Below are positions 1-64,000 of a stretch of DNA of 64,000 bases, piece by piece. The position numbers were made by a program, and so were the translations under genes. Where the stretch lies: positions 1,721 through 65,720 of the forward strand of contig CAYUPN010000009.1 in assembly GCA_964446605.1 (NCBI GenBank). Direction: 5' to 3'. This stretch comes from an uncultured Bifidobacteriaceae bacterium. GTDB lineage: Bacteria > Acidobacteriota > Vicinamibacteria > Vicinamibacterales > JAENWD01. A model generated the notes under the pieces. The model was not told the DNA's origin and searched no databases. It saw only the letters and a list, made by a program, of their open reading frames with translations. The number at the start of each line of letters is the position of its first letter. Positions within the stretch are counted from its first letter, which is position 1.

Positions 1-1
1 C

Positions 2-808
2 TACCTCTCGTACAGCGACCCCGGCCCCGACGGCTCGGCGATGACCGCCGTCGTCCGCGGGCGGCTGAAGGACGGGCAGTTCGTCGACCAGCAGCAGATC
101 TTCAAGGCGCCGGTCGAGCTGTACCGCACCGGGCGGGTCCACTTCGGGTCACGCTTCGTCTTCGACAACGGCTACCTGTTCTTCTCGATTGGCGAGCGCG
201 GCCAGCAGAAGGACGCGCAGGATCTGTCGCGTCCGAACGGCAAGGTGCACCGGCTGTTCGACGATGGCCGGGTGCCGCCGGACAACCCGTTCGTCGGGAA
301 GGCGGACGCGCTGCCGTCGATCTGGAGCTACGGGCACCGCAATCCGCAGGGGCTGGACAAGCACCCGGTCACCGGCGCGCTCTACGACGCCGAGCACGGC
401 CCGCGCGGCGGCGACGAGCTGAACCTCGTGCTGAAGGGGCGCAACTACGGCTGGCCGGTCATCACCTACGGGATGAACTACGACGGCACGCCGATGACCA
501 ACCAGACCGCCGCGCCGGGGATGGAGCAGCCGGTCACGTACTGGGTGCCGTCCATCGCGGTCTCGTCGATCGCGTTCTACACCGGCGACCGGTTCCCGAA
601 GTGGAAGCACAACCTGTTCGTCGGTGCGCTGGCCCAGCAGGAGCTGCGGCGGCTCGTCATGGAGGACGGCAAGGTCACGCACCAGGAAGTGCTGTTCAAG
701 AACATCGGGCGCGTGCGCGACGTCGTCAACGCGCCGGACGGCTACATTTACGTGACGTTCGACGGCGGACGGGTCGCCCGGCTCGTGCCGTCGGGGGGGA
801 CGAGGTAA
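2..808 (+). CDS. PQQ-dependent sugar (glucose/sorbosone) dehydrogenase, C-terminal part; 5' end lies outside the window
   Basis: The frame is open to the window start. Motifs FSIGERG, WSYGHRNPQG, GPRGGDELN and NYGWP are typical of soluble PQQ aldose dehydrogenase beta-propellers. Confidence 0.8.
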   Translation, partial: YLSYSDPGPDGSAMTAVVRGRLKDGQFVDQQQIFKAPVELYRTGRVHFGSRFVFDNGYLFFSIGERGQQKDAQDLSRPNGKVHRLFDDGRVPPDNPFVGKADALPSIWSYGHRNPQGLDKHPVTGALYDAEHGPRGGDELNLVLKGRNYGWPVITYGMNYDGTPMTNQTAAPGMEQPVTYWVPSIAVSSIAFYTGDRFPKWKHNLFVGALAQQELRRLVMEDGKVTHQEVLFKNIGRVRDVVNAPDGYIYVTFDGGRVARLVPSGGTR

Positions 809-848
809 GCCCCCTTCGCCCTTCGGACTCCGGAGGCGTCGCGCGTGA

Positions 849-874
849 GGCGGGGCTGAAGCCCCGCCGCTACA
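849..874. repeat. REP-like hairpin element GGCGGGGC-TGAA-GCCCCGCC-GCTACA (copy 1)
   Basis: Perfect 8-bp GC stem plus a conserved GCTACA tail. Related copies lie at 915, 6574 and 11685. Confidence 0.7.
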
Positions 875-914
875 CGCAGTCAGAAGGGGAGGCGCTCGCC
901 CTTTCAGTCTTGCC

Positions 915-939
915 TGTAGCGGCGGGCCTTCAGGCCCGC
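915..939. repeat. REP-like hairpin element, inverted orientation (TGTAGC-GGCGGGCC-TTCA-GGCCCGC)
   Basis: Near reverse complement of the 849..874 element, 40 nt downstream of it. The two form an inverted pair. Confidence 0.65.
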
Positions 940-1038
940 TGCACGGGCGCCGCGCGACTGCGAGTCCACAGCACATCGAGCCGCCACGCCCTTCCCGTTT
1001 TCCGTTGCTCAGCTTTTCCCGGTCCGGCGCCGGCTCGG

Positions 1039-1067
1039 TTTGACGTACGCTCCGGCAGCGTGCACAA
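1039..1067 (+). promoter_or_regulatory. Candidate sigma-70-type promoter TTGACG-17nt-CACAAT
   Basis: Hexamers with 17-nt spacing about 70 nt upstream of the 1138 start. This is the only lower-G+C stretch in the spacer. Confidence 0.3.
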
Positions 1068-1137
1068 TACCCCAACTCTTTTAGGCCAAAGCATTTGACG
1101 GCCGGGTTCTCGATCGGCCCGGCCGGGCGGGGGAGGG

Positions 1138-3618
1138 GTGCACCGGTTCGTCGTCGGCTTGCCGCTCGTGGGTCTCCTCGTACTGAGCGCCGCTCCGCGG
1201 GTCGGGGAGTCGGCGGCCGACGAGGCCGACGTCGCGCGATTCGAGGAGACGGTCCAGCCGTTCGTCGAGGACACGTGTCTTCCCTGCCACAACGATCGCC
1301 GCCGGCGGGGTGGCCTGAGCATGGCGTCCCTGCAGGCGCTCGACTCCGTCGCGCACGACCCGAACACCTGGGAGAAGATGCTCGGGAAGATGCGGACCGG
1401 CGAGATGCCGCCGCCGGAGGATCCCCGCCCGCATCCCGAGACGCTGGAGAAGGTCACCGCGTGGATCGAGCACGAGCTCGAGCGCATCGACCGCCTCGCC
1501 CCGCCCGAACCGGGCCGCCTCACCATCCGCCGCCTCAACCGCACCGAATACAACCACACCGTCCGCGACCTGCTCGGCGTGGATGTCCGTCCCGCCGACG
1601 ACTTCCCGCAGGACGATTCGGGCTACGGATTCGACAACATCGCGGACGTGCTGTCGATCTCGCCGGTGCTGATGGAGCGGTACGTCATCGCCGCCGAGCG
1701 GGTCGCGCGGCTGGCGGTGTTCGGGCCCGAGCCGCTGAAGCCGACGCTCGTCCGGAAGAACTCCGGGCCGCGCAAGGTCGTCGAGATCACGACCGTGCCC
1801 GAGGAGTACGACGAGACCGGTCTGACGTTGCCGAACGCGGCGCACACGATGCACCGGTTCCCGGTGGACGGGGAGTACGTCATCCGCGTGCACGCCGGGG
1901 GCATCCGCCCGGCCGCATCGGAGCCGGTCACGTACACGCTCTGGATCGACGGGCGCGAGGTCGCGAGTCAGTCGCTCGACGCGGCCGCACAGGCCTCCTT
2001 CTCGCAGGACGAGCAGGAGCTGTTCGGGAAGACGCTCGACTTCCGCACGCGTCTGACGGCGGGTGACCACTGGATTGCGGTCGCCATCCCGCGGCTCTTC
2101 GAGGGGCTGCCGCCGAGCTATGGCGGTCCGAACCCGTCGACGCGGCCGATCCCGCCGCCGCGCGAGTTCAAGCCGCCGCGCCGCGAGCTGCCTCCGGAGC
2201 GGATCGCGGAGATCCGGAAGCGCTTCGAGGAGGAGCAGGCCCGCGTGCGGCCGAGCAACAGCGCGCGGGTCGGGTATCTCGAAATCGGCGGTCCGTACGA
2301 GCAGGCGACGGGCCCGCTGCCGGGCAGCCGCGAGCGGATCTTCGTCTGCGGACACCCCGCGGGCTCGCATGTGCAGGGCTGCGCCCGGCGCATCGTCACG
2401 AACCTGGCGCGGCGGGCGTACCGCCGCCCCGTCGGCGCCGCCGACGTCGAGCCGCTGCTCGGGCTGTTCCGGCAGGCGCGGAGCGCCGGCGACAGCTTCG
2501 ACCAGGGCATCGCGCTCGCGCTGCAGGCGATGCTGGTCTCGCCCGACTTCCTGTTCCGCATCGAGCAGGACCGCACGCCGGACGGCGGCGTGGCGCCGAT
2601 CGGCCCGCACGAGCTGGCGACCCGCCTGTCCTACTTCCTCTGGGCGAGCATGCCGGACGAGGCGCTGATGGCGAAGGCGGACGCCGGCACCCTCGGTGAT
2701 CCCGCGGTGCTCGAAGCCGAGGTCCGGCGCATGCTGCGCGACGAGCGCGCGATGACGCTGGTGCACGAGTTCGGCGGCCAGTGGCTGCAGATCCGCGCGC
2801 TGGAGAACGTCAACCCGGACGTCGAGAAGTACCCCGGGTTCGATCCCTACCTGCGGATGTCGATGCGCGAGGAGACCGAGCGGTTCTTCGCCCGCATCAT
2901 CCGCGAGGATCGCAGCATTCTCGAGTTCCTCGACGCGCGTTACAGCTACGTGAACGAGCGGCTCGCGCGGCACTACGGCATTCCCGGCGTGCGCGGGCCC
3001 GAGTTCCAGCTCGTCCGGCTCAACGATCCGAACCGCGGCGGCATCGTCACGCACGCGAGCGTGCTGACGGTGTCGTCGTACTCCACGCGGACCTCGCCGG
3101 TGCTGCGCGGGCGGTGGGTGCTCGACAACCTGCTCGACGCGAACCCCGCCGACCCGCCGCCGGACACGCCGGCGATCGAGGAGAGCGGGGCGGACGCGTC
3201 GATGTCGATGCGCGAACAGCTCGAGGCGCATCGCGCGAACCCGATCTGCGCCGCCTGCCACGTCCGCATGGACCCGCTCGGCTTCGGGCTCGAGAACTTC
3301 GACCCGATCGGCCAGTGGCGCGAGATGGACGGCGAGTTCCCGGTCGACTCGACGGGGAACCTGCCGGACGGCCGGTCGTTCCAGGGGCCGGCCGGGCTGC
3401 GCGAGATTCTGGGCACGGAGGAGGACGCCTTCGCCAAGGCGCTGACCTCCAAGCTGCTCACCTATGCGCTCGGGCGGGGGCTCGAGCCATACGACCGCCG
3501 CACCGTACGGATGATCGCGCGGCGGCTGCCGCATCACGAGTACCGGTTCTCGGGACTCGTGATGGAGATCGTCAACAGCGTGCCATTCCGCATGCGCCGG
3601 GGAGTGACCACACCATGA
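1138..3618 (+). CDS. DUF1592/DUF1595/DUF1587/DUF1588/DUF1585-type multi-domain protein (Planctomycete PSD/PSCyt family) with an N-terminal CxxCH heme-c motif
   Basis: 826-aa ORF with a hydrophobic signal-like N-terminus and CLPCH near the N-terminus. The stop overlaps the next start (ATGA). It is the canonical partner of DUF1552. Confidence 0.8.
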   Translation: MHRFVVGLPLVGLLVLSAAPRVGESAADEADVARFEETVQPFVEDTCLPCHNDRRRRGGLSMASLQALDSVAHDPNTWEKMLGKMRTGEMPPPEDPRPHPETLEKVTAWIEHELERIDRLAPPEPGRLTIRRLNRTEYNHTVRDLLGVDVRPADDFPQDDSGYGFDNIADVLSISPVLMERYVIAAERVARLAVFGPEPLKPTLVRKNSGPRKVVEITTVPEEYDETGLTLPNAAHTMHRFPVDGEYVIRVHAGGIRPAASEPVTYTLWIDGREVASQSLDAAAQASFSQDEQELFGKTLDFRTRLTAGDHWIAVAIPRLFEGLPPSYGGPNPSTRPIPPPREFKPPRRELPPERIAEIRKRFEEEQARVRPSNSARVGYLEIGGPYEQATGPLPGSRERIFVCGHPAGSHVQGCARRIVTNLARRAYRRPVGAADVEPLLGLFRQARSAGDSFDQGIALALQAMLVSPDFLFRIEQDRTPDGGVAPIGPHELATRLSYFLWASMPDEALMAKADAGTLGDPAVLEAEVRRMLRDERAMTLVHEFGGQWLQIRALENVNPDVEKYPGFDPYLRMSMREETERFFARIIREDRSILEFLDARYSYVNERLARHYGIPGVRGPEFQLVRLNDPNRGGIVTHASVLTVSSYSTRTSPVLRGRWVLDNLLDANPADPPPDTPAIEESGADASMSMREQLEAHRANPICAACHVRMDPLGFGLENFDPIGQWREMDGEFPVDSTGNLPDGRSFQGPAGLREILGTEEDAFAKALTSKLLTYALGRGLEPYDRRTVRMIARRLPHHEYRFSGLVMEIVNSVPFRMRRGVTTP

Positions 3619-4976
3619 TCGCTACGGGCAAGCACCTGCCACGCCGACTGTTCCTCCAGGGCCTCGGGGCCGCCATCGCGTTGCCGTATCTGGACGCGAT
3701 GACCCCGGCGTTCGCCGCGGGAACGGCGACGGCGGCGCCGCGCACGCGGCTCATCTTCACGTACGTGCCGAACGGCGTGACCATGGAGGACTGGACGCCG
3801 GCAACGGTCGGCCGCGCGTTCGAGCTGACGCGCATCCTGAAGCCGATGGCGCCGTTCCGCGACCGGATGCTCGTGCTGTCGGGCCTGGCGCACAAGAACG
3901 CGTACGCGCTGGGCGACGGGCCCGGCGATCACGCACGCGCCGCGGCCTGCTATCTCACCGGCGTACACCCCCGGAAGACGTCGGGCGCCGACATCCACAA
4001 CGGCGTGTCGGTGGACCAGATCGCCGCGAAGGCCATCGGGTCGAGCACGCGGTACCCGTCGCTCGAGCTCGGCTGCGACGACTCGCGCACGGTCGGCAAC
4101 TGCGATTCCGGCTACAGCTGCGCGTATACGAACTCGCTCTCCTGGCGCAGCGAGACGACCCCGAATCCGCCCGAGACGAATCCGCGGCTCGTGTTCGAGC
4201 GCCTCTTCGGCGCGTTCAGCGATGCGGGCCTGAGCCCCGAGGCGCGGGCGCGCCGGCAGGACTACCGGCGCAGCGTCCTCGACCACACGATCGAGCGGGC
4301 GAAGGCGCTGCTCGGCGTGCTCGGGCCGTCGGACCGGCGGAAGATGGACGAGTACTTCACCTCCATCCGCGAGGTGGAGCGCCGGATCCAGATGGCGGAG
4401 CAGGACCGCACCGGTCTTCCGGACGATGTCGAGATGCCGACCGGGATCCCGGTGACCTACAACGAGTACGCGAAGCTGATGTTCGAGATGCAGCGGCTCG
4501 CGATGCAGGCCGATCTCACGCGCGTCATCACGATGATGATGGGGCGCGAGGGGAGCATGCGGACGTACCCGGAGATCGGCGTGCCCGACCCGCACCACCC
4601 GCTGACACACCACCGCAACACGCCGGAGTGGATCGAGAAGGTCACGCAGGTGAACGAGTTCCACATGCAGCTCTTCTCGGAGTTCCTCGCGAACCTGCAG
4701 GCCACGCCGGACGGCGACGGCACGCTGTTCGACCACTCGCTCATCGTCTACGGCAGCGGCATCGCCGACGGCGACCGGCACTCGCACACCGACCTGCCGG
4801 TCATCCTCACCGGCGGCGCCGGCCGGTTCCGGACGGGGCAGCACATCCGGTATCCGGAGGACACGCCGATGACGAACCTCTATCTCACGCTGCTCGACCG
4901 CGTCGGCGTGCAGGCGGAGACGATCGGCGACAGCACGGGCCGGGTGGAGCACCTCACGGACGTCGGGACGGCCTAG
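3615..4976 (+). CDS. DUF1552 domain-containing protein with a Tat-type signal peptide
   Basis: Internal ATG at 3615 within track ORF 2781..4976. The N-terminus reads MIATGKHLPRRLFLQGLGAAIALPYLDAM. It overlaps the upstream gene by 4 nt. Confidence 0.8.
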   Translation: MIATGKHLPRRLFLQGLGAAIALPYLDAMTPAFAAGTATAAPRTRLIFTYVPNGVTMEDWTPATVGRAFELTRILKPMAPFRDRMLVLSGLAHKNAYALGDGPGDHARAAACYLTGVHPRKTSGADIHNGVSVDQIAAKAIGSSTRYPSLELGCDDSRTVGNCDSGYSCAYTNSLSWRSETTPNPPETNPRLVFERLFGAFSDAGLSPEARARRQDYRRSVLDHTIERAKALLGVLGPSDRRKMDEYFTSIREVERRIQMAEQDRTGLPDDVEMPTGIPVTYNEYAKLMFEMQRLAMQADLTRVITMMMGREGSMRTYPEIGVPDPHHPLTHHRNTPEWIEKVTQVNEFHMQLFSEFLANLQATPDGDGTLFDHSLIVYGSGIADGDRHSHTDLPVILTGGAGRFRTGQHIRYPEDTPMTNLYLTLLDRVGVQAETIGDSTGRVEHLTDVGTA

Positions 4977-4981
4977 TTCGA

Positions 4982-5076
4982 CGGGCCACAGAGGCGCGAG
5001 ACACAGAGACGGCACAGAGGCCGGATCGTTCAGGCCCTCCGTGCGTTCTCCGTGTCCTCTGGGTCTCTGTGGCCCG
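4982..5076. terminator. Long imperfect hairpin built from CACAGAG words between convergent genes
   Basis: CGGGCCACAGAG (4982-4993) pairs perfectly with CTCTGTGGCCCG (5065-5076). The inner arms are partly complementary and there is no T-tract. Confidence 0.4.
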
Positions 5077-5087
5077 TAGTCGTGATT

Positions 5088-5122
5088 GGCAGCTGCCAGC
5101 CGCCAGCTGCCAGCCGCCAGCT
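5088..5122. repeat. Tandem 14-mer GCCAGCTGCCAGCC, about 2.5 copies
   Basis: Direct reading gives ggcagctgccagccgccagctgccagccgccagct. Confidence 0.8.
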
Positions 5123-5125
5123 ACT

Positions 5126-6406
5126 TCATTCAGAAATCCGATACAGGTGCTTCGTGCCCCGCAGGTAGATCTCGCCGTCCACCAGCGCGGGTGACGCGTC
5201 GATCGCCTCGTCGAGCGCGTTCGTCGCGAGCACCTTGTACTCCGGGCCGGCTTCGAGCACGAGCGTCGTGCCTTCCCGTCCGACGATGTAGACGCGGCCT
5301 GCGGCACCGACGGGCGACGCATAGACGTTCGGCACGGCCTCCAGGCGCTGCGTGTAATGGACGGCTCCGGTCTTCGCATCGAGCTGCGTGAGGATGCCGG
5401 AGTTCGACTTCAGGAAGTAGAGCCCGCCGCGATACACGAGAGGCGAGGGCACGTACGGCGTGTCGCGGTCGTAGGTGAAGGCCACCGCCGGCGGGCCGGT
5501 CAGCTCGCCCCTGGCGTGTTCGAGCCGGATCGCCTTCAGCGAGCTGCCGCGGAACCCGGCGGTCGCGTACACGATCCCGTCGGCCGACACGGGCGACGGG
5601 ATGACGTTCAGCGTGGTCCCCTCCGTCTGCCAGATCACGTCGCCCGACTCGAGGTCGTACCCGATCAGCCTGTTCGTGCCGTTGACGACGACCTGCGCGC
5701 GCCCCGCGTGCGTGAGGATGTGCGGCGTCGCCCACGTCGTCGGCTCGTCGCGCGTCTGCCGCCACTTCTCGCGTCCCGTGGCCGCGTCGAAGGCCGCGAC
5801 GAAGTCGTCCTCCTGGTGGTCCCACGTCACGACCAGCGTGCCGTCGTGCAGCGCCGCGGAGGCTCCTTCGCCGAACGACATCCGCGTCTGCATGTCGCCA
5901 AGGTCCTTCTCCCAGAGGACGGTGCCGTTCGGGTCGAGCGCGTACAGTCCGCGCGATCCGAAGAAGGCGTAGACACGCTCGCCGTCGAGGATGGCGGACG
6001 GCGAGGCAAAGGTGCCGTCGCGGTGATGGCCTTCGTGCGGGCGCTCGGTCCTGACGACACGCTGCCACCGCAGGGCGCCGCTCGCGCGGTCGTAGGCGAG
6101 CACCGTGAATGCGAGCTCCGCGTCGGGGCCCGTCGACACCGGCACCGCCGTCGTCAGGACGACCAGCCCGTCCCAGACGACCGGCGTGCTCTTGCCGATT
6201 CCCGGGATCGGGATCTTCCAGGCGACGTTCCTGGTCGCGCTCCACTCGAGCGGCGGCATCGCGTGCGGCGCCTCGCCCGTCCCGAGCGGACCGCGCCACT
6301 GCGGCCAGAAGCGCGCCGCTCCGGATCCGATGGCCGCGGCGGGCACGAGGGCGAATGTCAGGATGGCGGCGGAAAGCGCGAGACCGAGCCAGCGTCGGAT
6401 GGACAT
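5126..6406 (-). CDS. PQQ-like beta-propeller repeat protein (secreted), paralog 1
   Basis: Internal ATG gives the signal peptide MSIRRWLGLALSAAILTFALVPAAA. WPQWRGP...GTG and repeated propeller blades follow. The track N-extension only translates a repeat array. Confidence 0.75.
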   Translation of the reverse strand: MSIRRWLGLALSAAILTFALVPAAAIGSGAARFWPQWRGPLGTGEAPHAMPPLEWSATRNVAWKIPIPGIGKSTPVVWDGLVVLTTAVPVSTGPDAELAFTVLAYDRASGALRWQRVVRTERPHEGHHRDGTFASPSAILDGERVYAFFGSRGLYALDPNGTVLWEKDLGDMQTRMSFGEGASAALHDGTLVVTWDHQEDDFVAAFDAATGREKWRQTRDEPTTWATPHILTHAGRAQVVVNGTNRLIGYDLESGDVIWQTEGTTLNVIPSPVSADGIVYATAGFRGSSLKAIRLEHARGELTGPPAVAFTYDRDTPYVPSPLVYRGGLYFLKSNSGILTQLDAKTGAVHYTQRLEAVPNVYASPVGAAGRVYIVGREGTTLVLEAGPEYKVLATNALDEAIDASPALVDGEIYLRGTKHLYRISE

Positions 6407-6442
6407 GTGCCATTCAACGCCGGAGGGGGAGAGGGTGTTTAC

Positions 6443-6512
6443 CTGGGCCTTCGACTTTGGGCTCTGGGCCGTTCGTGGGCCTTGGACTTTGGACTTTGGG
6501 CCTTGGGCCGGA
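6443..6512. repeat. Degenerate tandem array of GGGCCTTGG / GACTTTGG words
   Basis: tgggccttcgactttgggctctgggccgttcgtgggccttggactttggactttgggccttgggcc. It uses the same word family as 26634..26734. Confidence 0.75.
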
Positions 6513-6573
6513 TGGGGCAATTCCCCGCATCCGGCCAGACCCGCTGGAGTTTGCTGTCACGCTGCGCGCGGAT

Positions 6574-6601
6574 GGCGGGGCTGTGAAGCCCCGCCGCTAC
6601 A
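6574..6601. repeat. REP-like hairpin element (copy 3): GGCGGGGC-TGTGAA-GCCCCGCC-GCTACA
   Basis: Same stem and tail as 849..874. Confidence 0.7.
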
Positions 6602-6792
6602 GCAACTCATCTGGGGCGTCCCAGGCCCAACGGCTGTTCGGCCCTACGAATCGGACAGCGTGACAGCGAAGGACCCGACTGAAAGCAGGCGTTCTTCATC
6701 GGCGGGCCGGACCTCGCGGCACGCTACATCGCCCGTCATCCGCGCACGCTGGCGATCCTCCAGCCCGACGGTGCCACGGTCCCGCTTATCAT

Positions 6793-6815
6793 GGGTCACC
6801 ACCCCGGAGTGACCC
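6793..6815. promoter_or_regulatory. Inverted repeat GGGTCAC-N9-GTGACCC; candidate operator, possibly for the downstream GntR regulator
   Basis: Perfect 7-bp arms immediately upstream of the GGAGG RBS (6817-6821) and the GTG at 6826. Confidence 0.3.
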
Positions 6816-6825
6816 TGGAGGCTTC

Positions 6826-7823
6826 GTGCACCTGACGCCCGAACAGCAGACGGTCGGACGCCGGAACTTCCTCAAGGCCGTGGCCGGCGTGCCGGCGCTC
6901 GCCGGACTCGGCGCCGCAATGACGTGCTGTGCGAGAAGATGATGGCGTGGGACGTCGAAGGCTGCGTGCGCATGCGCGACACCGCCCGGCGGACGGGGCT
7001 CGTGCTGGAGATCGGCTACCAGCGTCGCTACAACGCGATGTACCACGCCGCGCACGAAGGCGTGATCCGGCGCGGCCTGCTGGGCGACGTCCATCTGTCA
7101 CGAATACTGTGGCACCGCAACGCGAACTGGCGCCGGCACGGCGACCCGCCGTCGGCCGGCTACGACCCGTCCGCGTGGGGATATCCCGACTGGGAGCATC
7201 TGCTCAACTGGCGCCTCTACCGGCGCTACTCGCGCGGGCTGCCCGCCGAGCTCGCCTCGCATCAGGTGAACGTCGTCAACTGGTTCTTCGGTGCGGAGCC
7301 CGAAGCGGTGCTGGGGTCGGGCGGCATCTACCGCCACCGCGATGGCCGCGAGGTGGAGGATCACGTCTACGTGACCTTCGAGTACCCGGATGGCCGGACG
7401 GCCGTGTTCTCGTCGATCGAATCGAACGCGTTCGACCACTACTCCGAAGCGTTCTTCGGCACGAAGGGCACCCTCGTCCTGCGCGGTGAGACCGACGCGT
7501 ATCTCTTCCACGAGGGGAGCGACGCGCAGGAAGCCCTCGCGATCACGCCCGCCGGACCCGGGCCGGTGCTCGAAGCGTCGGAGAGCCGCGCCGCCGACGC
7601 CGCCGGGGCGGGGCCGAACGGCGGACAGACGGGCCGCGGCAACCGGCTGGCCGCGTACCGCGCCGAGACTGCCGGGTTCTGTTCCGCGATCCGCGCGGGC
7701 ACGCCGCTCCGATGCGGCCCCGACGAGGCGATGGGATCGGCCATTGTCTGTCTGCGCGCGCTCGAAGCCATCGAACGGAAGGCCCGGGTTCCGATCCGCG
7801 CCGGGCAGCAGGAGCACACGTGA
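6826..7823 (+). pseudogene. Gfo/Idh/MocA-family oxidoreductase with the Rossmann domain deleted; the Tat signal is out of frame with the C-terminal domain
   Basis: The RBS plus GTG at 6826 encodes the Tat signal VHLTPEQQTVGRRNFLKAVAGVPALAGLGAA, which stops after 38 codons. A different frame resumes at ..NDVLCEKMMAW (the EKP motif that ends the NAD domain) and continues for 299 aa. About 110 aa of the dinucleotide-binding domain are missing. Confidence 0.6.
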
Positions 7824-8542
7824 GCCCGATGCCCGCGGCGGACGCGCGCCCGCCCCACCGGACGAAGCAGGAGTTCGTCTATCACACCATCCGGCGGGCG
7901 ATCCTGCGCTGCGAGGCGCAGCCCGGCGAGCGGCTCGTCATCGAGGACATCGCGCAGCGGCTGAAGGTCAGCAGCATCCCGGTGCGCGAGGCGCTGCAGC
8001 TGCTGCAGTCCGAAGGGCTCGTCGTGATGGTGCCGCACGTCGGCGCCACCGTGGCGCCGCTCTCGCGCGAGTCGATCATCGACCTGTTCACGATCACCGA
8101 GGGGCTGCAGATCGTCGCCGCGCGTACTGCGGTCGAGCGCGGCACGCCGGAGGAGTTCCGCACGCTCGAGCGGCTGATTGTCGGGATGGACGACGCGGTG
8201 CGCGAGGAGCGGCTCGAGGACTGGAGCGAGCTCAACACGGCGTTCCACGTCGCGATCGCGGAGATGGCCCGGCTGCCGCTGCTGCTGCAGATGACGGTGC
8301 AGGTGTTCGACCGCTGGGACCGGACGCGCCGCTACTTCTTCCGCAGCGTGCTGGCGATGCGCATGCCGAGCGCCCAGGCGGAGCATCACGCGATCGTGTC
8401 CGCGATCTCGCGCCGTGCCGTCGACGAGCTGCCCGCGCTCATGCGCGATCACAGCCAGAACGCGATGCGCGCCTATCTCGCGCATCTCGACGCGCAGCCG
8501 GATCCGGCCGGACGCGGGCCGCAGCCCGGGGACGCGGCGTGA
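7820..8542 (+). CDS. GntR-family transcriptional regulator (FadR/FCD type)
   Basis: The winged-HTH reads [48 protein letters not shown], followed by a helical FCD-like C-terminal domain. The GTG overlaps the upstream stop (GTGA). An alternative ATG lies at 7829. Confidence 0.8.
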
Positions 8543-8691
8543 GCGCGGGCGCGGTGCGGCCGCGGGCCGAGGCCGTCGCGCTGGTCCTCCTCCGCACGCT
8601 CGTCGGCTGGCACTTCCTGTACGAGGGGCTCTACAAACTGGCGCTGCCCGGCTGGAGCCGCGCCGGAGCGCCTGCCTGCGGCGCTCCGGTG
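8539..8691 (+). pseudogene. DoxX-family membrane protein, N-terminal fragment only
   Basis: GTGA-coupled start. [29 protein letters not shown] matches the first DoxX helix, after which the hydrophobic character is lost. It is truncated where the convergent VOC gene begins. Confidence 0.5.
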
Positions 8692-9567
8692 TCAGCTGCT
8701 GCGTGGCTCGACGGCGCGCGACGCCACCGCGACACCAATCCCGTCGAAGTCCCGCGCCGCCACGACATCGTCCTCGCGCGCCTCGATGCGGCCTGCCTCG
8801 TCGAGACGGCGCACGGCCTCGGTCCACTCGGCCTCGTCCAGGCCGATCGTGAACCGGTCGAGTCCGAGCGCGCCGGGCTGCAGCGGCGCGCGGCTGTTCC
8901 AGACGTTCGTGCCGACGTGGTGGTGATAGCCGCCGCGCGCGAGGAACAACGCGCCGGGGTAGCTGCGCTGCGTGATCCGGAAGCCGAGCAGATCGCCGTA
9001 GAAGCGCTCGGCGTTCCTCAGCGACGCGACCGACAGGTGGATGTGGCCGATGCGCGTCGCCGGAGGCATCGCGCCCGCATCGGCCTTCCGCCCCTCCTCG
9101 AGCAGGGGGGCGAACGCCAGCGCGTCGGTGTACATCGCGATGCCGCCGTCGCCGGTCTGCGGCCACGCGTCGCGGGGGCGGTCCGCGTACAGCTCGATGC
9201 CGTTCCCTTCGAGATCCGACAGGTACAGCGCCTCGCTGACGCCGTGGTCGGCCGACCCGAGCGGAATCCCGAACTGCAGCAGGCGCTGCAGCACCGCGCC
9301 GAGCGAGGCGCGATCAGGGTAGAGGAAGGCGACGTGGAAGAGCCCCGCCGTGCCGCGGGGGCGTTCGGGTGCGTCGGGCGCTGCCTCCAGGCGGATCAGG
9401 ATCGGCCCGCGCCCGCCGGCAGCGAGGGCACCCGGCGCTTCGCCCGGGACGGGGCGCATTCCGAGAACATCCTGGTAGAACGCCAGCGCGCGCGGCAGGT
9501 CGGCCACGCGCAGCCGGACGTCCTGGATGGATGCTGCCTCGACACCGGTTGCATGCATGCGCGTCAT
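8692..9567 (-). CDS. VOC (glyoxalase/extradiol dioxygenase-like) family protein, two-domain
   Basis: 291 aa starting at an internal ATG (MTRMHATG). Two VOC modules carry ...FYQDVLGM... and ...[17 protein letters not shown]...GGYHHH. Confidence 0.75.
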
Positions 9568-9654
9568 TGTAGTGCCACGTGATTGCGAAACGTTCGCGGG
9601 GGCTGCTAGCCTTGGGCCCATCCGCGGCGGGCGCGGGCGGGGGAGCGTGAGGAT

Positions 9655-10971
9655 ATGCGAGGACGGGTCGACGGGGGCAGAGAGCACGGAGGAGCCGCCT
9701 GGTGGCGGCGCCTTTCCGCGACGGCCGCGCTGGTCGTCGGGTGCCTGGCCGCACTGCAGGCGAACGGCACCTGGTCCGAGTTCCGCGGGCCCAACGGCAC
9801 GGGCATCTCGACGGAGACGGGCATCCCGATCACGTGGAGCGAGACCAGCAACGTCCGATGGAAGATCCCGATTCACGGGAAGGGCTGGTCGTCGCCGGTC
9901 GTGCACCGCGGCCGGGTCTGGCTCACCACGGCCACGGAAGACGGCCGCCAGCTGTACGCGATCGCCGCCGATCTCGAGTCGGGGCGCATCATCCATGACC
10001 TGAAGCTCTTCGACGAAGCCGACCCGCAGTACGTGCATCCGTTCAACAGCTACGCGTCGCCAACCCCGGTGGCCGAGGGGGATCGCGTCTACATCACGTT
10101 CGGCGACGCGGGCACGGCCGCCCTCGACGCCGACACGGGGCGCGTGCTCTGGACGCGGCGGGATCTCGAGTGCAACCATTTCCGCGGTGCGGGCTCCTCG
10201 CCGGTCATCTTCCGGGATCTGTTGCTGCTGCACTTCGACGGCAGCGACGTGCAGTACGTCGTCGCGCTGAACAAGCACACCGGCGAGACCGTGTGGCGGA
10301 CGGCGCGGTCCATCGACTTCAAGGACCTCGGCCCCGACGGCAAGCCGATGGCGGAAGGCGATCTCCGGAAGGCGTTCTCGACGCCGCAGATCGTCGAGGT
10401 GGAGGGCGCGCCGGTGTTCGTCAGCATGGGCGCGAAGGCGACCTACGGCTACGATCCGCTGACCGGCCGCGAGCTCTGGCGCGTGGAAGAGCGGACCAGC
10501 CATTCCGCCAGCACGCGCCCCGTGGCGGGGCACGGGCTGGTGTACCTGCCGACCGGCTTCCCGCGCGGCCAGCTGCTGGCGGTGCGGCCCGGCGGCCGCG
10601 GCGACGTGACCGACACGCATGTCGCCTGGCGCCAGACGCGCGGCATCCCGAACAAGCCGTCGGTGCTGCTGCTGGACGACCTGCTCTTCCTCGTCAACGA
10701 TGCGGGGATCGCGAGTGCGCTCGACGCCCGTACGGGCGAGGTCGTGTGGACCGCGCGCGTCCGCGGCACCTTCTCGGCCTCGCCGGTCTCGGCGGAGGGG
10801 CGGGTGTATTTCTTCAGCGAGGACGGCACGACGTTTGTGATCGAGGCCGGGCGCACGTTCAGGCTTCTCGCCGAGAACACGCTGGACGACGGGGGGCTGG
10901 CGACGCCCGCGATCGCCGCGAAGTCGCTGCTGCTGCGAACGCGCACGCATCTCTACCGGGTGGCCAACTGA
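9655..10971 (+). CDS. PQQ-like beta-propeller repeat protein (secreted), paralog 2
   Basis: It aligns by eye with 5126..6406 (WSEFRGPNGTG, NVRWKIPI.GKG.SSPVV). Confidence 0.75.
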   Translation: MRGRVDGGREHGGAAWWRRLSATAALVVGCLAALQANGTWSEFRGPNGTGISTETGIPITWSETSNVRWKIPIHGKGWSSPVVHRGRVWLTTATEDGRQLYAIAADLESGRIIHDLKLFDEADPQYVHPFNSYASPTPVAEGDRVYITFGDAGTAALDADTGRVLWTRRDLECNHFRGAGSSPVIFRDLLLLHFDGSDVQYVVALNKHTGETVWRTARSIDFKDLGPDGKPMAEGDLRKAFSTPQIVEVEGAPVFVSMGAKATYGYDPLTGRELWRVEERTSHSASTRPVAGHGLVYLPTGFPRGQLLAVRPGGRGDVTDTHVAWRQTRGIPNKPSVLLLDDLLFLVNDAGIASALDARTGEVVWTARVRGTFSASPVSAEGRVYFFSEDGTTFVIEAGRTFRLLAENTLDDGGLATPAIAAKSLLLRTRTHLYRVAN

Positions 10972-11041
10972 CATCCGGTCCGCGGCGCTGCCGCGGACCT
11001 CACGCCGGCCACTCCGTGCCGGCAGGAGCGGAGCATCGACG

Positions 11042-11680
11042 ATGAGGCTTTCGAGACTGGCAGCAGTGGTTCTGGCGGCGACCGTCGCGCACGGCGGGGC
11101 GGCGCTGGCCGATGACGAGGGCTGGGTCAGCCTGTTCGACGGGAAGACGCTCGACGGCTGGACGGCCAGCGAGGCGCCGGGCACGTTCTCCGTCAAGGAC
11201 GGCGCCATCGTCGTCCACGGGCCGCGATCGCATCTCTATTACACCGGTCCGGTCGGGAACCACGACTTCAGGAACTTCGAGTGGCGTGCCGAGGTGATGA
11301 CCACACCGGGGTCGAACTCGGGGATGTACTTCCACACCGAGTACCAGGAACGCGGGTGGCCACAGAAGGGATACGAGGTGCAGGTCAACAACTCGCACAC
11401 CGACCCGAAGCGCACGGGCGGCCTCTACGACGTGCAGGACAACTACGAGGCGCCGGCGAAGGACAACGAGTGGTTCACGCAGCACATCATCGTGAACGGC
11501 CGGCGCATCATCGTGAAGGTCAACGACCGCGTGATCGTCGACTACACGGAGCCGGAGAACGTGGAGCGCCCGGCGAACATGAAGGGGCGCCGGCTGTCGA
11601 GCGGGACGATTGCCCTGCAGGGGCACGACCCGAAGAGCGTCGTGTACTACCGGAACATCCAGGTCAGACTGCTCGATTGA
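11042..11680 (+). CDS. DUF1080 (3-keto-disaccharide hydrolase-like) domain protein, secreted
   Basis: Signal peptide, then GWVSLFDGKTLDGW, FSVKDGAIV, NSGMYFHTEYQ and LQGHD..VYYRNIQV. Confidence 0.8.
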   Translation: MRLSRLAAVVLAATVAHGGAALADDEGWVSLFDGKTLDGWTASEAPGTFSVKDGAIVVHGPRSHLYYTGPVGNHDFRNFEWRAEVMTTPGSNSGMYFHTEYQERGWPQKGYEVQVNNSHTDPKRTGGLYDVQDNYEAPAKDNEWFTQHIIVNGRRIIVKVNDRVIVDYTEPENVERPANMKGRRLSSGTIALQGHDPKSVVYYRNIQVRLLD

Positions 11681-11684
11681 ACGA

Positions 11685-11715
11685 CGGGGCCGAGTGAAGC
11701 CCCGCTCCGCTGAAC
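11685..11715. repeat. Degenerate REP-like hairpin (CGGGGC-CGAGTGAA-GCCCCG-CTCCGCTGAAC), probable terminator of the DUF1080 gene
   Basis: It sits 5 nt after the stop at 11680. The stem and tail resemble the 849 and 6574 elements. Confidence 0.5.
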
Positions 11716-11869
11716 GCTCCGGGAGCGGCGAGGCGTGCGTCTGCCGCTCCACCCACCTTTCATGGTGCGATGGGTCGAGGAGACCCTCCGTGCCAGGGTT
11801 CAGCGACAGCCGACGCCGCCGCTGCGGTCGCGCTCCCGCGAGGCATCGCCCTTGCATCGCCGCGCGGTG

Positions 11870-13027
11870 ATGCTGGACGACGATCTCGACCGACTCGCGA
11901 CGTGGGAACCGGCCGGGGCACCCGTGTTGAGCTTGTACCTCGACACCCGTCCCGACGAAACGGGCCGGCGCACGTTCGACATCTTTCTGCGCAACGAGCT
12001 GCCGAAACGGCTGGAGACCTGGCCTGCTTCGTCGCCGCAGCGCGCGAGCCTCGAGGCCGACCATGAGCGGATCGCGCGCCATCTCGAAAAAGAGCTGCAG
12101 CCATCGACGAAGGGGCTCGCCCTGTTCACCTGCAGCGCGGCGGGCCTCTTCGAGGCGCTGCCGTTCGACGTGCCGCTCGACAACCTCATCGTACTGAGCG
12201 ATCGGCCTCACCTGTATCCGCTCGCGCGCGTGCTCGACCAGTACCCGCGCTATGCCGCCGTGCTGGCCGACACCAACCATGCGCGCATCTTCGTGTTCAG
12301 CACCGGGCGCAAGGAACGCGAGCTCGAGGTGCAGGGAACCCAGACGAAGTATCCGAAGGTGGGCGGCTGGTCGCAGGCGCGCTATCAGCGGCACATCGAG
12401 CACATCCATCTGCAGCACGTGAAGGAGATCGTGGACGCGCTCGACGATCTGGTCCGGCGCGAGCAGATCGAGCATGTCGTGCTGGCTGGCGACGAGGTCG
12501 TCATCCCGATGATCCGCGAACAGCTGCCGAAGCATCTCGAGGATCGCATCCTCGACGTCGTCCGGCTGGACCAGCGAACGCCGGCGCACGAGGTGCTGGC
12601 CGCGACGCTGGACGTGCTGCGCGAGAAGGACGCGGAGTCGGACGAGGAGGTCGTCGACGCGCTGATCGGCGAGTACCGGCGCGGCGGTCTCGCGGTGGTG
12701 GGCATCGACGCCACGCTCGGGGCGCTGCGTCAGGGACAGGTCGACACGCTCGTGTTGCCGGCCTCCGCGGAGCGGATCGAGGGGGTGGCCGTGGTGCACC
12801 CGACCGGCGATGCCGTGCCGGCGCCGACCGTCGGCGCCGGGCTGTCGGCCATCGACGCGCGCGCGGCGTCATCGGGGCCAACCGCCGAGACGCGTCCGGA
12901 AGTGCAGGCGACCGGCGAACTGGTCGCGCTCGCGCGTCAGACCGCGGCGCGCCTGCGCTTCATCGAGGACGCCGACCTGCTCTCGCCGGCCGGCGGAGTC
13001 GGCGCGCTGCTGCGCTATGCGGCCTGA
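11870..13027 (+). CDS. Bacterial archaeo-eukaryotic release-factor-like protein (baeRF / Vms1-ANKZF1-like putative peptidyl-tRNA hydrolase)
   Basis: KVGGWSQARYQRH (GGWSQ at nt 12362-12376) aligns with the eRF1 GGQ loop in its GxxQ form. ...HVVLAGDEVVIP..., ...GLAVVGIDATLGALRQGQVDTLVL... matches the eRF1/Pelota domain 2-3 pattern. The start may instead be the GTG at 11867. Confidence 0.65.
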   Translation: MLDDDLDRLATWEPAGAPVLSLYLDTRPDETGRRTFDIFLRNELPKRLETWPASSPQRASLEADHERIARHLEKELQPSTKGLALFTCSAAGLFEALPFDVPLDNLIVLSDRPHLYPLARVLDQYPRYAAVLADTNHARIFVFSTGRKERELEVQGTQTKYPKVGGWSQARYQRHIEHIHLQHVKEIVDALDDLVRREQIEHVVLAGDEVVIPMIREQLPKHLEDRILDVVRLDQRTPAHEVLAATLDVLREKDAESDEEVVDALIGEYRRGGLAVVGIDATLGALRQGQVDTLVLPASAERIEGVAVVHPTGDAVPAPTVGAGLSAIDARAASSGPTAETRPEVQATGELVALARQTAARLRFIEDADLLSPAGGVGALLRYAA

Positions 13028-13044
13028 GGCCCCGGAGAGCTGTC

Positions 13045-13221
13045 ATGAGCCGGAACAGCAACGTCAATCCGGATCACTACAAGGTGCGCGGGCGCGATCG
13101 CCAGGGTGAGGACATCCGCCAGACCGCCGAGCGCCAGCGGCTCGCGAAGGCGGAGGAGCGGGCCACGCGCTCCGGAACGGCACGGCGCGGCGGCAAGACG
13201 GGCCGGAAGGCCACCCGGTAG
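13045..13221 (+). CDS. Small (58 aa) highly basic protein, not in the ORF track
   Basis: ATG 6 nt after GGAGAG. The sequence is MSRNSNVNPDHYKVRGRDRQGEDIRQTAERQRLAKAEERATRSGTARRGGKTGRKATR. Third codon positions are strongly G/C. It lies 17 nt after the baeRF stop and 8 nt before the next start. Confidence 0.55.
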   Translation: MSRNSNVNPDHYKVRGRDRQGEDIRQTAERQRLAKAEERATRSGTARRGGKTGRKATR

Positions 13222-13229
13222 GTGTCGCC

Positions 13230-13739
13230 ATGTCCGAGCCGGATGCCGGCGAGGCCCGGGAAGTCGAGCGCGGCACGGCGCCTACCGAGGCGGAGATGCG
13301 CGAGAACGTCGTGCGTCTGGTCTTCGCCGGGGATCGTCAGCAGTACGACGCATTCCTCCGGATGCTCAGCGAGGCGCTGCCGTCCGACACGGCGGTCGTC
13401 CTGCGCGGCAGCGCCGTGACGGGCTACCGGTGGTCGGACGGCGAGCCGTTCGACGCCGAGGGGCCGGGCACGAGCGACCTCGACCTGACGCTCGTCGGCG
13501 AGTCGCTGCTGGAGGAGTTCACGGCGACCGGCTTCTTCGTTCCCGGCGTGCACAGTCGGCCGCTGAGCGACGACGCTCCGGACATCGCGCCGGGGTTGTT
13601 GCCGTTGCGCGAGCGGCTGATGACGCTCGTGCATCGTCCGGTGAACATCCAGGCGACGCGTGACGCGGTCATGACCCTGCGCGGAGAGATTCTGGGCCAG
13701 CCGTACCTGGTTCTGCTCGACCGGGTGCAGGGCCCGTGA
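13230..13739 (+). CDS. Minimal Pol-beta-fold nucleotidyltransferase-like protein
   Basis: It carries LRGSAVTG ... GTSDLDLTLVG (a G-S ... D-x-D pattern). At 169 aa, its stop overlaps the EEP gene start. Confidence 0.4.
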   Translation: MSEPDAGEAREVERGTAPTEAEMRENVVRLVFAGDRQQYDAFLRMLSEALPSDTAVVLRGSAVTGYRWSDGEPFDAEGPGTSDLDLTLVGESLLEEFTATGFFVPGVHSRPLSDDAPDIAPGLLPLRERLMTLVHRPVNIQATRDAVMTLRGEILGQPYLVLLDRVQGP

Positions 13740-14479
13740 CGCTGACGATCCTCACCTACAACCTCCGGTACGGCGGACTCGGCCGGGAAGATCCGATCGC
13801 GGACGTCATTTGCGCCCAGGACCCCGATCTCGTCGTCCTCCAGGAGGCGACGCGACCGGAAGTGGTCCGCGCGCTGGCCGAGCGTCTGGACATGCCGGCC
13901 TGGGGGGCGCACCGCGGCCGGTCGCTCGGGTATCTGAGCCGCGTGCCGCTCGCCACGGCTGCCTGGCACAGACCGCGGTGGTCGCGCCATGCGTTTCTCG
14001 AGCTCGTGCCGGAGGGCGCCGGCGCCACGATTTTCGGCGTGCATCTGAGCGCCGTGCATTCGAACTGGACGGAGCGCCGCCGCGTGCTGGAAGTGCGGGC
14101 GCTGCTCGCGGCCATCCGTCCGGACAGCCGCGGACTGCACGCGGTGCTGGGGGACTTCAACACCCTCGCACCGGGCGAGCAGCTGGACCTCGCCCGCCTC
14201 CCGCCGCGGCTGCGCGCCGTCGTGTACCTCACCGGCCGGCGCATCCGGTGGCAGACGATCGAGCTGATGCTCCAGACGGACTACGTGGACGGGTACCGGG
14301 TGCATCGGCCCGATCACCCGGGCTACACGTTTCCGTCCTGGGACCCGCACGTGCGGCTCGATTACGTGTTCGTGCCGCGCGTGCACGCGGACCGCCTGAT
14401 CGCGTGCGAGGTCGCGGAGCACGATCGGGCGGCGCTCGCGTCGGATCATTTCCCGCTCCTGGCGCGGCTCGAGGTCTAG
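13736..14479 (+). CDS. Endonuclease/exonuclease/phosphatase (EEP) family protein, cytoplasmic
   Basis: ILTYNLRYGG, LVVLQEA, GDFN and SDHFPLLARL. The GTG start overlaps the upstream TGA. Confidence 0.8.
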   Translation: MTLTILTYNLRYGGLGREDPIADVICAQDPDLVVLQEATRPEVVRALAERLDMPAWGAHRGRSLGYLSRVPLATAAWHRPRWSRHAFLELVPEGAGATIFGVHLSAVHSNWTERRRVLEVRALLAAIRPDSRGLHAVLGDFNTLAPGEQLDLARLPPRLRAVVYLTGRRIRWQTIELMLQTDYVDGYRVHRPDHPGYTFPSWDPHVRLDYVFVPRVHADRLIACEVAEHDRAALASDHFPLLARLEV

Positions 14480-14547
14480 ACCTCCGATTGCCCCGGTCCG
14501 CCCTGCCTCAATCTGCTACGATCGGCACCCCAGCAGGAGGGACATAC

Positions 14548-15009
14548 GTGGAGCGCACGAATCGACGCAGGTTCTTCGTGAAGACGGCACTGGCGGCGGC
14601 GGGCGCCGGCGCGGTGGCCACGGCGGCGCAGGCCCAGGAGGCCGGGCCGGTGAAGAAGGTGCACTGGCGCGGCGGCCGGCGGCCGAACAACCCGTTGTTC
14701 AGCCCGGCCGTGATCTACGGCAACCTGGTGTTCATCTCCGGCATCGGCGCGCACTTCGAGGGAGACATCACGGCGCATACCGATCACGTGCTGAAGGAGA
14801 TCGAGAAGCTGCTGGCGGAGGTCGGGTCGTCGATGGAGAAGGTGCTGAAGGTGAACGTGTACCTGAACGACCTGAAGGACTACGCCGCGATGAACGAGGT
14901 GTTCCGCGGCCGGTTCGGCCCCGAACCCGGCGTGCGCACGACGATCGCCGCGGCCGCCGGGATTCCCGGCAACTCGCTCGTCGAGATCGACTGCATCGCT
15001 CACATCTGA
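14548..15009 (+). CDS. RidA/YjgF-family protein with a Tat-type signal peptide
   Basis: AGGAGG lies 7 nt before the GTG. RRRFFVKTALAAAGAGAVATAAQA is followed by ...VFISG...KVNVYL.D......N.VF...P.RTT.....P....VEID. Confidence 0.75.
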   Translation: MERTNRRRFFVKTALAAAGAGAVATAAQAQEAGPVKKVHWRGGRRPNNPLFSPAVIYGNLVFISGIGAHFEGDITAHTDHVLKEIEKLLAEVGSSMEKVLKVNVYLNDLKDYAAMNEVFRGRFGPEPGVRTTIAAAAGIPGNSLVEIDCIAHI

Positions 15010-15010
15010 C

Positions 15011-15130
15011 GGATCGGGTGGGATCAGGTCTGATCGGGTCGGATCGGGTCGGATCAGGTCTGATCAGGTCGGATCGGGTCGGATCAGGTCTGATCAGGTC
15101 CGATCAGGTCTGATCAGGTCTGATCAGGTC
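15011..15130. repeat. 12 tandem, perfectly phased decamers KGATCRGGTC, each containing GATC
   Basis: Read directly: ggatcgggtg ggatcaggtc tgatcgggtc ggatcgggtc ggatcaggtc tgatcaggtc ggatcgggtc ggatcaggtc tgatcaggtc cgatcaggtc tgatcaggtc tgatcaggtc. Confidence 0.95.
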
Positions 15131-15155
15131 GCGCGACCGCTGATCGCGGTCGCGC
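15131..15155. terminator. Perfect 10-bp GC hairpin GCGCGACCGC-tgatc-GCGGTCGCGC between convergent genes
   Basis: Perfect inverted repeat with a 5-nt loop. The loop carries another GATC in phase with the decamer array. Confidence 0.55.
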
Positions 15156-15202
15156 AGCGTGGCTCGCCCGGTACGGCTGTCCTGACGCCTGCTCCGACCC
15201 GA

Positions 15203-18200
15203 TCAGAATCCCGTTCTGAAGCCGAAATCGAACGACCACCCGCGCGCCGGCGCGTCCATCGCGCGGACGACGGCGAATTCGAGCGGCATGCCGCCGGCGT
15301 TGATGCGGACGCCGGCGCCGATGCTGTTCACGGAGCGTCGGGTCATCGGCTCCGACCCGTTGCGCCCGCGGCTCCAGACCAGACCGCTGTCCGCGAACAC
15401 GAAGCCCTCCATCGGGATGATGCCGTAGGTCAGATCTCTCGAGAGGAGCCCCAGGAGCGGCGCCCGCACCTCGAGGTTGGCGACGAACAGGCGGCTGCCG
15501 AGCAGATCGTCGAACGACGTGCAGCGCCCGGCGGCGTCCCATTCGCACCGGAGATCGCTCCAGCTGTAGCCGCGCACGAAGTACCGCGACCCGAGAAAGG
15601 TCGGCACGAGCCGGGGATCGTGGGCATCGCGGCCGTACTGGCCCAGGTGGAGCAGGCGCGTCGCGATCGTGTAGGGCTTCGCCGGCATCATGTAGCGGCG
15701 ATAGTCGGCGAGGACGCGGGTGTGGGAGAGCCCGCCCACGCTGGGAGCCACCTCGAACCGGTACCGGCCGCCGAGAATCGGCCCGGTCGGCCCGTACACC
15801 GCGGTGTCGCCGACGAACGCCATCGCGATCTCGCCCATCGTCGCGGGCTCGCCGCCGGGTTCGGAGTAGCGCTGCTCCTGCAGCGTGCGTCCCGTCTTCA
15901 GGCTGATCGTCCGCGAGCGGACCTCGCGCGTGAAGCGCGCATGCCGCACGCCGGCAATCAACTCCACACGCTGCGATCGGTTGAGGGGGTACGCCAGCAT
16001 CGCGCCGACCCGCCCCTGGATCCGGACCAGATAGTCGCTCTGGCTGTGCAGGGCCGGCTGGTCCTCGAACTCGGTCATCGTCCGCGAGGGCAGGCGCCGG
16101 AGGCCGGGTTCGAGCTCCGCGAGCAGCCCCCAGTTGAGCCGCTGCTCCTGGTTCAGGAAGCGCAGAGCGAATGCGAAGTCACGCAGGCGGCTGCCGGCCT
16201 GGAAGGCGGTGAGCAGCTTGCGCTCGCCGAGCAGGTCGCCGAAGAGCAGGGATCCGCCGCCGCGCACGTAGGAGCCGAGCGGTCCGCCGCCGGAGCTCAG
16301 GTACGGCTGGCCGATGGCTTCGAGCGAGAGGTCCGGGCGATACGGTCTGGTCGAGATCGGAACCGCCGGCGCAGGCGCGGCGGACGTGATCGCCGACGCG
16401 ACGAGCGTGTCCTTGCGCGCGGCCGGCGGCATGCCGCCGGTCGCGAACGCGCGCGCCGGCACCGCCTCCCGCGTGTCCTCGCCGCGGTAGACGCGGACCT
16501 CGTACCGTCCCTTGCGGTAGACCGTGAGCGCGAGCGCGTCGGTGTCCAGCGCCGACGACAGCGCCGGACTCGTTTCGGCGAGCCCGCCGACCCCACCCGG
16601 CTCGTTCGACAGCTGGACCGCCCGGTTCGTGGCCAGATCGAGGCGATAGACGTGGCTGATGCCGCCGGGGTCGGCGATGAAGTACAGCGCCTCGCTTCCG
16701 GCCGACCACTGCGGGTTGACGTGCCGCGCGCCCTCGAAGACCTCGAGCGCGCGGACCTCGCCGGAGGCGACGTCGAGCAGCGCGAGACCGGGCTGGCCGA
16801 GCTCCAGCGGATCGAGCTTGCTGGTGAACCGCTCCGTGGCGAACGCAATCCGGCGGCCATCCGGCGACCAGGCGGGGTGGAGGTCGGCGAACGGGTCGTT
16901 CGTGAGCTGGCGGAGCTCGCGGGCCTCGAGGTCGTACAGATAGAGGTCCGTGATGCCGCCGCGCAGGAGCGCGAACGCGATGGCTTGTCCTTCCGGCGAC
17001 CAGGCCGGCGAGAGAATCTGCCCGTTCTTCGGCAGCCGGACCTCATGGCGCTCGCCCGGATCGGCCATGTCGAGGATCACGAGGCTCGGACGCCCGCGAT
17101 CGATGGCCGAGAAGACGAACTGCGCGCCGTCGTGGCTCCAGGCGCCGGCCGACCGGATGGCCTGCAGGCTCTCGATGCGCACGCTGTCCCTGGTCGTGGC
17201 CAGCTTGCGGAGGATGCGCCCGGTCTGCGCGTCCGCCTCGAACAGATCGATTGAGACGCGATCGCGCTCGGAGAAGAACACGACGCGGCGCCCGTCGGGG
17301 CTGATGGCGGGGCCGAGCTGCATGCGCCCGCCGCGTTCGTTCTGCACCAGGGCCGCGCCGCCCGGTGCAGGCACCGCTTCCCTCGGGTCTTTCCGGCCAT
17401 CGTCGCCGCCGGCGTCCGGTGTTCCGTAGTGCGCCCGGGCGGACGAGAGAAAGTCCTCGTACAGTCCCTGCACTCTCTCACCGGTCAGCCGTTCCAGCCG
17501 GCGCGAGATGCTGCCGCCGCGGCGGAGCTTCAGCGTGTCGGCGACGATCTTGTCGCCGAACCGGCCGGCGAGATAGGCCCAGAACGCATGTCCGAACCGG
17601 TAGGGAGAGAACCGCCGGGCCGCGGTGGACTGCGAGTCGGGCAGCAGATCGTGCAGGACGGCATCCCGCAGCCAGGCTTCCGTCTCCACGTCGGTGCTGC
17701 CGCGGGAGAGGTACTGCGCCATCCCCTCGACCGCCCAGAGCGGCCAGGTCAGCGACCCGCCGCTGTGGCGCACCATGTCGAACTGGAAGGCGTGTGCGAG
17801 CTCGTGGCCGAGGATGCGGTCGGTCTCCCCGAGCGTCGGCGCAAACGGCATCGTGATGCGGCGCCTCGCCGAGTCGGTCACGCCGCCGATGCCATCGCCC
17901 AGAATGCCTGAGACGACGTTCGTCTGCTGGAACTCGGGCTGGCTGCCGTACAGGATCAACGGCTGACGTCCGCTCAGCTTGTGGCCGAGCAGCGTCGAGA
18001 AGCGCGCGTACCACCGCTCGGCAAGCTGGGCGGCCAACCGCGCCGACTCGGCCTCGTCGGGGTAGTGGTAGACGTCGAAGTGCTCGGTCGCGAGTACCCG
18101 GAATTCGAAGTTGGAGTACTCGACCTTGTTCCGCCCGAAGTACTGCGCCGCGGCGTCTCGCGCGCCCGGGGCGGCGCACAGAAACACGAATGTCAGCACC

Positions 18201-18223
18201 GCCAGGCGTGAAACCTGCGCCAT
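15203..18223 (-). CDS. Zincin (HExxH) peptidase domain fused to a TolB-like PD40 beta-propeller and a C-terminal Omp85 (bacterial surface antigen) beta-barrel
   Basis: Signal peptide, then HELAH at nt 17792-17806. Repeated ..SPDG..(I/V)(A/V)F.. PD40 blades follow. The C-terminus reads ..VRGYS...ANLEVR.PL....FADSG.VW....GAGVR....FGFRTGF and ends in F. Confidence 0.7.
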   Translation of the reverse strand: MAQVSRLAVLTFVFLCAAPGARDAAAQYFGRNKVEYSNFEFRVLATEHFDVYHYPDEAESARLAAQLAERWYARFSTLLGHKLSGRQPLILYGSQPEFQQTNVVSGILGDGIGGVTDSARRRITMPFAPTLGETDRILGHELAHAFQFDMVRHSGGSLTWPLWAVEGMAQYLSRGSTDVETEAWLRDAVLHDLLPDSQSTAARRFSPYRFGHAFWAYLAGRFGDKIVADTLKLRRGGSISRRLERLTGERVQGLYEDFLSSARAHYGTPDAGGDDGRKDPREAVPAPGGAALVQNERGGRMQLGPAISPDGRRVVFFSERDRVSIDLFEADAQTGRILRKLATTRDSVRIESLQAIRSAGAWSHDGAQFVFSAIDRGRPSLVILDMADPGERHEVRLPKNGQILSPAWSPEGQAIAFALLRGGITDLYLYDLEARELRQLTNDPFADLHPAWSPDGRRIAFATERFTSKLDPLELGQPGLALLDVASGEVRALEVFEGARHVNPQWSAGSEALYFIADPGGISHVYRLDLATNRAVQLSNEPGGVGGLAETSPALSSALDTDALALTVYRKGRYEVRVYRGEDTREAVPARAFATGGMPPAARKDTLVASAITSAAPAPAVPISTRPYRPDLSLEAIGQPYLSSGGGPLGSYVRGGGSLLFGDLLGERKLLTAFQAGSRLRDFAFALRFLNQEQRLNWGLLAELEPGLRRLPSRTMTEFEDQPALHSQSDYLVRIQGRVGAMLAYPLNRSQRVELIAGVRHARFTREVRSRTISLKTGRTLQEQRYSEPGGEPATMGEIAMAFVGDTAVYGPTGPILGGRYRFEVAPSVGGLSHTRVLADYRRYMMPAKPYTIATRLLHLGQYGRDAHDPRLVPTFLGSRYFVRGYSWSDLRCEWDAAGRCTSFDDLLGSRLFVANLEVRAPLLGLLSRDLTYGIIPMEGFVFADSGLVWSRGRNGSEPMTRRSVNSIGAGVRINAGGMPLEFAVVRAMDAPARGWSFDFGFRTGF

Positions 18224-18421
18224 AGCCCTCCGCGCCGATGTGGAGTTGTGAGCCGGACCGCTGTGAAGGTTTCACTTCTAACGCACGAATCCACACTCGT
18301 CAATAAACTCAGGCGCAGCTTACGGCGCGGCCGGGCTTGAACCGACGCGGTGGTCGGAAGTGGCGAGTGGCGTGATGCGATATGCGATAGGGGAGGGAGG
18401 CTGGACTGGAGGGGAGCGGTG

Positions 18422-18456
18422 CCTGCGGCGGCAGCATGCGGCGCCGCCGCCGCAGG
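18422..18456 (-). terminator. 11-bp GC hairpin (CCTGCGGCGGC ... GCCGCCGCAGG) just downstream of the OM-protein gene
   Basis: Perfect inverted repeat 12 nt after the stop at 18468; no U-tract. Confidence 0.45.
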
Positions 18457-18467
18457 AGCTGACTGGT

Positions 18468-19094
18468 CTAGTTGCCGAAGCGGAACGTCACGCCGACCGT
18501 CGCGCGCCAGAAGTCGAAATCGGCCAGCGCGAGATCGAAGTCGTCATCCGGCTCGTCGTCCTCGAGCGAGCGGAAGTACCGCACGTCGCCACGGATACCG
18601 ATGTGGTCGGTGAAGTACCCGTGCAGGCCTGCGCCGACGTTGAAGCCCAGGTCGTTGGCGCTGAGCTCGTCGAAGAAATCACCGGCGTCGACATGCGTGC
18701 GGATGAGGCCGATTCCGCCGGAGCCGTAGGGCCGGATTCCCGCGCCCAGCTGCCCACCGACCGGAATCCCGACCACGACGTTCCCCATGAGCGTGGTCAC
18801 GTTGCTGTCGCCGAAGTCGAAGTCGCCCGCCGTGTTCTCGAAGAAGTTGGGCGCGTACCCGAAATCGACCTCCCAGCCGATGATGCCGCCGCCCATCCAC
18901 CCGAGGGCGGCACCGAAGTTGACGCGCTGCTCGAATTCGTCGCCGAAGTCATCGACGTCGACGAAGTCGGCGTCACCGCCGAAGTTCGCGCCGACGAACG
19001 GCGTGAGGTACCAATCGGCCGAGGCCCTGGTTGGCGCGGCCGCCATTCCGAACGCCACGATCAGCGTGGCGAACAACAGCTTCCGGACATGCAT
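18468..19094 (-). CDS. Outer-membrane beta-barrel protein (OmpA-N/OmpW-like porin family)
   Basis: An internal ATG follows AAGGAGAG. The signal peptide is MHVRKLLFATLIVAFGMAAAPTRASA. Alternating Gly/aromatic beta-strands follow. Confidence 0.7.
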   Translation of the reverse strand: MHVRKLLFATLIVAFGMAAAPTRASADWYLTPFVGANFGGDADFVDVDDFGDEFEQRVNFGAALGWMGGGIIGWEVDFGYAPNFFENTAGDFDFGDSNVTTLMGNVVVGIPVGGQLGAGIRPYGSGGIGLIRTHVDAGDFFDELSANDLGFNVGAGLHGYFTDHIGIRGDVRYFRSLEDDEPDDDFDLALADFDFWRATVGVTFRFGN

Positions 19095-19399
19095 GAGGTC
19101 TCTCCTTCTTGAGCTGCGAACGGATCCTGGCTGGGCTCCAGGCTCTGCCGGGAACCCCGTGCGACGGATGAGCCGTACACGGCCAGGTCGGGAGCACGCC
19201 CGGTTCAATCGCAATTTGCATACCGGCAGGCCATTCCCGGTCGTTCGGGGGGCTGCGGCCTGCTCGACCGGAGAGAGTCCGGCGATTTGAAAGAATCGAC
19301 ATGGGCAGCTCGTGTATGCGAACTGCCGCCTCGAGTGCACGAGCTCGAGGATGGCGCGTCAGGGCGCCGCAGAGGTGTGGCTGAGCTCAGCGGGCCCGA

Positions 19400-20149
19400 T
19401 CAGAGGTGACGGACCAACCACGGCACGGCGGCATCGGCCATCTCCGCTATCGCACCGGTGAACCGGTGGTCGATGCCCGGAAGCGTGACGATCTCCGGCC
19501 GCCCGCCCGCGGCATGGCGGGCGTCCAGCGAGTCCTGCAGCGGGACGAGGTCGTCGGCATCGCCGTGCACGAGCAGCCACGGGATGCCGATGCGCGCGGC
19601 CTGCGGCAGCACAGACCCGATCCGGCGCGCATCCTCTGCCAGCGTGCGCGACCAGGGGCAGTCCGGCCGGCCGCTCATCGGCTCGCCGTACGCGAGGTGT
19701 CCGAAGCAGCGCTGCATGAACGCATGCACGTGCACCATGCCCGCCAGCGAGACGAGGCAGGCGATCCGGTCGTCCTCCGCCGCGCGCAGCACGCCGACCG
19801 CCCCGCCCATGCTGTGGCCGGCGTAGCCGATGCGCCGCACGCCCGCCGATGTCAGCGCGTCGATCACGGCGCCGAGGTCGGCCGCCTCCTTCGTGGGCGT
19901 CGCCTCCTCGAACGCGCCTTCGGACGCGCCGTTGCCGGCGAACGAGATGCGCAGCGAGGCGATGCCAACCCGCGCCAGGCCGTCGGCGAGCGCGATCAGG
20001 TAAGGCCGGTCCTTGTTGGACGTGACGCCGTGCGCGATGATCACGGCCCTCTCCGGCGGGGAGGAGGACGAGCCGCCGCCCGTCGGGGTGAATGCCGTGT
20101 CGAGCCGCTCGCCGTGCGCGTTGCGGATTGCGTCGAACCGCCCCGTCAT
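19400..20149 (-). CDS. Alpha/beta hydrolase
   Basis: Nucleophile elbow GHSMGG, with later HGDAD..V and a His near the C-terminus. The start overlaps the upstream stop (ATGA). Confidence 0.75.
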   Translation of the reverse strand: MTGRFDAIRNAHGERLDTAFTPTGGGSSSSPPERAVIIAHGVTSNKDRPYLIALADGLARVGIASLRISFAGNGASEGAFEEATPTKEAADLGAVIDALTSAGVRRIGYAGHSMGGAVGVLRAAEDDRIACLVSLAGMVHVHAFMQRCFGHLAYGEPMSGRPDCPWSRTLAEDARRIGSVLPQAARIGIPWLLVHGDADDLVPLQDSLDARHAAGGRPEIVTLPGIDHRFTGAIAEMADAAVPWLVRHL

Positions 20150-21384
20150 CGCCGCTCGATCAGGCCGATCAGCCGGTCGACCGCTTCGTCGACGAACGCC
20201 GGGTCCTCCGCATGCGCGTCGCGCTCGACGGTCGCGATGGTCTTCGGAACGCTCGCCTTCAGCGCGGCGAAGAACCTGGCGTCGCTCGCCGGATCGTTCA
20301 GCGGTCCTCCGGGCATCGCGTACCGCCCCGTGCCGCGCGCCGGGATCATCAGCACGGCGTTGCCGGTGGTGGCCTGCAGGCGGCGCCCCGCTTCACGCGC
20401 CACCTGACGGAGCTCCCGATCGTTCAGCCGCGGCGCGAGCACGACCTCGTTGTGCCAGACGTGGCGGTGCGTCTTCCAGCGCTCGGGCAGCACGTGCGGC
20501 GTCGACACGAGAATGCCGACGTGCTCCGCGCCCCCCGGCACGATCACCTGCGGCAGCCCGAGCCGGCCCGCGACGGTCAGCCGGTCCGGTCCGCCGGCGC
20601 GGAGCCCGTGGAACAGCTCGTCGCTGATCTCGCCCATCGCGTAGTCGAACACCGCGCCGATGAGCCCCTGCTGCATCATCTGCTCCATGGCGCGGCCGCC
20701 GGTGCCGACGGCGTGAAACACGATCGTCTCGTAGCCCCGCTTCGCGAACCGCTCCTGTGCGTGCATCGTCCCCTGCGTCAGCACGCCGAGATTCGAGATG
20801 CCCACGAGCGGACGATCCGCGCGCCGGCGGACGGCACGCCGCCGGCCGCGCGCGCGCGCCATGCCCCAGGCCGCACCGGCGGCGCTGGTCAGGACCTGCC
20901 GCATGAACGCGTTGAGTCCGAGGATGTCGGCCACCGAGAACATCATCGTGATGTCGGAGATCCCGACATACGACGACGTGTCGCCGGAGGCGACCGTCGA
21001 GACCATGATCTTGGGCAGCCCGTAGGGCAGCGCGCGCATGATCATCGTGCAGATGGCCGTGCCCTGCAGGCCGCCGAGTCCGACGACGCCATCGAGCTCA
21101 CCCGCGTCGAGCCTGCGGCGGAGGATCGCGGTGGCGCCGGCGGCCATCACCGGCTGGGCGGCCTCGCGGGTCGGCGCGACGCGCAGCCTCGAGAGCGGCG
21201 TGCCGCCGGCGCGCGCGATCTGCGCACGCGTGACGTCGGCGCGCACGGCCGGCGTGCCCAGCACGCCGAGGTCGACCAGCAGCGGGCGCGCGCCCAGCGC
21301 CGCGAGGCGGTCGCGGAGAAAGCCGGCTTCCTGGCCCTTCGTGTCGAGCGTGGCGAGAACGGCGATGACGGGGGGCACGGGCAC
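20146..21384 (-). CDS. UPF0261 / Tm-1-like ATP-binding domain protein
   Basis: The N-terminus VIAVLATLDTKGQEAGFLRDRLAALGARPLLVDLGVLG is characteristic of UPF0261. Confidence 0.8.
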   Translation of the reverse strand: MPVPPVIAVLATLDTKGQEAGFLRDRLAALGARPLLVDLGVLGTPAVRADVTRAQIARAGGTPLSRLRVAPTREAAQPVMAAGATAILRRRLDAGELDGVVGLGGLQGTAICTMIMRALPYGLPKIMVSTVASGDTSSYVGISDITMMFSVADILGLNAFMRQVLTSAAGAAWGMARARGRRRAVRRRADRPLVGISNLGVLTQGTMHAQERFAKRGYETIVFHAVGTGGRAMEQMMQQGLIGAVFDYAMGEISDELFHGLRAGGPDRLTVAGRLGLPQVIVPGGAEHVGILVSTPHVLPERWKTHRHVWHNEVVLAPRLNDRELRQVAREAGRRLQATTGNAVLMIPARGTGRYAMPGGPLNDPASDARFFAALKASVPKTIATVERDAHAEDPAFVDEAVDRLIGLIERR

Positions 21385-21390
21385 CTCGCT

Positions 21391-22287
21391 TCAGCCGCGG
21401 TTCCGGAACCGCAGGGCCGCAAACGTCCGGGCGGTCTCGAGCACCGCGCGCTCGATGGGGATGCGCTCGGTCGACGATCCGGTCCAGAAGCCGTCGCACG
21501 ACGTGTGGTCGAGCATGTACTGCGCGTCCTCCGGCGTTTCCATCGCCGCGCCGTGCGCGACGAGGATCACGTCCGGCTTGATGCGCCGGAGGCGCTGGCA
21601 CACCGCGTCGGTGCGGGCCGCGGTCTGCTCGATCGTCTCGCCCGAGTCGTAGCCCTTCAGCCCGCCCCTGGTCGTCCCCGCGTGGAAGCAGAAGACGTCC
21701 GGCTGGGCCTCTTCCACGACGCGGAGGCTGTCCTCCTCGTCGAAGGCGAGCCCGATGCTGACCATGTCCATCGTGCGGGCGAGTGTCAGCATGTCGATCT
21801 CGTGCTGCAGCGTGATCCCGGCGCTCGTCAGCACGCGGAACAGGTTGCTGTCCTTGTCGACGTACGAGATGGAGGGCCCGATGTTCGAGACCGCGACCAC
21901 CCCCATCGCCTTGCACTGCTCGAGCACCATCGTCATGTCGCGCAGCGGGTCGTTGGCGTTCAGGCAGGCGCAGACGAACGCGTCCCCCTTCATCGCCGGG
22001 AGGATGTCCTCCCGCGTGTAGTCGAGCGTCTGCCGGTTCGAGTCGAGGATCGGCCAGAGCATCGCCATCGTTCCCATCCCATTCGCGCGCAGGCGGGCGC
22101 CGGAGAACGTATTGACGCAGTCGACGCCGGCACGCTCGAGCAGCTGGGCGACGAGGCCGCTGCCGGCGCTGGCGATGAAGATGGGGAGGCGCTGATCAAT
22201 CTTGCGCCGCAGTTTCTGGAGGATCTCGGCTCTGGACGTACGCGGGACGATCACGGGTCGGCAGCTCCTCGGGTCGGGACGAGACAC
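21391..22287 (-). CDS. Phosphoenolpyruvate hydrolase-like TIM-barrel protein (Tm-1 C-terminal-domain homolog)
   Basis: AEILQKLRRKI....PIFIASAGSGLVAQLLERAGVDCV..FSGARLRANGMG pattern. It lies 6 nt upstream of the UPF0261 gene. Confidence 0.7.
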   Translation of the reverse strand: MSRPDPRSCRPVIVPRTSRAEILQKLRRKIDQRLPIFIASAGSGLVAQLLERAGVDCVNTFSGARLRANGMGTMAMLWPILDSNRQTLDYTREDILPAMKGDAFVCACLNANDPLRDMTMVLEQCKAMGVVAVSNIGPSISYVDKDSNLFRVLTSAGITLQHEIDMLTLARTMDMVSIGLAFDEEDSLRVVEEAQPDVFCFHAGTTRGGLKGYDSGETIEQTAARTDAVCQRLRRIKPDVILVAHGAAMETPEDAQYMLDHTSCDGFWTGSSTERIPIERAVLETARTFAALRFRNRG

Positions 22288-22376
22288 GCCGGCCGCGGCC
22301 GGCAGGATACCTGCTGGATTCTCTCAGATCTCAGCCGTGGATGTCCGCCCGATGTGGCAGGAGCGCTCCGGCGCGA

Positions 22377-22865
22377 TCAGGCGCGTCCGCCCGCTTCCTT
22401 CTGATACGTCCCCATGAGCGTGGCCTGGGCGAGCACGTGGCCTTCCATCGCGCGATCGACGTCCGCGCGCGTGGCGCGACCGAGATCGCCGAGGGGCCGG
22501 TCGAGGGCGAACAGCCGGAAGAAGTAGCGATGCCGCCCGATTGGGGGGCACGGGCCGCCGTACTCCGCGCGCTGCCAGTCGTTCAGTCCGACGCGCGTGC
22601 CGGCCGGCAGCTTCGCGCCCCCGGCTCCCTCCGGCAGACCGCGAAGCGTCGCGGGAAGGTCGTAGAGCACCCAGTGCACCCACGTGCGCTGGGGCGCTGC
22701 CGGGTCCGGCGCATCGGGGTCGTCGACGATGAGCGCGAAGGCGGCCGTGCCGTCCGGCGGATCGGTCCACGACAGGCCCGGCGATACGTCGTCGCCTTCG
22801 CACGTGAACCTCCGCGGGATGGATCCGTCTTCTGAGAGGTGAGGAGACGTGAGCTGGAAGGCCAT
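22377..22865 (-). CDS. YbhB/YbcL-family PEBP (Raf-kinase-inhibitor-like) protein
   Basis: An internal ATG gives MAFQLTSPHLSEDGSIPRRFTCEGDDVSPGLSW, followed by IVDDPDAP, HWVLYD and GPCPP.G.HRYFF.L.ALD. Confidence 0.85.
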   Translation of the reverse strand: MAFQLTSPHLSEDGSIPRRFTCEGDDVSPGLSWTDPPDGTAAFALIVDDPDAPDPAAPQRTWVHWVLYDLPATLRGLPEGAGGAKLPAGTRVGLNDWQRAEYGGPCPPIGRHRYFFRLFALDRPLGDLGRATRADVDRAMEGHVLAQATLMGTYQKEAGGRA

Positions 22866-22956
22866 GGACACCCTCCCCGACCGCGCAGGGGTGTGTTCGG
22901 GCAGGTGCCCGGATTCGCATCGATCCGGGCGGTCCGGCCACGGTCGCATCCGGACC

Positions 22957-25242
22957 ATGAATCCGCCTGAACGCGCCCTGGACGGGGGCTTGCGCCGGGA
23001 CAGCGCGCGCAGTACGCTCGCTTCTTCCAGTCGGCACGCCGTGCAAACCATAGGCCGCTACGAAGTCGCCGAGAAGCTGGGCGAGGGAGGCATGGGGACG
23101 GTCTACAAGGCCTATGATCCCCTGCTGGCCCGGGTCGTCGCGGTCAAGGTCATCTCCGGGCAGCTCGACAGCCAGCCCGAACAGCGGGAGCGCTTCTTCC
23201 GCGAAGCGCGCGCCGCAGCCCAGCTGTCGCACCCGAACATCATCACGATCTACGACCTCGGCGAGCAGGACGGCAAGCCGTTCCTCGCGATGGAGTACCT
23301 CGTCGGGCGCGATCTCGACGCGCGCATGCATGCGCCGGAAGGGATGGCGCTCGCGCGCAAGGTCGAGATCGCCATGGCGATCTGCCAGGGGCTCGCGCAT
23401 GCACACGCCTGCGGCGTCGTGCACCGGGACATCAAGCCCGCCAACGTCTTCCTCGCGAACGACGGCGCCGTCAAGCTGCTCGACTTCGGCCTCGCGCGCC
23501 TCATCACCTCCGAGCTGACGCGCAGCAACATGATGCTCGGGACGCTCAACTACATGGCGCCCGAGCAGCTGCGCGCCGAGCGCACGGATCACCGCGCCGA
23601 CATCTTCTCCCTGGGCGTCGTGCTCTACGAGCTGCTCAGCGGCAAGAAGCCCTTCCAGGGGGATTCGTTCGCTTCGACGATGTACAAGATCCTCCAGGAG
23701 ACACCCGAGCCGCTCGACCGGATCGACGCGAGCCTGCCGGCACAGCTCACGACGGTCGTGGACCGCGCGCTGGCGAAGGCGCGGGACGATCGGTACCAGA
23801 GCGTCCTGGATCTCCTGCGGGATCTCGAAGCGGCGTACGAGACGCTGCGCGGCGCCGACCGCCGCGTCATCGAGCGCGTCGAGACGGCGCTGGCGACCGC
23901 CGGACCGCCGCGGCCTCCCTCCGGATCGCATCCGGACGCGCAGACGATGGCGGACGTCACGGCACCGATGGTGTACGGACCGGGCTCGCCGCGCACGCCG
24001 ACGCCCTCGCCCTCGGCTGCCACGCCGCCCGCGGCATCGCCGGGATCCGTGACCACGACGGCGCATCTGCGCAAGCCCGTGGTCGCGACCGCGGCGTTGG
24101 GGATCATCGGGGTCTCGCTCGGGGCGATGTTCTACTTCGCGCGATCCGACACCTCCGACCCGATCGAGCCGGAGCAGGGGGCCCCCGCATCCGCCCTGAT
24201 CGTCCCGGCGCCGGAGCCGGCGCCCGCGCCGCCCCCCCCCACCACGCCGGCGCCGGAGGCGACGGAGGAACGGGCCGCCGACGGCAGCCCGCCGGGTACG
24301 GTGGCGAGTGCTCCCGCGCCCGAGCGGCCCGAGCCCGATCCCCGTCAGGCGAACGCGGCACGCGCGTCGCGGATGATGCGCGAGGCGCAGTCGCTGTTCG
24401 ATGCGCGACGGTACGAGGATGCGGCGCGCGCCGCCGGCCAGGTGCTGGGTCTCGATCGCACGCATGCCGACGCGCGGGCGCTGCTCGCCCGCATCGCCGC
24501 CATCGAAGGCGCGCACGCGGCGCGCTCACGAGGCGCCATGGACGAGGCGCGCGAAGAGGCGCTCGGCGCGCAGGCGCCCGACCTGGTCCCGCAGCTGTTC
24601 GAGTCCGCCGAGCGCCAGGCGGAGAGCGCACGGGCAGCCGAATCCGATCGCCGCTTCACCGCGGCGGCGGCGCGGTTCGACGCCGCGGCCGCGCTGTACA
24701 GCTCCGCGGCGGCGGCGGCGAAGCGCGAAGCCGAGACGCGCGCCGCACGGGCGCGCGACGAAGAGGACGCGCGCCGCCGGCAGCAGCAGCAGGAGGAGGC
24801 GCTTCGACAGCGCGACGAGCAGGCCCGCCGGGAGCGGGAGGCTGTCGCCGTCCGCACCCCACCGCCGGCGCCCGCTCCGGCGCCGCCGCCTCCGGCCGCA
24901 CCCGCCGCCGAGGAGCTCATCGCCGGCGTCGTCGGCCGCTACGTGCGCGCGCTCGAGGGGCGCGACATCGGCGCGCTGCGCACGATCTGGCCCGGCCTGT
25001 CGGGCGCCGCTCTGGCCGCCATCGAGAACGATTTCGCCAACGCCCGGGCCATCGACGTGGCGTTCTCCGACAGTCACATCGAGGTCCGCGGCGCGTCGGC
25101 GACGGTCACCGGTCTCCGCCGCTACGGCCTGCACACGCGCGACGGCCAGCAACTGCGCAGCGAGACACGGACGACGATCGCGCTGCGCCAGGCCAACGGC
25201 GGCTGGGTGATCGAGTCGATCCGTCACCAACCGGTCAACTGA
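22957..25242 (+). CDS. Ser/Thr protein kinase with a TM segment, a coiled-coil/PT-rich region and a C-terminal NTF2/SnoaL-like domain
   Basis: GEGGMGTVYKA, VAVK, HRDIKPANV, DFGLA and APE. The TM segment is VVATAALGIIGVSLGAMFYFA. The C-terminus reads ...YVRALEGRDIGALRTIWPG...GGWVIESI. The start is uncertain; an alternative GTG lies at 23041. Confidence 0.85.
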   Translation: MNPPERALDGGLRRDSARSTLASSSRHAVQTIGRYEVAEKLGEGGMGTVYKAYDPLLARVVAVKVISGQLDSQPEQRERFFREARAAAQLSHPNIITIYDLGEQDGKPFLAMEYLVGRDLDARMHAPEGMALARKVEIAMAICQGLAHAHACGVVHRDIKPANVFLANDGAVKLLDFGLARLITSELTRSNMMLGTLNYMAPEQLRAERTDHRADIFSLGVVLYELLSGKKPFQGDSFASTMYKILQETPEPLDRIDASLPAQLTTVVDRALAKARDDRYQSVLDLLRDLEAAYETLRGADRRVIERVETALATAGPPRPPSGSHPDAQTMADVTAPMVYGPGSPRTPTPSPSAATPPAASPGSVTTTAHLRKPVVATAALGIIGVSLGAMFYFARSDTSDPIEPEQGAPASALIVPAPEPAPAPPPPTTPAPEATEERAADGSPPGTVASAPAPERPEPDPRQANAARASRMMREAQSLFDARRYEDAARAAGQVLGLDRTHADARALLARIAAIEGAHAARSRGAMDEAREEALGAQAPDLVPQLFESAERQAESARAAESDRRFTAAAARFDAAAALYSSAAAAAKREAETRAARARDEEDARRRQQQQEEALRQRDEQARREREAVAVRTPPPAPAPAPPPPAAPAAEELIAGVVGRYVRALEGRDIGALRTIWPGLSGAALAAIENDFANARAIDVAFSDSHIEVRGASATVTGLRRYGLHTRDGQQLRSETRTTIALRQANGGWVIESIRHQPVN

Positions 25243-25309
25243 GACACGCGGGCCCGCCGAGCGCGGTCCCATCGAACATCGCGGGCCGTCCGGCCCCGGG
25301 GAGTACGCC

Positions 25310-26632
25310 ATGAGCCGAGTGGTCCCGATGCTGCTGCTGATGCTGGTGACCGCGGCCCCCGCCGCGGCGCAGTCCGCGTCGCCGCCGACGCTGGCGCAAA
25401 TCTTCCAGGAGCTGTTCGGGCCCAACGGGCTGGTGGTGAGCAGCGAGGATGTGCTGCCGGACGGGTCCACGCACTCCGCGCACTTCAACGCCGGCTTCCA
25501 GTCGAACTTCACGCAGTTCAACACGGCGCTCGCCGGCCAGCTGACCAGCCTGCCGCTGCCGTCGCCGGCGTCGGGGTTCACGTACAGCTTCGACGCGGCG
25601 ACGGGGACGTTCGTGCGCACGACGCGGAGCTTCGGTCCGATCCTGAGCGACCGCGCCGAGACGATCGGCCGCGGGCGCATGGCCTTCGGGTACAACTTCC
25701 AGTACTTCTCCTTCGACCGGCTCGAGGGACAGGACCTGAGCCGCATTCCCGCCGTGTTCACGCACGACGACTCGCAGCTGGGCGGGGGACGCACCGACGT
25801 CGTGACGACGCGCAACAGCATCGAGGCGTCCGTGGGGCAGTGGACCGGCGCGCTGACCTACGGGTTGACCGATCGGCTCGACATCGCGATTGCCGTGCCG
25901 GTGATCCACACGACGCTGAACGTCACCTCGGCGGCGACGATCGAGCGCATCGGCACGGGCGAGGCGCACGACATCCACTTCTTCCGCGACCCGGACGCGC
26001 CGGGCGGCATCGGATCGAACCGGACGTTCACCTCGTCGGGCAGCGCGAGCGGGATCGGGGACATGATCCTGCGGGTGAAGAGCTCGGTCATGCGCGAGGG
26101 GCCGCGTGCGCTCGCCGTGGGACTCGACGCCCGTCTGCCCACCGGCGACGAGCGCAACCTGCTGGGCGCCGGGGCCTACGGCATCCGCCCCTTCGTGGTG
26201 TACTCGGCGTCCTACCGCCGGCTCGCCCCGCATCTCAATCTGGCCTACGCCTGGAACGGCGACAGCGTGCTGGCCGGCAATCCCGCCACCGGCGAGAAGG
26301 GCGACGTGCCCGATCAGCTGCACGTGTCCGCCGGTACGGACATCGGCGTGAACGATCGGTTCAGCATGACGGTGGACGTGCTCGGCCGGCGTCTCATCGA
26401 CTCGCCGCGCGTGCTCTTCGAATCGCGAACGTTCGTCGGCCCGGTCAGGACGGCGACCTTCGACGACCTCGTCTTCGGGCGCGGCTCGTTCTGGTCGACC
26501 TCCGTGGCCGTGGGCTTCAAGGCGAATCCGGTCGGCCGCCTGCTCGTGGACTTCAACCTGCGCTTCTCGACGCAGGACAACGGCCTGACCGATCGCGTGA
26601 CGCCGCTGCTCGGCATCGAGTACGGATTCTGA
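25310..26632 (+). CDS. Outer-membrane beta-barrel transporter (MetA-pathway/phenol-degradation-like OMP family)
   Basis: Signal peptide ..AAPAAAQS. It also has GIGDMILRVK and ARLPTGDE, and ends in GIEYGF. Confidence 0.65.
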   Translation: MSRVVPMLLLMLVTAAPAAAQSASPPTLAQIFQELFGPNGLVVSSEDVLPDGSTHSAHFNAGFQSNFTQFNTALAGQLTSLPLPSPASGFTYSFDAATGTFVRTTRSFGPILSDRAETIGRGRMAFGYNFQYFSFDRLEGQDLSRIPAVFTHDDSQLGGGRTDVVTTRNSIEASVGQWTGALTYGLTDRLDIAIAVPVIHTTLNVTSAATIERIGTGEAHDIHFFRDPDAPGGIGSNRTFTSSGSASGIGDMILRVKSSVMREGPRALAVGLDARLPTGDERNLLGAGAYGIRPFVVYSASYRRLAPHLNLAYAWNGDSVLAGNPATGEKGDVPDQLHVSAGTDIGVNDRFSMTVDVLGRRLIDSPRVLFESRTFVGPVRTATFDDLVFGRGSFWSTSVAVGFKANPVGRLLVDFNLRFSTQDNGLTDRVTPLLGIEYGF

Positions 26633-26633
26633 G

Positions 26634-26734
26634 TTGGGCCTTGGGCTCTGGGCCTTCGGGCCTTCGGCCCTGGGCCTTGGGCTGGCCTTCGGCCTTCGGC
26701 GGGCCTTGGGCTCTGGACCTTGGGCGTTGGGCGG
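26634..26734. repeat. About 11 tandem 9-mers GGGCCTTSG
   Basis: ttgggccttgggctctgggccttcgggccttcggccctgggccttgggctggccttcggccttcggcgggccttgggctctggaccttgggcgttgggcgg. It begins 2 nt after the stop codon. Confidence 0.9.
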
Positions 26735-26809
26735 TTCCGGATGCGTGGCGGCATCAGGGCTCAGCCGGTTGACGCCCGCTGTCACGGTTAGGCTTTGGGC
26801 GTTGGGTGT

Positions 26810-27625
26810 CTACTGCTCGACGACAGCCGCCGGCGCCTCGGCGCGCTCGTACTGGCCGGCAAGCCAGGCGTTCACGCGCGCGAGCCGTTCGTACACGAGC
26901 ATCTCGCTCATGCGCATCGCATGGCGCGACGGCAGCCACCACCGCCAGTACCAGGCGCGCCGCTCCAGATCGTACATCGACGCCGACGGGATCACGCGCA
27001 TCCCCTGCGCCTCGAAGAGCGCGCGCGAGCGCGGCATGTGACGCGGCACGGTCACGAGGACGATCGGCTGCGACCGATCCACCATCCGGGCGATGTTCAC
27101 GGCCTGCCGATACGTGGTGCGCGAATGCGGCTCGAGCACGATCGCGCCGGCGGGCACGCCGAGATCGATCAGCAGCTCGCGCATCACTCCCGCCTCGGTG
27201 CGCTTGTACATGTGGCCAGGAACGCCGCCGCCGGATGCGATGATCCGGGGCGATCCCAGCACGTGGTAGAGCCGCGCCGCCTCGAGCGTGTTGTACGCGG
27301 TCTCCACACTCGGGAAATGCAGCCATTGTTTCCCGTCGTCGGCTGCGTGCGCCCCGTTGCCGAGCAGCACGACCGTGCGGGCGCCGGCGGCGTCTGCCGC
27401 GTCATGGACGCGTGGCGGCGTGCCCACGACCAGATCCAGGAGCCATGCGGTGGTCTGCGGCACGCTCATGACGACGTAGCCGAGCGCCACCATCGTCAGC
27501 CAGCGACGGCCCCACCGCTCGAGCGTCGGCGTGTGGAGCAGTGCGACACCGGCGAGGAGCGCGAGCACCAGAAACTCCGGCGAGCCCGGAACGAAGAAGG
27601 CCTTGATGAGCTGCGCGATCGACAT
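26810..27625 (-). CDS. YdcF/DUF218 (ElyC/SanA-like) family protein
   Basis: The internal ATG gives an N-terminal TM pair, then VVLLGNG....DG, IIASGGG and ..T..EA pattern. Confidence 0.7.
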   Translation of the reverse strand: MSIAQLIKAFFVPGSPEFLVLALLAGVALLHTPTLERWGRRWLTMVALGYVVMSVPQTTAWLLDLVVGTPPRVHDAADAAGARTVVLLGNGAHAADDGKQWLHFPSVETAYNTLEAARLYHVLGSPRIIASGGGVPGHMYKRTEAGVMRELLIDLGVPAGAIVLEPHSRTTYRQAVNIARMVDRSQPIVLVTVPRHMPRSRALFEAQGMRVIPSASMYDLERRAWYWRWWLPSRHAMRMSEMLVYERLARVNAWLAGQYERAEAPAAVVEQ

Positions 27626-27651
27626 GCGTGGAGCGTAGCACTGCGGTGAGT

Positions 27652-27738
27652 GCGACCTGAGCCGACCCGAAGCGACCTGATCCGATCCGGAACCGGGCTG
27701 ACCCGACCTCATCCGACCTGATCCCCGACCTGATCAGC
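27652..27738. repeat. Degenerate array (about 8 units) of CGACCTGATC, the reverse complement of the 15011 decamer
   Basis: gcgacctga gccgacccga agcgacctga tccgatccgg aaccgggctg acccgacctc atccgacctg atccccgacc tgatcagc. Confidence 0.7.
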
Positions 27739-27865
27739 GCCGTGCAGATTCTACGCGGGATCCCGCGTGGCGACGGTGCGTGCGCCCGCAAAGTCGCGCG
27801 TGCGTCCCATGGCACCGCGCTTGCTGCATGGGAGTGCGACGGTCGTTCTACAAGAGGAGGATCAC

Positions 27866-28411
27866 GTGCTGAAACGATTCGCACTCACCGGAGCGTTCGC
27901 CGCCATGTGCGCGAGCGCGGTCATCGCGCAGTCGCCCGGACAGACGCCCGGTACGACGCCGGGACAGCCCGCGGGTCAGACCCCGGGCATCCAGCAGCAG
28001 GATCGGGATCGGATGTCCGACGAGGCGGGTCCGGTCACCGTGACCGGTTGCGTCTTCCGCGAACAGGACGTCGCGGGACGCTCGCCGAACATCGCCGAGC
28101 GCGCGGGCATCGGGGAGGATTACATCCTCGCCGACATCAAGGCCGGCGGCAGCAGCCAGGCCGCCGCGTCCTCGAACCCGCTCAGCGGGCTCACGATGGT
28201 GAAGCTCGAAGGCGTGGACGACGAGCGGCTGCGTTCGTTCGTCGGGCAGCGCGTCGAAGTGAGCGGCGAGCTGAGCGATCTGCAGGATGCCCGGCAGAGC
28301 GCGACGCCGAGCGCCAGCGAGGATGCAGACGACGAACCGGATCTGGCGAACTTCGAGGTGAGCTCGATCCGGCAGGTGTCGGGCGACTGCCCGGCGTCGC
28401 CCCGCCAGTAG
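27866..28411 (+). CDS. Secreted hypothetical protein (Pro/Gly/Thr/Gln-rich N-terminal region)
   Basis: GAGGAGG lies 5 nt before the GTG. The signal peptide is VLKRFALTGAFAAMCASAVIAQS. Confidence 0.55.
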   Translation: MLKRFALTGAFAAMCASAVIAQSPGQTPGTTPGQPAGQTPGIQQQDRDRMSDEAGPVTVTGCVFREQDVAGRSPNIAERAGIGEDYILADIKAGGSSQAAASSNPLSGLTMVKLEGVDDERLRSFVGQRVEVSGELSDLQDARQSATPSASEDADDEPDLANFEVSSIRQVSGDCPASPRQ

Positions 28412-28422
28412 CGGGTGCGCGC

Positions 28423-28459
28423 GTGCCGGCGCGGCGGGAAGTCCCCGCCGCGTCGGCAC
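28423..28459. terminator. 16-bp GC hairpin (GTGCCGGCGCGGCGGG-aagt-CCCCGCCGCGTCGGCAC) between convergent genes
   Basis: One mismatch and a 4-nt loop. Confidence 0.55.
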
Positions 28460-28471
28460 AGTCCCTCATCC

Positions 28472-28894
28472 TCACGCGCCGGTGTCGTCCGGCCGCCCCG
28501 CCACCCAGTTCCACGCGGCGTCGTAATCGGTGAAGGGCCGCAACCGCACGCCCGCCCGCTCGAAGAGCGCGCTGCCCATGCGCGCCATCCCGTACTCCGC
28601 CCGGTGCGCGGGTGCGACGACGACCGCCCAGCGGCCGCCGTCGAAGACAGGGCGATGTCTGAGGACGAAATCCGCCATGTGGCGGATCACCGTCGGCGCG
28701 GCGGCCTCGACGAGTGCGCGGCGATCGCTGAGCAGGTTGACCGGGCGGAAGGCGATCTCCGTGAGCACGCGCTCCATCACCGCGCGCCATTCCGTGAAAT
28801 CGGGCTGGCGCCGGTAGAGACAGCGGACCAGCCGCACCGCCGGATCGATGTCATAGGTGAGCGCGCCGGTCCGGCTGGGCGTGGCGGCGGTCAT
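28472..28894 (-). CDS. Hypothetical protein (140 aa)
   Basis: Internal ATG (MTAATPSRTGALTYDID...). G/C third-position bias and non-repetitive composition. No family recognised. Confidence 0.45.
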   Translation of the reverse strand: MTAATPSRTGALTYDIDPAVRLVRCLYRRQPDFTEWRAVMERVLTEIAFRPVNLLSDRRALVEAAAPTVIRHMADFVLRHRPVFDGGRWAVVVAPAHRAEYGMARMGSALFERAGVRLRPFTDYDAAWNWVAGRPDDTGA

Positions 28895-29125
28895 CCGCCC
28901 AGGGCTCCGGTGGAGCAGGCAGGGCCGATCGGCCGTGCCGCACGGCGGACGTGGGAAGCGTGCCGCGGCATGGGGACCCTCCTGTGTACCTGATCGCCGG
29001 AGGCCGGGGCAAGCCAAAAGGACGGCGCGGGTTCCAACCTCATCCGTTCGGATTCCCGCGCCTGTCGGCACGGAGTGGCGCGCCGGTGTATGGCAGCGGC
29101 GTCTCCGGGGTACGCGGTTTTCCGG

Positions 29126-29170
29126 TTGACACCGCGCCGCCATTTAGTACTAACTATTTAGTAATTAGTC
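29126..29170 (+). promoter_or_regulatory. Candidate promoter (TTGACA-16nt-TACTAA) overlapped by an AT-rich operator with the 10-bp palindrome TTAGTACTAA and a direct repeat of ATTTAGTA
   Basis: ttgacaccgcgccgccATTTAGTACTAACTATTTAGTAATTAGTC followed by ATG. A 30-bp AT-rich island in a GC-rich genome, directly upstream of the BlaI-family repressor gene. Confidence 0.5.
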
Positions 29171-29548
29171 ATGAGAACCCCGAGCCCGACGCTCACGCCC
29201 CAGGAGCTCGCCATCATGAAGATCGTATGGCGGGCGGAGAAGGCCACCGTGCGCGACGTCTACGAGGTGCTCCGCGAGCGCCGCCCCGTCGCGTATACCA
29301 CCGTGATGACGATGATGCGGATCCTGGAGGAGAAGGGATACCTCCGGCGGACGCAGGGAGACCGCGCGTACGTCTATTCGCCTGTCCGGCCACGCCAGCA
29401 GGTCGTCGGCGCGATGGTCCGCGAGTTCGTCGATCGTGTCTTCGACGGCGCCCCCGAGCGCCTGCTCCTGCATCTCGCGAAGGATCGCAAGCTCACGCCG
29501 AAGCAGCGCCGCATCGTCGAGCGGCTCATCGAGGAGGGGGAGGAATGA
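29171..29548 (+). CDS. BlaI/MecI/CopY-family transcriptional repressor
   Basis: LTPQELAIMKIVW....ATVRDVYEVL......AYTTVMTMMRILEEKGYL winged helix. The stop overlaps the next start (ATGA). Confidence 0.85.
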   Translation: MRTPSPTLTPQELAIMKIVWRAEKATVRDVYEVLRERRPVAYTTVMTMMRILEEKGYLRRTQGDRAYVYSPVRPRQQVVGAMVREFVDRVFDGAPERLLLHLAKDRKLTPKQRRIVERLIEEGEE

Positions 29549-31242
29549 CGGACCCCACGTACCTCGCCAACCTGGCCGCCTACAGCGTGCAGGTGGCGTG
29601 CATCGCCGCGGGCGGCGCGATCCTGGCGCGGCTCGTCCGGATCGACGTCGCGGCGATTCGCTACCAGTACTGGCGTGCGCTGCTGGTGGTGTGTCTCGCC
29701 CTGCCGTGGATACAGGGGCGGCACGCGCCAGCCGCCGCGCCGGTGCAGATCACGGACACGATCACCGTGGCCGCGGCGGGCGCGGTGCCGGACGCCGCCG
29801 GCGCCTCGGCGATCCCGTGGACCGCGCTGGCCGTCGCCGTGCTCGTGACCGGAGCGCTCCTGCGGCTGGTGTGGCTCGGGATCGGACTCTGGCGCCTCCG
29901 CGGCCTGCGTGCGGCGGGAGCCGACGCGGGAAGCGGAGCGGAGATCGACGAACTGGTGCAGCTCACCGGCGCACGGGCCTCGGTCCGGTACGTCGACGGC
30001 ATCGAGCAGCCCATGACCTTCGGGCTGATCAGCCCGGTCGTCCTGCTCCCGCCGGCGCTTCGTACGCAGCCCGCGGACATCCGGCGGGCCGTCCTGTGCC
30101 ACGAGCTGATTCACGTCCGCCGCCGGGACTGGGCGGCCGTGCTCGCCGAAGAAGCCGTCCGCGCCGCGTTCTGGTTCCATCCGGCGATGTGGTGGCTCGT
30201 CTCGCGCGTGCAGCTCGCGCGGGAGGAAGCCGTCGACGAGCAGGCGGTGCTCGTCACCGGCTCGCGGCGCGCGTACATGCGGGCGCTGCTCGCGTTCGCC
30301 GATCATGCGCCGCTCTCGCCGGCTCCCGCGTTCGGCCGGCGGCGGCATCTGTTCCACCGGATGGTCCTGATCTCACAGGAGGCCGTGATGTCGTCGACCC
30401 GGGTCGTGTTGAACTGCGCCATGCTGGCGCTGCTGGTGACGGCGGGAAGCGTGCTGGCGGTCCGCGCGATGCCGATGGTGCAGGGCGCCGGTGCGGGGGA
30501 GCAGGCCGGCCCCGGACCGCTCGAGTCCCGCGCGAACGCGATCACGCCAGAGAACCCGATTCCGCGCCGCATCCACTCGGTGCCGGTCTCCTATCCGGCC
30601 GAGGTGCTCGGGGCCGGCGTGCGGGGCGTGGTGAGCCTGCGCGTGACGCTCGACAACGCAGGCCGCGTCGCCGAAGCCCGCAGGCTCTCCGGCTACCTGC
30701 CCGCGATGTCCGCCGACCCGGCTCAGCGCCGCCGCTACGAGGACGCCTTTGCCCGGGCGGCGATCGAATCGGTCCGGCAGTGGCAATACGAGCCGCCGGC
30801 GAACGCCCCGATCGCATTCACCGTCACGTTCGAGTTCCGGCCCGACCGGGATGCCAGGCTCCTCGCGCACGACGTCTCGACGCCTCGTGAGGCCGGCGCC
30901 GCGGCGCCGCCTCCGCCTCCGCCGCCGCCCGACTGGCACAAGGGCGCGCTGAAGGTGGGCGGAAACATTCGACCGCCGCAGAAGGTGAAGGACGTGCGCC
31001 CGGCATATCCGGCCTTGGCACGAGAGGCGGAAGTCGAGGGCATCGTGATTCTCGAAGCGCGCATCGACGAGAACGGGCGGGTCAGCCACACGCGCGTGCT
31101 GAAGTCGATCCCGTTGCTCGACCAGGCGGCCCTCGATGCCGTGCAGCAGTGGGAGTTCCAGCCGACGCTGATGAACGGCGCGCCCGTGCCGGTGGTCATG
31201 ACCGTCACGATCGCGTTCCACTTGAACAAGGACGGACAGTAG
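29545..31242 (+). CDS. M56 (BlaR1-like) metallopeptidase sensor fused to two TonB C-terminal-like domains
   Basis: N-terminal TM helices, and HELIH at nt 30100-30114 followed by VRRRDW. There are two C-terminal modules of the TonB_C type (..YPAEVLGAGVRGVVSLRVTLDNAGRV.. and ..YPALAREAEVEGIVILEARIDENGRV..) separated by a poly-Pro linker. Confidence 0.75.
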   Translation: MTDPTYLANLAAYSVQVACIAAGGAILARLVRIDVAAIRYQYWRALLVVCLALPWIQGRHAPAAAPVQITDTITVAAAGAVPDAAGASAIPWTALAVAVLVTGALLRLVWLGIGLWRLRGLRAAGADAGSGAEIDELVQLTGARASVRYVDGIEQPMTFGLISPVVLLPPALRTQPADIRRAVLCHELIHVRRRDWAAVLAEEAVRAAFWFHPAMWWLVSRVQLAREEAVDEQAVLVTGSRRAYMRALLAFADHAPLSPAPAFGRRRHLFHRMVLISQEAVMSSTRVVLNCAMLALLVTAGSVLAVRAMPMVQGAGAGEQAGPGPLESRANAITPENPIPRRIHSVPVSYPAEVLGAGVRGVVSLRVTLDNAGRVAEARRLSGYLPAMSADPAQRRRYEDAFARAAIESVRQWQYEPPANAPIAFTVTFEFRPDRDARLLAHDVSTPREAGAAAPPPPPPPPDWHKGALKVGGNIRPPQKVKDVRPAYPALAREAEVEGIVILEARIDENGRVSHTRVLKSIPLLDQAALDAVQQWEFQPTLMNGAPVPVVMTVTIAFHLNKDGQ

Positions 31243-31255
31243 GGGAGCAGCAGGC

Positions 31256-31286
31256 GGACCCGATCAGGCCCGGTCCGATCCGATTC
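31256..31286. repeat. Short degenerate GATC-word array (GGACCCGATCAGGCCCGGTCCGATCCGATTCG)
   Basis: Same word family as 15011..15130, about 3 units. Confidence 0.5.
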
Positions 31287-31510
31287 GCCCGCCTTCGTGC
31301 TTCGCGCTTCGGCGAGGCCCGCCCGCGGCTCCATCCATCGCGCGGGCGGGACCCGTCTTACCCTTTTACTCGCCGTAACTTTCTGACACAGTTCAATTTA
31401 CACAGTTGCGTGGGGTGAGACTGGTCGTAAAATGGGTCTCGCCTCATCCGCTCCCCCGCGGTCACGCGCCCGATTCGGCGGCTCCCAGGCCGCTCAGATC
31501 AACCTGCACG

Positions 31511-34213
31511 ATGCACGGAATCCGGCACTGGTGTGCCTGCACGACGCTGCTCGCTTTCGTCCTGTCGTTCGCTCACGTCGACGCGCGCCAGAGCGCCTCG
31601 CTCGAGGGTACGGTCGCCGATGCGACCGGGGGGGTGATCGTCGGCGCGCTGGTGGAATTGACGGACGCCACCGGCGGGATTCAGCACACGGTCACGAACG
31701 AACGCGGCGAGTACCGGTTCGACAATCTTCCGGCGGGGGAGTACGAGCTGCTGGTGACGCTCGACGGCTTCGCCCCGGTCCGTCAGCCCGTGCGGCTGGG
31801 CGCCGGTCCGGCGCGGGCCCCGATCACGCTGGCGGTCGTGCACGACGAGAAGGTGCAGGTATCCGAGAGTCTCAGCCTGCACGACAGCGCGTTGTCCCGG
31901 ACGCTGACCCGGCGCGAGCTGGCCCTGCTCCCGAACGACAGCCGGCTCCTGCTCCAGCGCCTGCGCGAGATGGCCGGCAGCCGCGGACGGCGCGGCGACG
32001 TCGCCATCTACGTCGATGGCTTCCGTGAAGGATTGCGGCTCCCGCCGAAGGACACCATCGACATGGTGCGGATCAGCGCGCACCCGTTCTCGGCGGAGTT
32101 CGCGGAGCCGGGGCACGCGCGCGTCGAGATCACGACGCGTCCCGGCGCCGAAGCGCTGAAGGCCGATTTCAGCGGCAGCTTCAGCTCCGATGAGCTCAAC
32201 GCCCGCGATCCGTTCGCGACGACGAAGCCCGACAGCGAGCTGCAACATCTGACGGGCTATCTGTCCGGACCGTTGCTGCGCGGCCGGCTCGGGTTCACGG
32301 CGTTCGCCGGGCGCTGGACGGAAGCGGCCACGCGCGTCTACAACGCGACGGTGCTCGACGAGGAGCTGAACCCGGTGCCCGCGACCGGCGTCGTGACGGC
32401 GCCGACCCGGATCGACAGCGTGCTCGCGGGACTGAACACGATGGCGGGGCGGAAGCACTCCGTGCGCCTGCTGTACGGGTACGAAGGGCGTCACGAGGAC
32501 AACCAGGGGCTCGACACCGCGTTCGACCTGCCGGAGCGCGCCTACGGCCGGAGCACGCGGGAGGTCAGCGGCCGCGGTTCGCTGCTGTCGATCCTGACGC
32601 CGTCGCTCCTCGGCGAGACGCACGTCGAGGTCAGCCGTCTCGAGGAATCGCAGGCGGCCGCGACGAGCGGACCGGCGACGCTTGTGCTCGACGCCTTCCA
32701 CGCCGGGGCGAGTCAGGATGCGTACGGACTGGGCGCGCGCACCGACAGCGTGCAGGCGCGCAGCACGCTCACCGCCATGCTCGGCGCGCTGATGCTCAAG
32801 ACCGGCGTGCAGGCCGAGTACGCCCGCAGCCGCTTGAACGATCGCAGCGGCTTCGGCGGCACGTTCCTGTTCGGGTCCGACGTCGAGCGCGATGCTGACG
32901 GTCGGCCGGTGCTGGACGAGGATGGGCAGACGATGGCGATTGCGCCGATCGAGCGCTACCGCCGTGCGCTGCTCGGACTGCCGGGCTACGGCCCCTCGCA
33001 GTACACGGTCGTCACCGGCCATCCCGACTTCGCCTACGGGCAATGGTGGCTGGCGTGGTTCGCGCAGAACGACTGGAAGGTCCGGCAGGACCTGACGCTG
33101 TCGTTCGGCGCCCGGCAGGAATGGCAGACCTATCTCGGACGCGCGGGCGATCTGGCCGCGCGTCTCGGGATCGGCTGGCGGCCGGGTGCGGCCGGCAACA
33201 ACACCGTGCGCGCCGGCGCCGGCCTCTTCTACGATCGCGTCGCGTCCGGCCTGATGCTCGACACGACGCGCCACGACGGCTTCCATCAGCGCGAGATCAT
33301 CGTCGATCGGCCGCAGGGCTTTCCGGAACCGCCGTCGCTGGACGGGGGCCGGCTCCCGACCCTGCATCGCAAGGCCGACGACATGCGCGCGCCGCGGATC
33401 GTCGTCGCGACGGTCAGCTACGAGCGTCGCCTGCCGGGCAATCTCACCGCCATCGCCGAGTACACGCACGAGCAGGGAGACCGGCTGCTGCTCAGGCGGA
33501 ACGTGAACGCCCCCGGGCCCGACGGCACGCGCCCCGTGCCGGAGAGCGGGCCGATTCTCGAGTACGCCTCCGCCGGACAGTCCCGCCGCCGCGAAGCGGG
33601 GATCACGCTGCGGTTCGATCTGGCCGACCGGATGACGCTCACCGGCGGCTACATGCGCACGTGGAGCCGGGCGACGACCGACGGCTACCGGTCCGCGCCT
33701 GCCGATCCGGACGCGCTCGGCCTCGAGTGGGGGATGCCGGTCGCGGATCGCGAGCACCAGGGACACGTCAGCGCGACGTTCTTTCTGCCCTGGAACGTGT
33801 ACTTCAGCCCGTACGTGACCGCGTCGACGGGCCGGCCCTTCAACATCACCACCGGGCGCGACAGCAATCGCGACACGTTCTATACCGAGCGGCCGGGCCT
33901 GGCGGCGCCCGGCGATCCGGGTGCCATCCAGACGCCGCTCGGTTGGTTCACGCTCGACCCCGCGCCGGGGGATCCGATCGTCGGGCGCAATGCGGCACGT
34001 GGCCGGCCGGAGTTCCGGATGGACCTGCACCTGTCCAAGCTGCAGCGCCTGCCGGGCAACATCAAGGTGACCTTCGCCGCCGACGTGCAGAACGTGCTCA
34101 ACCAGGCGGTCTACACGGGCTACACGAGCCTCGTGACGTCGCCGCTCTTCGGCGAACCAAACCGGGCGCTGTCGGGACGACGGGTGTTGCTGACGGCGAG
34201 ACTGAGCTACTGA
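31511..34213 (+). CDS. TonB-dependent receptor-like outer-membrane protein with an N-terminal CarboxypepD_reg domain
   Basis: The internal ATG gives a signal peptide. LEGTVADATGGVIVGALVEL...ERGEYRFDNLPAGEYEL is followed by a plug-like region and a long beta-barrel ending ..LTARLSY. Confidence 0.75.
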   Translation: MHGIRHWCACTTLLAFVLSFAHVDARQSASLEGTVADATGGVIVGALVELTDATGGIQHTVTNERGEYRFDNLPAGEYELLVTLDGFAPVRQPVRLGAGPARAPITLAVVHDEKVQVSESLSLHDSALSRTLTRRELALLPNDSRLLLQRLREMAGSRGRRGDVAIYVDGFREGLRLPPKDTIDMVRISAHPFSAEFAEPGHARVEITTRPGAEALKADFSGSFSSDELNARDPFATTKPDSELQHLTGYLSGPLLRGRLGFTAFAGRWTEAATRVYNATVLDEELNPVPATGVVTAPTRIDSVLAGLNTMAGRKHSVRLLYGYEGRHEDNQGLDTAFDLPERAYGRSTREVSGRGSLLSILTPSLLGETHVEVSRLEESQAAATSGPATLVLDAFHAGASQDAYGLGARTDSVQARSTLTAMLGALMLKTGVQAEYARSRLNDRSGFGGTFLFGSDVERDADGRPVLDEDGQTMAIAPIERYRRALLGLPGYGPSQYTVVTGHPDFAYGQWWLAWFAQNDWKVRQDLTLSFGARQEWQTYLGRAGDLAARLGIGWRPGAAGNNTVRAGAGLFYDRVASGLMLDTTRHDGFHQREIIVDRPQGFPEPPSLDGGRLPTLHRKADDMRAPRIVVATVSYERRLPGNLTAIAEYTHEQGDRLLLRRNVNAPGPDGTRPVPESGPILEYASAGQSRRREAGITLRFDLADRMTLTGGYMRTWSRATTDGYRSAPADPDALGLEWGMPVADREHQGHVSATFFLPWNVYFSPYVTASTGRPFNITTGRDSNRDTFYTERPGLAAPGDPGAIQTPLGWFTLDPAPGDPIVGRNAARGRPEFRMDLHLSKLQRLPGNIKVTFAADVQNVLNQAVYTGYTSLVTSPLFGEPNRALSGRRVLLTARLSY

Positions 34214-34287
34214 GGGGGAACGGAGAAACGGGAAGCGGGAAGGGCGCGCGTGCGCGATGTCGCGCGACTCGCACGCGCGCACGCGCG

Positions 34288-35307
34288 CTACAGTTCGCCA
34301 GCGATGCGCAGGGCTTCGCCGAGCCAGTCGCGCGCGTGGGAACGCGGCGGCGTCCACGCCGGGTGCCACGCCAGGAGACGCACGGCGAGCAGCAGCCGGC
34401 AGCGCTCGACGTCCGCAACCAGCTCCTTCAGCGGCGGCGCGTCGGCGCCTTCTCCCTGTAGCCCATCGCGGTAAGCCGCGATCATCCGCACGCGATCCGC
34501 GGCCGGCCAGTTGCCGCTCGTCAGAGTAGCCAGGTCGAACGCCCCGGGCCCAAGCGCCGCCATCTCCCAGTCGACAGGGCGAATCGTCCCAGCGTCCTCA
34601 ACCAGCACATTGGACGGATAGCACTCGCCGTGCAGGAAGGTCGGCGGCTGCTTCGCGAGGCGTGACGCGATCGTCTCGTACGCGGGTGCGAGCTGCTCGA
34701 ACGCATGCCGCCGGATCGCGTCGTGCTCTCTCACGCGAACGTGGGCCAGCGCCTGCGTGAGCCACCGGCCGTGGAACGTCATATCGTAGACGAGCAGCGG
34801 CACGTCGCCGCGTGCAGCCGCCCGGCAGGCGCGTGCCTGCAGCCGCACGTGCAGGCGTGCCAGCCATCGGGCCGTCGCGTCCCACGCCGCCGGATCGCCG
34901 ACGTCACAGAGCTGCAGTCCGTCGATGCGGTCGATGATCACGAAGTGCCGCCCCGCGACTGCGTCCGCCTCGGCGCACAGGCTTCGCGGTGTGCCGATGC
35001 CGGCGGGCTCCAGGAGCTCGCGGTAGACGAGCGGCTCCCGCGCAGGGTCGGCGAGCCCGGCGGGCCTGACGGCATGGGCGCCATCGGCCAGCGCATCCGG
35101 ACGGAGATCCTTGTGAATGAGGCGCAGCTCCGTGCCGTCGGTCAGCCGCACGTCGACTTCCTCGAGACGGGCCGTCGACGCGTACGGAGAAGGACGGCGC
35201 ACGAGGTCCAGGATGCCGGCGTGCGGCGCGCGCCGCGCGAGCGCCAGCTCGATGCTCCGCGCCAGTTCTTCGCCGGCGGCGACGGCAGGATTCGGGCCGC
35301 GCGTCAT
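34288..35307 (-). CDS. Phosphotransferase (APH/choline-kinase-like) family protein
   Basis: The kinase-like Brenner region FLHGECYPSNVLV (HGE in place of HGD) is followed by VDWEMA. The start overlaps the upstream stop (ATGA). Confidence 0.65.
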   Translation of the reverse strand: MTRGPNPAVAAGEELARSIELALARRAPHAGILDLVRRPSPYASTARLEEVDVRLTDGTELRLIHKDLRPDALADGAHAVRPAGLADPAREPLVYRELLEPAGIGTPRSLCAEADAVAGRHFVIIDRIDGLQLCDVGDPAAWDATARWLARLHVRLQARACRAAARGDVPLLVYDMTFHGRWLTQALAHVRVREHDAIRRHAFEQLAPAYETIASRLAKQPPTFLHGECYPSNVLVEDAGTIRPVDWEMAALGPGAFDLATLTSGNWPAADRVRMIAAYRDGLQGEGADAPPLKELVADVERCRLLLAVRLLAWHPAWTPPRSHARDWLGEALRIAGEL

Positions 35308-36461
35308 GCCGCCACCTCCAGATTGCGGAGCAGGCGCGCGAGCACGGTATCGGAGTCGAAGCACTCTTCCGCGATCGCGCGCGCGGCCCGTGCGTGTGCG
35401 CCGTAGTCCCGCCGGACGCGCCGGACACCCTCGACGGCTTCCTCCATGGTCGTGAACGCCAGGAGGCCGGCGCCGGTCGGCAGGACGTGCATCAGTCCCG
35501 TGTCCTGCGCGACGACGGGACGGCCCGATGCGAGATAGCAGACGCTGCGGTCACTGAACCAGCCGGTGGGCCGGACGACGTACCCGCTCTTGGCGATGGC
35601 GATCTCGGCGAGTGAGCCCTGCACGAAACGCTGGAACTGATCGGGCGTGCCCGCGGCCGCCGTTGGGTCGAGCAGCTCCCAACCGGTCGCCCGGAGCGCG
35701 TCGATGTCGGGCCGTTCGTCGGGATGGATCCCGAGCGCGAGCGCAAAGCGATCGCCGGTGCGCGCGGGGAGATCCAGGAACTGCCGGAAGGAATGCGCCT
35801 TCTGTCCGAAGAGGATCCCGTCGGCGGTAATGGACCCATACCCGCGCCAGTTCGCCACGGTCGTGAAGGCGTCCCGTTCGACGGCGGGCCCGGCCGGCGG
35901 CCAGTGCTCGAGGACGATCGGCTGCCGCGTCGCAATCCAGCGCCGGCCGAGGGCAGGCAGCCCGCTCTGCGACAGCGTCACGCCGATCGTCACGAAGTCC
36001 GTGTGGGCGTCGAGGCGCATGTCGACCCCCTCGACCGCCTGCCAGAGCTGCGTGAACCCGGGATCGAGATCGAGATAGACGCGCCGTACCGCCGCGCCGA
36101 GAATGTCGTCGTCCTTCAGCACGCCGGACACGTTGAGGAGCAGATCGGATTCCCGTGCCGCCTGGATTGCAACGGCGCGCGCCCGCCCGATGGTTTCGCT
36201 CTCTCTCTCGAGGAGCAGGGTGGCGCAGTCGTCGAGGCCGAACCGCGACACGAGCCTCCTGAACCACGCGGCGTGATGCGATCGCGCGAGCGGCACCCCG
36301 TCCAGCCCGGGCATGCCGCGCTCGAGCGGATCGATCCAGAACACGTGGTGCCCGAGCTGCCGGAGCCCCAGCACATACTGCAGCAGCGCCCAGGCCCAGC
36401 CGCCCTGTCCGGGCGCTCTGGCGGTGCTTCCCGCGACGACGATGCGCAACGGCTCCGGCAT
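35304..36461 (-). CDS. GT-B-fold glycosyltransferase-like protein, uncharacterised paralog family (member 1 of 4)
   Basis: N-terminus ..GQGGWAWALLQYVLGLRQLGHHV... The C-terminus ..WFSDRSVCYLASGRPVV.QDTG.. resembles Glyco_trans_1_2/CgeB-type C-terminal halves. Confidence 0.55.
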   Translation of the reverse strand: MPEPLRIVVAGSTARAPGQGGWAWALLQYVLGLRQLGHHVFWIDPLERGMPGLDGVPLARSHHAAWFRRLVSRFGLDDCATLLLERESETIGRARAVAIQAARESDLLLNVSGVLKDDDILGAAVRRVYLDLDPGFTQLWQAVEGVDMRLDAHTDFVTIGVTLSQSGLPALGRRWIATRQPIVLEHWPPAGPAVERDAFTTVANWRGYGSITADGILFGQKAHSFRQFLDLPARTGDRFALALGIHPDERPDIDALRATGWELLDPTAAAGTPDQFQRFVQGSLAEIAIAKSGYVVRPTGWFSDRSVCYLASGRPVVAQDTGLMHVLPTGAGLLAFTTMEEAVEGVRRVRRDYGAHARAARAIAEECFDSDTVLARLLRNLEVAA

Positions 36462-36462
36462 G

Positions 36463-37620
36463 TCAGCGCTCGCCGGCGCCCGCGTCCTCGAGGAAGCGGG
36501 GAAGGACGACGTCGGCGGCGAACAGCTCGCGGGCAATCTGCGTCGCGGCGCGCGCGTGCCTGTCGTAGTCGCGCATGATCCGGCGCGCGCCGTCGCTCGC
36601 CTCGAGGGGGGTGCCGAAGGCGATCAGGCCTTCGCCGACCGGCAGCGTGCGCGTGAAGCCCGTGTCCTGCACGAGCGCCGGCCGGCCGGACGCCAGATAG
36701 CGGGTGGTCCGATCGCTGAACCATCCGCTGCCGGTCTCGACGTAGATGCCCTGCGCCACGGAGAACTCCGCGGCCGAGTGCTGGACGTAGGAGCGGAAAC
36801 GCTCGGGCGTCGCGGCGGCGGCCCGCGGGTCGGAGAGCCGCCAGCCCGCGCGATCGAGCATGACGCGGTCGGCCTCGTCGGCCGGATGGATATCGAGCGC
36901 GATCTCGAATCGCTCGCCGCTCAGGGCCGGGAGCGTGGCGAACCGGCGGAACTCGTGAGCCTTCTGGCCGAACGTCCGCCCGGCGAACTCGACGCGGCCG
37001 AAGCTGCCGCGCCAGCGGGCGACGGTGGTGAAGCCCGCCGCATCGGGCGCCGGGCTGGGCGGCCACTCGTCGAGCATGACCGGCGGGCGGACGATCCGCC
37101 ACTCGCGGCCGCAGGTCGGGATGCTGCACTCCGGACGGCCGATGTTCTCGCCTATCGTGAAGTACACGTCGTGGCCGTCGAGCGGCAGCAGGCCGGCCGC
37201 ATGCCAGAACTGCGTGAAGCCGGGGTCGATGTCGACGTACGCGCGCCGGCGCACGCGCGAGAGGACGGCGGGCAACCGGAGGTGGCCGGAGATGTTGACC
37301 AGCAGATCCGCGTCCGCGGCCGCATCGAGGAGATCGGAGTAGGGCAGGCCCCAGGTCTCCTCGCCGTCGCCGCAGATCAGGCACGCACGCGAGGCCAGTC
37401 CGAATCGCTCGACCGTTCTCGCGAAGTAGTCCCGGTTGATCGACGCGTCGAATGAAGCCGGGCGCCCCTCGGCGTCCGTCAGGCGCGCCGCGTCGATCTG
37501 CTCGACGAAGAGCACGTCGAGCCCGAGCGACCGCAGGCCGAGGACCCAGCTGAGGCGCACCCAGGCCTCGCCGCCGTTCAGGGGCGTGTTGGCCAGCGCG
37601 CCGGCGACGAGCACTCGCAT
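36463..37620 (-). CDS. GT-B-fold glycosyltransferase-like protein, paralog family member 2
   Basis: Alignable by eye along its full length with 35304..36461 (DIDPGFTQFW, FGQKAHEFRRF, WFSDRTTRYLASGRPALVQDTG). Confidence 0.55.
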   Translation of the reverse strand: MRVLVAGALANTPLNGGEAWVRLSWVLGLRSLGLDVLFVEQIDAARLTDAEGRPASFDASINRDYFARTVERFGLASRACLICGDGEETWGLPYSDLLDAAADADLLVNISGHLRLPAVLSRVRRRAYVDIDPGFTQFWHAAGLLPLDGHDVYFTIGENIGRPECSIPTCGREWRIVRPPVMLDEWPPSPAPDAAGFTTVARWRGSFGRVEFAGRTFGQKAHEFRRFATLPALSGERFEIALDIHPADEADRVMLDRAGWRLSDPRAAAATPERFRSYVQHSAAEFSVAQGIYVETGSGWFSDRTTRYLASGRPALVQDTGFTRTLPVGEGLIAFGTPLEASDGARRIMRDYDRHARAATQIARELFAADVVLPRFLEDAGAGER

Positions 37621-37633
37621 GCACCAGCCTCCG

Positions 37634-38794
37634 TCAGGCGGCTCCCAGCCGCTGCAGCAGTTCGCCGAGCACGCGATCCGAGCCGAAGTACTCGGCCGCC
37701 AGTTCACGCGCCGCGCGCGCGTGCTGGTCGTAACGGGCGGCGATGTCGTCGGCGCCGGCCCGCGCTTCGTCGAGCGTGCGGAAGGTCACGAGTCCATCGC
37801 CGGTGGGGTACAGCGCCTCGATACCGGTGGACTGCGCCAGCACCGGCCGGCCGGCGGCGAGATAGCCGATGCTCCGGTCGCTGAACCAGCCGCTGTTCGT
37901 GTGCACGTAGATGCCTTTGGCAATCATCAGCTCGGCATCCGATCCCCAGACGTAGCTGCGGTACTCCCACGGACCGCAGGCCACGCGGCGTGGATCGGCG
38001 ATCGCCCATCCGTGCTCACGGAGCCTGGCCAGATCGGCGGCGTCGCTGTCGTCGATGTCGAGCGCCACCTCGAACTCCGGCCCCGGGTCGCGTGGCAGCG
38101 CGGCGAATCGCCGGAACTCGTGCACCCGCAGGCCATACGTCCGGCCGCGATACGCGACCGGCGCGTACGGGCCTCGCCAGGCGCCGACGCTGGTGAAGCG
38201 GCGCGCCGTGCTCCGGGGCGGCGCATCCCACCAGTCGAGCAGCGCCGGCTGGCGCCAGGGAATCCAGGGAATCCCGCAGTCCGGAATGGCGCAGTCGGCC
38301 CGCCCGATGTTCGCGCCCACCGTGACGTAGGCGTCGTGCCCGTCGAGGAACCGCGTCTGGCCGAGGTCGTGCCACATCTGCGTGAACCCCGGGTCGATGT
38401 CGATGAAGACGCGCAGCGAAGCCGCCTCCAGCACCGCGGGATGGTCCACGAAGCCCATGACATTCAGCAGGCAGGCCGACTGGCGCACGTGCCGCAGGAC
38501 GGCGTCGAACGACGGCGCGCCGACAACCTGGCGGCCCTGGTCGTGGATGAGCGCGGCGGATCCCTCCAGTCCGCTGCGCCGGACGACCTCGCGCCAGTAC
38601 GCGAGGTTCACGGAGTCCTCGAACGCGGATGGGGCACCGGCCGCGTCGCGGCACATCTCCGGTTCGAGCCGATCGAGCAGGAGCACGTCCCAGCCGAGGC
38701 GCTGGAGCCCGAGCGCGTACTGCAGGAACACCCACGCGTGGCCACCCTGTCCCGGGCGCTGCGCGATCGATCCCCCGACCACGATCCGCTTCAT
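37634..38794 (-). CDS. GT-B-fold glycosyltransferase-like protein, paralog family member 3
   Basis: GQGGHAWVFLQYALGLQRLGWDV, DIDPGFTQMW and WFSDRSIGYLAAGRPVLAQSTG. The start overlaps the upstream stop (ATGA). Confidence 0.55.
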   Translation of the reverse strand: MKRIVVGGSIAQRPGQGGHAWVFLQYALGLQRLGWDVLLLDRLEPEMCRDAAGAPSAFEDSVNLAYWREVVRRSGLEGSAALIHDQGRQVVGAPSFDAVLRHVRQSACLLNVMGFVDHPAVLEAASLRVFIDIDPGFTQMWHDLGQTRFLDGHDAYVTVGANIGRADCAIPDCGIPWIPWRQPALLDWWDAPPRSTARRFTSVGAWRGPYAPVAYRGRTYGLRVHEFRRFAALPRDPGPEFEVALDIDDSDAADLARLREHGWAIADPRRVACGPWEYRSYVWGSDAELMIAKGIYVHTNSGWFSDRSIGYLAAGRPVLAQSTGIEALYPTGDGLVTFRTLDEARAGADDIAARYDQHARAARELAAEYFGSDRVLGELLQRLGAA

Positions 38795-40185
38795 GCCGCG
38801 CGTCCCTCCAGGTTGAAGATCACGCAGTCGGCATCGCGCCACACGGCGTGATACCGGGCCTCCAGGTGCCGTGCGAACAGCCGGTAGTGCTCGAGCCACC
38901 AGAACGCCGCCGACGGGAATACGAGATACGCCGCGCCGAGCTCCCGCAGCGTCTCGAGGTGCGTGATGGCTCCATCGTCGTCCGGGGGGTAGCCGTCCGG
39001 CATCAGCCGCCGATCGGGGAAGTGCCACCCCGTGCGGCTCGCCAGGTGGAGCAGGGTTGGATCCCACTTGTCGACGGCGGCCACGCGGCGGCCTCGGGGA
39101 ACGACTGTCTGCACCACGGTGGCGATGCGCTCGAGCGTGCGGTCCCAGGCGGCATCTCCGCCGGCCGCCCGGCGCAGGCGCGGCGCCAGCCGGGTCCCCT
39201 CGAGCGCATCGGCGAGTCGACGGAGCAGGGCCCCGGAGCTCCGGTGGACGGCGATTTCACTGTGCCCGTCGAGCGCCTCGGCCAGCGGGGCGGCATCCGC
39301 CGCGCAGAGCGACGCCGCTGCGGCGTGGGGTGCGACGGCCTCCTGCGCGAGCGTCCACTCACCCCGCGCGACCGCGTCGCGTGCGAAGAGCACGGCCTTG
39401 CCCAGCAGCGCGAGACGCGCGAGCCGGTACGTCGCGTCGCGGTCCGGTATCCGATCGGCGCAACGCGAGAACACGTGATCGATGACCGCCGCGTCACAGT
39501 GCAGCCGGGTGCCGGGCCGATGCGACGCCGTGGTGATGCTGCCCGCGTGCTGCCGGTACTGGGACAACGGCTCCGCCACCCAGGCCAGATCGGCGTCGAG
39601 CGCGATGCGCAGCCACATGTCCCAGTCCGTGCTGCTCGGACCGATGTGCGTGGCGTACGGGCCGACGCGGTCGTGGCACTCGCGGCGGACCAGCACCGGC
39701 GCGGTGATGTAATTCAGCACCGCCAGCTCGCGGAATACCTCCCGGCCGCGCTCGACGACATCGCGGTCGAACGGCATCGGCCAGGGCGGCAGCAGGCGCC
39801 CGTCGGCGGCGATCACCTCGAAAGCACCGTGCACCAGCCCGGCACCGGGATGCCGCTTCATGGCTGCAACCAGTCGCGGGAGCGCATCCGGCAGCAGCCG
39901 ATCGTCGGCGTCCAGCCAGAGAATGAACCGGCCGCGGGCCGCGGCGAGGCAGCTGTTGCGGTTGGCGGGAATGCCCACGCGCTGCGCATGCCGGACGTAG
40001 CGCACGCGGCGATCGCCGCACGCCCGCACGACCTCCGCCGTCGCGTCCTCCGAGGCATCGTCATGCACGAGCACCTCGAGATCGCCGATCGGCTGGGACA
40101 GGACGCTCTCGAGCGCGTCAGCCAGATACGGCGCGCAGTGCCGCGCCGGCATGCACACCGAGATCGTCGGCGCCCGCATCGGCAT
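38791..40185 (-). CDS. GT2-family glycosyltransferase with a C-terminal FWWL-motif domain of unknown function
   Basis: ISVCMPARH....L..ALESVLSQ...DLEVLVHDDAS.D, plus LDADD. The C-terminus reads ...HFPDRRLMPDGYPPDDDGAITHLETLRELGAAYLVFPSAAFWWLEHY. GGGAGGA lies 8 nt before the ATG at 40185, and the gene overlaps the upstream gene by 68 nt. Confidence 0.7.
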   Translation of the reverse strand: MPMRAPTISVCMPARHCAPYLADALESVLSQPIGDLEVLVHDDASEDATAEVVRACGDRRVRYVRHAQRVGIPANRNSCLAAARGRFILWLDADDRLLPDALPRLVAAMKRHPGAGLVHGAFEVIAADGRLLPPWPMPFDRDVVERGREVFRELAVLNYITAPVLVRRECHDRVGPYATHIGPSSTDWDMWLRIALDADLAWVAEPLSQYRQHAGSITTASHRPGTRLHCDAAVIDHVFSRCADRIPDRDATYRLARLALLGKAVLFARDAVARGEWTLAQEAVAPHAAAASLCAADAAPLAEALDGHSEIAVHRSSGALLRRLADALEGTRLAPRLRRAAGGDAAWDRTLERIATVVQTVVPRGRRVAAVDKWDPTLLHLASRTGWHFPDRRLMPDGYPPDDDGAITHLETLRELGAAYLVFPSAAFWWLEHYRLFARHLEARYHAVWRDADCVIFNLEGRAA

Positions 40186-42343
40186 CCAGTCGTCCTCCCT
40201 GCAGTTCCTCGAACAGCCGCATGTACTGCGCGGCGATGAGACCGACGTCGAAGCGCTCGCGCGCGAACCGCCGGCAGGCCGCGCTTCGTCCGTCGAACTC
40301 CGGCTGCATGCATTCGATCAGATCGGCGGCCGCGTCGGCCTCCTCGAATCCGTACTCGGCCGGGTAGAGCTCGTTTGCGCCGGGCCACTGCCGCACGATC
40401 GGCAGGGCGCCGCTCGCCATGCCCTCGGCCACGGCCTGGTGCGATCCCTCGAACTCGCTGGTCGAGAGCACGAACCCGATTTTCGTCAGCCACTCCGGCA
40501 CGTCGGGGCCGGGCGGGTCGAAGACGATGGCGTCGGCGGCCGGCGACGAACGCACGCGCTCATAGAGGGCCTCGTAGTACTCGCGCTCCGCCGGCTGCCG
40601 CCAGAGCCAGTCGTAGCTCCAGGGATGCTGGGACTTCACGAACAGCGTGTAGCGGCTGTCGCGGCGGCGGAGCCGCTCGATGACGTCGATGGCGAGATCG
40701 GGCGCCTTGCGCCGCGGGTTGATCCCGATCACGCCGAGGTTGAAGCGCGCGCCGTCCAGCTTCGGCTGGTCGAGGCGGTCGCACGGCAGCGGGTTGTAGA
40801 CAAGCGCGGACCGCTCCTGGAGGTGCGGACGCGCGGAGACGCAGTCGCGCATGATCCGCGGGGCGATGAAGAGCAGCCGGTCGACCCTGGGCCAGCGGAT
40901 CCGATCCAGATAGGGCAGACCGCGTTCCTGCAGGTGCAGCCGGACGACGAGCCGCTGCCCCTCGCGCACGTGGTGCGAGTACCACTCGGCATTGCCGAGG
41001 CACCACTCGCAGAACACGATGTCGGCGCGGGCGAGGAGATCGGCGCTTCGGGCCGTGTCCTTGATCGCATGGCCCGTGTACTCGTCGAACAGCAGTTCGT
41101 ACTGGCCGGACCGCTCCAGGACGTCGAGTATCGGGCGCAGGAACTTCAGGTCGTGCCCGGCGACCAGCAGGCGAATCGGACGTCGTCCGGCGGGCCGGGA
41201 TTCCCGCAGCACCGGCGCCAGGCCGGCAGCCACGCGGTCGAAGGTGAACGCGGCGGCCGCCTGCTGCACGGCGTGCGACGCCTTCCGGTACGCCTCCGGC
41301 GACGAGGTGAGCGCGATGAAGCGGTCGACGACTTCGCCCGCGCTGGTCACATAGCCCGTGTAGCCGTCGCCGAACACCCGGCGCTGCACGAGGCTCGGGT
41401 TCATCAGCACCGGGATGCCGAGCGCGCCGTACTCGAGCACCTTCGTCGACATCTCGAGACTGTTGTCGAATGCCGGCGCGCGCCACGAGATCGCGACGTC
41501 CACGCGGTCGAGCAGCGCCGCCGCGTCCGCGCGGCTGACGCCCCCGTGCCAGATCACGCCCGGCGAATGCCGCAGCCGGCGCCGGACGGCGTCCTCGAAC
41601 CCGGGGACCGGCGGCGCGTTGTGAATCTTGTCGCCGACCACGTGCAGCTCCGCGCCCGGCACGCGCGCACGGATGCGCTCGAAGGCGTCGAGCGTCTCGA
41701 GGATCAGATAGGGCGGCGACAGCTTGCCGGAGTAGCCGAGGCGCGGCGCCCGCGGATTCGCGACGGTCCGCTCGCGCTCCGCGACCGCCGGAATCATCGG
41801 CGGCAGCAGGACGATGCGGGCGGATGCGCCGAGGGCGATCCGGACCGCGGCCCGCGCCTCGTCGGTCTGGCAGAGCAGCCCCGCGCAGCGCGCGGCCAGC
41901 GCCCGGAGTTGCTCGCGCGCGTCCCCGACGGCATAGCGCGCCGGGTCGGTGACGTAGGCCCAGAGCCGCGGGCCGACGCCCGGCTGTGCCGCCAGGAGGC
42001 TGGCCGTGTCCACGCCGCGGATCAGGAAGCGGTCGACCGGCGTCGTCGTTGCGACGCGGTCGAGGACCCGCGCGGCGTCCTCGGCCTGCAGTCGCCGGCG
42101 GCTCCAGGACGCGGGCGCGACGGCATCGGCCAGGTGCGCATTGGCCGGCGCCCACGGGTCGACGAACGTCACGCCCGGCCGTGAGGCCAGGTCGCGCACC
42201 AGCACGTCCCGGAGGAGCGGCGTGCGGCGGAGCAGCAGCACCTCGGCGCCGGATCGGACGAGCACCTCCGCGATCGACGTCAGCCAGATCGCCGAGCCGT
42301 CGATCAGGTTCAGATCGATGTCCCCGTACAGGAGGACTCGCAC
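40118..42343 (-). CDS. Dual GT-B (GT4/GT1-like) glycosyltransferase, two tandem modules
   Basis: Module 1 reads ..DGSAIWLTSIAEVL...VVGD...LEYGALGIPVLMN. Module 2 reads ..LLVAGHDLKF...SEFEGSHQAVAEGMASGALPIV. It uses a GTG start. Confidence 0.65.
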   Translation of the reverse strand: MRVLLYGDIDLNLIDGSAIWLTSIAEVLVRSGAEVLLLRRTPLLRDVLVRDLASRPGVTFVDPWAPANAHLADAVAPASWSRRRLQAEDAARVLDRVATTTPVDRFLIRGVDTASLLAAQPGVGPRLWAYVTDPARYAVGDAREQLRALAARCAGLLCQTDEARAAVRIALGASARIVLLPPMIPAVAERERTVANPRAPRLGYSGKLSPPYLILETLDAFERIRARVPGAELHVVGDKIHNAPPVPGFEDAVRRRLRHSPGVIWHGGVSRADAAALLDRVDVAISWRAPAFDNSLEMSTKVLEYGALGIPVLMNPSLVQRRVFGDGYTGYVTSAGEVVDRFIALTSSPEAYRKASHAVQQAAAAFTFDRVAAGLAPVLRESRPAGRRPIRLLVAGHDLKFLRPILDVLERSGQYELLFDEYTGHAIKDTARSADLLARADIVFCEWCLGNAEWYSHHVREGQRLVVRLHLQERGLPYLDRIRWPRVDRLLFIAPRIMRDCVSARPHLQERSALVYNPLPCDRLDQPKLDGARFNLGVIGINPRRKAPDLAIDVIERLRRRDSRYTLFVKSQHPWSYDWLWRQPAEREYYEALYERVRSSPAADAIVFDPPGPDVPEWLTKIGFVLSTSEFEGSHQAVAEGMASGALPIVRQWPGANELYPAEYGFEEADAAADLIECMQPEFDGRSAACRRFARERFDVGLIAAQYMRLFEELQGGRLDADAGADDLGVHAGAALRAVSG

Positions 42344-42344
42344 G

Positions 42345-45300
42345 TCAGGCCTCCACGAGCGCCAGCATCGGCGATTCCATCGGCGCGGCGCTGCCGTATG
42401 CCACGTGCGCGTTCTGCACGTAGTTGAACGCGTCGATCGACAGGATGTCCTCGGACGGACGCGAGAAGACGCGCGTGGTGCGAACGGCCTGCAGCACCTC
42501 GGGGGTGAACGCCGCGCGCCGAGCGACCAGCGTGCCCGACGGCACGCTGCGCACCGGATGGAACTCCGACCCGGGCGTCACACAGACGACCCGCGTCTGC
42601 CCCTCCCGGCGCTGGAACGACTGCTTGCCGAAGAAGTCCTGGGACGCGTACTCGAGCGCGAGGGCGTGGTCCCGCAGATAGTCGGGGCCGTAGTGATCGC
42701 GCGGATCCATCACGGCCACGGCGTCGGCGCTGGACGATCCGATCGCCTCCTGCCAGAGATCGCCTGCCGTGGAGCTCGCCCGCACGGCGATGCCCGGCAG
42801 TTGGGCGTGCCACCACTCCAGTGCCGGCGCCGGCGTGCCGTCCCCGGGGACGATCACGACCTCGTGCGGCCGCAGCGTCTGTGCCCGGATCGCCGCGGCG
42901 AGCGGACGGGGATCCTGTCCCGCCTGCAGCGGCACGAGCACCGACACCGAGGGATCGTGGTCCTCGGCGCGGCGGAGGCCGATGGTCTCCCAGACGGTGG
43001 CGAGGCGGCGGCGGTAGGTGTGCCCGCTCAGCACGCGGCGGATCCCCCGGAGCGAGGCCCGGGCCCACTCGCCGCCGTTGAACAGCGCCTCGAGATGCCG
43101 GCGCGTGTCCTCCTCGGACTCGGCGATGAAGACCGCGTCGCCGAGCAGTTCGACGATCCCGCGCGCATAACTGCTCACCACGGGCGTGCCGCAGGCCAGC
43201 AGCTCGAACACGCGGCGCGAGAACATCGTCGGCGAGTCCTTGACCGAGTTGACGTTCAGGAACACGCGATATCGCTTGTAGGCGCGCACCATCTCGTCGT
43301 ACTCGAGCCGCCCGCGGATGGCGGGCTGGTACACGTCGGGGAAGCTGTAGCTGTCCCGGTCGCTCGACGGAATGCCGGCCTGCCGGTCGTAGATGTCGAG
43401 GCCGTACTCCAGCGCCGGCAGCAGGATGTGCGCGAGATCGCGGCGTCGCTCGTCGTGCCGGCTGCCGTAGTACGTGCCGGCGAAGCAGACGAGCCCCGTG
43501 CGTGGTTCCGTCTGCACCGGGTTGTGGAGCACTGGCTGGGCCGCGAACGGCAGCGCATGGACGCGGTCGTGACCGAAGTGCGCCCGGTACTTCGGAATGC
43601 AGCGGGCGTCGCTGGTGAACACGTAGTCGAACGCGGCGCTGCGCGCGAGGAACCGGTCGAAGTGCACCGGGTCCTCCTTGTTCCAGAACACCGTGGGGAT
43701 GCCGCGCTTCTTCGCCCAGCGCACGAGGTCGAGCAGCTCGTCCCCCATGTTCGTGGGATAGGTCGCGATCCGGTACTTCCACGCGCCCTCGTTGCCCTGC
43801 CACGCCGACTCGACGAAGACGACGTCCGGCGGGTGGGCCTCGAGCGTCTCGCGCCAGTTGTCCGGACGGAACGTGATCAGGCGCGCTTCGGGGCGCAGAC
43901 AGCTCGCCGTGAACCGGTCGAGCACGGCGGCGACCGCGATCGGATCGCCGCCGGCGCGGCGTGCCGGCGGCTCGCTGACGGCCGAGGCCGACACCATCGA
44001 CGGCTTGTGGATCGCGGGCGCGCCAGCGGGGGCAGGTGCGGGTACGGGTGGCGCGGCGGCTGCAGCCGGGGTCTCGGCTGCTGGCGCGGATGCGCCGGAA
44101 TCCGCCCGTCCGTTCCCCGTCGCCGGAGGCGTGGGGAGGGAAGACGCACTCCGGCTCGGCGGGACGGCCGGCAGCCCGGAGGCTGGCGTCGTGGGAGGTG
44201 CGGCCGCGGGAGTACCCGGATCGACGGCGGTACGTGGGGCGGAGCCCGCCGCCTGTCCCGCACCGAATGCGGCGGCCGCCCGTGCGACGGTGTCGTCCGG
44301 CAACGGCTGTTCGCCCGGCCGCGGTTCGCGGGACAACCGCAGCAGCAGTCCCAGGTCCGGCTGATACGCGACCGGCGTGGTCGCCGCAGCCAGGTAATCG
44401 CGGAATTCCGCGTAGTGAGTGAGCCACCAGAATGCGGCAGCCGGCAGCAGCAGGTATTCCGCTCCGCTGCGGATCAGTGCCTCGAGGTGCGCAATCGCCC
44501 AGGCGCTGTCGAGCGGATGGAAGCCCGCGTACGTGCCATGGGCGTCCTGCGGGAAGTGGAGCCCGGCCTGGCCGCGCAGCGTGACGAGGCGCTCGTCTCC
44601 CTTGCTGACCACGAGGATGCGCGCACTGCGGGGGCACGCCGCCGCGGCGAACTGCCGGAGGCGATCGGCCGTGGCCTCCTGCTCCTGGTCGTGCCCGTTC
44701 CGTCGTTCGCGGGCCTGAAGGGCCTGCTCGCGGGTCTGCAGCTGCTTCTGCTGCTGCTGCAGCTTCGCCGCTTCGGTCTGCAGCCGCTTTTCCTGCTGCT
44801 GCAGGCGCTCGAGCTGCTGCAGCTTCTTCTCCTGATCCTGCAGCCGCTTCCGGTAGCCGGCGTCGAGGTCACGCAGTGCGGCGAGGTGCTGCTGCTCGCG
44901 CTCGCGCAGCGACGCGTCGAGCCGCTCGGCCGCGCGCTCGGCCCGCGCGAGCGCCGCCTGGCGCGCATCCGCCATCAGCTCGGCATCCTCCAGGCGGGCT
45001 TCGAGCTTCTGGACCGCGGCGGCCCGCAGCCGCGCGGCGCGCAGGTCGGCCTTCAGATTGCGCAGGAACGTCCGCGCACGCCCACGGTCGGCCTCGACCG
45101 ACAGGCAATGCTCTTCGAGCTGTCGCAGCAGCGCGTCATCCTCCTGCGGCGCGGCGACGGCCGCTTCGCGCGAGCGCCTCGTGCCGGTGTACCGGATGTA
45201 CGTGTCCTCGACCGTCACCGAGATCGTGTCGAAGTACGCCCGCGTGAGGCGGACGAGCGACGAGGGATAGAAGACGCGCTTGTGATCGACGTGGTCGTGC

Positions 45301-45749
45301 GTCAGGCCCAGCGGCACCGTGACGACGAGGCGGCCGTCGGCCGCCAGCACCCGGCGCGCTTCCATGAGCACGCGCTGGGGGTGGATCAGGTGCTCGAGCA
45401 CCTCGCCGACGATCACCGTGTCGAACGTCTGGTCCTCGAACGGCAGGGCGGTGGCGTCGGCCGCCTGGAAATGCAGGCGCTCGCGCACGAGCGCGCTTTC
45501 CTTCGCCGCTTCCTCCCGGGCGAAGTCGAGTGCCTGCTCCTCGATGTCGATGCCGGTGCAGTCGAAGCCCTCGCGCGCGAGGATCAGGCCGACGATGCCG
45601 CCGCTGCAGCCGATGTCGAGGATGCGATGGCCGGTGGCCTGCTCGCACATCCAGTGCACGCGGCGGCGGCAGCGCTGCGTCGACGGGTGGTTCGGGTCGC
45701 CGTAGTAGGCACGGACGATGCGGTCGGCGTTCATGGTCACGGTCCTCAT
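42345..45749 (-). CDS. 1134-aa multidomain protein: class I SAM methyltransferase, long coiled coil, FWWL-motif domain, Pro/Ala linker, CgeB-like (DUF3880/Glyco_trans_1_2) glycosyltransferase and a degenerate GT2-like domain
   Basis: ILDIGCSGGIVGLILA...VIVGEVLEHL is followed by about 150 aa of heptad-like Q/L/R/E sequence. Then come ..HFPQDAHGTYAGFHPLDSAWAIAHLEALIRSGAEYLLLPAAAFWWLTHY, ..VFWNKEDPVHFDRF...MFSRRVFELLACGTPVV and ..VSVLVP...EVVIVPGDG. The ATG at 45749 overlaps the wecB stop (ATGA). Confidence 0.65.
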   Translation of the reverse strand: MRTVTMNADRIVRAYYGDPNHPSTQRCRRRVHWMCEQATGHRILDIGCSGGIVGLILAREGFDCTGIDIEEQALDFAREEAAKESALVRERLHFQAADATALPFEDQTFDTVIVGEVLEHLIHPQRVLMEARRVLAADGRLVVTVPLGLTHDHVDHKRVFYPSSLVRLTRAYFDTISVTVEDTYIRYTGTRRSREAAVAAPQEDDALLRQLEEHCLSVEADRGRARTFLRNLKADLRAARLRAAAVQKLEARLEDAELMADARQAALARAERAAERLDASLREREQQHLAALRDLDAGYRKRLQDQEKKLQQLERLQQQEKRLQTEAAKLQQQQKQLQTREQALQARERRNGHDQEQEATADRLRQFAAAACPRSARILVVSKGDERLVTLRGQAGLHFPQDAHGTYAGFHPLDSAWAIAHLEALIRSGAEYLLLPAAAFWWLTHYAEFRDYLAAATTPVAYQPDLGLLLRLSREPRPGEQPLPDDTVARAAAAFGAGQAAGSAPRTAVDPGTPAAAPPTTPASGLPAVPPSRSASSLPTPPATGNGRADSGASAPAAETPAAAAAPPVPAPAPAGAPAIHKPSMVSASAVSEPPARRAGGDPIAVAAVLDRFTASCLRPEARLITFRPDNWRETLEAHPPDVVFVESAWQGNEGAWKYRIATYPTNMGDELLDLVRWAKKRGIPTVFWNKEDPVHFDRFLARSAAFDYVFTSDARCIPKYRAHFGHDRVHALPFAAQPVLHNPVQTEPRTGLVCFAGTYYGSRHDERRRDLAHILLPALEYGLDIYDRQAGIPSSDRDSYSFPDVYQPAIRGRLEYDEMVRAYKRYRVFLNVNSVKDSPTMFSRRVFELLACGTPVVSSYARGIVELLGDAVFIAESEEDTRRHLEALFNGGEWARASLRGIRRVLSGHTYRRRLATVWETIGLRRAEDHDPSVSVLVPLQAGQDPRPLAAAIRAQTLRPHEVVIVPGDGTPAPALEWWHAQLPGIAVRASSTAGDLWQEAIGSSSADAVAVMDPRDHYGPDYLRDHALALEYASQDFFGKQSFQRREGQTRVVCVTPGSEFHPVRSVPSGTLVARRAAFTPEVLQAVRTTRVFSRPSEDILSIDAFNYVQNAHVAYGSAAPMESPMLALVEA

Positions 45750-46888
45750 GCGAAGAGGCGCGCGCGCTGCGGCACGGCCGGCGCGGCCACGTGTGTCTGC
45801 AGGGCGTCGACGATGCGGACGGCGGCGCGTCCATCCCAGCCTTCCGGCACCCGCTCGCCCGGCTCGAAGCGCTGCCGGCCGAGCGCCTCGAGGCAGCACC
45901 GCACGAGCGTCTGCCGCTCGAGCGGCCAGGGCGCGAGCTGGTTGGTGCCTTCGAGCAGCGTCACGGGGCGCTCGGTCTGTTCGCGCAGCGTGACGCAGGG
46001 AACTCCGAGCGCCGACGTCTCTTCCTGCAGGCCGCCGGAATCGGTGAACACGGCGCGCGCGCCGTCGGTGAGCGAGAGCATGTCGCGATAGCCCAGCGGG
46101 TCGAGGATGGTGAGCGGGGCCAGCAGCCCGTCGAGGCCGCACTGCGAGATGTTGCGCCGCGTGCGCGGATGGAGCGGCAGCACGACCGGCATCTCGCGCG
46201 TGAGATCGCCGAACGCGTGCAGCAGCGTCGCGAGCACGTCCGGGTCGTCGACGTTCGACGGCCGGTGCACGGTGGCGACCGCGTAGCGGCCGCGCGGCAG
46301 GCCGAGCCGGCCCGGCAGGTCCGCCGTGCGCGCCAGCGGCAGCTGCGCGAACAGCGCGTCGATCATCACGTTGCCCGCGAGCACCGCGCGCTCCTCGGGC
46401 AACCCCTCGGCGGCGAGGTTCGCGAAGGCGTCGCGGCTGGGCAGCAGCAGGAGGTCCGCCAGCCGATCGGTCAGGACGCGGTTCACCTCTTCGGGCATGC
46501 GCCAGTCGTGGCTGCGCAGTCCGGCTTCGACGTGCGCAATCCGTACGCCGAGCGTCTCCTTCAGCTTCACCGCCACGAGCGCGCACGCCAGTGTGGAGTT
46601 GACGTCGCCGACGACGACGAGCCAGTCCGGCCGGACGTGCACGAGCACGGGTTCGAAGGTCTGCATCACGCGCGCGGTCTGGTCGGCATGCGTGCCCGAT
46701 CCGACGCCCAGATGGAAGTCCGGCTCGCGGAGCCCCAGATCCGCGAAGAACGCGTCGGACATCTGCGGGTCGTAGTGCTGGCCGGTGTGAACCAGCGAAT
46801 GCGCGATCCCGGCGTGGGCCAGGGCGGACGCGATGGGCGCGACCTTCATGAAGTTCGGGCGGGCGCCGGCGACGAGCAGCACATGCAT
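45746..46888 (-). CDS. wecB: UDP-N-acetylglucosamine 2-epimerase (non-hydrolysing)
   Basis: MHVLLVAGARPNFMKVAPI....HTGQHYD..MS..FF..L....PD..L.VGSG.HA.QTA, plus VGDVNST, HVEAGLRS and FTDSGG.QEE. Confidence 0.85.
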   Translation of the reverse strand: MHVLLVAGARPNFMKVAPIASALAHAGIAHSLVHTGQHYDPQMSDAFFADLGLREPDFHLGVGSGTHADQTARVMQTFEPVLVHVRPDWLVVVGDVNSTLACALVAVKLKETLGVRIAHVEAGLRSHDWRMPEEVNRVLTDRLADLLLLPSRDAFANLAAEGLPEERAVLAGNVMIDALFAQLPLARTADLPGRLGLPRGRYAVATVHRPSNVDDPDVLATLLHAFGDLTREMPVVLPLHPRTRRNISQCGLDGLLAPLTILDPLGYRDMLSLTDGARAVFTDSGGLQEETSALGVPCVTLREQTERPVTLLEGTNQLAPWPLERQTLVRCCLEALGRQRFEPGERVPEGWDGRAAVRIVDALQTHVAAPAVPQRARLFA

Positions 46889-49551
46889 CAGAGGCACAGT
46901 CCTTTCCCGGCTGCCGCGGGAGACAGCCGACGATAGAGCGCGTGGGAGCGGCGGGCGAGACGGGACCACGTGTGCGACCGCAGGACGAGCGCGCGTCCGG
47001 CGCGTCCGAGCCGGCGCCGCAGGATGGGCGCGGCGGCGAGCGGCAGAAGCGCCGCCGCCAGGCTGCCGGGATCGCCGGCCGTGAACAGCCGCCCGGTGAG
47101 GTCGCCGTGCACGAGCTCCCGCAGCGCAGGCAGATCCGAGGCGACGATCGGGCGCTCCATCGCCATCGCCTCGAGCGGCTTGAGCGGCGGGACCAGGCGC
47201 GTGACGCGGTGGTCGGCCCGCGGGATCACGAAGACGTCGAGCAGGCTGTGGAACCGCACGACCTCGTCGTGCGGCACACGGCCGGTGAAACGTACGTAGT
47301 TCTCGATCCGGAGATCCGCGGCGAGGGCGTGCAGGCGATCGCGATCCGGGCCGTCGCCGACGATGAGCCCGTACACGGCGGCGCCGCGCCGGACGAGAAG
47401 CGCGAGCGCGTGCAGCAGACAGTCCAGCCCCTCGTACGGGTTCAGCGTCGAGATGCAGCCGACGACGGTGCGTCCGGCGGGAATCCCGAGCGCGTCGCCG
47501 AGTCCCGTGTCCCGGCCGCGCGGCTGGAACATGTCGGCGTCGACGCCGTTCGGGATCACGTCGATGCGTCCGGGCGGCACGCCGCGCGCGACCAGATCGC
47601 CCCGCATCGCGTCGCTGAGTGTGACGACGTGGTCGGCGGCGAGGGCACAGGCGATCTCGCGTGCCCGCAGCAGCTCGTAACGCTCTCCCGGTCCGGCACC
47701 TGCGGGAAGACCGGCACGCCACGTGTCCTCCCAGACGCCCCGCATCTCGTAGACGACGGGGATGCGCGCCGTGCGCCCCGCGGCGAGCGCGACGGCCGCG
47801 TTCCGCCAGTCCGACGCGGCATGGAGCAGGCTCGGCCGGTGCTCGCGCACGAGCGCGTGCAGCGATCGCGCGTGGGCGGTGAGCCGATCGTCGAGCCGTA
47901 CCGGGACATCACGACCGGCCCCCAGCCGGTGGTATGGCACGCCGCCGACGACCTCGTGGCGCACGGACGGCTCCGGCGCCGCATCGCCCGGAAAGCCGAG
48001 CTCGGTGGCGACCGACGCGTCCACGCCGGCCTCCCGCTGCGCGCGTACGATCTCGTGCGTGCGCAGCGTGTACCCGCTCTGCACGCCGGGCAGCGACGGC
48101 CCGACGACGTGCAGCACGCGGGCCGGATCCGGTTCGAATGAGAGGGCGGCCAGATCGGCCGGTGACCAGCGGCCCGACAGCGTCTGCCACTCCCCATCCG
48201 CCGCGTCCCGAGCCTGCAGCAGATCGGAATCGCCCGGCGTCAGCCGCAACGCCGCATCGAACGCGCGGATCCCGTCCTGCAGATGCCCCAGCTCCCGGAG
48301 CGACCGCGCGGTCCGCCCGAGCAGATAGCTTCCGGCGTGCTCCGGGATATCACGCACGAGCCGCCAGGCAGACACCGGGTCGCCGGCTGCCAGGTACCGT
48401 GCGGCCTCGACCCGCGCAGACGCCGGCGACACGACGATCGCGCTGCCGGTGTCCATCGTCGAGCCGCAGATCGTGTCGAGCACGTCGCGCGCCCGTGTAG
48501 CGGATGCGGAAGACAGGGAGGCGAGCTGCGCGGCCAGTGTCCGGAGCCCCTCGACGTCACGCACGCCGAGGCCCGCAGCGGCATCTCCGAGAATCCGGCG
48601 GGCCTCGTCGTCCGCGACGTCGAGGAGATCCATCGCGCAGGTCAGCGCCGACGCCGAGTCCGGCGCGAGCCGGATGGCATGCGACAGTGCCTGCAGACTG
48701 CCGCGCGCGTCTCCGGCGGCGCGGCGTGCGCGCGCGAGCCAGAGCCACGGCCAGACGAGGCCGCCGTGTGCCGACGCGGCGCGCTCGAAGATCCGCGCCG
48801 CCAGGCCGGCCTCGCCGCGCTCCAGCGCATCGCGGCCTTCCCAGGGCGCGATCGGGACGCCGCGGAAGCTGCGGAGGTCGACGCCGAAGCGCCGCACGGC
48901 GAGGCGGACACGCGGATCGCACAGCGTCCCCGTCTCGACGCAACGGGCGTCGCGGTAGCCCTCGACATCCGGCGCGCCGGCCGGATGGCAGCGGAGCTCG
49001 ACCGGATCGGGCCCGAGCGTGGACAGCCACTCGATCAGCCGCTCGGGGGCAATCGCCTGCGGCAGGGGTCGGCCGGTGCGTGTCTCCCCGTAGAACTCGA
49101 GCCAGGTGGTCACGTCCGGCGACTCGTGGCGGAGCGGGACGCGCAGCTCGCGGGCGAGCCCGCGCAGGATGCTGCGCAGCGGCTCGCGGCGGTGCGCCTG
49201 CTGGTGCGAATCGAGGTGCGTGGGGTCCTCGCCCATGAGGTCGCGGAAGCGCGCGAGCTGCGCCGCGACCTCGCGCGCGACGTCGTCGCGGCTGGCGGAA
49301 TCGACCACCTCGTACCGCCGGTGCCACCGGCCCCCCGACCAGAACCACTCGCCGAGATCGACGTGCAGGCCGACGCTGAGCGCGGTGTGGGCGCGCGCGT
49401 ACTTCGCGGCCCCGGTGGCCGCCGGCCAGCGCACCATCAGGCTCGCGCTCGTCACGATCCCGTCCTCGAACGCGCGGACGACGCCGTCGTTGATGCCGGG
49501 CGAGCGGCCGAAGTCGTCGGCGTTGACGATCAGGAGGCGTTCGGCGGTCAT
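46888..49551 (-). CDS. Three-part fusion: YdjC/ChbG/HpnK-type carbohydrate deacetylase, TPR-like helical region and GT4 glycosyltransferase
   Basis: N-terminus MTAERLLIVNADDFGRSPGINDGV..AFE.GIVTSASLMV...HLDSHQ. A helical Ala/Leu/Arg-rich middle region follows. The C-terminus reads ..VIPNGVD...GR...K....L.EAMAMERPIVASD. The ATG at 49551 overlaps the upstream stop. Confidence 0.7.
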   Translation of the reverse strand: MTAERLLIVNADDFGRSPGINDGVVRAFEDGIVTSASLMVRWPAATGAAKYARAHTALSVGLHVDLGEWFWSGGRWHRRYEVVDSASRDDVAREVAAQLARFRDLMGEDPTHLDSHQQAHRREPLRSILRGLARELRVPLRHESPDVTTWLEFYGETRTGRPLPQAIAPERLIEWLSTLGPDPVELRCHPAGAPDVEGYRDARCVETGTLCDPRVRLAVRRFGVDLRSFRGVPIAPWEGRDALERGEAGLAARIFERAASAHGGLVWPWLWLARARRAAGDARGSLQALSHAIRLAPDSASALTCAMDLLDVADDEARRILGDAAAGLGVRDVEGLRTLAAQLASLSSASATRARDVLDTICGSTMDTGSAIVVSPASARVEAARYLAAGDPVSAWRLVRDIPEHAGSYLLGRTARSLRELGHLQDGIRAFDAALRLTPGDSDLLQARDAADGEWQTLSGRWSPADLAALSFEPDPARVLHVVGPSLPGVQSGYTLRTHEIVRAQREAGVDASVATELGFPGDAAPEPSVRHEVVGGVPYHRLGAGRDVPVRLDDRLTAHARSLHALVREHRPSLLHAASDWRNAAVALAAGRTARIPVVYEMRGVWEDTWRAGLPAGAGPGERYELLRAREIACALAADHVVTLSDAMRGDLVARGVPPGRIDVIPNGVDADMFQPRGRDTGLGDALGIPAGRTVVGCISTLNPYEGLDCLLHALALLVRRGAAVYGLIVGDGPDRDRLHALAADLRIENYVRFTGRVPHDEVVRFHSLLDVFVIPRADHRVTRLVPPLKPLEAMAMERPIVASDLPALRELVHGDLTGRLFTAGDPGSLAAALLPLAAAPILRRRLGRAGRALVLRSHTWSRLARRSHALYRRLSPAAAGKGLCL

Positions 49552-51020
49552 GAGCGGGGACTCCCGGACCCCAGGGCCTCCGCGTGGACGCCGTCGTGGC
49601 GGTCCTCGATCAGCTCGAGCCTCGCCTGCAGCGCGCGCAGCTGCGCCCGGGCGCGGTTCAGCTCCGCGCGGTGCGCACGGGCGCTCTCCATCCGGCCGGC
49701 ATCGCGTTCGGCCTCGAAAGCGGCGCGCCGCTGCCGGATCCGCTCGCGCGTGGCCTGCATCGCATCCTGCAGGCGATCGATCGCGAGCCCCAGCGGGTGC
49801 GGGCGGACCGACACCGGCCGGGCGCGGCCGCGCCGGAACGCGGCGCCGCAGGCCTGCAGCAGCTGTCCGAGGACCACCTCGTGGTCGAAGTACTCGCGGG
49901 CGATCGCGGCCGCCGCCCCCGCGTGGCGCGCGGGCTCCGCCGCCACGTGCGCGACCGCGTCGGCGGCCTCGTCGAGCGTCCGGAACGCGAAGAGCCCGGC
50001 CCCGGCCGGCAGCACGTCGCCGAAGCCGGTGTCCTGGGTGATCACCGGCCGGCCCGCCGCGAGATAGCAGGCGCTGCGATCGCTGAACCAGCCGGTGCGG
50101 AAGCGGACGTTCTGGTCCTTCGCGACGGTGAACTCGGCCAGCGAGGTCTGCAGGTACTCGCGATACGAATCGAGGTCGCGCACCAGCGCGAACGCGGGCC
50201 GCACGTTCCAGCCGTGCGTGACGAGCAGCGACCGGTCCGCCGGGTCCAGGCTGGTGCCGCTCAGCGCGAGCTCGAACGTCTGGCCCGTGCGTGCCGGCAG
50301 GTCGAGCACCTTCAGGAACTCGAGGTGCTTGCTCCAGTGATAAACCTCGCCCCGGAAGCGCACCGGCCGGCTGCGCTGCATCCAGTTGCCGACGGTCGTG
50401 AAGGTCCCGCCCGGCGGCGCGTCGTTCGCCCAGAACTCCCGGACGACAGGCTGTCGCGTGGGCATGAACGCGAAGTCGCGTGCGACCGGCAGGGAGCAGC
50501 GGGACGTGCCGTAGTTCTCGCCGAACGTGAAGAAGGCCGCATGCGACTCGAGGAACGCGAGCGTTCGCGGGCGGCGGCGGTGCAGCTCGATCTGCAGCGC
50601 CACCGGATCGGTCTCGAGGTACACGAGCCGGCCCGTCGCGGCGTGCTCCGCCCGCGGCGTGGTCCCGCCGTGCAGATTGACGATGAGCTCCGCCTCGCGC
50701 CACAGCTCGCGGAGCCGCACCTCGCTGAGCCCGTAGCAGCGCCGGTCCGCGTGCAGCGCCTGGAAGGCCCAGCGATTGCCCAGATCGAACCGGCGCAGGA
50801 CGTCGTTCAGGAACCGCGCCGCCCGCAGGCTCCGATCGCCCGCATCCGGCTCGCCGTCGGCGAGCATCGCGGAGGGCTGATGGCCGCCGGCTTCGACGTA
50901 GTACGCGTCGAACCCGAGGCGCTCGAAGCCGACGAGATAGTGCAGCGTCTGCCAGATCACGCCCGGGACCGGGTGCTTGCTCATCATCCCGAGCACGACG
51001 ATCGACCGCCGGCGGCTCAT
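49548..51020 (-). CDS. GT-B-fold glycosyltransferase-like protein, paralog family member 4, with a C-terminal coiled-coil tail
   Basis: VPGVIWQTLHYLVGFERLGFDAYYVE, plus FTTVGNW and WFSDRSACYLAAGRPVITQDTG. It has an extra ~100-aa helical tail (..RAQLRALQARLELIED..). Confidence 0.55.
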   Translation of the reverse strand: MSRRRSIVVLGMMSKHPVPGVIWQTLHYLVGFERLGFDAYYVEAGGHQPSAMLADGEPDAGDRSLRAARFLNDVLRRFDLGNRWAFQALHADRRCYGLSEVRLRELWREAELIVNLHGGTTPRAEHAATGRLVYLETDPVALQIELHRRRPRTLAFLESHAAFFTFGENYGTSRCSLPVARDFAFMPTRQPVVREFWANDAPPGGTFTTVGNWMQRSRPVRFRGEVYHWSKHLEFLKVLDLPARTGQTFELALSGTSLDPADRSLLVTHGWNVRPAFALVRDLDSYREYLQTSLAEFTVAKDQNVRFRTGWFSDRSACYLAAGRPVITQDTGFGDVLPAGAGLFAFRTLDEAADAVAHVAAEPARHAGAAAAIAREYFDHEVVLGQLLQACGAAFRRGRARPVSVRPHPLGLAIDRLQDAMQATRERIRQRRAAFEAERDAGRMESARAHRAELNRARAQLRALQARLELIEDRHDGVHAEALGSGSPRS

Positions 51021-52846
51021 GCCGTCCGCACCTCGGCCCCCTGCGCGCGCAGGACGGTGTCCGGCTGGGCGCGCCGCTGCCGCGTCTGGGCGGCGTAGAG
51101 CTCGGCGTACAGTCCCGGCGTGGCGATGAGATCCTCGTGGGTGCCCGACGCGACGATGGCGCCGCGATCGAGGACGTAGATCCGATCGGCGTGCCGGACC
51201 GTCGGCAGCCGGTGCGAGATCATCAGCGTTGTCCGGCCGGTCGCGAGGCGGTCGAGGGCGTCCAGGATGATCGCCTCGGTCTTCACGTCGATCGACGAAG
51301 TCGGCTCGTCCAGCAGCAGGATGGGAGCGTTCTTCAGGAACGCGCGCGCAATGGCGATGCGCTGCCGCTCGCCGCCGGACAGCTGCGCGCCGCGCTCGCC
51401 GAGCGGCGTCTCGTATCCCTGCGGCAGGCGCGAGATGAAGTCGTGCGCGTTGGCCGCCTCGGCGGCCGCGACGATCTCCTCCTCGGTCGCCTCCAGGCGG
51501 CCGTAGCGGATGTTGTCCGCGATGGTGCCCGAGAAGAGGAGCGGCTCCTGGAGGACGATGCTGATCTGCGAGCGCAGCGACTCGAGCGTGAGCTGCCGGA
51601 TGTCGTGCCCGTCGATGAGGACGCGGCCACGGTGCGCGTCGTAGAAGCGCGGAATGAGGCTGAGCAGCGTGCTCTTGCCGGCGCCGGTCGGGCCCACGAG
51701 CGCGACGAACTCGCCCGGCTCGATCGTCAGCGTGATCTGGCGGAGCGTGTCCTTCCGCTTCGGATAGCTGAACGAGACGTTCTCGATGGCGACGCGTCCC
51801 GCCGCGGCGGGCAGCCGCACGGCGTCGGGGGCCTCGCGCACTTCCGGCGTGCGGTCCAGCAGCGCGATCGCCGAGCGCAGCCCGACCATCTTCTCGCGCA
51901 TGTTCGTGACCGTCGTGCTGATCGCCTCGAGCGGCTGGTAGACCGAGGCGATGTAGCTGGTGAGCACCAGCAGCTCGCCGATGGTGAGGCGGCCGTCGAT
52001 GACGCGGTGCGCGCCGAGCCAGAGCACCAGTGCGGTCCCGCCGGCCGTCGCGGTGTTGACCATCAGCGAAAAGGCGGTCTGCTGCACCGTCAGCCCGACG
52101 CGCGCGGCCACGGCGCTCTCTCCCTGCCGGCGAAACCGCCGGTACTCGTACGGCTCGCGGCCGAAGGCGACGATGACCCGGAGAATCGTGATCGCCTCGT
52201 AGACGATCGACAGCGACTGGGCCTCCATGCTCTTCACCTGCCGGAGCCGCGGCTCGACCCGCCCGGTGTAGTAGCCGACGGCGGCATAGAGAGCAGGGAC
52301 GACGGCGAGCGACGCGATCGCGACGGTGCGGTCGATCGAGTACGCAATCCCGAACATCCCCGTCAGCGTCAGCGCGCTGCGCGCCAACGGCGGGATCATC
52401 AGCGGGACGCTGCCGATGGTGGAGGCCTGGTTGTTGATGCGGTACATCAGCCCGCCGCTGCGCTGGCTGTCGATGAACGTCATCGAGAGCCGCTGGGCGT
52501 GCCGGAACAGATCGCTGCGGAAGTCGAGCACCATCCATTGCTCGAGCTTCACGTTGACGTAGTTGCTCAGCACGGTGACCGTGTTGGCGAGGAGCGTGAC
52601 GCCGAGACCGCCGAGGACCGCCACCAGCATCCAGCCGGCGCGATCGCTCTCCGGGATGGGCACGAGCCCGCTCAGCCAGTCCGGCATCGGCTGCCCGGCG
52701 AGCACGTGGTCGATCAGGATCTTCAGCGGCCACGGCGCGAGCAGGCTGGCGCCCGTCGCGGCGAGCACCAGCGCGAGCGAGCAGGCGGCCAGGAGCCAGT
52801 ACGGCCGCAGATAGGACAGGATGCGGTGCGCGATCGGCTGCGCCAT
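51017..52846 (-). CDS. ABC exporter, fused permease/ATPase (MsbA/NdvA-like type)
   Basis: Six-helix TMD followed by Walker A GPTGAGKST, signature LSGGERQR and Walker B LLLDEPTS. GGGAGG RBS. The start overlaps the upstream stop by 1 nt. Confidence 0.85.
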   Translation of the reverse strand: MAQPIAHRILSYLRPYWLLAACSLALVLAATGASLLAPWPLKILIDHVLAGQPMPDWLSGLVPIPESDRAGWMLVAVLGGLGVTLLANTVTVLSNYVNVKLEQWMVLDFRSDLFRHAQRLSMTFIDSQRSGGLMYRINNQASTIGSVPLMIPPLARSALTLTGMFGIAYSIDRTVAIASLAVVPALYAAVGYYTGRVEPRLRQVKSMEAQSLSIVYEAITILRVIVAFGREPYEYRRFRRQGESAVAARVGLTVQQTAFSLMVNTATAGGTALVLWLGAHRVIDGRLTIGELLVLTSYIASVYQPLEAISTTVTNMREKMVGLRSAIALLDRTPEVREAPDAVRLPAAAGRVAIENVSFSYPKRKDTLRQITLTIEPGEFVALVGPTGAGKSTLLSLIPRFYDAHRGRVLIDGHDIRQLTLESLRSQISIVLQEPLLFSGTIADNIRYGRLEATEEEIVAAAEAANAHDFISRLPQGYETPLGERGAQLSGGERQRIAIARAFLKNAPILLLDEPTSSIDVKTEAIILDALDRLATGRTTLMISHRLPTVRHADRIYVLDRGAIVASGTHEDLIATPGLYAELYAAQTRQRRAQPDTVLRAQGAEVRTA

Positions 52847-55503
52847 CAGGCCTCCCGTGTCTCCGCGACCGCGTGCGCACGGCGACGCGGGCGTGCATCC
52901 GGCGCGACCGGCCTGGCGCGCGGACCCGGGTCGCCGTCCAGCGGCGACAGGCCCAGCGAGTCGGCGATCTCGTGGACGACCCCGTACACCATGCGCCCGG
53001 CGCGCAGCGCCCTGAGCAGCCGCCAGGTGAGCGTCGCGAGGACCAGAACCGCCAGCATCTCGAGCGCGAAGCCCTCGTGTCGCGATCCCAGGAACGCCGC
53101 GAGGACGACGCTGAGGCCGCTGAGCAGCCCGACTGTCGACAGCCGGATCGTCGTCGCGGCGCGGATCAGCGCATGCCCGGCGCCGTGGTCCTCGACGAGC
53201 ACGCGCAGGTCCACCCGTGCGAGCGGCCCGACCGGGACGCTGATGTCGCGCCGGGTCCACCAGCCGGCATCCACCTCGACGCGCTCGGAGAGCGGCGTCG
53301 TCCGCAATCGCCGCGCGATGCGCTCGAGCAGCGCGGCCGCGTCGACGCCGGCGTCCGACCAGAAGCGCTGCTCGCCCCACCGGCCGGACAGCAGGCGCAC
53401 CGCCGGCACGGGCTGGGCGGGCGGCCGAGCGGCCTGCTCGGCGGCGGCGACCGGCGCCGGCGGATTCAGCAGGCCCCGGACGTGCCCGTACAGCCGCGCA
53501 AACGGCTGGACGTAGTAGAGGAAGGCGATGGTCGCGCGAATGCCCAGCCGGTCCCGCCATGTCGCGCGCAGCGGCGCGGGCAGCGTCGACAGGTCGGTCC
53601 GCGCCGCGTAGCGGACGCAGTTGCCGACCGTCAGCCCCAGCATCGCGAGGCCCGACAGCAGCACGCGCCCGGCGTCCAGCGTGGAGTCCGGCAGCACGAC
53701 CAGCAGCAGCGCGAGCAGGCAGAGTGCGGCCGTGATCACCTGCCAGGTGCCCGAATGCGGCAGGTGCACCAGCGGATGTGGCGTGCCGTGATAGATCGAC
53801 GGGAACGCCGCCGTACCCCAGGGACCGGCGTTCACACGGCGCGGCGCCAGCGAGCGGAGCAGCGGCAGCGGTCCGTAGATCGATCCGCGCCAGAAGGGGC
53901 TGCCTCCGCGGAAGCGTTCGGGATGGAACGGCCGGAGCCACCGCTCGCCCTCGCCGTAGCCCACCTGCTGGCGCCAGTACGCACGAAGACTCGAGCGGTG
54001 GTGATGCCAGACGAGCGCGGCCGGCGCGAACGCCAGACGGCCACCCGAGCCCTGCAGCCGCCAGCACACGTCGACGTCGTCGCCGGCGCGGAGGAAGATC
54101 GGGTTGAAGCCGCCGATGGCCTGCAGCGCGTCGCGCCGGATCGCGATGTTGCACCCCGGTACGTGCTCGGCGATCTCGTCGTCCAGCATCACGTGCGTCG
54201 GCGCGCCCGGCGCGCGGGCGACGCACTGCGCCATGCGCGGATCGTCCGGCGGCACCACGTTGGGCCCGCCGACCGCGACCACCTCCGGACGGCGGAACGG
54301 ACGCACGAGATAGGTCAGCCAGTCCGGATCGACGCGGACGTCGGCGTCCGTGTAGGCGACGATCTCGCCGCGGGCGAGCGCCGCGCCCGTGTTGCGCGCG
54401 AGCGACAGGCCGCCGCCGGGCACGTTCACCAGCCGCACCCCGGCGTAGCGCCGGGCGATGAGCGGCGTCGCGTCGGTCGACCCGTCGTTGACGACGATCG
54501 TCTCGTAGCAGGGATAGCGCAGGCGCGCGAGCGACTGGAGGCAGTCGTCGAGCGTCGAGGCCGCATTGTGCGCGCAGACGACCACCGAGACGAACGGCAG
54601 GGTGTCCCGTTCGTTGTCAGCCGCCGCGGGCGCCGTCGCGAACACCCGCGAGACCGCCGCCAGCGCCGGCTTCGGCCGTCGATCGGCCGTGACGAGCCCG
54701 AAGGCCCAGTCCTCGATCGGATGGCCGCCGCGCCACCACTCGTCGGTCCAGCTGAACGCGACGGCGCCGCAGGCGCCCGCCTCGAAGGCGCAGCGGATCT
54801 GCATCGCCGTCAGCGAAGCCTGGCCGTCGGGGCCCTCGCGGAACCCGTCGGCGCCGGCTTCGGCCAGCAGCAGCGGCTTGTTGCCCGCGACGTGCTGGAG
54901 CCGGGCGAGATACGCCGAGAGCTTCGTCGGGTCGTGCAGGTAGACGTTGAAGGCGCAGACGTCGAAGAAGGGCAGCTCCAGGTATTCGGTCGGCGGGAAA
55001 TTGACGTACGTCAGCAGGCTCTCGGGCCGGACCGCCTTGGCGTCCTCGTAGAGCGTCCGGAGGAAACGCTCGATGCGCGACGGCCCGTACCAGCGCACGA
55101 TCGACGCGGGGATCTCGTTGCCGAGCGCGATCAGGAGCACCGCGGGATGCCGGCCGGCGCGCAGCACGCCGGCGCGCAGCTGGTCGCGGATCTCGCGCTG
55201 CTGACGGGCCGTCTCGAGGAACGCCGTGTGCTGCGCCCACGGCAGCCCGACCATGACGCGCAGGCCGTGCTCCGCGGCGGCATCGAGGACGGCGTCCGGG
55301 GGCGGCGTGTAGGTGCGCACGGTGTTGATGCCGGCGCGCGCCATCAGGGCGAAGTCCGCATGAACCCGCGCGAGCGGGGGGAACTGATCGCCCGCGTCGT
55401 CCGGCGCGAAGGTGCCGTAGGCGACCCCCTTCACGTGAAACCGGCGGGAGCCGATCGCCAGGAACTTGCCGTCGACGCGCGCCGCGCCGGGCGCGTCCGG
55501 CAT
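52846..55503 (-). CDS. Fusion of a TIM-barrel glycoside hydrolase-like domain, a processive-type GT2 glycosyltransferase and a C-terminal multi-TM region
   Basis: FHVKGVAYGTF...GINTVRTY...ALGNEIP...FSWTDEWW (GH clan-A-like) comes first. Then VSVVVCAHN....L..CL.SL..L.YP..E.IVVNDGSTD, TDAD, GCN.A.RR, AGDDVD and YWRQQVGYGEG, followed by hydrophobic helices. The ATG at 55503 has no clear SD, so the start is uncertain. Confidence 0.65.
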   Translation of the reverse strand: MPDAPGAARVDGKFLAIGSRRFHVKGVAYGTFAPDDAGDQFPPLARVHADFALMARAGINTVRTYTPPPDAVLDAAAEHGLRVMVGLPWAQHTAFLETARQQREIRDQLRAGVLRAGRHPAVLLIALGNEIPASIVRWYGPSRIERFLRTLYEDAKAVRPESLLTYVNFPPTEYLELPFFDVCAFNVYLHDPTKLSAYLARLQHVAGNKPLLLAEAGADGFREGPDGQASLTAMQIRCAFEAGACGAVAFSWTDEWWRGGHPIEDWAFGLVTADRRPKPALAAVSRVFATAPAAADNERDTLPFVSVVVCAHNAASTLDDCLQSLARLRYPCYETIVVNDGSTDATPLIARRYAGVRLVNVPGGGLSLARNTGAALARGEIVAYTDADVRVDPDWLTYLVRPFRRPEVVAVGGPNVVPPDDPRMAQCVARAPGAPTHVMLDDEIAEHVPGCNIAIRRDALQAIGGFNPIFLRAGDDVDVCWRLQGSGGRLAFAPAALVWHHHRSSLRAYWRQQVGYGEGERWLRPFHPERFRGGSPFWRGSIYGPLPLLRSLAPRRVNAGPWGTAAFPSIYHGTPHPLVHLPHSGTWQVITAALCLLALLLVVLPDSTLDAGRVLLSGLAMLGLTVGNCVRYAARTDLSTLPAPLRATWRDRLGIRATIAFLYYVQPFARLYGHVRGLLNPPAPVAAAEQAARPPAQPVPAVRLLSGRWGEQRFWSDAGVDAAALLERIARRLRTTPLSERVEVDAGWWTRRDISVPVGPLARVDLRVLVEDHGAGHALIRAATTIRLSTVGLLSGLSVVLAAFLGSRHEGFALEMLAVLVLATLTWRLLRALRAGRMVYGVVHEIADSLGLSPLDGDPGPRARPVAPDARPRRRAHAVAETREA

Positions 55504-56234
55504 GCGCGCGGGATCATGAACGGAGGGGACGTGCGGTGGAGCCACCGCTTTCACCTGCAACGGTCGATGCACCCGGCTATCCGATCCTTTGAAAGTACGC
55601 GGCGCGCGCACGTCCGCCGTGCCCGCAGAGACGTGCCAGCAGGTGGGAGCGGCGGCGTGTGTGCGCACGTGCAACCGCGCGTGACCGAATCGTCGGCCAC
55701 TGGTAGAGGCAACGGACGTGCCACCGTGGATCGGTGCGGCGGGCGTTGTGTGGCGAGCGTTTTCGGGCCGCTGTCGGCTGCGCGTCGCCGGCGGGCGTGA
55801 ACTTCCGACGTACCGACGTGTGAAGGTTTGGCGGTTGCTACCGCACGGATCGCATCGGACACGGGTCCGGAATGGGCCTCGGTGGGTCGATGCGCCGGGC
55901 GGTTCCAGCGGTCGGCGCGCGGCAGCGTTCCCGGCGATCCGCGGGAGTGGCACGCAGAAGCTCGATGTCAGACGAATCCGTGCTGTGGTACCCGATGGCC
56001 GCAGTCGCCTGAGAGAGTCCCGGCGCAAGCTGCCTCAGCTGTGGAAGAGCTTCGTTGGTCCCGCCGAACCGATCGACGGCGCAGGCGAGGGGATGGGCCG
56101 CAGGGATGTCAGACCTGCGCAGGGGGGGCGCTCCGCAGGCCGCCAGGGCGTCGATCAGGGCCGGCAGCAATGGGACCGGTCAGGGCGGCGCGCGATATCC
56201 TTGTGCCGCACGTTCATTCAGGGAGGACCTGCTG

Positions 56235-57131
56235 GTGCCGAATCCGCGGAAGGGACTCGCCCTTCACCTGCTCGCGTTCATCCTCGCTGCCGCCACGCTC
56301 GCGGCGGCGGCGCCCCTCACGGTCATGTCCTTCAACATCCGCTACGGCACGGCCAATGACGGCGACAACCGCTGGGAGCTGCGGCGGGAACTGCTGTTCG
56401 ACGTCGTCCGCGAGGAGGGCGCGGACATCATCGGGCTGCAGGAGGCGTTGCACTTCCAGATCCAGGAGATCGTCGAAGCCGTTCCCGCCTACGCCTCCGT
56501 CGGCGTGGGACGCGACGACGGGAAGGAGAAGGGGGAGCATTCGGCGATCCTGTTCCGGAAGGAGCGGCTGCGCGTGCTCGACTCCGGGACGTTCTGGTTC
56601 TCCGACACCCCCGAAGTGCCCGGGTCGACGAGCTGGGGCAACCGGATCACGCGCATCTGCACGTGGACGCGCTTCGCCGACGAGCGCGGTGGATCCTTCT
56701 ACGTTTACAACGTGCACCTCGATCACGAGTCGCAGCCGTCGCGTGAGCGGAGCGTCCAGCTGCTCGCGCAGCGCATCCGCGAGCGCGCCGTCCCTGCCGA
56801 TCCCGTCGTCGTCACCGGCGACTTCAACGTCGGCGAGGACAACGGCGCGATCCGGTGGCTCCTGGGTGAGGAGGCGGCGCTCGCCGGCGCCGGCACGCCC
56901 GGCGTGGAGCTGACGGACACGCTTCGCGCGGTGCACCCCGATGCGCGGAGCGTCGGGACCTTCACCAACTTCCGGTTCGGCAACATCCACGGGCAGAAGA
57001 TCGACTACGTGCTGACCGGTCCGGGCTTCGAGGCGGCCAGCGCGCGTCTCGTGCGCACCAGCCGTGACGGGAAGTACCCGTCGGATCACTTTCCGGTGGT
57101 GGCGAGACTGGTGCGACACCAGGGGAGCTGA
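56235..57131 (+). CDS. Endonuclease/exonuclease/phosphatase (EEP) family protein, secreted
   Basis: GGGAGGA lies 7 nt before the GTG, and a signal peptide follows. Motifs are VMSFNIRYG, IIGLQEA, TGDFN and SDHFPVVARL. Confidence 0.8.
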   Translation: MPNPRKGLALHLLAFILAAATLAAAAPLTVMSFNIRYGTANDGDNRWELRRELLFDVVREEGADIIGLQEALHFQIQEIVEAVPAYASVGVGRDDGKEKGEHSAILFRKERLRVLDSGTFWFSDTPEVPGSTSWGNRITRICTWTRFADERGGSFYVYNVHLDHESQPSRERSVQLLAQRIRERAVPADPVVVTGDFNVGEDNGAIRWLLGEEAALAGAGTPGVELTDTLRAVHPDARSVGTFTNFRFGNIHGQKIDYVLTGPGFEAASARLVRTSRDGKYPSDHFPVVARLVRHQGS

Positions 57132-57234
57132 CGGGCGGAGCAATCGCGCACCGTGTCGGCGCAGCAGTTCGTGGACGAGGCGCGGAAGCTGGAGGTCGTG
57201 CTGCAGCGGCATGTGGAAGACAGTGACCAGCGCT

Positions 57235-57279
57235 TCGATTGCGGATTTCGGATTGCGGATTCCGGATTGATTGCGGATT
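57235..57279. repeat. Tandem GATTGCGGATT words (GGATT six times)
   Basis: cgattgcggatttcggattgcggattccggattgattgcggattc. Confidence 0.85.
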
Positions 57280-57365
57280 CACGGGCGGCCTGGCGGCCGC
57301 CGGCGTGAATTGCGGGTTCCTGCCGATCGGGTTCGTTGCGCAACTGCCATTGCGCAGTGACCCGT

Positions 57366-57863
57366 TCACCGGCCGCCTCCTGCCAGTTGCCGTTCGAGCG
57401 TCGCCCGCCGGTTCGACAGCTCCGCGAACCTTCGCTGTGCCCGGACCAGCAGCACGGCCGTCGCTCCCAGCATGCCCGACCCCAGTCCGGCAGCCGTGAA
57501 GGCGGCCGCCTGCCCGGTCATGACGCCGATGATCAGCGCGCCCGCCGTGAAGATGCCCGTGAACAGCACCGCCATGCGGCTGGCGACGACGCGCTGGCGG
57601 CCGAACAGGATGCGGCGGTTCGTCAGGACCCACGAGGCGAACGACACCCAGCCCACCCCGACTGCGGCCAGGACCATCAGCGCGAGCCACGTCCGGGTGG
57701 GGAGGCCGCGCTCGGTGATCACGAGCGCGGAGACGACCGCCGTCATCGACGCCGACGCGAGCAGCAGGGCGACGTAGCCGGCGCGCGCGCCGGGGGAGAG
57801 CTCGAGCCGCATCAGGCGGCGCAGTTCCTCGGGCAGGGCAGGTGGGGGCGTGTGCAGCGTCAT
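57366..57863 (-). CDS. Membrane protein, probable anti-sigma factor partner of the upstream ECF sigma
   Basis: 165 aa with four predicted TM helices. The start overlaps the sigma-factor stop by 1 nt. No family motif recognised. Confidence 0.45.
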   Translation of the reverse strand: MTLHTPPPALPEELRRLMRLELSPGARAGYVALLLASASMTAVVSALVITERGLPTRTWLALMVLAAVGVGWVSFASWVLTNRRILFGRQRVVASRMAVLFTGIFTAGALIIGVMTGQAAAFTAAGLGSGMLGATAVLLVRAQRRFAELSNRRATLERQLAGGGR

Positions 57864-58414
57864 CAGTGGTTTCCTCCCGTGGTCATCGCATCGCGAAGCA
57901 GGCGCCGCGCCCGGAACAGGCGTGACTTCACCGTGCCGGCGGGGACGTTCATCGCCGCCGCAACCTCCTCGATCGACAGCTCGTCCAGATAGAACAGCGT
58001 CAGGACTTCCCGCTCGACGAGGGGAAGGCGGTCGAGCGTCCGCTCCAGGAGCTCGAGATCCTCCCCGCGATCCCCGGGCTCCGGGTCGGCGGGCAGTGCG
58101 TCCAGGTCGAGGTCCGTGTCGGCGGGCCGCGCATATTGCTCGCGCAGGCTGTCCATGAGCGTCCGCCGGGCGATGCCGAACAGCCACGCGCGCAGCTTCG
58201 AGCCGTCCCGCAGGCCCGGGATACCGCGGATCACCCGCACCCAGACGTCCTGGACGACGTCGAGGGCCCGATCGTCGGAGCCGGTCATCCGCCGGACGTA
58301 GGTCCAGAGCGGGCGGTGCCAGCGAGCGGCCATCTCGTCGAAGGCGGCCGGTTCGCCGAGCTGGCAGCGGATGGCGAGCAGCTCGTCCTCGATGGGGTTC
58401 GGGTGGCGCGTCAC
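57863..58414 (-). CDS. ECF-type RNA polymerase sigma-70 family factor
   Basis: Region 2 reads ..AFDEMAARWHRPLWTYVRRM......DVVQDVWVRV. Region 4 reads ..LPLVEREVLTLFYLDELSIEEVAAAMNVPAGTVKSRLFRAR. It uses a GTG start. Confidence 0.85.
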   Translation of the reverse strand: MTRHPNPIEDELLAIRCQLGEPAAFDEMAARWHRPLWTYVRRMTGSDDRALDVVQDVWVRVIRGIPGLRDGSKLRAWLFGIARRTLMDSLREQYARPADTDLDLDALPADPEPGDRGEDLELLERTLDRLPLVEREVLTLFYLDELSIEEVAAAMNVPAGTVKSRLFRARRLLRDAMTTGGNH

Positions 58415-58428
58415 GATGGCTCCGACTG

Positions 58429-58457
58429 TATAGTCGTGCAGGCCGCCGGAAGGTTCA
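58429..58457 (-). promoter_or_regulatory. Candidate promoter TGAACC-17nt-ACTATA upstream of the ECF sigma gene
   Basis: Read on the minus strand, this is a GAAC-type -35 box as in many ECF-dependent promoters. It lies 15 nt upstream of the GTG. Confidence 0.3.
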
Positions 58458-58527
58458 CGGGTTTCGCTCCCGGCGTCCGGCGGCGTGCGCGCCGCCGACC
58501 AGCGGCATCCCGGCCGGAGGTGACGTC

Positions 58528-58989
58528 GTGTGCCTGATGCTCTATCTCGGAACCGCGTCGGAGCTGTCGTCGCCGGACTCGCCCGATCTGCGCCTCGAGC
58601 CCGTGGACGATCCGCGCCGGGCCGTGGCGCAATGGTTCTCCCATCCCGTCGTGCGTTTCGTCGGTGCGCACACCGGCTGCAGCTGCGGGTTTCCGTCCGT
58701 GATCGCGGACGCGCCGATCACGTATTACGAAGGCATGTCCTTCGACTCCGACGACCGTGCCGCGGACCTGCGCAGCGTCCGGGCGCTCCTGAACCTGCTG
58801 CGGCAGGCGGCGCCCGGGTCGGTCGTCGAGCTGTATCCCGTCGCGGACGGCGAGCAGGGCCTCGCGCCGCGAGGCGCCGTGGACTGGGAGCTCGAGTCGC
58901 TGGAGCCCGAGCGGTTTTTCTTCACCGAGCGGTTCATGCACCGGATCCGGGCGGGACGGGGGCCTGGTGAGCAGGAGGCGCTTCGATGA
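58528..58989 (+). CDS. Hypothetical protein (153 aa)
   Basis: GGAGG lies 7 nt before the GTG. G/C third-position bias. The stop overlaps the NmrA start (ATGA). No family recognised. Confidence 0.5.
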   Translation: MCLMLYLGTASELSSPDSPDLRLEPVDDPRRAVAQWFSHPVVRFVGAHTGCSCGFPSVIADAPITYYEGMSFDSDDRAADLRSVRALLNLLRQAAPGSVVELYPVADGEQGLAPRGAVDWELESLEPERFFFTERFMHRIRAGRGPGEQEALR

Positions 58990-59873
58990 TCGCCGTGATG
59001 GGTGCGACCGGACGTGTCGGGGGACAGATTGCCGAGCGGCTGCTCCAGTCCGGTGAGCGCTGCCTCGCGCTCGGGCGATCTCCGGAGAGGCTCGAGCGCC
59101 TGGCCGGCACGGGCGCCGCCGTGCGCGCGGGGGATGCCCGCGACACCGACTTTCTGACCGGGGCGTTCCGCGGCGCACACGCGGTCTTCACGCTGGTGCC
59201 GGAAGATCCCCACGCGGCCGATCTCCGTGCCCAGCAGGATGCGGTGGGTGAAGCCACGGTCGCAGCCATCCAGGAGAGCGGCGTCTCGCACGTCGTCTTT
59301 CTGAGCAGTGTCGGCGCGGATCTGCCCGAAGGCACCGGTCCGATTGCCGGCCTGCACGCCCAGGAGGAACGCCTGCGGCGACTGGCCGGCGTCAACGTGC
59401 TGATTCTGCGGGCTGCCTATTTCTTCGAGAACTTCCTGGGATCCCTGGCCCTCATCAGGGAGCGGCGGATCAATGGCGGACCGATTGCCTTGGACGTCCC
59501 GTTCCCGATGATTGCCGTCGAGGACATCGCCGATGTCGCGGCGCGCGCGCTCCGCCAGCGCGACTGGGAAGGGGTCGTCGTGCGGGAGCTGCTGGGTGAG
59601 CGCGATCTCACGTTCGCGGAAGCGACGCGCCTCATCGGCGAGCGGATCGGCATGCCCGATCTGCCGTACGTCCAGTTCGCGCCTGCCGACTTCACGGCTG
59701 CGCTCGTTCAGATGGGAGTCTCGCCGAACGCCGCCGGACTCTACGCGGAGATGGCGCAGGCGGTGAACGAGGGGCGTGTGACGTCGCGGGAGGGGCGGCG
59801 GCCGGAGAACACGACGCCGACACTGTTCGAGGTGTTCGCCGAGCGGGTCGCGGACGCGTATCACGCCGTGTGA
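58986..59873 (+). CDS. NmrA-family / NAD(P)H-binding atypical SDR
   Basis: MIAVMGATGRVGGQIAERLL Rossmann motif. Length and pattern are typical of NmrA-like proteins. Confidence 0.8.
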   Translation: MIAVMGATGRVGGQIAERLLQSGERCLALGRSPERLERLAGTGAAVRAGDARDTDFLTGAFRGAHAVFTLVPEDPHAADLRAQQDAVGEATVAAIQESGVSHVVFLSSVGADLPEGTGPIAGLHAQEERLRRLAGVNVLILRAAYFFENFLGSLALIRERRINGGPIALDVPFPMIAVEDIADVAARALRQRDWEGVVVRELLGERDLTFAEATRLIGERIGMPDLPYVQFAPADFTAALVQMGVSPNAAGLYAEMAQAVNEGRVTSREGRRPENTTPTLFEVFAERVADAYHAV

Positions 59874-59882
59874 GGCGGCGCA

Positions 59883-60068
59883 GTGAACCGCTATGGCAGA
59901 GGCGGCATGCTGGTTCACATCGTCAGAATCGTCGGGCTCGTGGCGGCGCTCGTGACGGCCACGTTCTATCCGTTCCTCCCCGGCCCGTTCGACCGGGCGG
60001 CGCACACGATTTCGATCGGCGCGCAGGTCCTCACGCTGCCGCACTGGAGATATCTGTGGTTCGACTGA
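59883..60068 (+). CDS. Small hydrophobic protein (61 aa; possibly 53 aa from the ATG at 59907)
   Basis: One TM-like segment, IVRIVGLVAALVTATFYPFL. Third codon positions are strongly G/C, whereas the overlapping frame (the track extension of the xylanase ORF) is Arg-rich nonsense. Confidence 0.4.
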   Translation: MNRYGRGGMLVHIVRIVGLVAALVTATFYPFLPGPFDRAAHTISIGAQVLTLPHWRYLWFD

Positions 60069-61315
60069 GCGGGTGCCGCCCTGCGGCGAGCCCGAGCGCA
60101 GCGTTCCCGAAGGGCATCGCCGCGTCCACGTCGTCCGGTCGCCGGTCCGGCTCCTCGCGCAGACGGCTCCGGGTCTTCACGACAGCGGCCGTGGCGCTCC
60201 TGATCGCCGCGGGCGTGCCGCGGGCGAGCGTGCAGGAACGGCCCGCCCTGAAGGAGGTCTTCAAGGACGCGTTCGTCATCGGGACGGCCGTCAACCATCG
60301 GACGGTCACAGGCCGCGACGCTGCCTCGCGTGATCTCGTGCTGCGGCACTTCGGAAGCATCACCGCCGAGAACGTCCTGAAGGCGGCGCCGCTCAACCCG
60401 AAGCCCGGTGTCTGGAACTTCGGCCCGGCCGACGCGTTCGTGGCGTTCGGCCGGGCCAATGGCCTGTTCGTCATCGGCCACACGCTCGTGTGGCACAACC
60501 AGACGCCCGCCTGGTTCTTCGAGGACGAGCAGGGCAGGCCGAACTCGCCGGAGGCGCAGATCGAGCGGATGCGTGCGCACATCGAGGCCGTCGCCGGCCG
60601 GTACCGTGGACGCATCGATGCCTGGGACGTCGTCAACGAGGTGATCGACGAGGACGGATCGTATCGGCCGACGACGTGGGTGCAGGCCGTGGGCAGCGGG
60701 GACGAACTGGTGAAGGCGGCGTTCCGGTTTGCGAGCCAGTACGCGCCGGACGCCGAGCTGTACTACAACGACTTCAACGCGTGGCGCCCAGCCAAGCGTG
60801 ATGGCATCGTGCGGATGGTGAGGATGCTCCAGGCCGACGGCATCCGGATCGACGGGATCGGGATCCAGGGACACTGGGGCCTGAACTATCCCAGGGCCGA
60901 GTACATCGAAGCCGCGATCGACGCGTACGCCGCGCTCGGCGTGAAGGTCATGATCACGGAGCTGGACATCGATGTCCTGCCGCTCACACGCGAGGGACAG
61001 ATCACCGGCAGGGTCATGAGCGATCCCCAGTTCCAGCTCGAGGAGTTCACGGCGTATCTCGATCCCTACCGCGACGGGCTGCCCGGGGACGTCGGGCGGC
61101 AGGCCGCCGAGCGCTGGGCCGAGTTGTTCAGGATCTTCCATGCGCGCCGCGACAAGATCGATCGAGTCACGATCTGGGGCGTTCACGACGGCGCGTCGTG
61201 GAAGAACAACTACCCGGTGCCCGGCCGGACGAACTACGCGCTCCTGTTCGACAGACACCATCAGCCGAAGCCGGCATTCGACGCCGTCGTCGGCGTGCCC
61301 ACGGCGCCGAAGTAG
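60056..61315 (+). CDS. GH10 endo-1,4-beta-xylanase, secreted
   Basis: ITAENVLK, GHTLVWHNQTP, WDVVNE and ITELDIDV (catalytic Glu motifs). The signal reads ..SRRRLRVFTTAAVALLIAAG. The start is uncertain; GTG 60056 is the first in-frame start after the small ORF. Confidence 0.8.
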   Translation: MVRLSGCRPAASPSAAFPKGIAASTSSGRRSGSSRRRLRVFTTAAVALLIAAGVPRASVQERPALKEVFKDAFVIGTAVNHRTVTGRDAASRDLVLRHFGSITAENVLKAAPLNPKPGVWNFGPADAFVAFGRANGLFVIGHTLVWHNQTPAWFFEDEQGRPNSPEAQIERMRAHIEAVAGRYRGRIDAWDVVNEVIDEDGSYRPTTWVQAVGSGDELVKAAFRFASQYAPDAELYYNDFNAWRPAKRDGIVRMVRMLQADGIRIDGIGIQGHWGLNYPRAEYIEAAIDAYAALGVKVMITELDIDVLPLTREGQITGRVMSDPQFQLEEFTAYLDPYRDGLPGDVGRQAAERWAELFRIFHARRDKIDRVTIWGVHDGASWKNNYPVPGRTNYALLFDRHHQPKPAFDAVVGVPTAPK

Positions 61316-61368
61316 CACCTGACGGATCCGCCGAGAGTGGTGCGGTTCGTGTCGGGCCTGTTGTCGCC

Positions 61369-61391
61369 GCCCGCCCCGGTCCCGGGCGGGC
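61369..61391. terminator. 8-bp GC hairpin between convergent xylanase and MOSC genes
   Basis: GCCCGCCC ... GGGCGGGC with a ~7-nt loop; no T-tract. Confidence 0.3.
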
Positions 61392-61421
61392 GAGCCCGTG
61401 ACCGGGCATCGCGAACCGGTC

Positions 61422-62345
61422 TCAGCAGAGCTCGACCGGATCATCGACCGCGATCTCGCCTTCGGACAGCACGTCCGCGTAGATCCCGAGCATCTGCCTG
61501 CCCTCGCGGACGATCGTCCTGAGCATCGACGCGTCCCGCTGAAGGGAACTCTGCGGCTGTGTGGGCACACTGCATCTCGGAGTGGGGATCGTGCCCCGCA
61601 CGATCACACCTCCGATTCGAATCTGCCGCCCGCACCAGCCAGTCTCGAGCGCGGGCGACCGGCCCGTGTCGACGAGCACGTTCGGACGAAAGCGCCGGAC
61701 GTTCCAGTCGGCATCGGGATTCGCACGCGTCATCGCCGCGAGAGACGAGGACGTGAGCAGGTGGATGGGCGCGACGTCGAAGTAGGTGCCAGGCGGGGAC
61801 ACGAACTCGAAGAGCTCTCCGGGCATCTGTCCGAAGTCCGGCAGGGGCTCGCCGGCCTCGCGGCCGAACTGCCGGCGGAGCGGCTCGTCGAGTCCCGTCG
61901 CCTCGAGGACGCGCTGGAGCGAGCGACGTCCCAGGCGAAAGCGTCCGAGTGCGGCCGCGACCGCCACGCCGCGGCCCGCGCGGCGGTAGTGATCCGTGTC
62001 GGTCGCGGGTCTGAGCGGCCAGAGCGAGGCGGGAGCGCCCACCAGCCTCGAGAGCGCGTCGGCGGTGGAGTCGCAGTCGCTCGACGTGATCGTGCCGTCG
62101 GGAAGCGTGATCTCGACGGGCCCGCCCGATTCGCCGGGCCGGCTCCGATACCGTGCCGAGCACTGGAGGAGGATCGGCCACTGCCTTGCGCTCCGGATCT
62201 CGCCTGCCGTATCGTCGCGGAGCGCCCAGCCGCGATCGCCCGCGAGACCGCTGGAGCCGACGGGGCTGGATTCGAGCGGTTCTCCCGCCATCGACTTGAC
62301 GGGATACCGCCAGATCTGAGCGACCCGACCGACTAGCACGGGCAC
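61422..62345 (-). CDS. MOSC domain-containing protein (MOSC_N beta-barrel plus MOSC)
   Basis: VGRVAQIWRYPVKSMAGE......GL.GDR.WA.RD. Confidence 0.8.
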   Translation of the reverse strand: MPVLVGRVAQIWRYPVKSMAGEPLESSPVGSSGLAGDRGWALRDDTAGEIRSARQWPILLQCSARYRSRPGESGGPVEITLPDGTITSSDCDSTADALSRLVGAPASLWPLRPATDTDHYRRAGRGVAVAAALGRFRLGRRSLQRVLEATGLDEPLRRQFGREAGEPLPDFGQMPGELFEFVSPPGTYFDVAPIHLLTSSSLAAMTRANPDADWNVRRFRPNVLVDTGRSPALETGWCGRQIRIGGVIVRGTIPTPRCSVPTQPQSSLQRDASMLRTIVREGRQMLGIYADVLSEGEIAVDDPVELC

Positions 62346-62374
62346 CTCGCATCGAGCGGGAGAGGCAGACCGAG

Positions 62375-62800
62375 ATGCAGCGCTACGAGAACCATCGCCA
62401 CAATCCCAGGCTCACCCGCATCGGCTTCATCCTGCTGTTCGTCGCCATCGCGAGCTTCGTTCTCAGGTTCTTCGACATTGGCGGGCGCTCCTCGATGGCG
62501 GTCGGGCTCGCTGCGCTCGTCGCCACCGTCTTCGTGCTCCTCCTGATCAGCCGAGTCTACGTCACGGCGCTGCAGGATCGCATCATCAAGCTGGAGATGG
62601 GGCTGAGGGCTTCGGCGCTTCTCCAGCCGGCACAGCTCGAGCAATTCCGGACGCTCTCGAAGCGTCAGGTGATCGCGCTGCGTTTCGCGTCGGACGCGGA
62701 GCTCCCGGAACTGGTGGAACGAGCGGCGCGGGAGTCGCTGAGCGGGACCGCCATCAAGAGGGCGATCAAGGAGTGGAGGCCGGATCTGGATCGGACGTAG
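62375..62800 (+). CDS. Small membrane protein (two TM helices; DUF-type, unassigned)
   Basis: 141 aa containing IGFILLFVAIASFVLRFF and AVGLAALVATVFVLLLI, followed by a helical soluble tail. Confidence 0.55.
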   Translation: MQRYENHRHNPRLTRIGFILLFVAIASFVLRFFDIGGRSSMAVGLAALVATVFVLLLISRVYVTALQDRIIKLEMGLRASALLQPAQLEQFRTLSKRQVIALRFASDAELPELVERAARESLSGTAIKRAIKEWRPDLDRT

Positions 62801-62951
62801 AGGTTGGCAAAGGGGCACGCGAGAGGAGCCAACTTGTATCGCTGGTCGCGTTGAACCCGACCGTCTGACCGGTGTTGCCGGCAGCGCTACTCCTACGCGC
62901 GACATCACGGTCACCAATGGTCCGAAGGCACGCGCCAGCCGAACGTGGCAG

Positions 62952-63272
62952 ATGATCCAGCGCCGTGGAATCATCCAGGCTGTGGAACGAGTGGTCGCGC
63001 GCCATGCGGACTCACAGGGTTACCGCACTCTGGAGCGCATGGGGTTGCAGCGCATGGCCTTCGAAGCGGTCGTGCTGAAGCATGAGCATGCGTTCAGCGC
63101 GAAGGCCGTGGCGCAAGCCCGTGCCCGCCTGGAGGCGTGGGAGTCCGGTGACCCGACCGGTGAAGTGTCACGGAGAGCGCCGTCGCTTCGTGTAAAAGCG
63201 CCAACTCGGTCCGGACCGAGCGACGTAATTGTCGCGACCCATTCGTCGATTTCACTTGACGCGTTTTTCTGA
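62952..63272 (+). CDS. Hypothetical protein in the lower-G+C patch
   Basis: 106-aa ORF whose first two thirds look coding (..GLQRMAFEAVVLKHEHAFSAKAVAQARARLEAW..). The tail has weak codon bias, and no RBS is seen. Confidence 0.3.
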   Translation: MIQRRGIIQAVERVVARHADSQGYRTLERMGLQRMAFEAVVLKHEHAFSAKAVAQARARLEAWESGDPTGEVSRRAPSLRVKAPTRSGPSDVIVATHSSISLDAFF

Positions 63273-63439
63273 GGCACTCGCGTTCCGTCCGGGTTCCGTC
63301 CTCAGATGCGCGTTCCGGTCCACCACGTCGCGCACGCGTAACGATCGCGCAACATGAAGCCACGGGCGTCACTTCGACGTGCGCTCGTGCAATGCACGCC
63401 CGTCTGAAGGGTCGCTGAACACGCATGTTATAGAAGGGC

Positions 63440-64000
63440 ATGACGACGTCGATCGCTGCGTTCGATGCCTTGTCGGATCAAGAGCTGCTCGCCAGCGTGC
63501 AGCGGCTCGCGCGAGACGAGCGGCGCGCCACGGTCTTGCTCATCGGGTCGCTGGCGGAGCTGGACGCGCGGCGGCTCTTCCTCGGCGAGGGCTGCTCGTC
63601 GCTGTTCACGTACTGCACGCGCGTGCTGCATCTGTCGGAGCACGCGGCCTACGGCCGGATTGAAGCGGCGCGCGCGGCACGCAGGTTCCCGGTCATCCTC
63701 GAGCGTCTGGCGGACGGATCGCTGACGCTGACGGCTGTCGGGCTGCTCGCGCCGCACCTGACCGCAGAGAACCATCTGGCGCTGCTGGATGCGGCACGTC
63801 ACCGGAGCAAGCGCGAGGTCCAGGAGCAGATCGCCGCGGTACGGCCGCAGCCGCCAGTGCCGCCGACCGTGCGCAAGCTGCCGGCACCCACGGCGCGCAC
63901 GGAGCCGTCCCGCGAAGCGGGCTCTTCCGGCAATCCCCTGATACCCGCGCTGGCATCTGAGCGCCCATCCTCACCACCTTCATCGCCGCCGCTGCCTCCC
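63440..64000 (+). CDS. HNH-endonuclease family protein (DUF222-like N-terminal region), 3' end outside the window
   Basis: The ATG at 63440 opens a frame to the window end; it is not in the ORF track because there is no stop. ..LSDQELLASVQRLARDERRATVLLIGSLAELDARRLFLGEGCSSLFTYCTRVLHLSEHAAYGRIEAARAARRFP...HRSKREV matches the N-terminal region of the widespread HNH endonuclease family. Confidence 0.7.
   Translation, partial: MTTSIAAFDALSDQELLASVQRLARDERRATVLLIGSLAELDARRLFLGEGCSSLFTYCTRVLHLSEHAAYGRIEAARAARRFPVILERLADGSLTLTAVGLLAPHLTAENHLALLDAARHRSKREVQEQIAAVRPQPPVPPTVRKLPAPTARTEPSREAGSSGNPLIPALASERPSSPPSSPPLPP

What the first reader, a model, noticed from the sequence alone, without database searches (positions are those of the whole stretch)
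11870..14479. eRF1/Vms1-like release-factor homolog in one operon with a minimal nucleotidyltransferase and an EEP phosphoesterase: candidate bacterial stalled-ribosome / tRNA 3'-end repair cassette
Four co-directional ORFs are joined by 17-nt, 8-nt and -4-nt (GTGA) junctions. (i) 11870..13027 has the core KVGGWSQARYQRH (GGWSQ at nt 12362-12376), which is the GGQ loop of eRF1/Pelota-fold proteins in the G-x-x-Q form used by Vms1/ANKZF1. (ii) A 58-aa Lys/Arg-rich ORF is absent from the ORF track. (iii) A 169-aa protein carries the G-S...D-x-D signature of Pol-beta-fold nucleotidyltransferases. (iv) The last gene is an EEP-fold phosphoesterase. In eukaryotes Vms1/ANKZF1 releases nascent chains from stalled large subunits by cutting off the tRNA CCA end. 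A phosphoesterase (ELAC1) then removes the 2',3'-cyclic phosphate, and the CCA-adding nucleotidyltransferase rebuilds the end. The same three activities appear here as a single translationally coupled operon. Bacterial aeRF1 homologs (baeRF families) are known to me only from comparative genomics, and I am not aware of this four-gene arrangement being described or tested.
Basis: partly seen in the sequence, partly recalled or inferred. Interest (0 to 1): 0.85.

Follow-up and report, generated by a model that had tools for sequence, protein, structure and literature searches.

The report
Two unrelated gene pairs, not one cassette
The four genes are real, but they are two separate conserved gene pairs that sit side by side in only one small group of soil Acidobacteria: a release-factor-like ribosome protein with a tiny basic partner, and a nucleotidyltransferase-like protein with a phosphoesterase, so a dedicated "stalled-ribosome plus tRNA-end repair" operon is not supported.

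Summary
In detail: four co-directional ORFs with 17, 8 and -4 nt junctions, and GGWSQ at 12362-12376.

**ORF1** is a three-domain aeRF1-superfamily protein of Pfam baeRF_family10. Its model fits ribosome-bound Balon best (TM 0.75-0.80). Unlike Balon, it keeps an invariant GGxSQ loop, which Burroughs & Aravind noted for family 10 in 2019.

- ORF3/ORF4 lie next to an ORF1 homologue in 1 of 80 genome loci and 0 of 80 metagenome loci.
- A syntenic relative (ORF1 83% identical) has ORF1-ORF2 and then the RidA-family (Ribonuc_L-PSP) gene, with no trace of ORF3/ORF4.
- ORF3-ORF4 is an overlap-coupled pair conserved in 7 of 7 unrelated contexts without any baeRF gene.

**The recurrent partner of ORF1 is ORF2.** It is a 58-aa protein with pI 11.7, under purifying selection, from an unnamed family of at least 1,486 proteins. 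It lies directly downstream in 29 of 76 loci, or 36 of 76 if a second small charged type is counted.

**ORF3** has the GS...DxD motif and weak Pol-beta-fold matches only. **ORF4** is an EEP enzyme with all catalytic residues invariant.

Most likely ORF1 (with ORF2) is an A-site ribosome factor that may release peptides. The function of ORF3-ORF4 is unknown. Interest is moderate.

The parts
11870..13027 (+). ORF1: three-domain aeRF1-superfamily A-site factor, Pfam baeRF_family10 (385 aa)
   Evidence: Pfam PF18854 scores 97.3 bits against a cut-off of 27.1. The AF2 model has pLDDT 87.4 and pTM 0.78. The best Foldseek match is Balon Msmeg1130 8v9j_z, E 1.8e-20, TM 0.75/0.80. The family profile matches eRF1/aRF1 at about 4e-13 and Balon at 1.4e-11.
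12362..12376 (+). GGWSQ catalytic-type loop (G165-Q169), followed by ARYQRH
   Evidence: G165, G166, Q169, R171, Q173 and R174 are invariant, and W167 and S168 are at least 90% conserved, in 31 sequences of 48-93% identity. The loop fits the GxuQ and GGxSQ motifs of the VLRF-1 families, and family 10 is noted to keep the Gln. It aligns with GGQSAQRFAR of aRF1 4af1.
13045..13221 (+). ORF2: 58-aa, very basic, probably disordered protein; the recurrent downstream partner of family-10 genes
   Evidence: pI 11.66, net charge +10. The HMM hits 29 of 76 ORF1-seeded loci, always directly downstream on the same strand. 35 of 80 ORF2-seeded loci have ORF1 upstream. The family has at least 1,486 proteins, with no Pfam domain and no name. 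dN/dS is 0.21-0.64.
13045..13119 (+). Conserved N-terminal motif of ORF2 (MSRNSNVNPDHYKVRGRDRQGEDIR), ahead of a variable basic tail
   Evidence: Alignments give the consensus MSK..NVNPDHYKVAGRERPG. The same motif heads longer proteins with Lys/Ala/Pro-rich tails.
13230..13739 (+). ORF3: 169-aa protein of an unnamed family with a divergent minimal Pol-beta-NTase-like core
   Evidence: No Pfam, NCBIfam or PADLOC hit. The AF2 model has pLDDT 85.7 and pTM 0.80. Nearly all of the top 40 Foldseek matches are Pol-beta-fold NTases, but the best E is only 4.5e-3. Mean column identity across the alignment is 55%, and members are 61-91% identical to ORF3.
13407..13484 (+). G60-S61 ... D83-L84-D85 motif region of ORF3, with a 21-residue spacer
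   Evidence: These residues are invariant in 30 sequences. GS follows strand 55-59 and DLD opens strand 84-89 in the model, which is the canonical placement. The spacer is longer than the 9-13 residues usual for this superfamily (my knowledge).
13736..14479 (+). ORF4: EEP-fold phosphoesterase/nuclease (247 aa), overlap-coupled to ORF3
   Evidence: Pfam PF03372 scores 37.3 bits against a cut-off of 24.5. N9, E37, D140, N142, D209, D237 and H238 are invariant in 10 independent modules. The 4-nt overlap with the ORF3 homologue is seen in all contexts.
11681..11869 (+). 189-nt region upstream of ORF1, the presumed promoter/leader; no element identified
   Evidence: No sigma-70-like site and no Rfam match.

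Best explanation
The 2.6-kb stretch joins two independent, separately conserved two-gene modules. They became adjacent, and probably co-transcribed, in one Vicinamibacterales sub-lineage.

**Module A (ORF1 + ORF2)**
- By homology and fold it should occupy the ribosomal A site. This is inferred.
- Unlike Balon, it keeps an invariant GGxSQ loop and the downstream Arg-rich helix. It therefore most likely places a Gln in the peptidyl-transferase centre and releases the nascent chain from stalled or idle ribosomes without reading a stop codon. This is inferred and untested.
- ORF2 is a 6.6-kDa, pI 11.7, largely disordered protein. It is the only recurrent neighbour of ORF1 and probably binds rRNA as an accessory factor, in the mRNA channel or the exit tunnel. 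This is speculative.

**Module B (ORF3 + ORF4)**
- A divergent minimal nucleotidyltransferase-like protein is translationally coupled to a catalytically intact EEP phosphoesterase.
- The pair is conserved widely in Acidobacteriota in unrelated contexts, often beside an aldehyde dehydrogenase gene.
- The two proteins probably act as a complex on an unknown substrate. Nothing ties them to translation.
For: **Shown for ORF1**
- Family and fold.
- The Gln loop is invariant, and the literature notes this for family 10.

**Shown for separability of the two modules**
- ORF3/ORF4 are absent next to ORF1 in 79 of 80 genome loci and in 80 of 80 ORF2-seeded metagenome loci.
- The syntenic L083/L084 loci, where ORF1 is 83% identical, have ORF1-ORF2 followed by about 305 nt and then the RidA-family (Ribonuc_L-PSP) gene.
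- That difference is a clean indel with no remnants of ORF3 or ORF4.

**Shown for the autonomy of ORF3-ORF4**
- The pair occurs in 7 of 7 contexts with the same 4-nt overlap and no baeRF gene.
- An Aldedh gene is adjacent in 4 of those 7.

**Shown for the ORF1-ORF2 link**
- 29 of 76 ORF1-seeded loci have ORF2, and all 29 hits are directly downstream, with none elsewhere in the roughly 0.8 Mb searched.
- 35 of 80 reciprocal loci have ORF1 upstream.
- 7 further loci carry a second type of small charged ORF in the same position.
- No other neighbour family exceeds 11 of 80 loci.

**Other**
- ORF2 is under purifying selection.
- ORF4's catalytic residues are invariant.
Against: - The four-gene order, with tight ORF2-ORF3 junctions of 8-18 nt, persists in relatives whose ORF1 is 92%, 78% and 69% identical, even though synonymous sites are near saturation. 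The juxtaposition is therefore old and could be selected in this lineage.
- No internal promoter or terminator was detected, so the four genes are probably one transcript.
- ORF2 is neither always present with ORF1 (29-36 of 76 loci) nor exclusive to it. 45 of 80 ORF2-type genes show no ORF1 by tblastn. Only about 15 of those have enough upstream sequence to rule it out, and some of these are longer proteins with histone-H1-like tails in other contexts.
- Whether ORF1 is catalytic is unknown. Its whole-protein fold is closest to the non-catalytic Balon.
- Genome-wide co-occurrence of modules A and B when they are unlinked was not tested.
Confidence: 0.72

Rival explanations
1. The four genes form one functional cassette. 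ORF1 cuts the tRNA CCA end on stalled ribosomes, as Vms1/ANKZF1 does. ORF4 then removes the 2',3'-cyclic phosphate, and ORF3 rebuilds the 3' end.
For: - The genes are tightly packed, and the arrangement is kept in four relatives whose ORF1 is 69-92% identical.
- ORF1's loop has the GxuQ/GGxSQ form found in the VLRF-1 families.
- ORF3's weak fold matches include CCA- and A-adding enzymes.
- ORF4 is an intact EEP enzyme, and EEP enzymes such as ExoIII/APE1 have 3'-phosphatase and 3'-phosphodiesterase activity on DNA (my knowledge).
Against: - There is no co-conservation outside one sub-lineage.
- ORF3-ORF4 are absent from a nested syntenic relative that keeps ORF1-ORF2.
- ORF3-ORF4 are conserved on their own in 7 of 7 other contexts, often beside an aldehyde dehydrogenase gene.
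- ORF1 is not in the VLRF-1 clade. acVLRF1 models score below cut-off or lower than baeRF_family10, and no Vms1 chain is matched.
- ORF3 is 169 aa and has no tRNA-binding body or tail domain. The third carboxylate is not evident.
- No NTase family is matched by sequence.
Confidence: 0.07
2. ORF1 is a non-catalytic, Balon-type ribosome hibernation factor, and ORF2 is a second small hibernation factor. ORF2 would be functionally analogous to RMF, RaiA or the 62-aa tunnel plug RTOF. Together they would silence and protect ribosomes during starvation.
For: - The best whole-protein structural match is ribosome-bound Balon (TM 0.75-0.80).
- The best PDB sequence hit for the single protein is Balon Rv2629, and the N-domain aligns only with Balon's.
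- NCBIfam hibernation-factor models give E values of 6e-23 and 1e-19.
- There is no NIKS motif (sequence).
- Small charged ribosome-plugging factors of about 60 aa are known.
- The organism is a slow-growing soil Acidobacterium.
Against: - Balon and its verified mycobacterial homologues are defined in part by lacking the GGQ-type Gln. ORF1's GGxSQ loop is invariant across 48-93% identity, which is hard to explain without a function for the Gln.
- NCBIfam scores are far below the equivalog cut-offs (81.6 against 320, and 70.4 against 480).
- The typical Balon neighbours (RaiA/HPF, Hsp20, RtcB) were not seen in 80 loci.
- The M and C domains score at least as well against active eRF1/aRF1.
Confidence: 0.3
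3. ORF3-ORF4 is a toxin-antitoxin or defence-type pair. A minimal NTase (MNT-like) would modify or neutralise an EEP nuclease toxin, and the pair would have inserted as a mobile module next to ORF1-ORF2.
For: - The top fold matches of ORF3 include the MNT antitoxin and HI0073 of two-protein NTase systems.
- The genes form an overlapping two-gene unit.
- The pair is present or absent as a unit between close relatives.
Against: - There are no PADLOC hits.
- Members are unusually well conserved, 61-91% identical to ORF3 across the sampled metagenomes, and the family collapses to only 416 clusters at 50% identity. That looks like housekeeping or vertical inheritance rather than fast-evolving conflict genes.
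- Neighbours are metabolic genes (Aldedh, homoserine dehydrogenase, LysE), and no integrases or other mobile-element genes were seen.
Confidence: 0.1

Closest known systems
baeRF-1 family 10 (Pfam PF18854; Burroughs & Aravind 2019, PMC6514570)
   Same: ORF1 is a member. It scores above the Pfam cut-off, has the three-domain aeRF1 architecture, and keeps the conserved catalytic-loop Gln that the authors singled out as a sign of possible peptidyl-hydrolase activity.
   Different: The main text of that paper describes only an association of baeRF-1 families with HPF. It reports no small basic partner for family 10, and it describes no NTase or EEP neighbour for any baeRF-1 family. Their supplementary data were not examined here.
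Balon ribosome hibernation factor (P. urativorans Balon, Msmeg1130, Rv2629; PDB 8rd8, 8v9j, 8v9k; PMC10901736)
   Same: Balon is the closest solved structures over all three domains (TM 0.75-0.80). The N-domain is alignable only to Balon's. ORF1 has no NIKS motif and belongs to the same bacterial aeRF1-derived clade.
   Different: Balon lacks the GGQ-type Gln, whereas ORF1 keeps an invariant GGWSQ. ORF1 scores far below the NCBIfam equivalog cut-offs. No RaiA or stress-gene neighbourhood was found. The C-domain insert (about residues 300-345) is variable in the family and low in model confidence.
Classical aRF1/eRF1 release factors (e.g. PDB 4af1, 3e20)
   Same: The M and C domains give the best profile-sequence matches (about 4e-13). 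The loop GGWSQARYQR aligns with GGQSAQRFAR, and the Arg-rich helix is retained.
   Different: The Gln is displaced by two positions, with Trp at the canonical Gln position. The N-domain is not alignable, and no NIKS or YxCxxxF stop-codon motifs are seen. The bacterial host keeps its own RF1 and RF2 (general knowledge).
Vms1/ANKZF1 (VLRF-1 clade) with ELAC1 and TRNT1 tRNA recycling in eukaryotic RQC
   Same: Loop motif of the GxuQ/GGxSQ type.
   Different: ORF1 belongs to a different clade and has a different architecture, and no Vms1 chain was matched by sequence or fold. ELAC1 is MBL-fold rather than EEP, and TRNT1 is a large class-II CCA enzyme (my knowledge). The three genes are not co-conserved here.
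ArfA/BrfA/ArfT small adaptor proteins, and RMF/RTOF small hibernation factors
   Same: ORF2 is likewise about 60 aa, highly basic and probably disordered, and it is encoded beside a release-factor-like protein. The resemblance is functional only.
   Different: There is no sequence similarity and no experimental data. ArfA-type adaptors recruit bacterial RF2, not an aeRF1-type protein. The ORF2-type motif also occurs in other genomic contexts.
Minimal nucleotidyltransferases (MNT/HI0073-type, Pol-beta superfamily)
   Same: ORF3 has the GS and DxD motifs on the expected structural elements, and its fold matches are almost exclusively Pol-beta NTases.
   Different: No sequence-family match was found. 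The spacer is 21 residues. The third carboxylate is not evident (invariant N139-I-Q141 on the candidate strand). The partner is an EEP enzyme rather than a HEPN protein.

Membership tests
baeRF-1 family 10 (PF18854) | Pfam HMM score above the gathering threshold | tested here: met
   97.3 bits against 27.1, E 1.3e-27.
baeRF-1 family 10 (PF18854) | Three-domain aeRF1 architecture (N, RNase-H-like M, Pelota-like C) | tested here: met
   The model has pLDDT 87.4. Full-length matches to Balon and aRF1/eRF1.
baeRF-1 family 10 (PF18854) | Well-conserved Gln in the catalytic loop | tested here: met
   Q169 is invariant within GGWSQ in 31 sequences. The feature is described.
Balon / ribosome hibernation factor (NF052289, NF052288) | NCBIfam equivalog cut-off reached | tested here: not met
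   81.6 bits against 320, and 70.4 against 480.
Balon / ribosome hibernation factor | Fold like ribosome-bound Balon | tested here: met
   8v9j_z at E 1.8e-20, TM 0.75/0.80; 8rd8_B at TM 0.68/0.72.
Balon / ribosome hibernation factor | Absence of the GGQ-type catalytic Gln | tested here: not met
   The GGWSQ loop is invariant. Balon is described as lacking GGQ.
Balon / ribosome hibernation factor | Absence of the NIKS motif | tested here: met
   There is no NIKS string in ORF1. The N-domain aligns with Msmeg1130 but not with aRF1.
Balon / ribosome hibernation factor | HP motif contacting the decoding centre; bL27 trap; EF-Tu-binding hairpin | tested here: inconclusive
   The paper gives no residue numbers. 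ORF1's Y116-P117 aligns with an H-P pair in Msmeg1130 and a V-P pair in Rv2629, but whether that pair is the HP motif is not established. The C-domain insert is variable and low in model confidence.
Balon / ribosome hibernation factor | Location in stress or hibernation operons (RaiA/HPF, Hsp20, RtcB and others) | tested here: not met
   No such family occurs in 5 or more of 80 loci.
Balon / ribosome hibernation factor | Binds the A site of 70S ribosomes with EF-Tu and inhibits translation | not testable with these tools
   Requires biochemistry or cryo-EM.
Vms1/ANKZF1 (VLRF-1 clade) | GxuQ or GGxSQ catalytic loop | tested here: met
   G166-W-S-Q169.
Vms1/ANKZF1 (VLRF-1 clade) | Closest by sequence or structure to VLRF-1 members | tested here: not met
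   Pfam acVLRF1 scores 44 bits against 97 for family 10. NCBIfam acVLRF1 scores 22.9 against a cut-off of 125. No Vms1 chain appears.
Vms1/ANKZF1 (VLRF-1 clade) | Cleaves the tRNA 3'-CCA on 60S/50S-bound peptidyl-tRNA | not testable with these tools
   Requires an in vitro assay.
Pol-beta-fold nucleotidyltransferase (minimal NTase) | hG[GS] ... [DE]h[DE]h motif on strand 1/helix and strand 2 | tested here: met
   G60, S61, D83 and D85 are invariant and sit on the expected elements. The spacer is 21 residues, longer than usual.
Pol-beta-fold nucleotidyltransferase (minimal NTase) | Match to a curated NTase sequence family | tested here: not met
   No Pfam or NCBIfam hit for ORF3 or for 29 homologues. 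The family profile finds nothing in PDB sequences.
Pol-beta-fold nucleotidyltransferase (minimal NTase) | Pol-beta alpha/beta core fold | tested here: inconclusive
   Nearly all of the top 40 Foldseek matches are NTases, but the best is E 4.5e-3, probability 0.95, TM 0.31-0.51.
Pol-beta-fold nucleotidyltransferase (minimal NTase) | Third catalytic carboxylate | tested here: inconclusive
   The candidate strand 138-143 carries invariant N139 and Q141 rather than an acid. D116 and D145 are nearly invariant.
EEP superfamily (PF03372) | Pfam score above the cut-off, and the catalytic Asn, Glu, Asp/Asn, Asp and Asp-His residues | tested here: met
   37.3 bits against 24.5. N9, E37, D140, N142, D209, D237 and H238 are invariant in 10 modules.
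   1 of 80 genome loci and 0 of 80 metagenome loci. Absent in syntenic L083/L084. ORF3-ORF4 are autonomous in 7 of 7 contexts.

The most novel reading that the evidence does not exclude
ORF1 and ORF2 together form an undescribed two-component ribosome rescue or termination system in Acidobacteriota. An archaeo-eukaryotic-type release factor from the Balon clade would have kept a working Gln loop and would hydrolyse peptidyl-tRNA on bacterial ribosomes. A roughly 60-aa basic partner would sense or plug an empty mRNA channel or the exit tunnel, much as ArfA, BrfA and ArfT do for RF2. This would be the first catalytically active aeRF1-type release factor in Bacteria, and it would mark an intermediate between release factors and the hibernation factor Balon.
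Probability: 0.2. Interest if true: 0.75.

Novelty: new variant of a known kind. Interest (0 to 1): 0.42.

Why it matters
Balon showed that bacteria turned an archaeal-type release factor into a hibernation factor by losing its catalytic motifs. Family 10 belongs to the same clade but keeps the Gln loop under strict conservation. It is therefore the natural test case for whether bacteria also use an aeRF1-type protein as an active peptide-release or rescue factor. Finding that its only recurrent neighbour is an unnamed, very basic protein of about 58 aa gives experimenters a defined two-protein system to reconstitute. The negative result also matters: the appealing parallel with eukaryotic Vms1-ELAC1-TRNT1 comes from two unrelated modules sitting side by side, and it should not enter annotation. 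Separately, the ORF3-EEP pair is a compact, highly conserved Acidobacterial module with no assigned function.

Tried and rejected
- PADLOC scan of all four proteins: no hits.
- Single-sequence and profile searches of ORF3 against PDB sequences: only chance matches to antibodies and FKBP.
- Pfam on 30 ORF3 homologues: nothing.
- Pfam on longer ORF3-domain proteins: only a weak CbiX-like N-domain and one apparent ORF3-EEP read-through, with no link to tRNA.
- Search for other conserved neighbours of family-10 genes (HPF/RaiA, RtcB, Hsp20): none in 5 or more of 80 loci.
- Promoter and terminator consensus scan: no promoter-like site; the single terminator-like site lies inside ORF1 and is no more than the shuffles give. 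These scans have low power in a high-GC Acidobacterium.
- Rfam scans of the region and of the whole window, and a tRNA scan: nothing above threshold. Only sub-threshold hairpin-like hits at 15021-15157.
- Search for remnants of ORF3/ORF4 in the relative that lacks them: none.
- My first heuristic for small ORFs sometimes picked the wrong reading frame. It was replaced by HMM searches.
- Locating Balon's HP motif from the paper text failed, because no residue numbers are given.
- Literature searches found no experimental work on family 10 or on the ORF2 family.

Full report
**1. Observation**

The four ORFs exist as described, all on the + strand:
- ORF1: 11870-13027, 385 aa.
- ORF2: 13045-13221, 58 aa.
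- ORF3: 13230-13739, 169 aa.
- ORF4: 13736-14479, 247 aa.

The junctions are 17 nt, 8 nt and a 4-nt GTGA overlap. GGWSQ is encoded at 12362-12376. GGAG lies 7 nt before the ORF2 start, and AGGTG lies 5 nt before the ORF3 start. A consensus scan finds no promoter-like site, and its one terminator-like site lies inside ORF1 and is no more than shuffled sequence gives. That fits a single transcript, but the evidence is weak in a high-GC genome.

**2. ORF1**

Family assignment:
- Pfam places ORF1 in baeRF_family10 (97.3 bits against a cut-off of 27.1). There are lower hits to baeRF_family2, acVLRF1, eRF1_2 and eRF1_3.
- NCBIfam gives significant but far sub-threshold matches to two "ribosome hibernation factor" equivalogs, the Balon families Rv2629 and MSMEG_1130. 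It also matches aRF1.
- NCBI names a 92%-identical protein from a Vicinamibacterales MAG "Vms1/Ankzf1 family peptidyl-tRNA hydrolase".

Structure and profile comparisons:
- A confident AF2 model (pLDDT 87.4, pTM 0.78) superposes best on ribosome-bound Balon Msmeg1130 (E 1.8e-20, TM 0.75/0.80). Next come aRF1, P. urativorans Balon, Rv2629 and eRF1/Pelota. No Vms1 structure is in the top 50.
- A family profile matches the M and C domains of active eRF1/aRF1 best (3-5e-13). It matches Balon over the whole length, including the N-domain (1.4e-11). No Vms1 chain is matched.

The catalytic-type loop:
- In an alignment of 31 family members at 48-93% identity, G165, G166, Q169, R171, Q173 and R174 are invariant. 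W167 and S168 are at least 90% conserved.
- GGWSQARYQR aligns with GGQSAQRFAR of aRF1, so the Gln is shifted by two positions.
- This is the GxuQ/GGxSQ pattern that Burroughs & Aravind describe for the VLRF-1 families. They explicitly single out baeRF-1 family 10 as keeping a well-conserved Gln and as a possible peptidyl hydrolase.
- Balon and its two structurally verified mycobacterial homologues are characterised by lacking GGQ and NIKS.

ORF1 is therefore a member of a known, computationally described family. It belongs to the Balon clade by fold, but it has a release-factor-like loop. No experimental study of family 10 was found.

**3. Neighbourhood test**

Using the ORF1 alignment I fetched 80 loci from reference genomes, with 6 kb of flank on each side. 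They are mostly Vicinamibacterales, Pyrinomonadaceae, Bryobacteraceae and other Acidobacteriota.

ORF3 and ORF4 rarely accompany ORF1:
- tblastn finds ORF3 and ORF4 homologues next to ORF1 only in L001, the 92%-identical relative. They are absent in the other 79 loci.
- Look-ups of closer relatives show the four-gene order in relatives whose ORF1 is 78% identical (L085) and 69% identical (L081/L082).
- The 83% relative (L083/L084) has the same flanking genes: 3keto-disac_hyd upstream, and Ribonuc_L-PSP/RidA and a Tricorn-like gene downstream. It has ORF1-ORF2 followed by about 305 nt and then the RidA-family gene.
- DNA comparison shows a clean indel. Homology stops just after ORF2 and resumes about 30 nt after the ORF4 stop. 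No ORF3 or ORF4 remnants lie in between.

ORF3-ORF4 is a pair in its own right:
- ORF3 homologues elsewhere are always followed by a 244-259-aa EEP gene with the same 4-nt overlap. This holds in 7 of 7 different contexts, and a baeRF gene is never nearby.
- An aldehyde dehydrogenase gene of about 569 aa is adjacent in 4 of the 7. In L172 it is itself overlap-coupled to ORF3.

So ORF3-ORF4 is an autonomous module. Its adjacency to ORF1-ORF2 is lineage-specific and dispensable.

**4. ORF2**

Link to ORF1:
- An HMM built from downstream small ORFs hits 29 of the 76 ORF1-seeded loci that have at least 300 nt of downstream sequence. Every hit lies directly after ORF1 on the same strand, and there are no hits elsewhere.
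- A second, apparently unrelated, small charged ORF (MSDKDRAKKDHERTDKK...) occupies the same position in 7 further loci. In total, 36 of 76 loci have a small charged ORF there.
- No other gene family recurs in more than 11 of 80 loci. HPF/RaiA, RtcB and Hsp20 were not seen.

Properties of the family:
- It has at least 1,486 members, all labelled "hypothetical", with no Pfam domain.
- The window protein is 6.6 kDa with pI 11.66, net charge +10 and 10% hydrophobic residues.
- dN/dS among close relatives is 0.21-0.64, with dS up to 1.0. It is therefore a protein-coding gene with a conserved N-terminal motif (MSK..NVNPDHYKVAGRERQGE) and a variable basic tail.

The link is not obligate:
- In the reciprocal test, 35 of 80 ORF2-seeded metagenome loci have a family-10 gene 13-84 nt upstream in most cases.
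- The other 45 show no ORF1 by tblastn. Only about 15 of these have enough upstream sequence to rule it out.
- There the motif also heads longer proteins of 89-173 aa, several with Lys/Ala/Pro-rich, histone-H1-like tails. These lie next to genes such as a UvrD/PcrA-like helicase, leuC or dinB.

The association is frequent and positionally strict, but it is not obligate.

**5. ORF3 and ORF4**

ORF3:
- It has no hit in Pfam, NCBIfam or PADLOC.
- Its profile finds only 416 clusters at 50% identity among 1.84 billion representatives. This is a compact family whose sampled members are 61-91% identical to ORF3.
- The AF2 model is confident (pLDDT 85.7, pTM 0.80).
- Nearly all of the top 40 Foldseek matches are Pol-beta-fold nucleotidyltransferases: HI0073, the MNT antitoxin, CCA/A-adding enzymes, TUT4, ANT(4') and AadA. 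None reaches E 1e-3. The best is 4.5e-3, with probability 0.95 and TM 0.31-0.51.
- Invariant G60-S61 follows the first strand, and invariant D83-x-D85 opens the second strand, as in the superfamily. However, the spacer is 21 residues long, and the strand expected to carry the third carboxylate has invariant N139/Q141.
- I rate "Pol-beta-like fold" as probable and "active nucleotidyltransferase" as open. Nothing indicates tRNA specificity.

ORF4:
- It is an EEP enzyme with every catalytic residue invariant in ten independent modules.
- Its subfamily could not be assigned. There are only weak ExoIII-like matches.

**6. Mechanism**

Shown:
- ORF1 has a three-domain aeRF1/Balon fold.
- The Gln loop is under strict conservation.
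- ORF1 and ORF2 are linked in many genomes.
- ORF3-ORF4 is an autonomous pair.

Inferred:
- ORF1 binds the ribosomal A site as its solved relatives do.
- The retained GGxSQ loop and Arg-rich helix point to a catalytic act at the peptidyl-transferase centre. Peptidyl-tRNA hydrolysis is more likely than tRNA cleavage.
- ORF1 lacks a stop-codon motif and has a Balon-type N-domain. It would therefore act on stalled or idle ribosomes rather than at normal termination.

Speculative:
- ORF2 binds rRNA as an accessory factor.

The main rival for module A is a non-catalytic, Balon-like hibernation role with ORF2 as a second hibernation factor. I give that about 0.3.

**7. Novelty and score**

- ORF1's family and its conserved Gln were described in 2019, and ORF4 is an ordinary EEP enzyme.
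- The four-gene "cassette" is a juxtaposition, not a system.
- Two things appear new relative to the literature I could search. One is the recurrent small basic partner of family-10 genes. The other is the compact ORF3-EEP module.
- I file the finding as a new variant of a known kind, with interest 0.42.
- The most novel reading still open is an active aeRF1-type release or rescue factor with a small adaptor in Bacteria. I give it probability about 0.2, with interest about 0.75 if true.

Noticed in passing
L087, L091, L172, L173 (next to the ORF3-ORF4 homologues): An aldehyde dehydrogenase gene of about 567-570 aa (PF00171) lies beside the ORF3-EEP pair in 4 of 7 independent contexts. In L172 it overlaps the ORF3 start by 4 nt. 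This hints at a three-gene metabolic unit rather than an RNA-repair role.
   Followed up: partly
L105:3146-3661, L138:2514-2984, L143:2297-2704, L150:4001-4522, L121:3232-3501: The ORF2 N-terminal motif (MSK..NVNP.HYKVAGRERQGE) also heads longer proteins of 89-173 aa. Several have Lys/Ala/Pro-rich, histone-H1-like tails. They lie in contexts without a family-10 gene, near a UvrD/PcrA-like helicase, leuC or dinB.
   Followed up: partly
L036:2546-2731, L051, L054, L058, L060, L072, L080 (directly after the ORF1 homologue): A second small charged ORF type of 56-60 aa (MSDKDRAKKDHERTDKKNK...ESNLTD) replaces ORF2 directly downstream of family-10 genes in Pyrinomonadaceae-like loci. Whether it is a divergent ORF2 homologue or an analogue is unresolved.
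   Followed up: partly
P0403, P0407, P0415-P0420, P0426 and others: A subset of ORF3-family proteins is about 300 aa long, with the ORF3 domain in the C-terminal half. The N-terminal half is weakly CbiX-like; P0426 scores 26.3 bits against a cut-off of 22.
   Followed up: partly
window 15021-15157: The region between the convergent RidA-like gene (ending at 15009) and the Tricorn-like gene (15203-18223, minus strand) gives several sub-threshold hairpin-type Rfam hits (miRNA-precursor models, nhaA-II). It is probably a bidirectional terminator hairpin.
   Followed up: no
window 11735-11869: The ORF1 reading frame is open upstream to GTG 11735 (430 aa), and TTG 11855 matches the MHRRAVM... start annotated in close relatives. 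Family conservation begins at the 11870 Met, so the true start is uncertain by 5-45 codons.
   Followed up: partly
window 12767-12904 (ORF1 residues about 300-345): The insert in the C-terminal Pelota-like domain varies in length, is absent in some family members (for example P0039, P0072, P0104, P0108), and has low model confidence (pLDDT 57-71). It lies where Burroughs & Aravind place a two-strand insert and where Balon has its EF-Tu-contacting hairpin.
   Followed up: no
L017:4482-5708 and 10 other ORF1-seeded loci; L081:2994-4859: A divergently transcribed FAD/DAO-type oxidoreductase gene lies immediately upstream of the family-10 gene in 11 of 80 loci. It is the most frequent neighbour other than ORF2. 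It is absent from the window itself.
   Followed up: no

Follow-up and report, generated by a model that had tools for sequence, protein, structure and literature searches.

Immediately behind the stop codon of a RidA-family gene in a Vicinamibacterales genome, a gapless run of GATC-containing decamers leads into a GC-rich hairpin, and the question raised by this locus is whether such an arrangement is a device built for this gene pair or a copy of something more widespread. Our analysis points strongly to the second answer: array and hairpin very probably belong, as a single copy, to a lineage-specific family of non-coding mosaic repeats in this genome; we read the family as a REP/BIME-like, non-autonomous mosaic with a slippage-prone minisatellite head. 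The scale of the family, about 200 copies, reframes the feature, which is no control site peculiar to this locus.

The array and hairpin between two convergent genes

The window (the whole stretch of 64,000 nucleotides that was analysed) carries at 14548..15009, on the + strand, a gene for a 153-aa RidA/YjgF (Endoribonuclease L-PSP) family protein (PF01042, 4.2e-21) with a twin-arginine (Tat-signal) N-terminus, VERTNRRRFFVK... Its TGA at 15007-15009 is the native stop, as the position of the stop is conserved in orthologues. The convergent neighbor, at 15203..18223 on the - strand, encodes a 1006-aa PD40/Omp85-like protein with PD40 (TolB-like beta-propeller) repeats (PF07676, 9.4e-18) and a C-terminal Omp85-type barrel (PF01103, 4.1e-05). 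Between these genes lie the head array (15011..15130, + strand), which is the expandable part of the mosaic element, the terminal hairpin (15131..15155) and a unique spacer (15156..15202) that reaches to the stop codon of the convergent gene and is largely conserved in the congener G006, a soil MAG; neither the hairpin nor the spacer is assigned to a strand. With the TGA at 15007-15009 and the array running from 15011, the placement given in the first-pass annotation, 2 nt past the RidA stop and between convergent genes, is correct.

Read in order from 15011, the first six units are GGATCGGGTG, GGATCAGGTC, TGATCGGGTC, GGATCGGGTC, GGATCAGGTC and TGATCAGGTC, and the remaining six, up to 15130, are GGATCGGGTC, GGATCAGGTC, TGATCAGGTC, CGATCAGGTC, TGATCAGGTC and TGATCAGGTC. 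The array had been described as 12 copies of KGATCRGGTC; there are indeed 12 gapless 10-bp units, but only 10 of them fit that consensus exactly, the exceptions being unit 1 (G at its end) and unit 10 (C at its start). TRF reports the array with a period of 10 (10.9 copies, 89% matches, 0 indels) and also finds a higher-order repeat with a period of 30 (4.1 copies, 93%), in which units 7-9 equal units 4-6 exactly. The unit count is that of the assembly, a short-read-type draft in which the decamer repeat often breaks contigs. The hairpin that follows, GCGCGACCGC-TGATC-GCGGTCGCGC, has a perfect 10-bp stem and a 5-nt loop and is a short-loop derivative of a hairpin class, class C, that recurs in the genome. 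The GATC in its loop, at 15142, lies 130 nt (13 periods) past the first GATC of the array at 15012 and is therefore in phase, so that the claim of a decamer array followed by a 10-bp hairpin with an in-phase loop GATC is borne out by the sequence.

The array is non-coding, since its TGATCA units give stop codons in all six frames. RNA of the region 15005-15165 is predicted to fold strongly on both strands (+ strand, -93.3 kcal/mol, z = -7.3; - strand, -70.1 kcal/mol, z = -8.1), as is bound to happen when a palindromic GATC recurs at 10-nt intervals. A search of Rfam at a permissive threshold returned nothing at gathering score; the best matches, to miRNA-precursor models, reached 22-31 bits against cut-offs of 70-95 and arise only because of the long fold-back. 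The genome holds a single copy of the exact terminal-hairpin sequence, the G006 orthologue has the same sequence, and a metagenome scan with this locus-unique hairpin gave one unrelated coding match, in a transporter gene. Within the window, a two-unit pattern of the decamer matched 14 times against 0.03 expected from dinucleotide shuffles, and pattern search and TRF together locate a second, degenerate copy of the decamer family in inverted orientation at 27652..27738 (- strand).

A genome-wide mosaic with a decamer head

Across the genome assembly (4.66 Mb in 304 contigs, 70.3% G+C), we counted 195 decamer arrays on both strands, taking arrays of at least three units and allowing one mismatch per unit; they hold 3-14 units as assembled. 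Nearly half of them (92/195) lie within 60 bp of a contig end, indicating that the decamer repeat often stops the assembler and that the lengths seen in the assembly are minimum values. When the arrays are grouped with their hairpins, 197 islands result, which total at least 19.6 kb and range in length from 30 to 305 bp. The islands are strongly polar: decamers in both orientations occur in only 3 of the 197, and the modules inside an island are co-oriented. With the decamer written as GATCRGGTCK, arrays have no left terminus in common apart from a frayed decamer, the DNA on that side being unique, and hairpins are found on the other side. Among the 72 arrays of at least five units, a strongly folding 40-nt flank (below -15 kcal/mol) is present on the 3' side in 63/72 and on the 5' side in 10/72 (Wilcoxon p = 1.5e-11 for the asymmetry), and a perfect-stem hairpin finder, which under-calls hairpins and serves as a relative measure only, found them at 31% of decamer arrays vs 3% of random positions.

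Past a hairpin, decamers resume for 1-3 units, after which a further hairpin may come, so that the layout is nearly throughout a long decamer head followed by GC-rich hairpin modules spaced by 1-3 units. This is clearest in the 45 interior islands with at least two decamer blocks and hairpin modules in between, where the first block is uniquely the longest in 37/45 and the last block in 2/45; the first block averages 5.6 units and the others 1.9. The hairpins belong to a few sequence classes (A-D); members of all four are intergenic, with GGTC(C/T) adjoining them 5' and GATC 3', and each class counts 7-45 regex-exact copies. Class A (CCGCCCGCGC...GCGCGGGCGG) is adjacent to decamers in 42/45 copies, class B (CCGCCTTCGCCCGCG...CGCGGGCTTCGGCGG) in 7/7, class C (canonical form GCGCGNCCGC-TCGCTGATCCnnGCTC-GCGGNCGCGC) in 18/27, and the longer class D, of the CCCTCCTCCGCCCTTCGGGCTACGGAGGG type, in 6/7. 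The copy beside the RidA gene is a simple form of this element, with a 12-unit head and one class C hairpin whose loop is shortened. No support for compensatory change was found in the class C stem: of 21 copies, 9 have a Watson-Crick pair at the variable position, 2 a G-T pair and 10 a mismatch; a contrast between constant stem and varied loop in class A (35 copies, 33 different loops) was set aside as circular, the copies having been chosen by exact stems.

The arrays are not placed at random with respect to genes. For the 72 arrays with both neighbors called, the context was tandem in 45, convergent in 21 and divergent in 6, against a genome baseline of 64% tandem, 15.5% convergent and 20.6% divergent (chi-square p about 0.001, with genes called by a crude caller on third-position G+C and with arrays that share islands not fully independent). 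Arrays are thus about twice as frequent as expected in convergent spacers and about 2.5-fold scarcer in divergent spacers, which bear promoters; their scarcity in divergent spacers resembles that of REPs. Array orientation bears no relation to local GC skew as a marker of replication strand (p = 0.48), and in tandem contexts its relation to transcription is not significant (16 vs 29, p = 0.07). Heads that face a gene's 3' end abut its stop codon very tightly, with 53/63 such arrays starting no more than 13 nt from the stop or overlapping it. In 28 of these 63, a TGATC at the array or within it supplies, through its TGA, the first in-frame stop (offsets -2, -12, -22 and -32), and in 25 more the stop lies no more than 13 nt ahead of the first GATC.

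Turnover between congeners and distribution among genomes

The orthologous locus of G006 shows that the element at this site is old and that its interior is not stable. In G006, the RidA orthologue (94% amino-acid identity) is followed by the same convergent gene, and the spacer between them begins with a TGA overlapping the first degenerate unit, continues through three degenerate units and a class B hairpin, and then holds two units, the identical terminal hairpin (GCGCGACCGCTGATCGCGGTCGCGC) and a 3' spacer that is conserved for the most part. Against the 12 units of this genome, G006 thus has 3 + hairpin + 2, that is, five units and an extra module. Both junctions and the terminal hairpin are the same in the two genomes, indicating that the element predates the split of the two species; the spacer bases neighboring the hairpin differ. 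We conclude that the element in this spacer is ancestral and internally unstable, as a VNTR would be.

Other loci tell the same story. At six aligned loci, the left junction is conserved, unit numbers differ between the species (8 v 4, 5+2 v 1+3, 6 v 2+2, 6 v 2, 6 v 7 and 2+1 v 3), and hairpin modules differ in class and number at most of the loci; with flanks about 90% identical, the interior of the element turns over faster than the DNA around it. The suggestion of a VNTR is therefore upheld between species, at this locus and at other orthologous ones. For most G006 arrays, the orthologous site in this genome is either occupied by an array as well or falls at a contig end, and in the reverse survey, which covered 716 kb of G006, most islands of this genome with mappable flanks have decamers there. 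The survey yielded one clear absence in G006, at island C39:35331, where the site holds a repeat of GGGAARC words around a hairpin, and no clean empty site that would define insertion boundaries was obtained in the 716 kb. Mobility is accordingly read from dispersal rather than observed, the single clear presence/absence difference between the species being at a site with another repeat.

High copy numbers of the family are confined to this species and one congener. A three-unit pattern matched 591 times in this genome, 171 times in G006, four times in G011 and six times in G013, with 0 matches in 27 other relatives and 0 in about 296 further genomes of the class, from 128 genera. The arrays of G011 and G013 are few and short and have no hairpins. 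Outside the class, decamer arrays of 3-6 units without hairpin modules occur in Streptomyces, Kitasatospora, Planctomycetes, Nitriliruptoraceae and others. We considered whether these represent a shared mobile element and rejected the idea: they are short and lack hairpins, and they are most simply independent microsatellites, as any decamer microsatellite can recur among 185,000 genomes.

Mechanism, alternatives and known repeat systems

Taken as a mosaic repeat family, the element would have dispersed a single time, in the ancestor shared by the two species rich in arrays, and would now mostly evolve in place. Head length probably changes by slipped-strand mispairing or unequal recombination, at times by three units per step, as suggested by the exact 30-bp duplication of units 4-6 as units 7-9, and hairpin modules may be gained, lost or exchanged through decamer homology or, alternatively, through a putative transposition step in which decamers serve as the landing site. 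At the RidA locus, the element probably only fills the convergent 3' spacer. By analogy with the REPs of E. coli, its stable hairpin and folded array RNA might form a barrier at transcript 3' ends or influence the termination of translation, and with folded RNA beginning 2 nt past the RidA stop, an effect on ribosomes is a possible side effect. Slippage by itself leaves two features unaccounted for, the restriction of long runs of units to the head block and the tight fit of heads against stop codons, the latter because slippage does not consume flanking DNA. A broader proposal, though a rather unlikely one, is that the head might be the landing and cleavage site of a putative single-stranded-DNA recombinase or transposase that moves the hairpins, and/or might tune, by its copy number, translation termination or mRNA 3'-end control on the scale of a regulon. 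The landing-site version would explain why modules have a single orientation, always 3' of the decamers, as well as the differences between species and the position of heads at stop codons.

Several other explanations bear on the same observations, and the one that we weigh most seriously, though we regard it as doubtful, is action at the RNA level, in the manner of REPs: array and hairpin would end or protect the convergent transcripts and slow terminating ribosomes, lowering RidA output. This is compatible with a mosaic repeat family, and both can hold. The strong folds of both strands, the preservation of the terminal hairpin in G006 next to spacer bases that differ, the 53/63 arrays lying at or near a stop codon, and the excess in convergent and deficit in divergent spacers are all consistent with it, as is the ribosome stalling and lowered translation attributed to E. 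coli REPs <16 nt from a stop codon by the work cited in PMC12306157. Weighing against such a role, neither strand has a T-run behind the hairpin and a scan of 14900-15300 called 0 terminator-like sites, so that of the features of an intrinsic terminator the GC-rich stem is present and the U-tract absent; a U-less terminator or 3'-end barrier may nevertheless operate here. The preference in orientation relative to the upstream gene (16 vs 29) does not reach significance, which argues that no particular RNA strand is required, while unit number and hairpin class vary freely between species at the same locus and the strength of the fold follows automatically from the unit. Far less probable is a phased binding platform, on which a reader of GATC, methylated or not, or of GGTC half-sites would bind cooperatively on one helix face, in the way of SeqA at hemimethylated GATC clusters, or curvature would serve nucleoid organization. 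The exact 10-bp spacing without indels inside the array, the plausibility of about 200 arrays as a genome-wide set of sites, and one encoded D12-class (Dam-like) adenine methylase, an orphan judging from its place between unrelated genes, speak for it. A search of the genome found no SeqA homologue, though the same search detects E. coli SeqA as a control; the methylase is present in 23/31 relatives, including array-free ones, and is thus order-wide, but was not found in array-rich G006; and GATC is neutral in genome frequency (O/E 0.95, Markov estimate), with arrays containing only about 1,143 of 41,343 sites. Together these results speak against the first-pass suggestion of a SeqA-like, methylation-dependent array, the orphan methylase being independent of the arrays. 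The accompanying idea of sites on one face of the helix, or of bent DNA, is weakened by the behavior of phase: decamers on the two sides of a hairpin are in phase in 18/188 cases, which is chance level, and in canonical class C the loop GATC lies 25 nt past the last array GATC, about 5 nt (half a turn) out of phase, so that the in-phase loop GATC at this locus is a by-product of loop shortening. Arrays of 7-bp units are, moreover, as numerous in the genome (147) as those of 10-bp units (151) by the same count, and 10-bp phase within an array is simply unit length. Copy number varies freely and the family is missing from nearly all relatives, which also tells against a binding platform; nothing indicates a methylation-reading or helix-face-dependent device at this locus.

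The transposition machinery of the genome offers a further alternative, which we consider unlikely, namely that the hairpins are ordinary REPs mobilized by one of the genome's REP-associated tyrosine transposases (RAYTs), with decamers as mere linkers, in a true REP/REPIN-RAYT system. Two RAYT homologues are indeed encoded (72.8 and 109.7 bits vs a cut-off of 80), the hairpins resemble REPs in being short and GC-rich, in lying outside genes in clusters and in favoring gene 3' ends, and GTAG-tagged REPs occasionally sit at the edges of decamer islands. Each RAYT gene, however, is flanked by a palindrome of its own, GTACGGGTGTCTGACACCCGTAC on both sides of the first and GGCCGAACTGAAGTTCGGCC on the assembled side of the second, whose other flank is an N gap, and neither decamers nor hairpins of classes A-D were found in the assembled flanks of either gene. 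The families of these two palindromes and a third, GTAG-tagged family of the form GGCGGGGC..GCCCCGCC, all bearing GTAG or GTAC tags, number 41, 73 and 45 copies and are rarely near decamers (0/41, 6/73 and 8/45). The GTAG and CGTC tetranucleotide tags define two REP superfamilies (PMC3733652), and hairpins A-D, within their GGTC(C/T) and GATC flanks, carry neither tag. No head-to-head dimers of the REPIN type were seen among the 197 islands, and the variable island length and lack of a shared left terminus also set the family apart from MITEs, whose fixed length is bounded by terminal inverted repeats and a target-site duplication. RAYT as the direct mobilizer of the decamer family is therefore rejected by the flanking criterion, and no transposase or other mobilizing activity for this family was identified in the genome; a REP family without a dedicated transposase has a precedent in the CGTC superfamily (PMC3733652). 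The decamer mosaic behaves like a REP/BIME family and does not pass as a member of a RAYT-linked REP system. Least probable of all is that the array, or its length, is an artefact of assembly. The 92 arrays at contig ends show that the assembler often fails to traverse the repeat, and the 30-bp higher-order repeat could permit collapse or expansion, but here unique sequence bounds the array on both sides within one contig and the units are non-identical; the independently assembled G006 has the same element in the same place with the same junctions and hairpin, and members of the family were seen in no fewer than three further genomes with independent assemblies.

As a mosaic repeat family, the element can be compared with several known systems. 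Among them are the REP/BIME/REPIN elements of Enterobacteria and Pseudomonas, which are likewise built of short GC-rich palindromes, lie outside genes and number from tens to hundreds (PMC3733652; PMC12306157). The likeness extends to a mosaic structure with conserved linker motifs, seen here in the 45 interior islands, to enrichment at gene 3' ends, often within 15 nt of stop codons, with depletion in divergent promoter spacers, and to a patchy distribution among close relatives. A difference is that the linker here, a 10-bp minisatellite, expands in tandem and builds a long polar head; hairpins of this family are without a GTAG or CGTC tag, and the RAYT genes of this genome are flanked by other palindromes; and in contrast to REPINs there are no head-to-head dimers, only three of the 197 islands holding both orientations. 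The MIRU-VNTR loci of mycobacteria are similar in that one unit family occurs in tandem at many intergenic loci, with locus- or lineage-specific copy number, tight against the start or stop codons of neighboring genes (PMC12548453). The same unit in tandem at many intergenic loci is what the 195 arrays present. The MIRU-VNTR loci differ in the length of the unit (10 bp here vs 40-100 bp), in the hairpin modules found here and in belonging to a different phylum, and the decamer unit cannot encode a coupled ORF, as it has stops in all frames.

The BOX elements of Streptococcus pneumoniae, which have the form boxA-boxB(n)-boxC, are modular and non-autonomous, with an internal module that varies in copy number; their modules are 45-60 bp long and AT-rich, and the A and C ends are fixed. 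The element described here is also a modular, non-autonomous intergenic repeat with one module variable in tandem number, but its variable module lies at one end and it has no fixed left terminus. In the gamma-proteobacteria, SeqA- or Dam-regulated GATC clusters (oriC, pap, agn43) consist of a few sites located in origins or in promoters, where SeqA, Lrp or OxyR reads them. Several GATC sites about one helical turn apart are common to both, whereas the arrays of this genome lie after genes, number about 200, vary in length, lose phase across modules and come without SeqA. We found no description of such a decamer-head mosaic family in the literature searched.

At the level of the locus, these results remove the idea of a special methylation-reading or bending device beside RidA. 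At the level of the family, they describe a compact REP/BIME-like mosaic in which the linker has turned minisatellite, with strict polarity and very tight abutment of stop codons, in the class Vicinamibacteria of the Acidobacteriota, a soil phylum that has hardly been studied. Should the landing-pad or termination-control readings prove true, they would represent a new way for small non-autonomous repeats to spread or act. The decamer repeat also stands at about 15% of the contig ends of this assembly (92/608) and is thus probably the cause of many of its breaks, and it would supply ready-made VNTR markers for strain typing.

Decamer arrays at gene ends

Across the window's own genome assembly (G000), head arrays of the GATCRGGTCK decamer adjoin or overlap stop codons. 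By frame calls based on GC3, 28 of the 63 arrays that face a gene 3' end contain the end of the reading frame, as a TGA lying within an array TGATC, at offsets of -2, -12, -22, and -32 that depend on this crude frame assignment; by the same calls, the reading frame ends no more than 13 nt before the array in another 25 of the 63. Examples include contig positions C2:64871, C15:60216, C66:3323, and C87:5872, as well as 15007-15012 in the window. These two sets of gene ends imply that the repeat may supply the stop codon and last few codons of some genes.

The window example follows a RidA/L-PSP gene (14548-15009, + strand), whose predicted protein begins with a twin-arginine motif, VERTNRRRFFVKTALAAAGAGAVATAAQA. 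This N-terminal motif suggests that the protein is exported, which is unusual for a family that is normally cytoplasmic.

Probable block duplication, and decamers in other bacteria

On each of two G000 contigs, two identical copies of one hairpin module class, class C, are separated by about 100 bp (C256:2369/2465 and C286:1619/1721), which indicates local tandem duplication of a whole block of hairpin plus decamers. Unrelated bacteria of high G+C content, namely Streptomyces, Kitasatospora, Planctomycetaceae, Sporichthyaceae, Thermomonas, Phycisphaerales, and Cellulomonas, also carry the GATCRGGTCG decamer between genes, in short arrays of 3-6 units (loci L012, L014, L016, L021, L023, L041, L049, and L052), and hairpin modules are absent from the arrays at these loci.

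Other tandem arrays and mosaics

Besides the decamer arrays, G000 carries 147 dispersed arrays of 7-bp units (AGGGGCC, AAACGGG, AAGGCCC, AGCTGCC, AATCCGC, and other families), with window examples at 26634-26732, 6476-6509, and 57237-57269, suggesting that this lineage is generally prone to building short intergenic tandem arrays. A second mosaic type consists of GCGCG...CGCGC hairpins whose stems are lengthened by inverted arms of GGGAARC words, gggaagcgggaaacgggaagg ... ccttcccgtttccc; it occurs at C1:77524, C12:13693, C19:20873, and C63:2128 in G000 and at C153:19395-19801 in a congener genome, G006. One orthologous spacer holds the decamer mosaic in G000, whereas its counterpart in G006 holds the GGGAARC-arm mosaic.

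RAYT and adenine methylase genes

Two REP-associated tyrosine transposase (RAYT) genes are present in G000 (C24:36725-40060 and C144:623-3952; loci L007 and L008). Palindromes with GTAC/GTAG tags flank both genes, a different set for each, and the genome's three GTAC/GTAG-tagged REP families number 41, 73, and 45 copies. At locus L009 (C218:575-4059), an orphan D12-class adenine methylase gene has an AP-endonuclease-2-fold gene on one side and a GGDEF gene on the other, and it lies immediately downstream of a decamer/hairpin island. Across the order, 23 of 31 relatives conserve this methylase, with one copy each.
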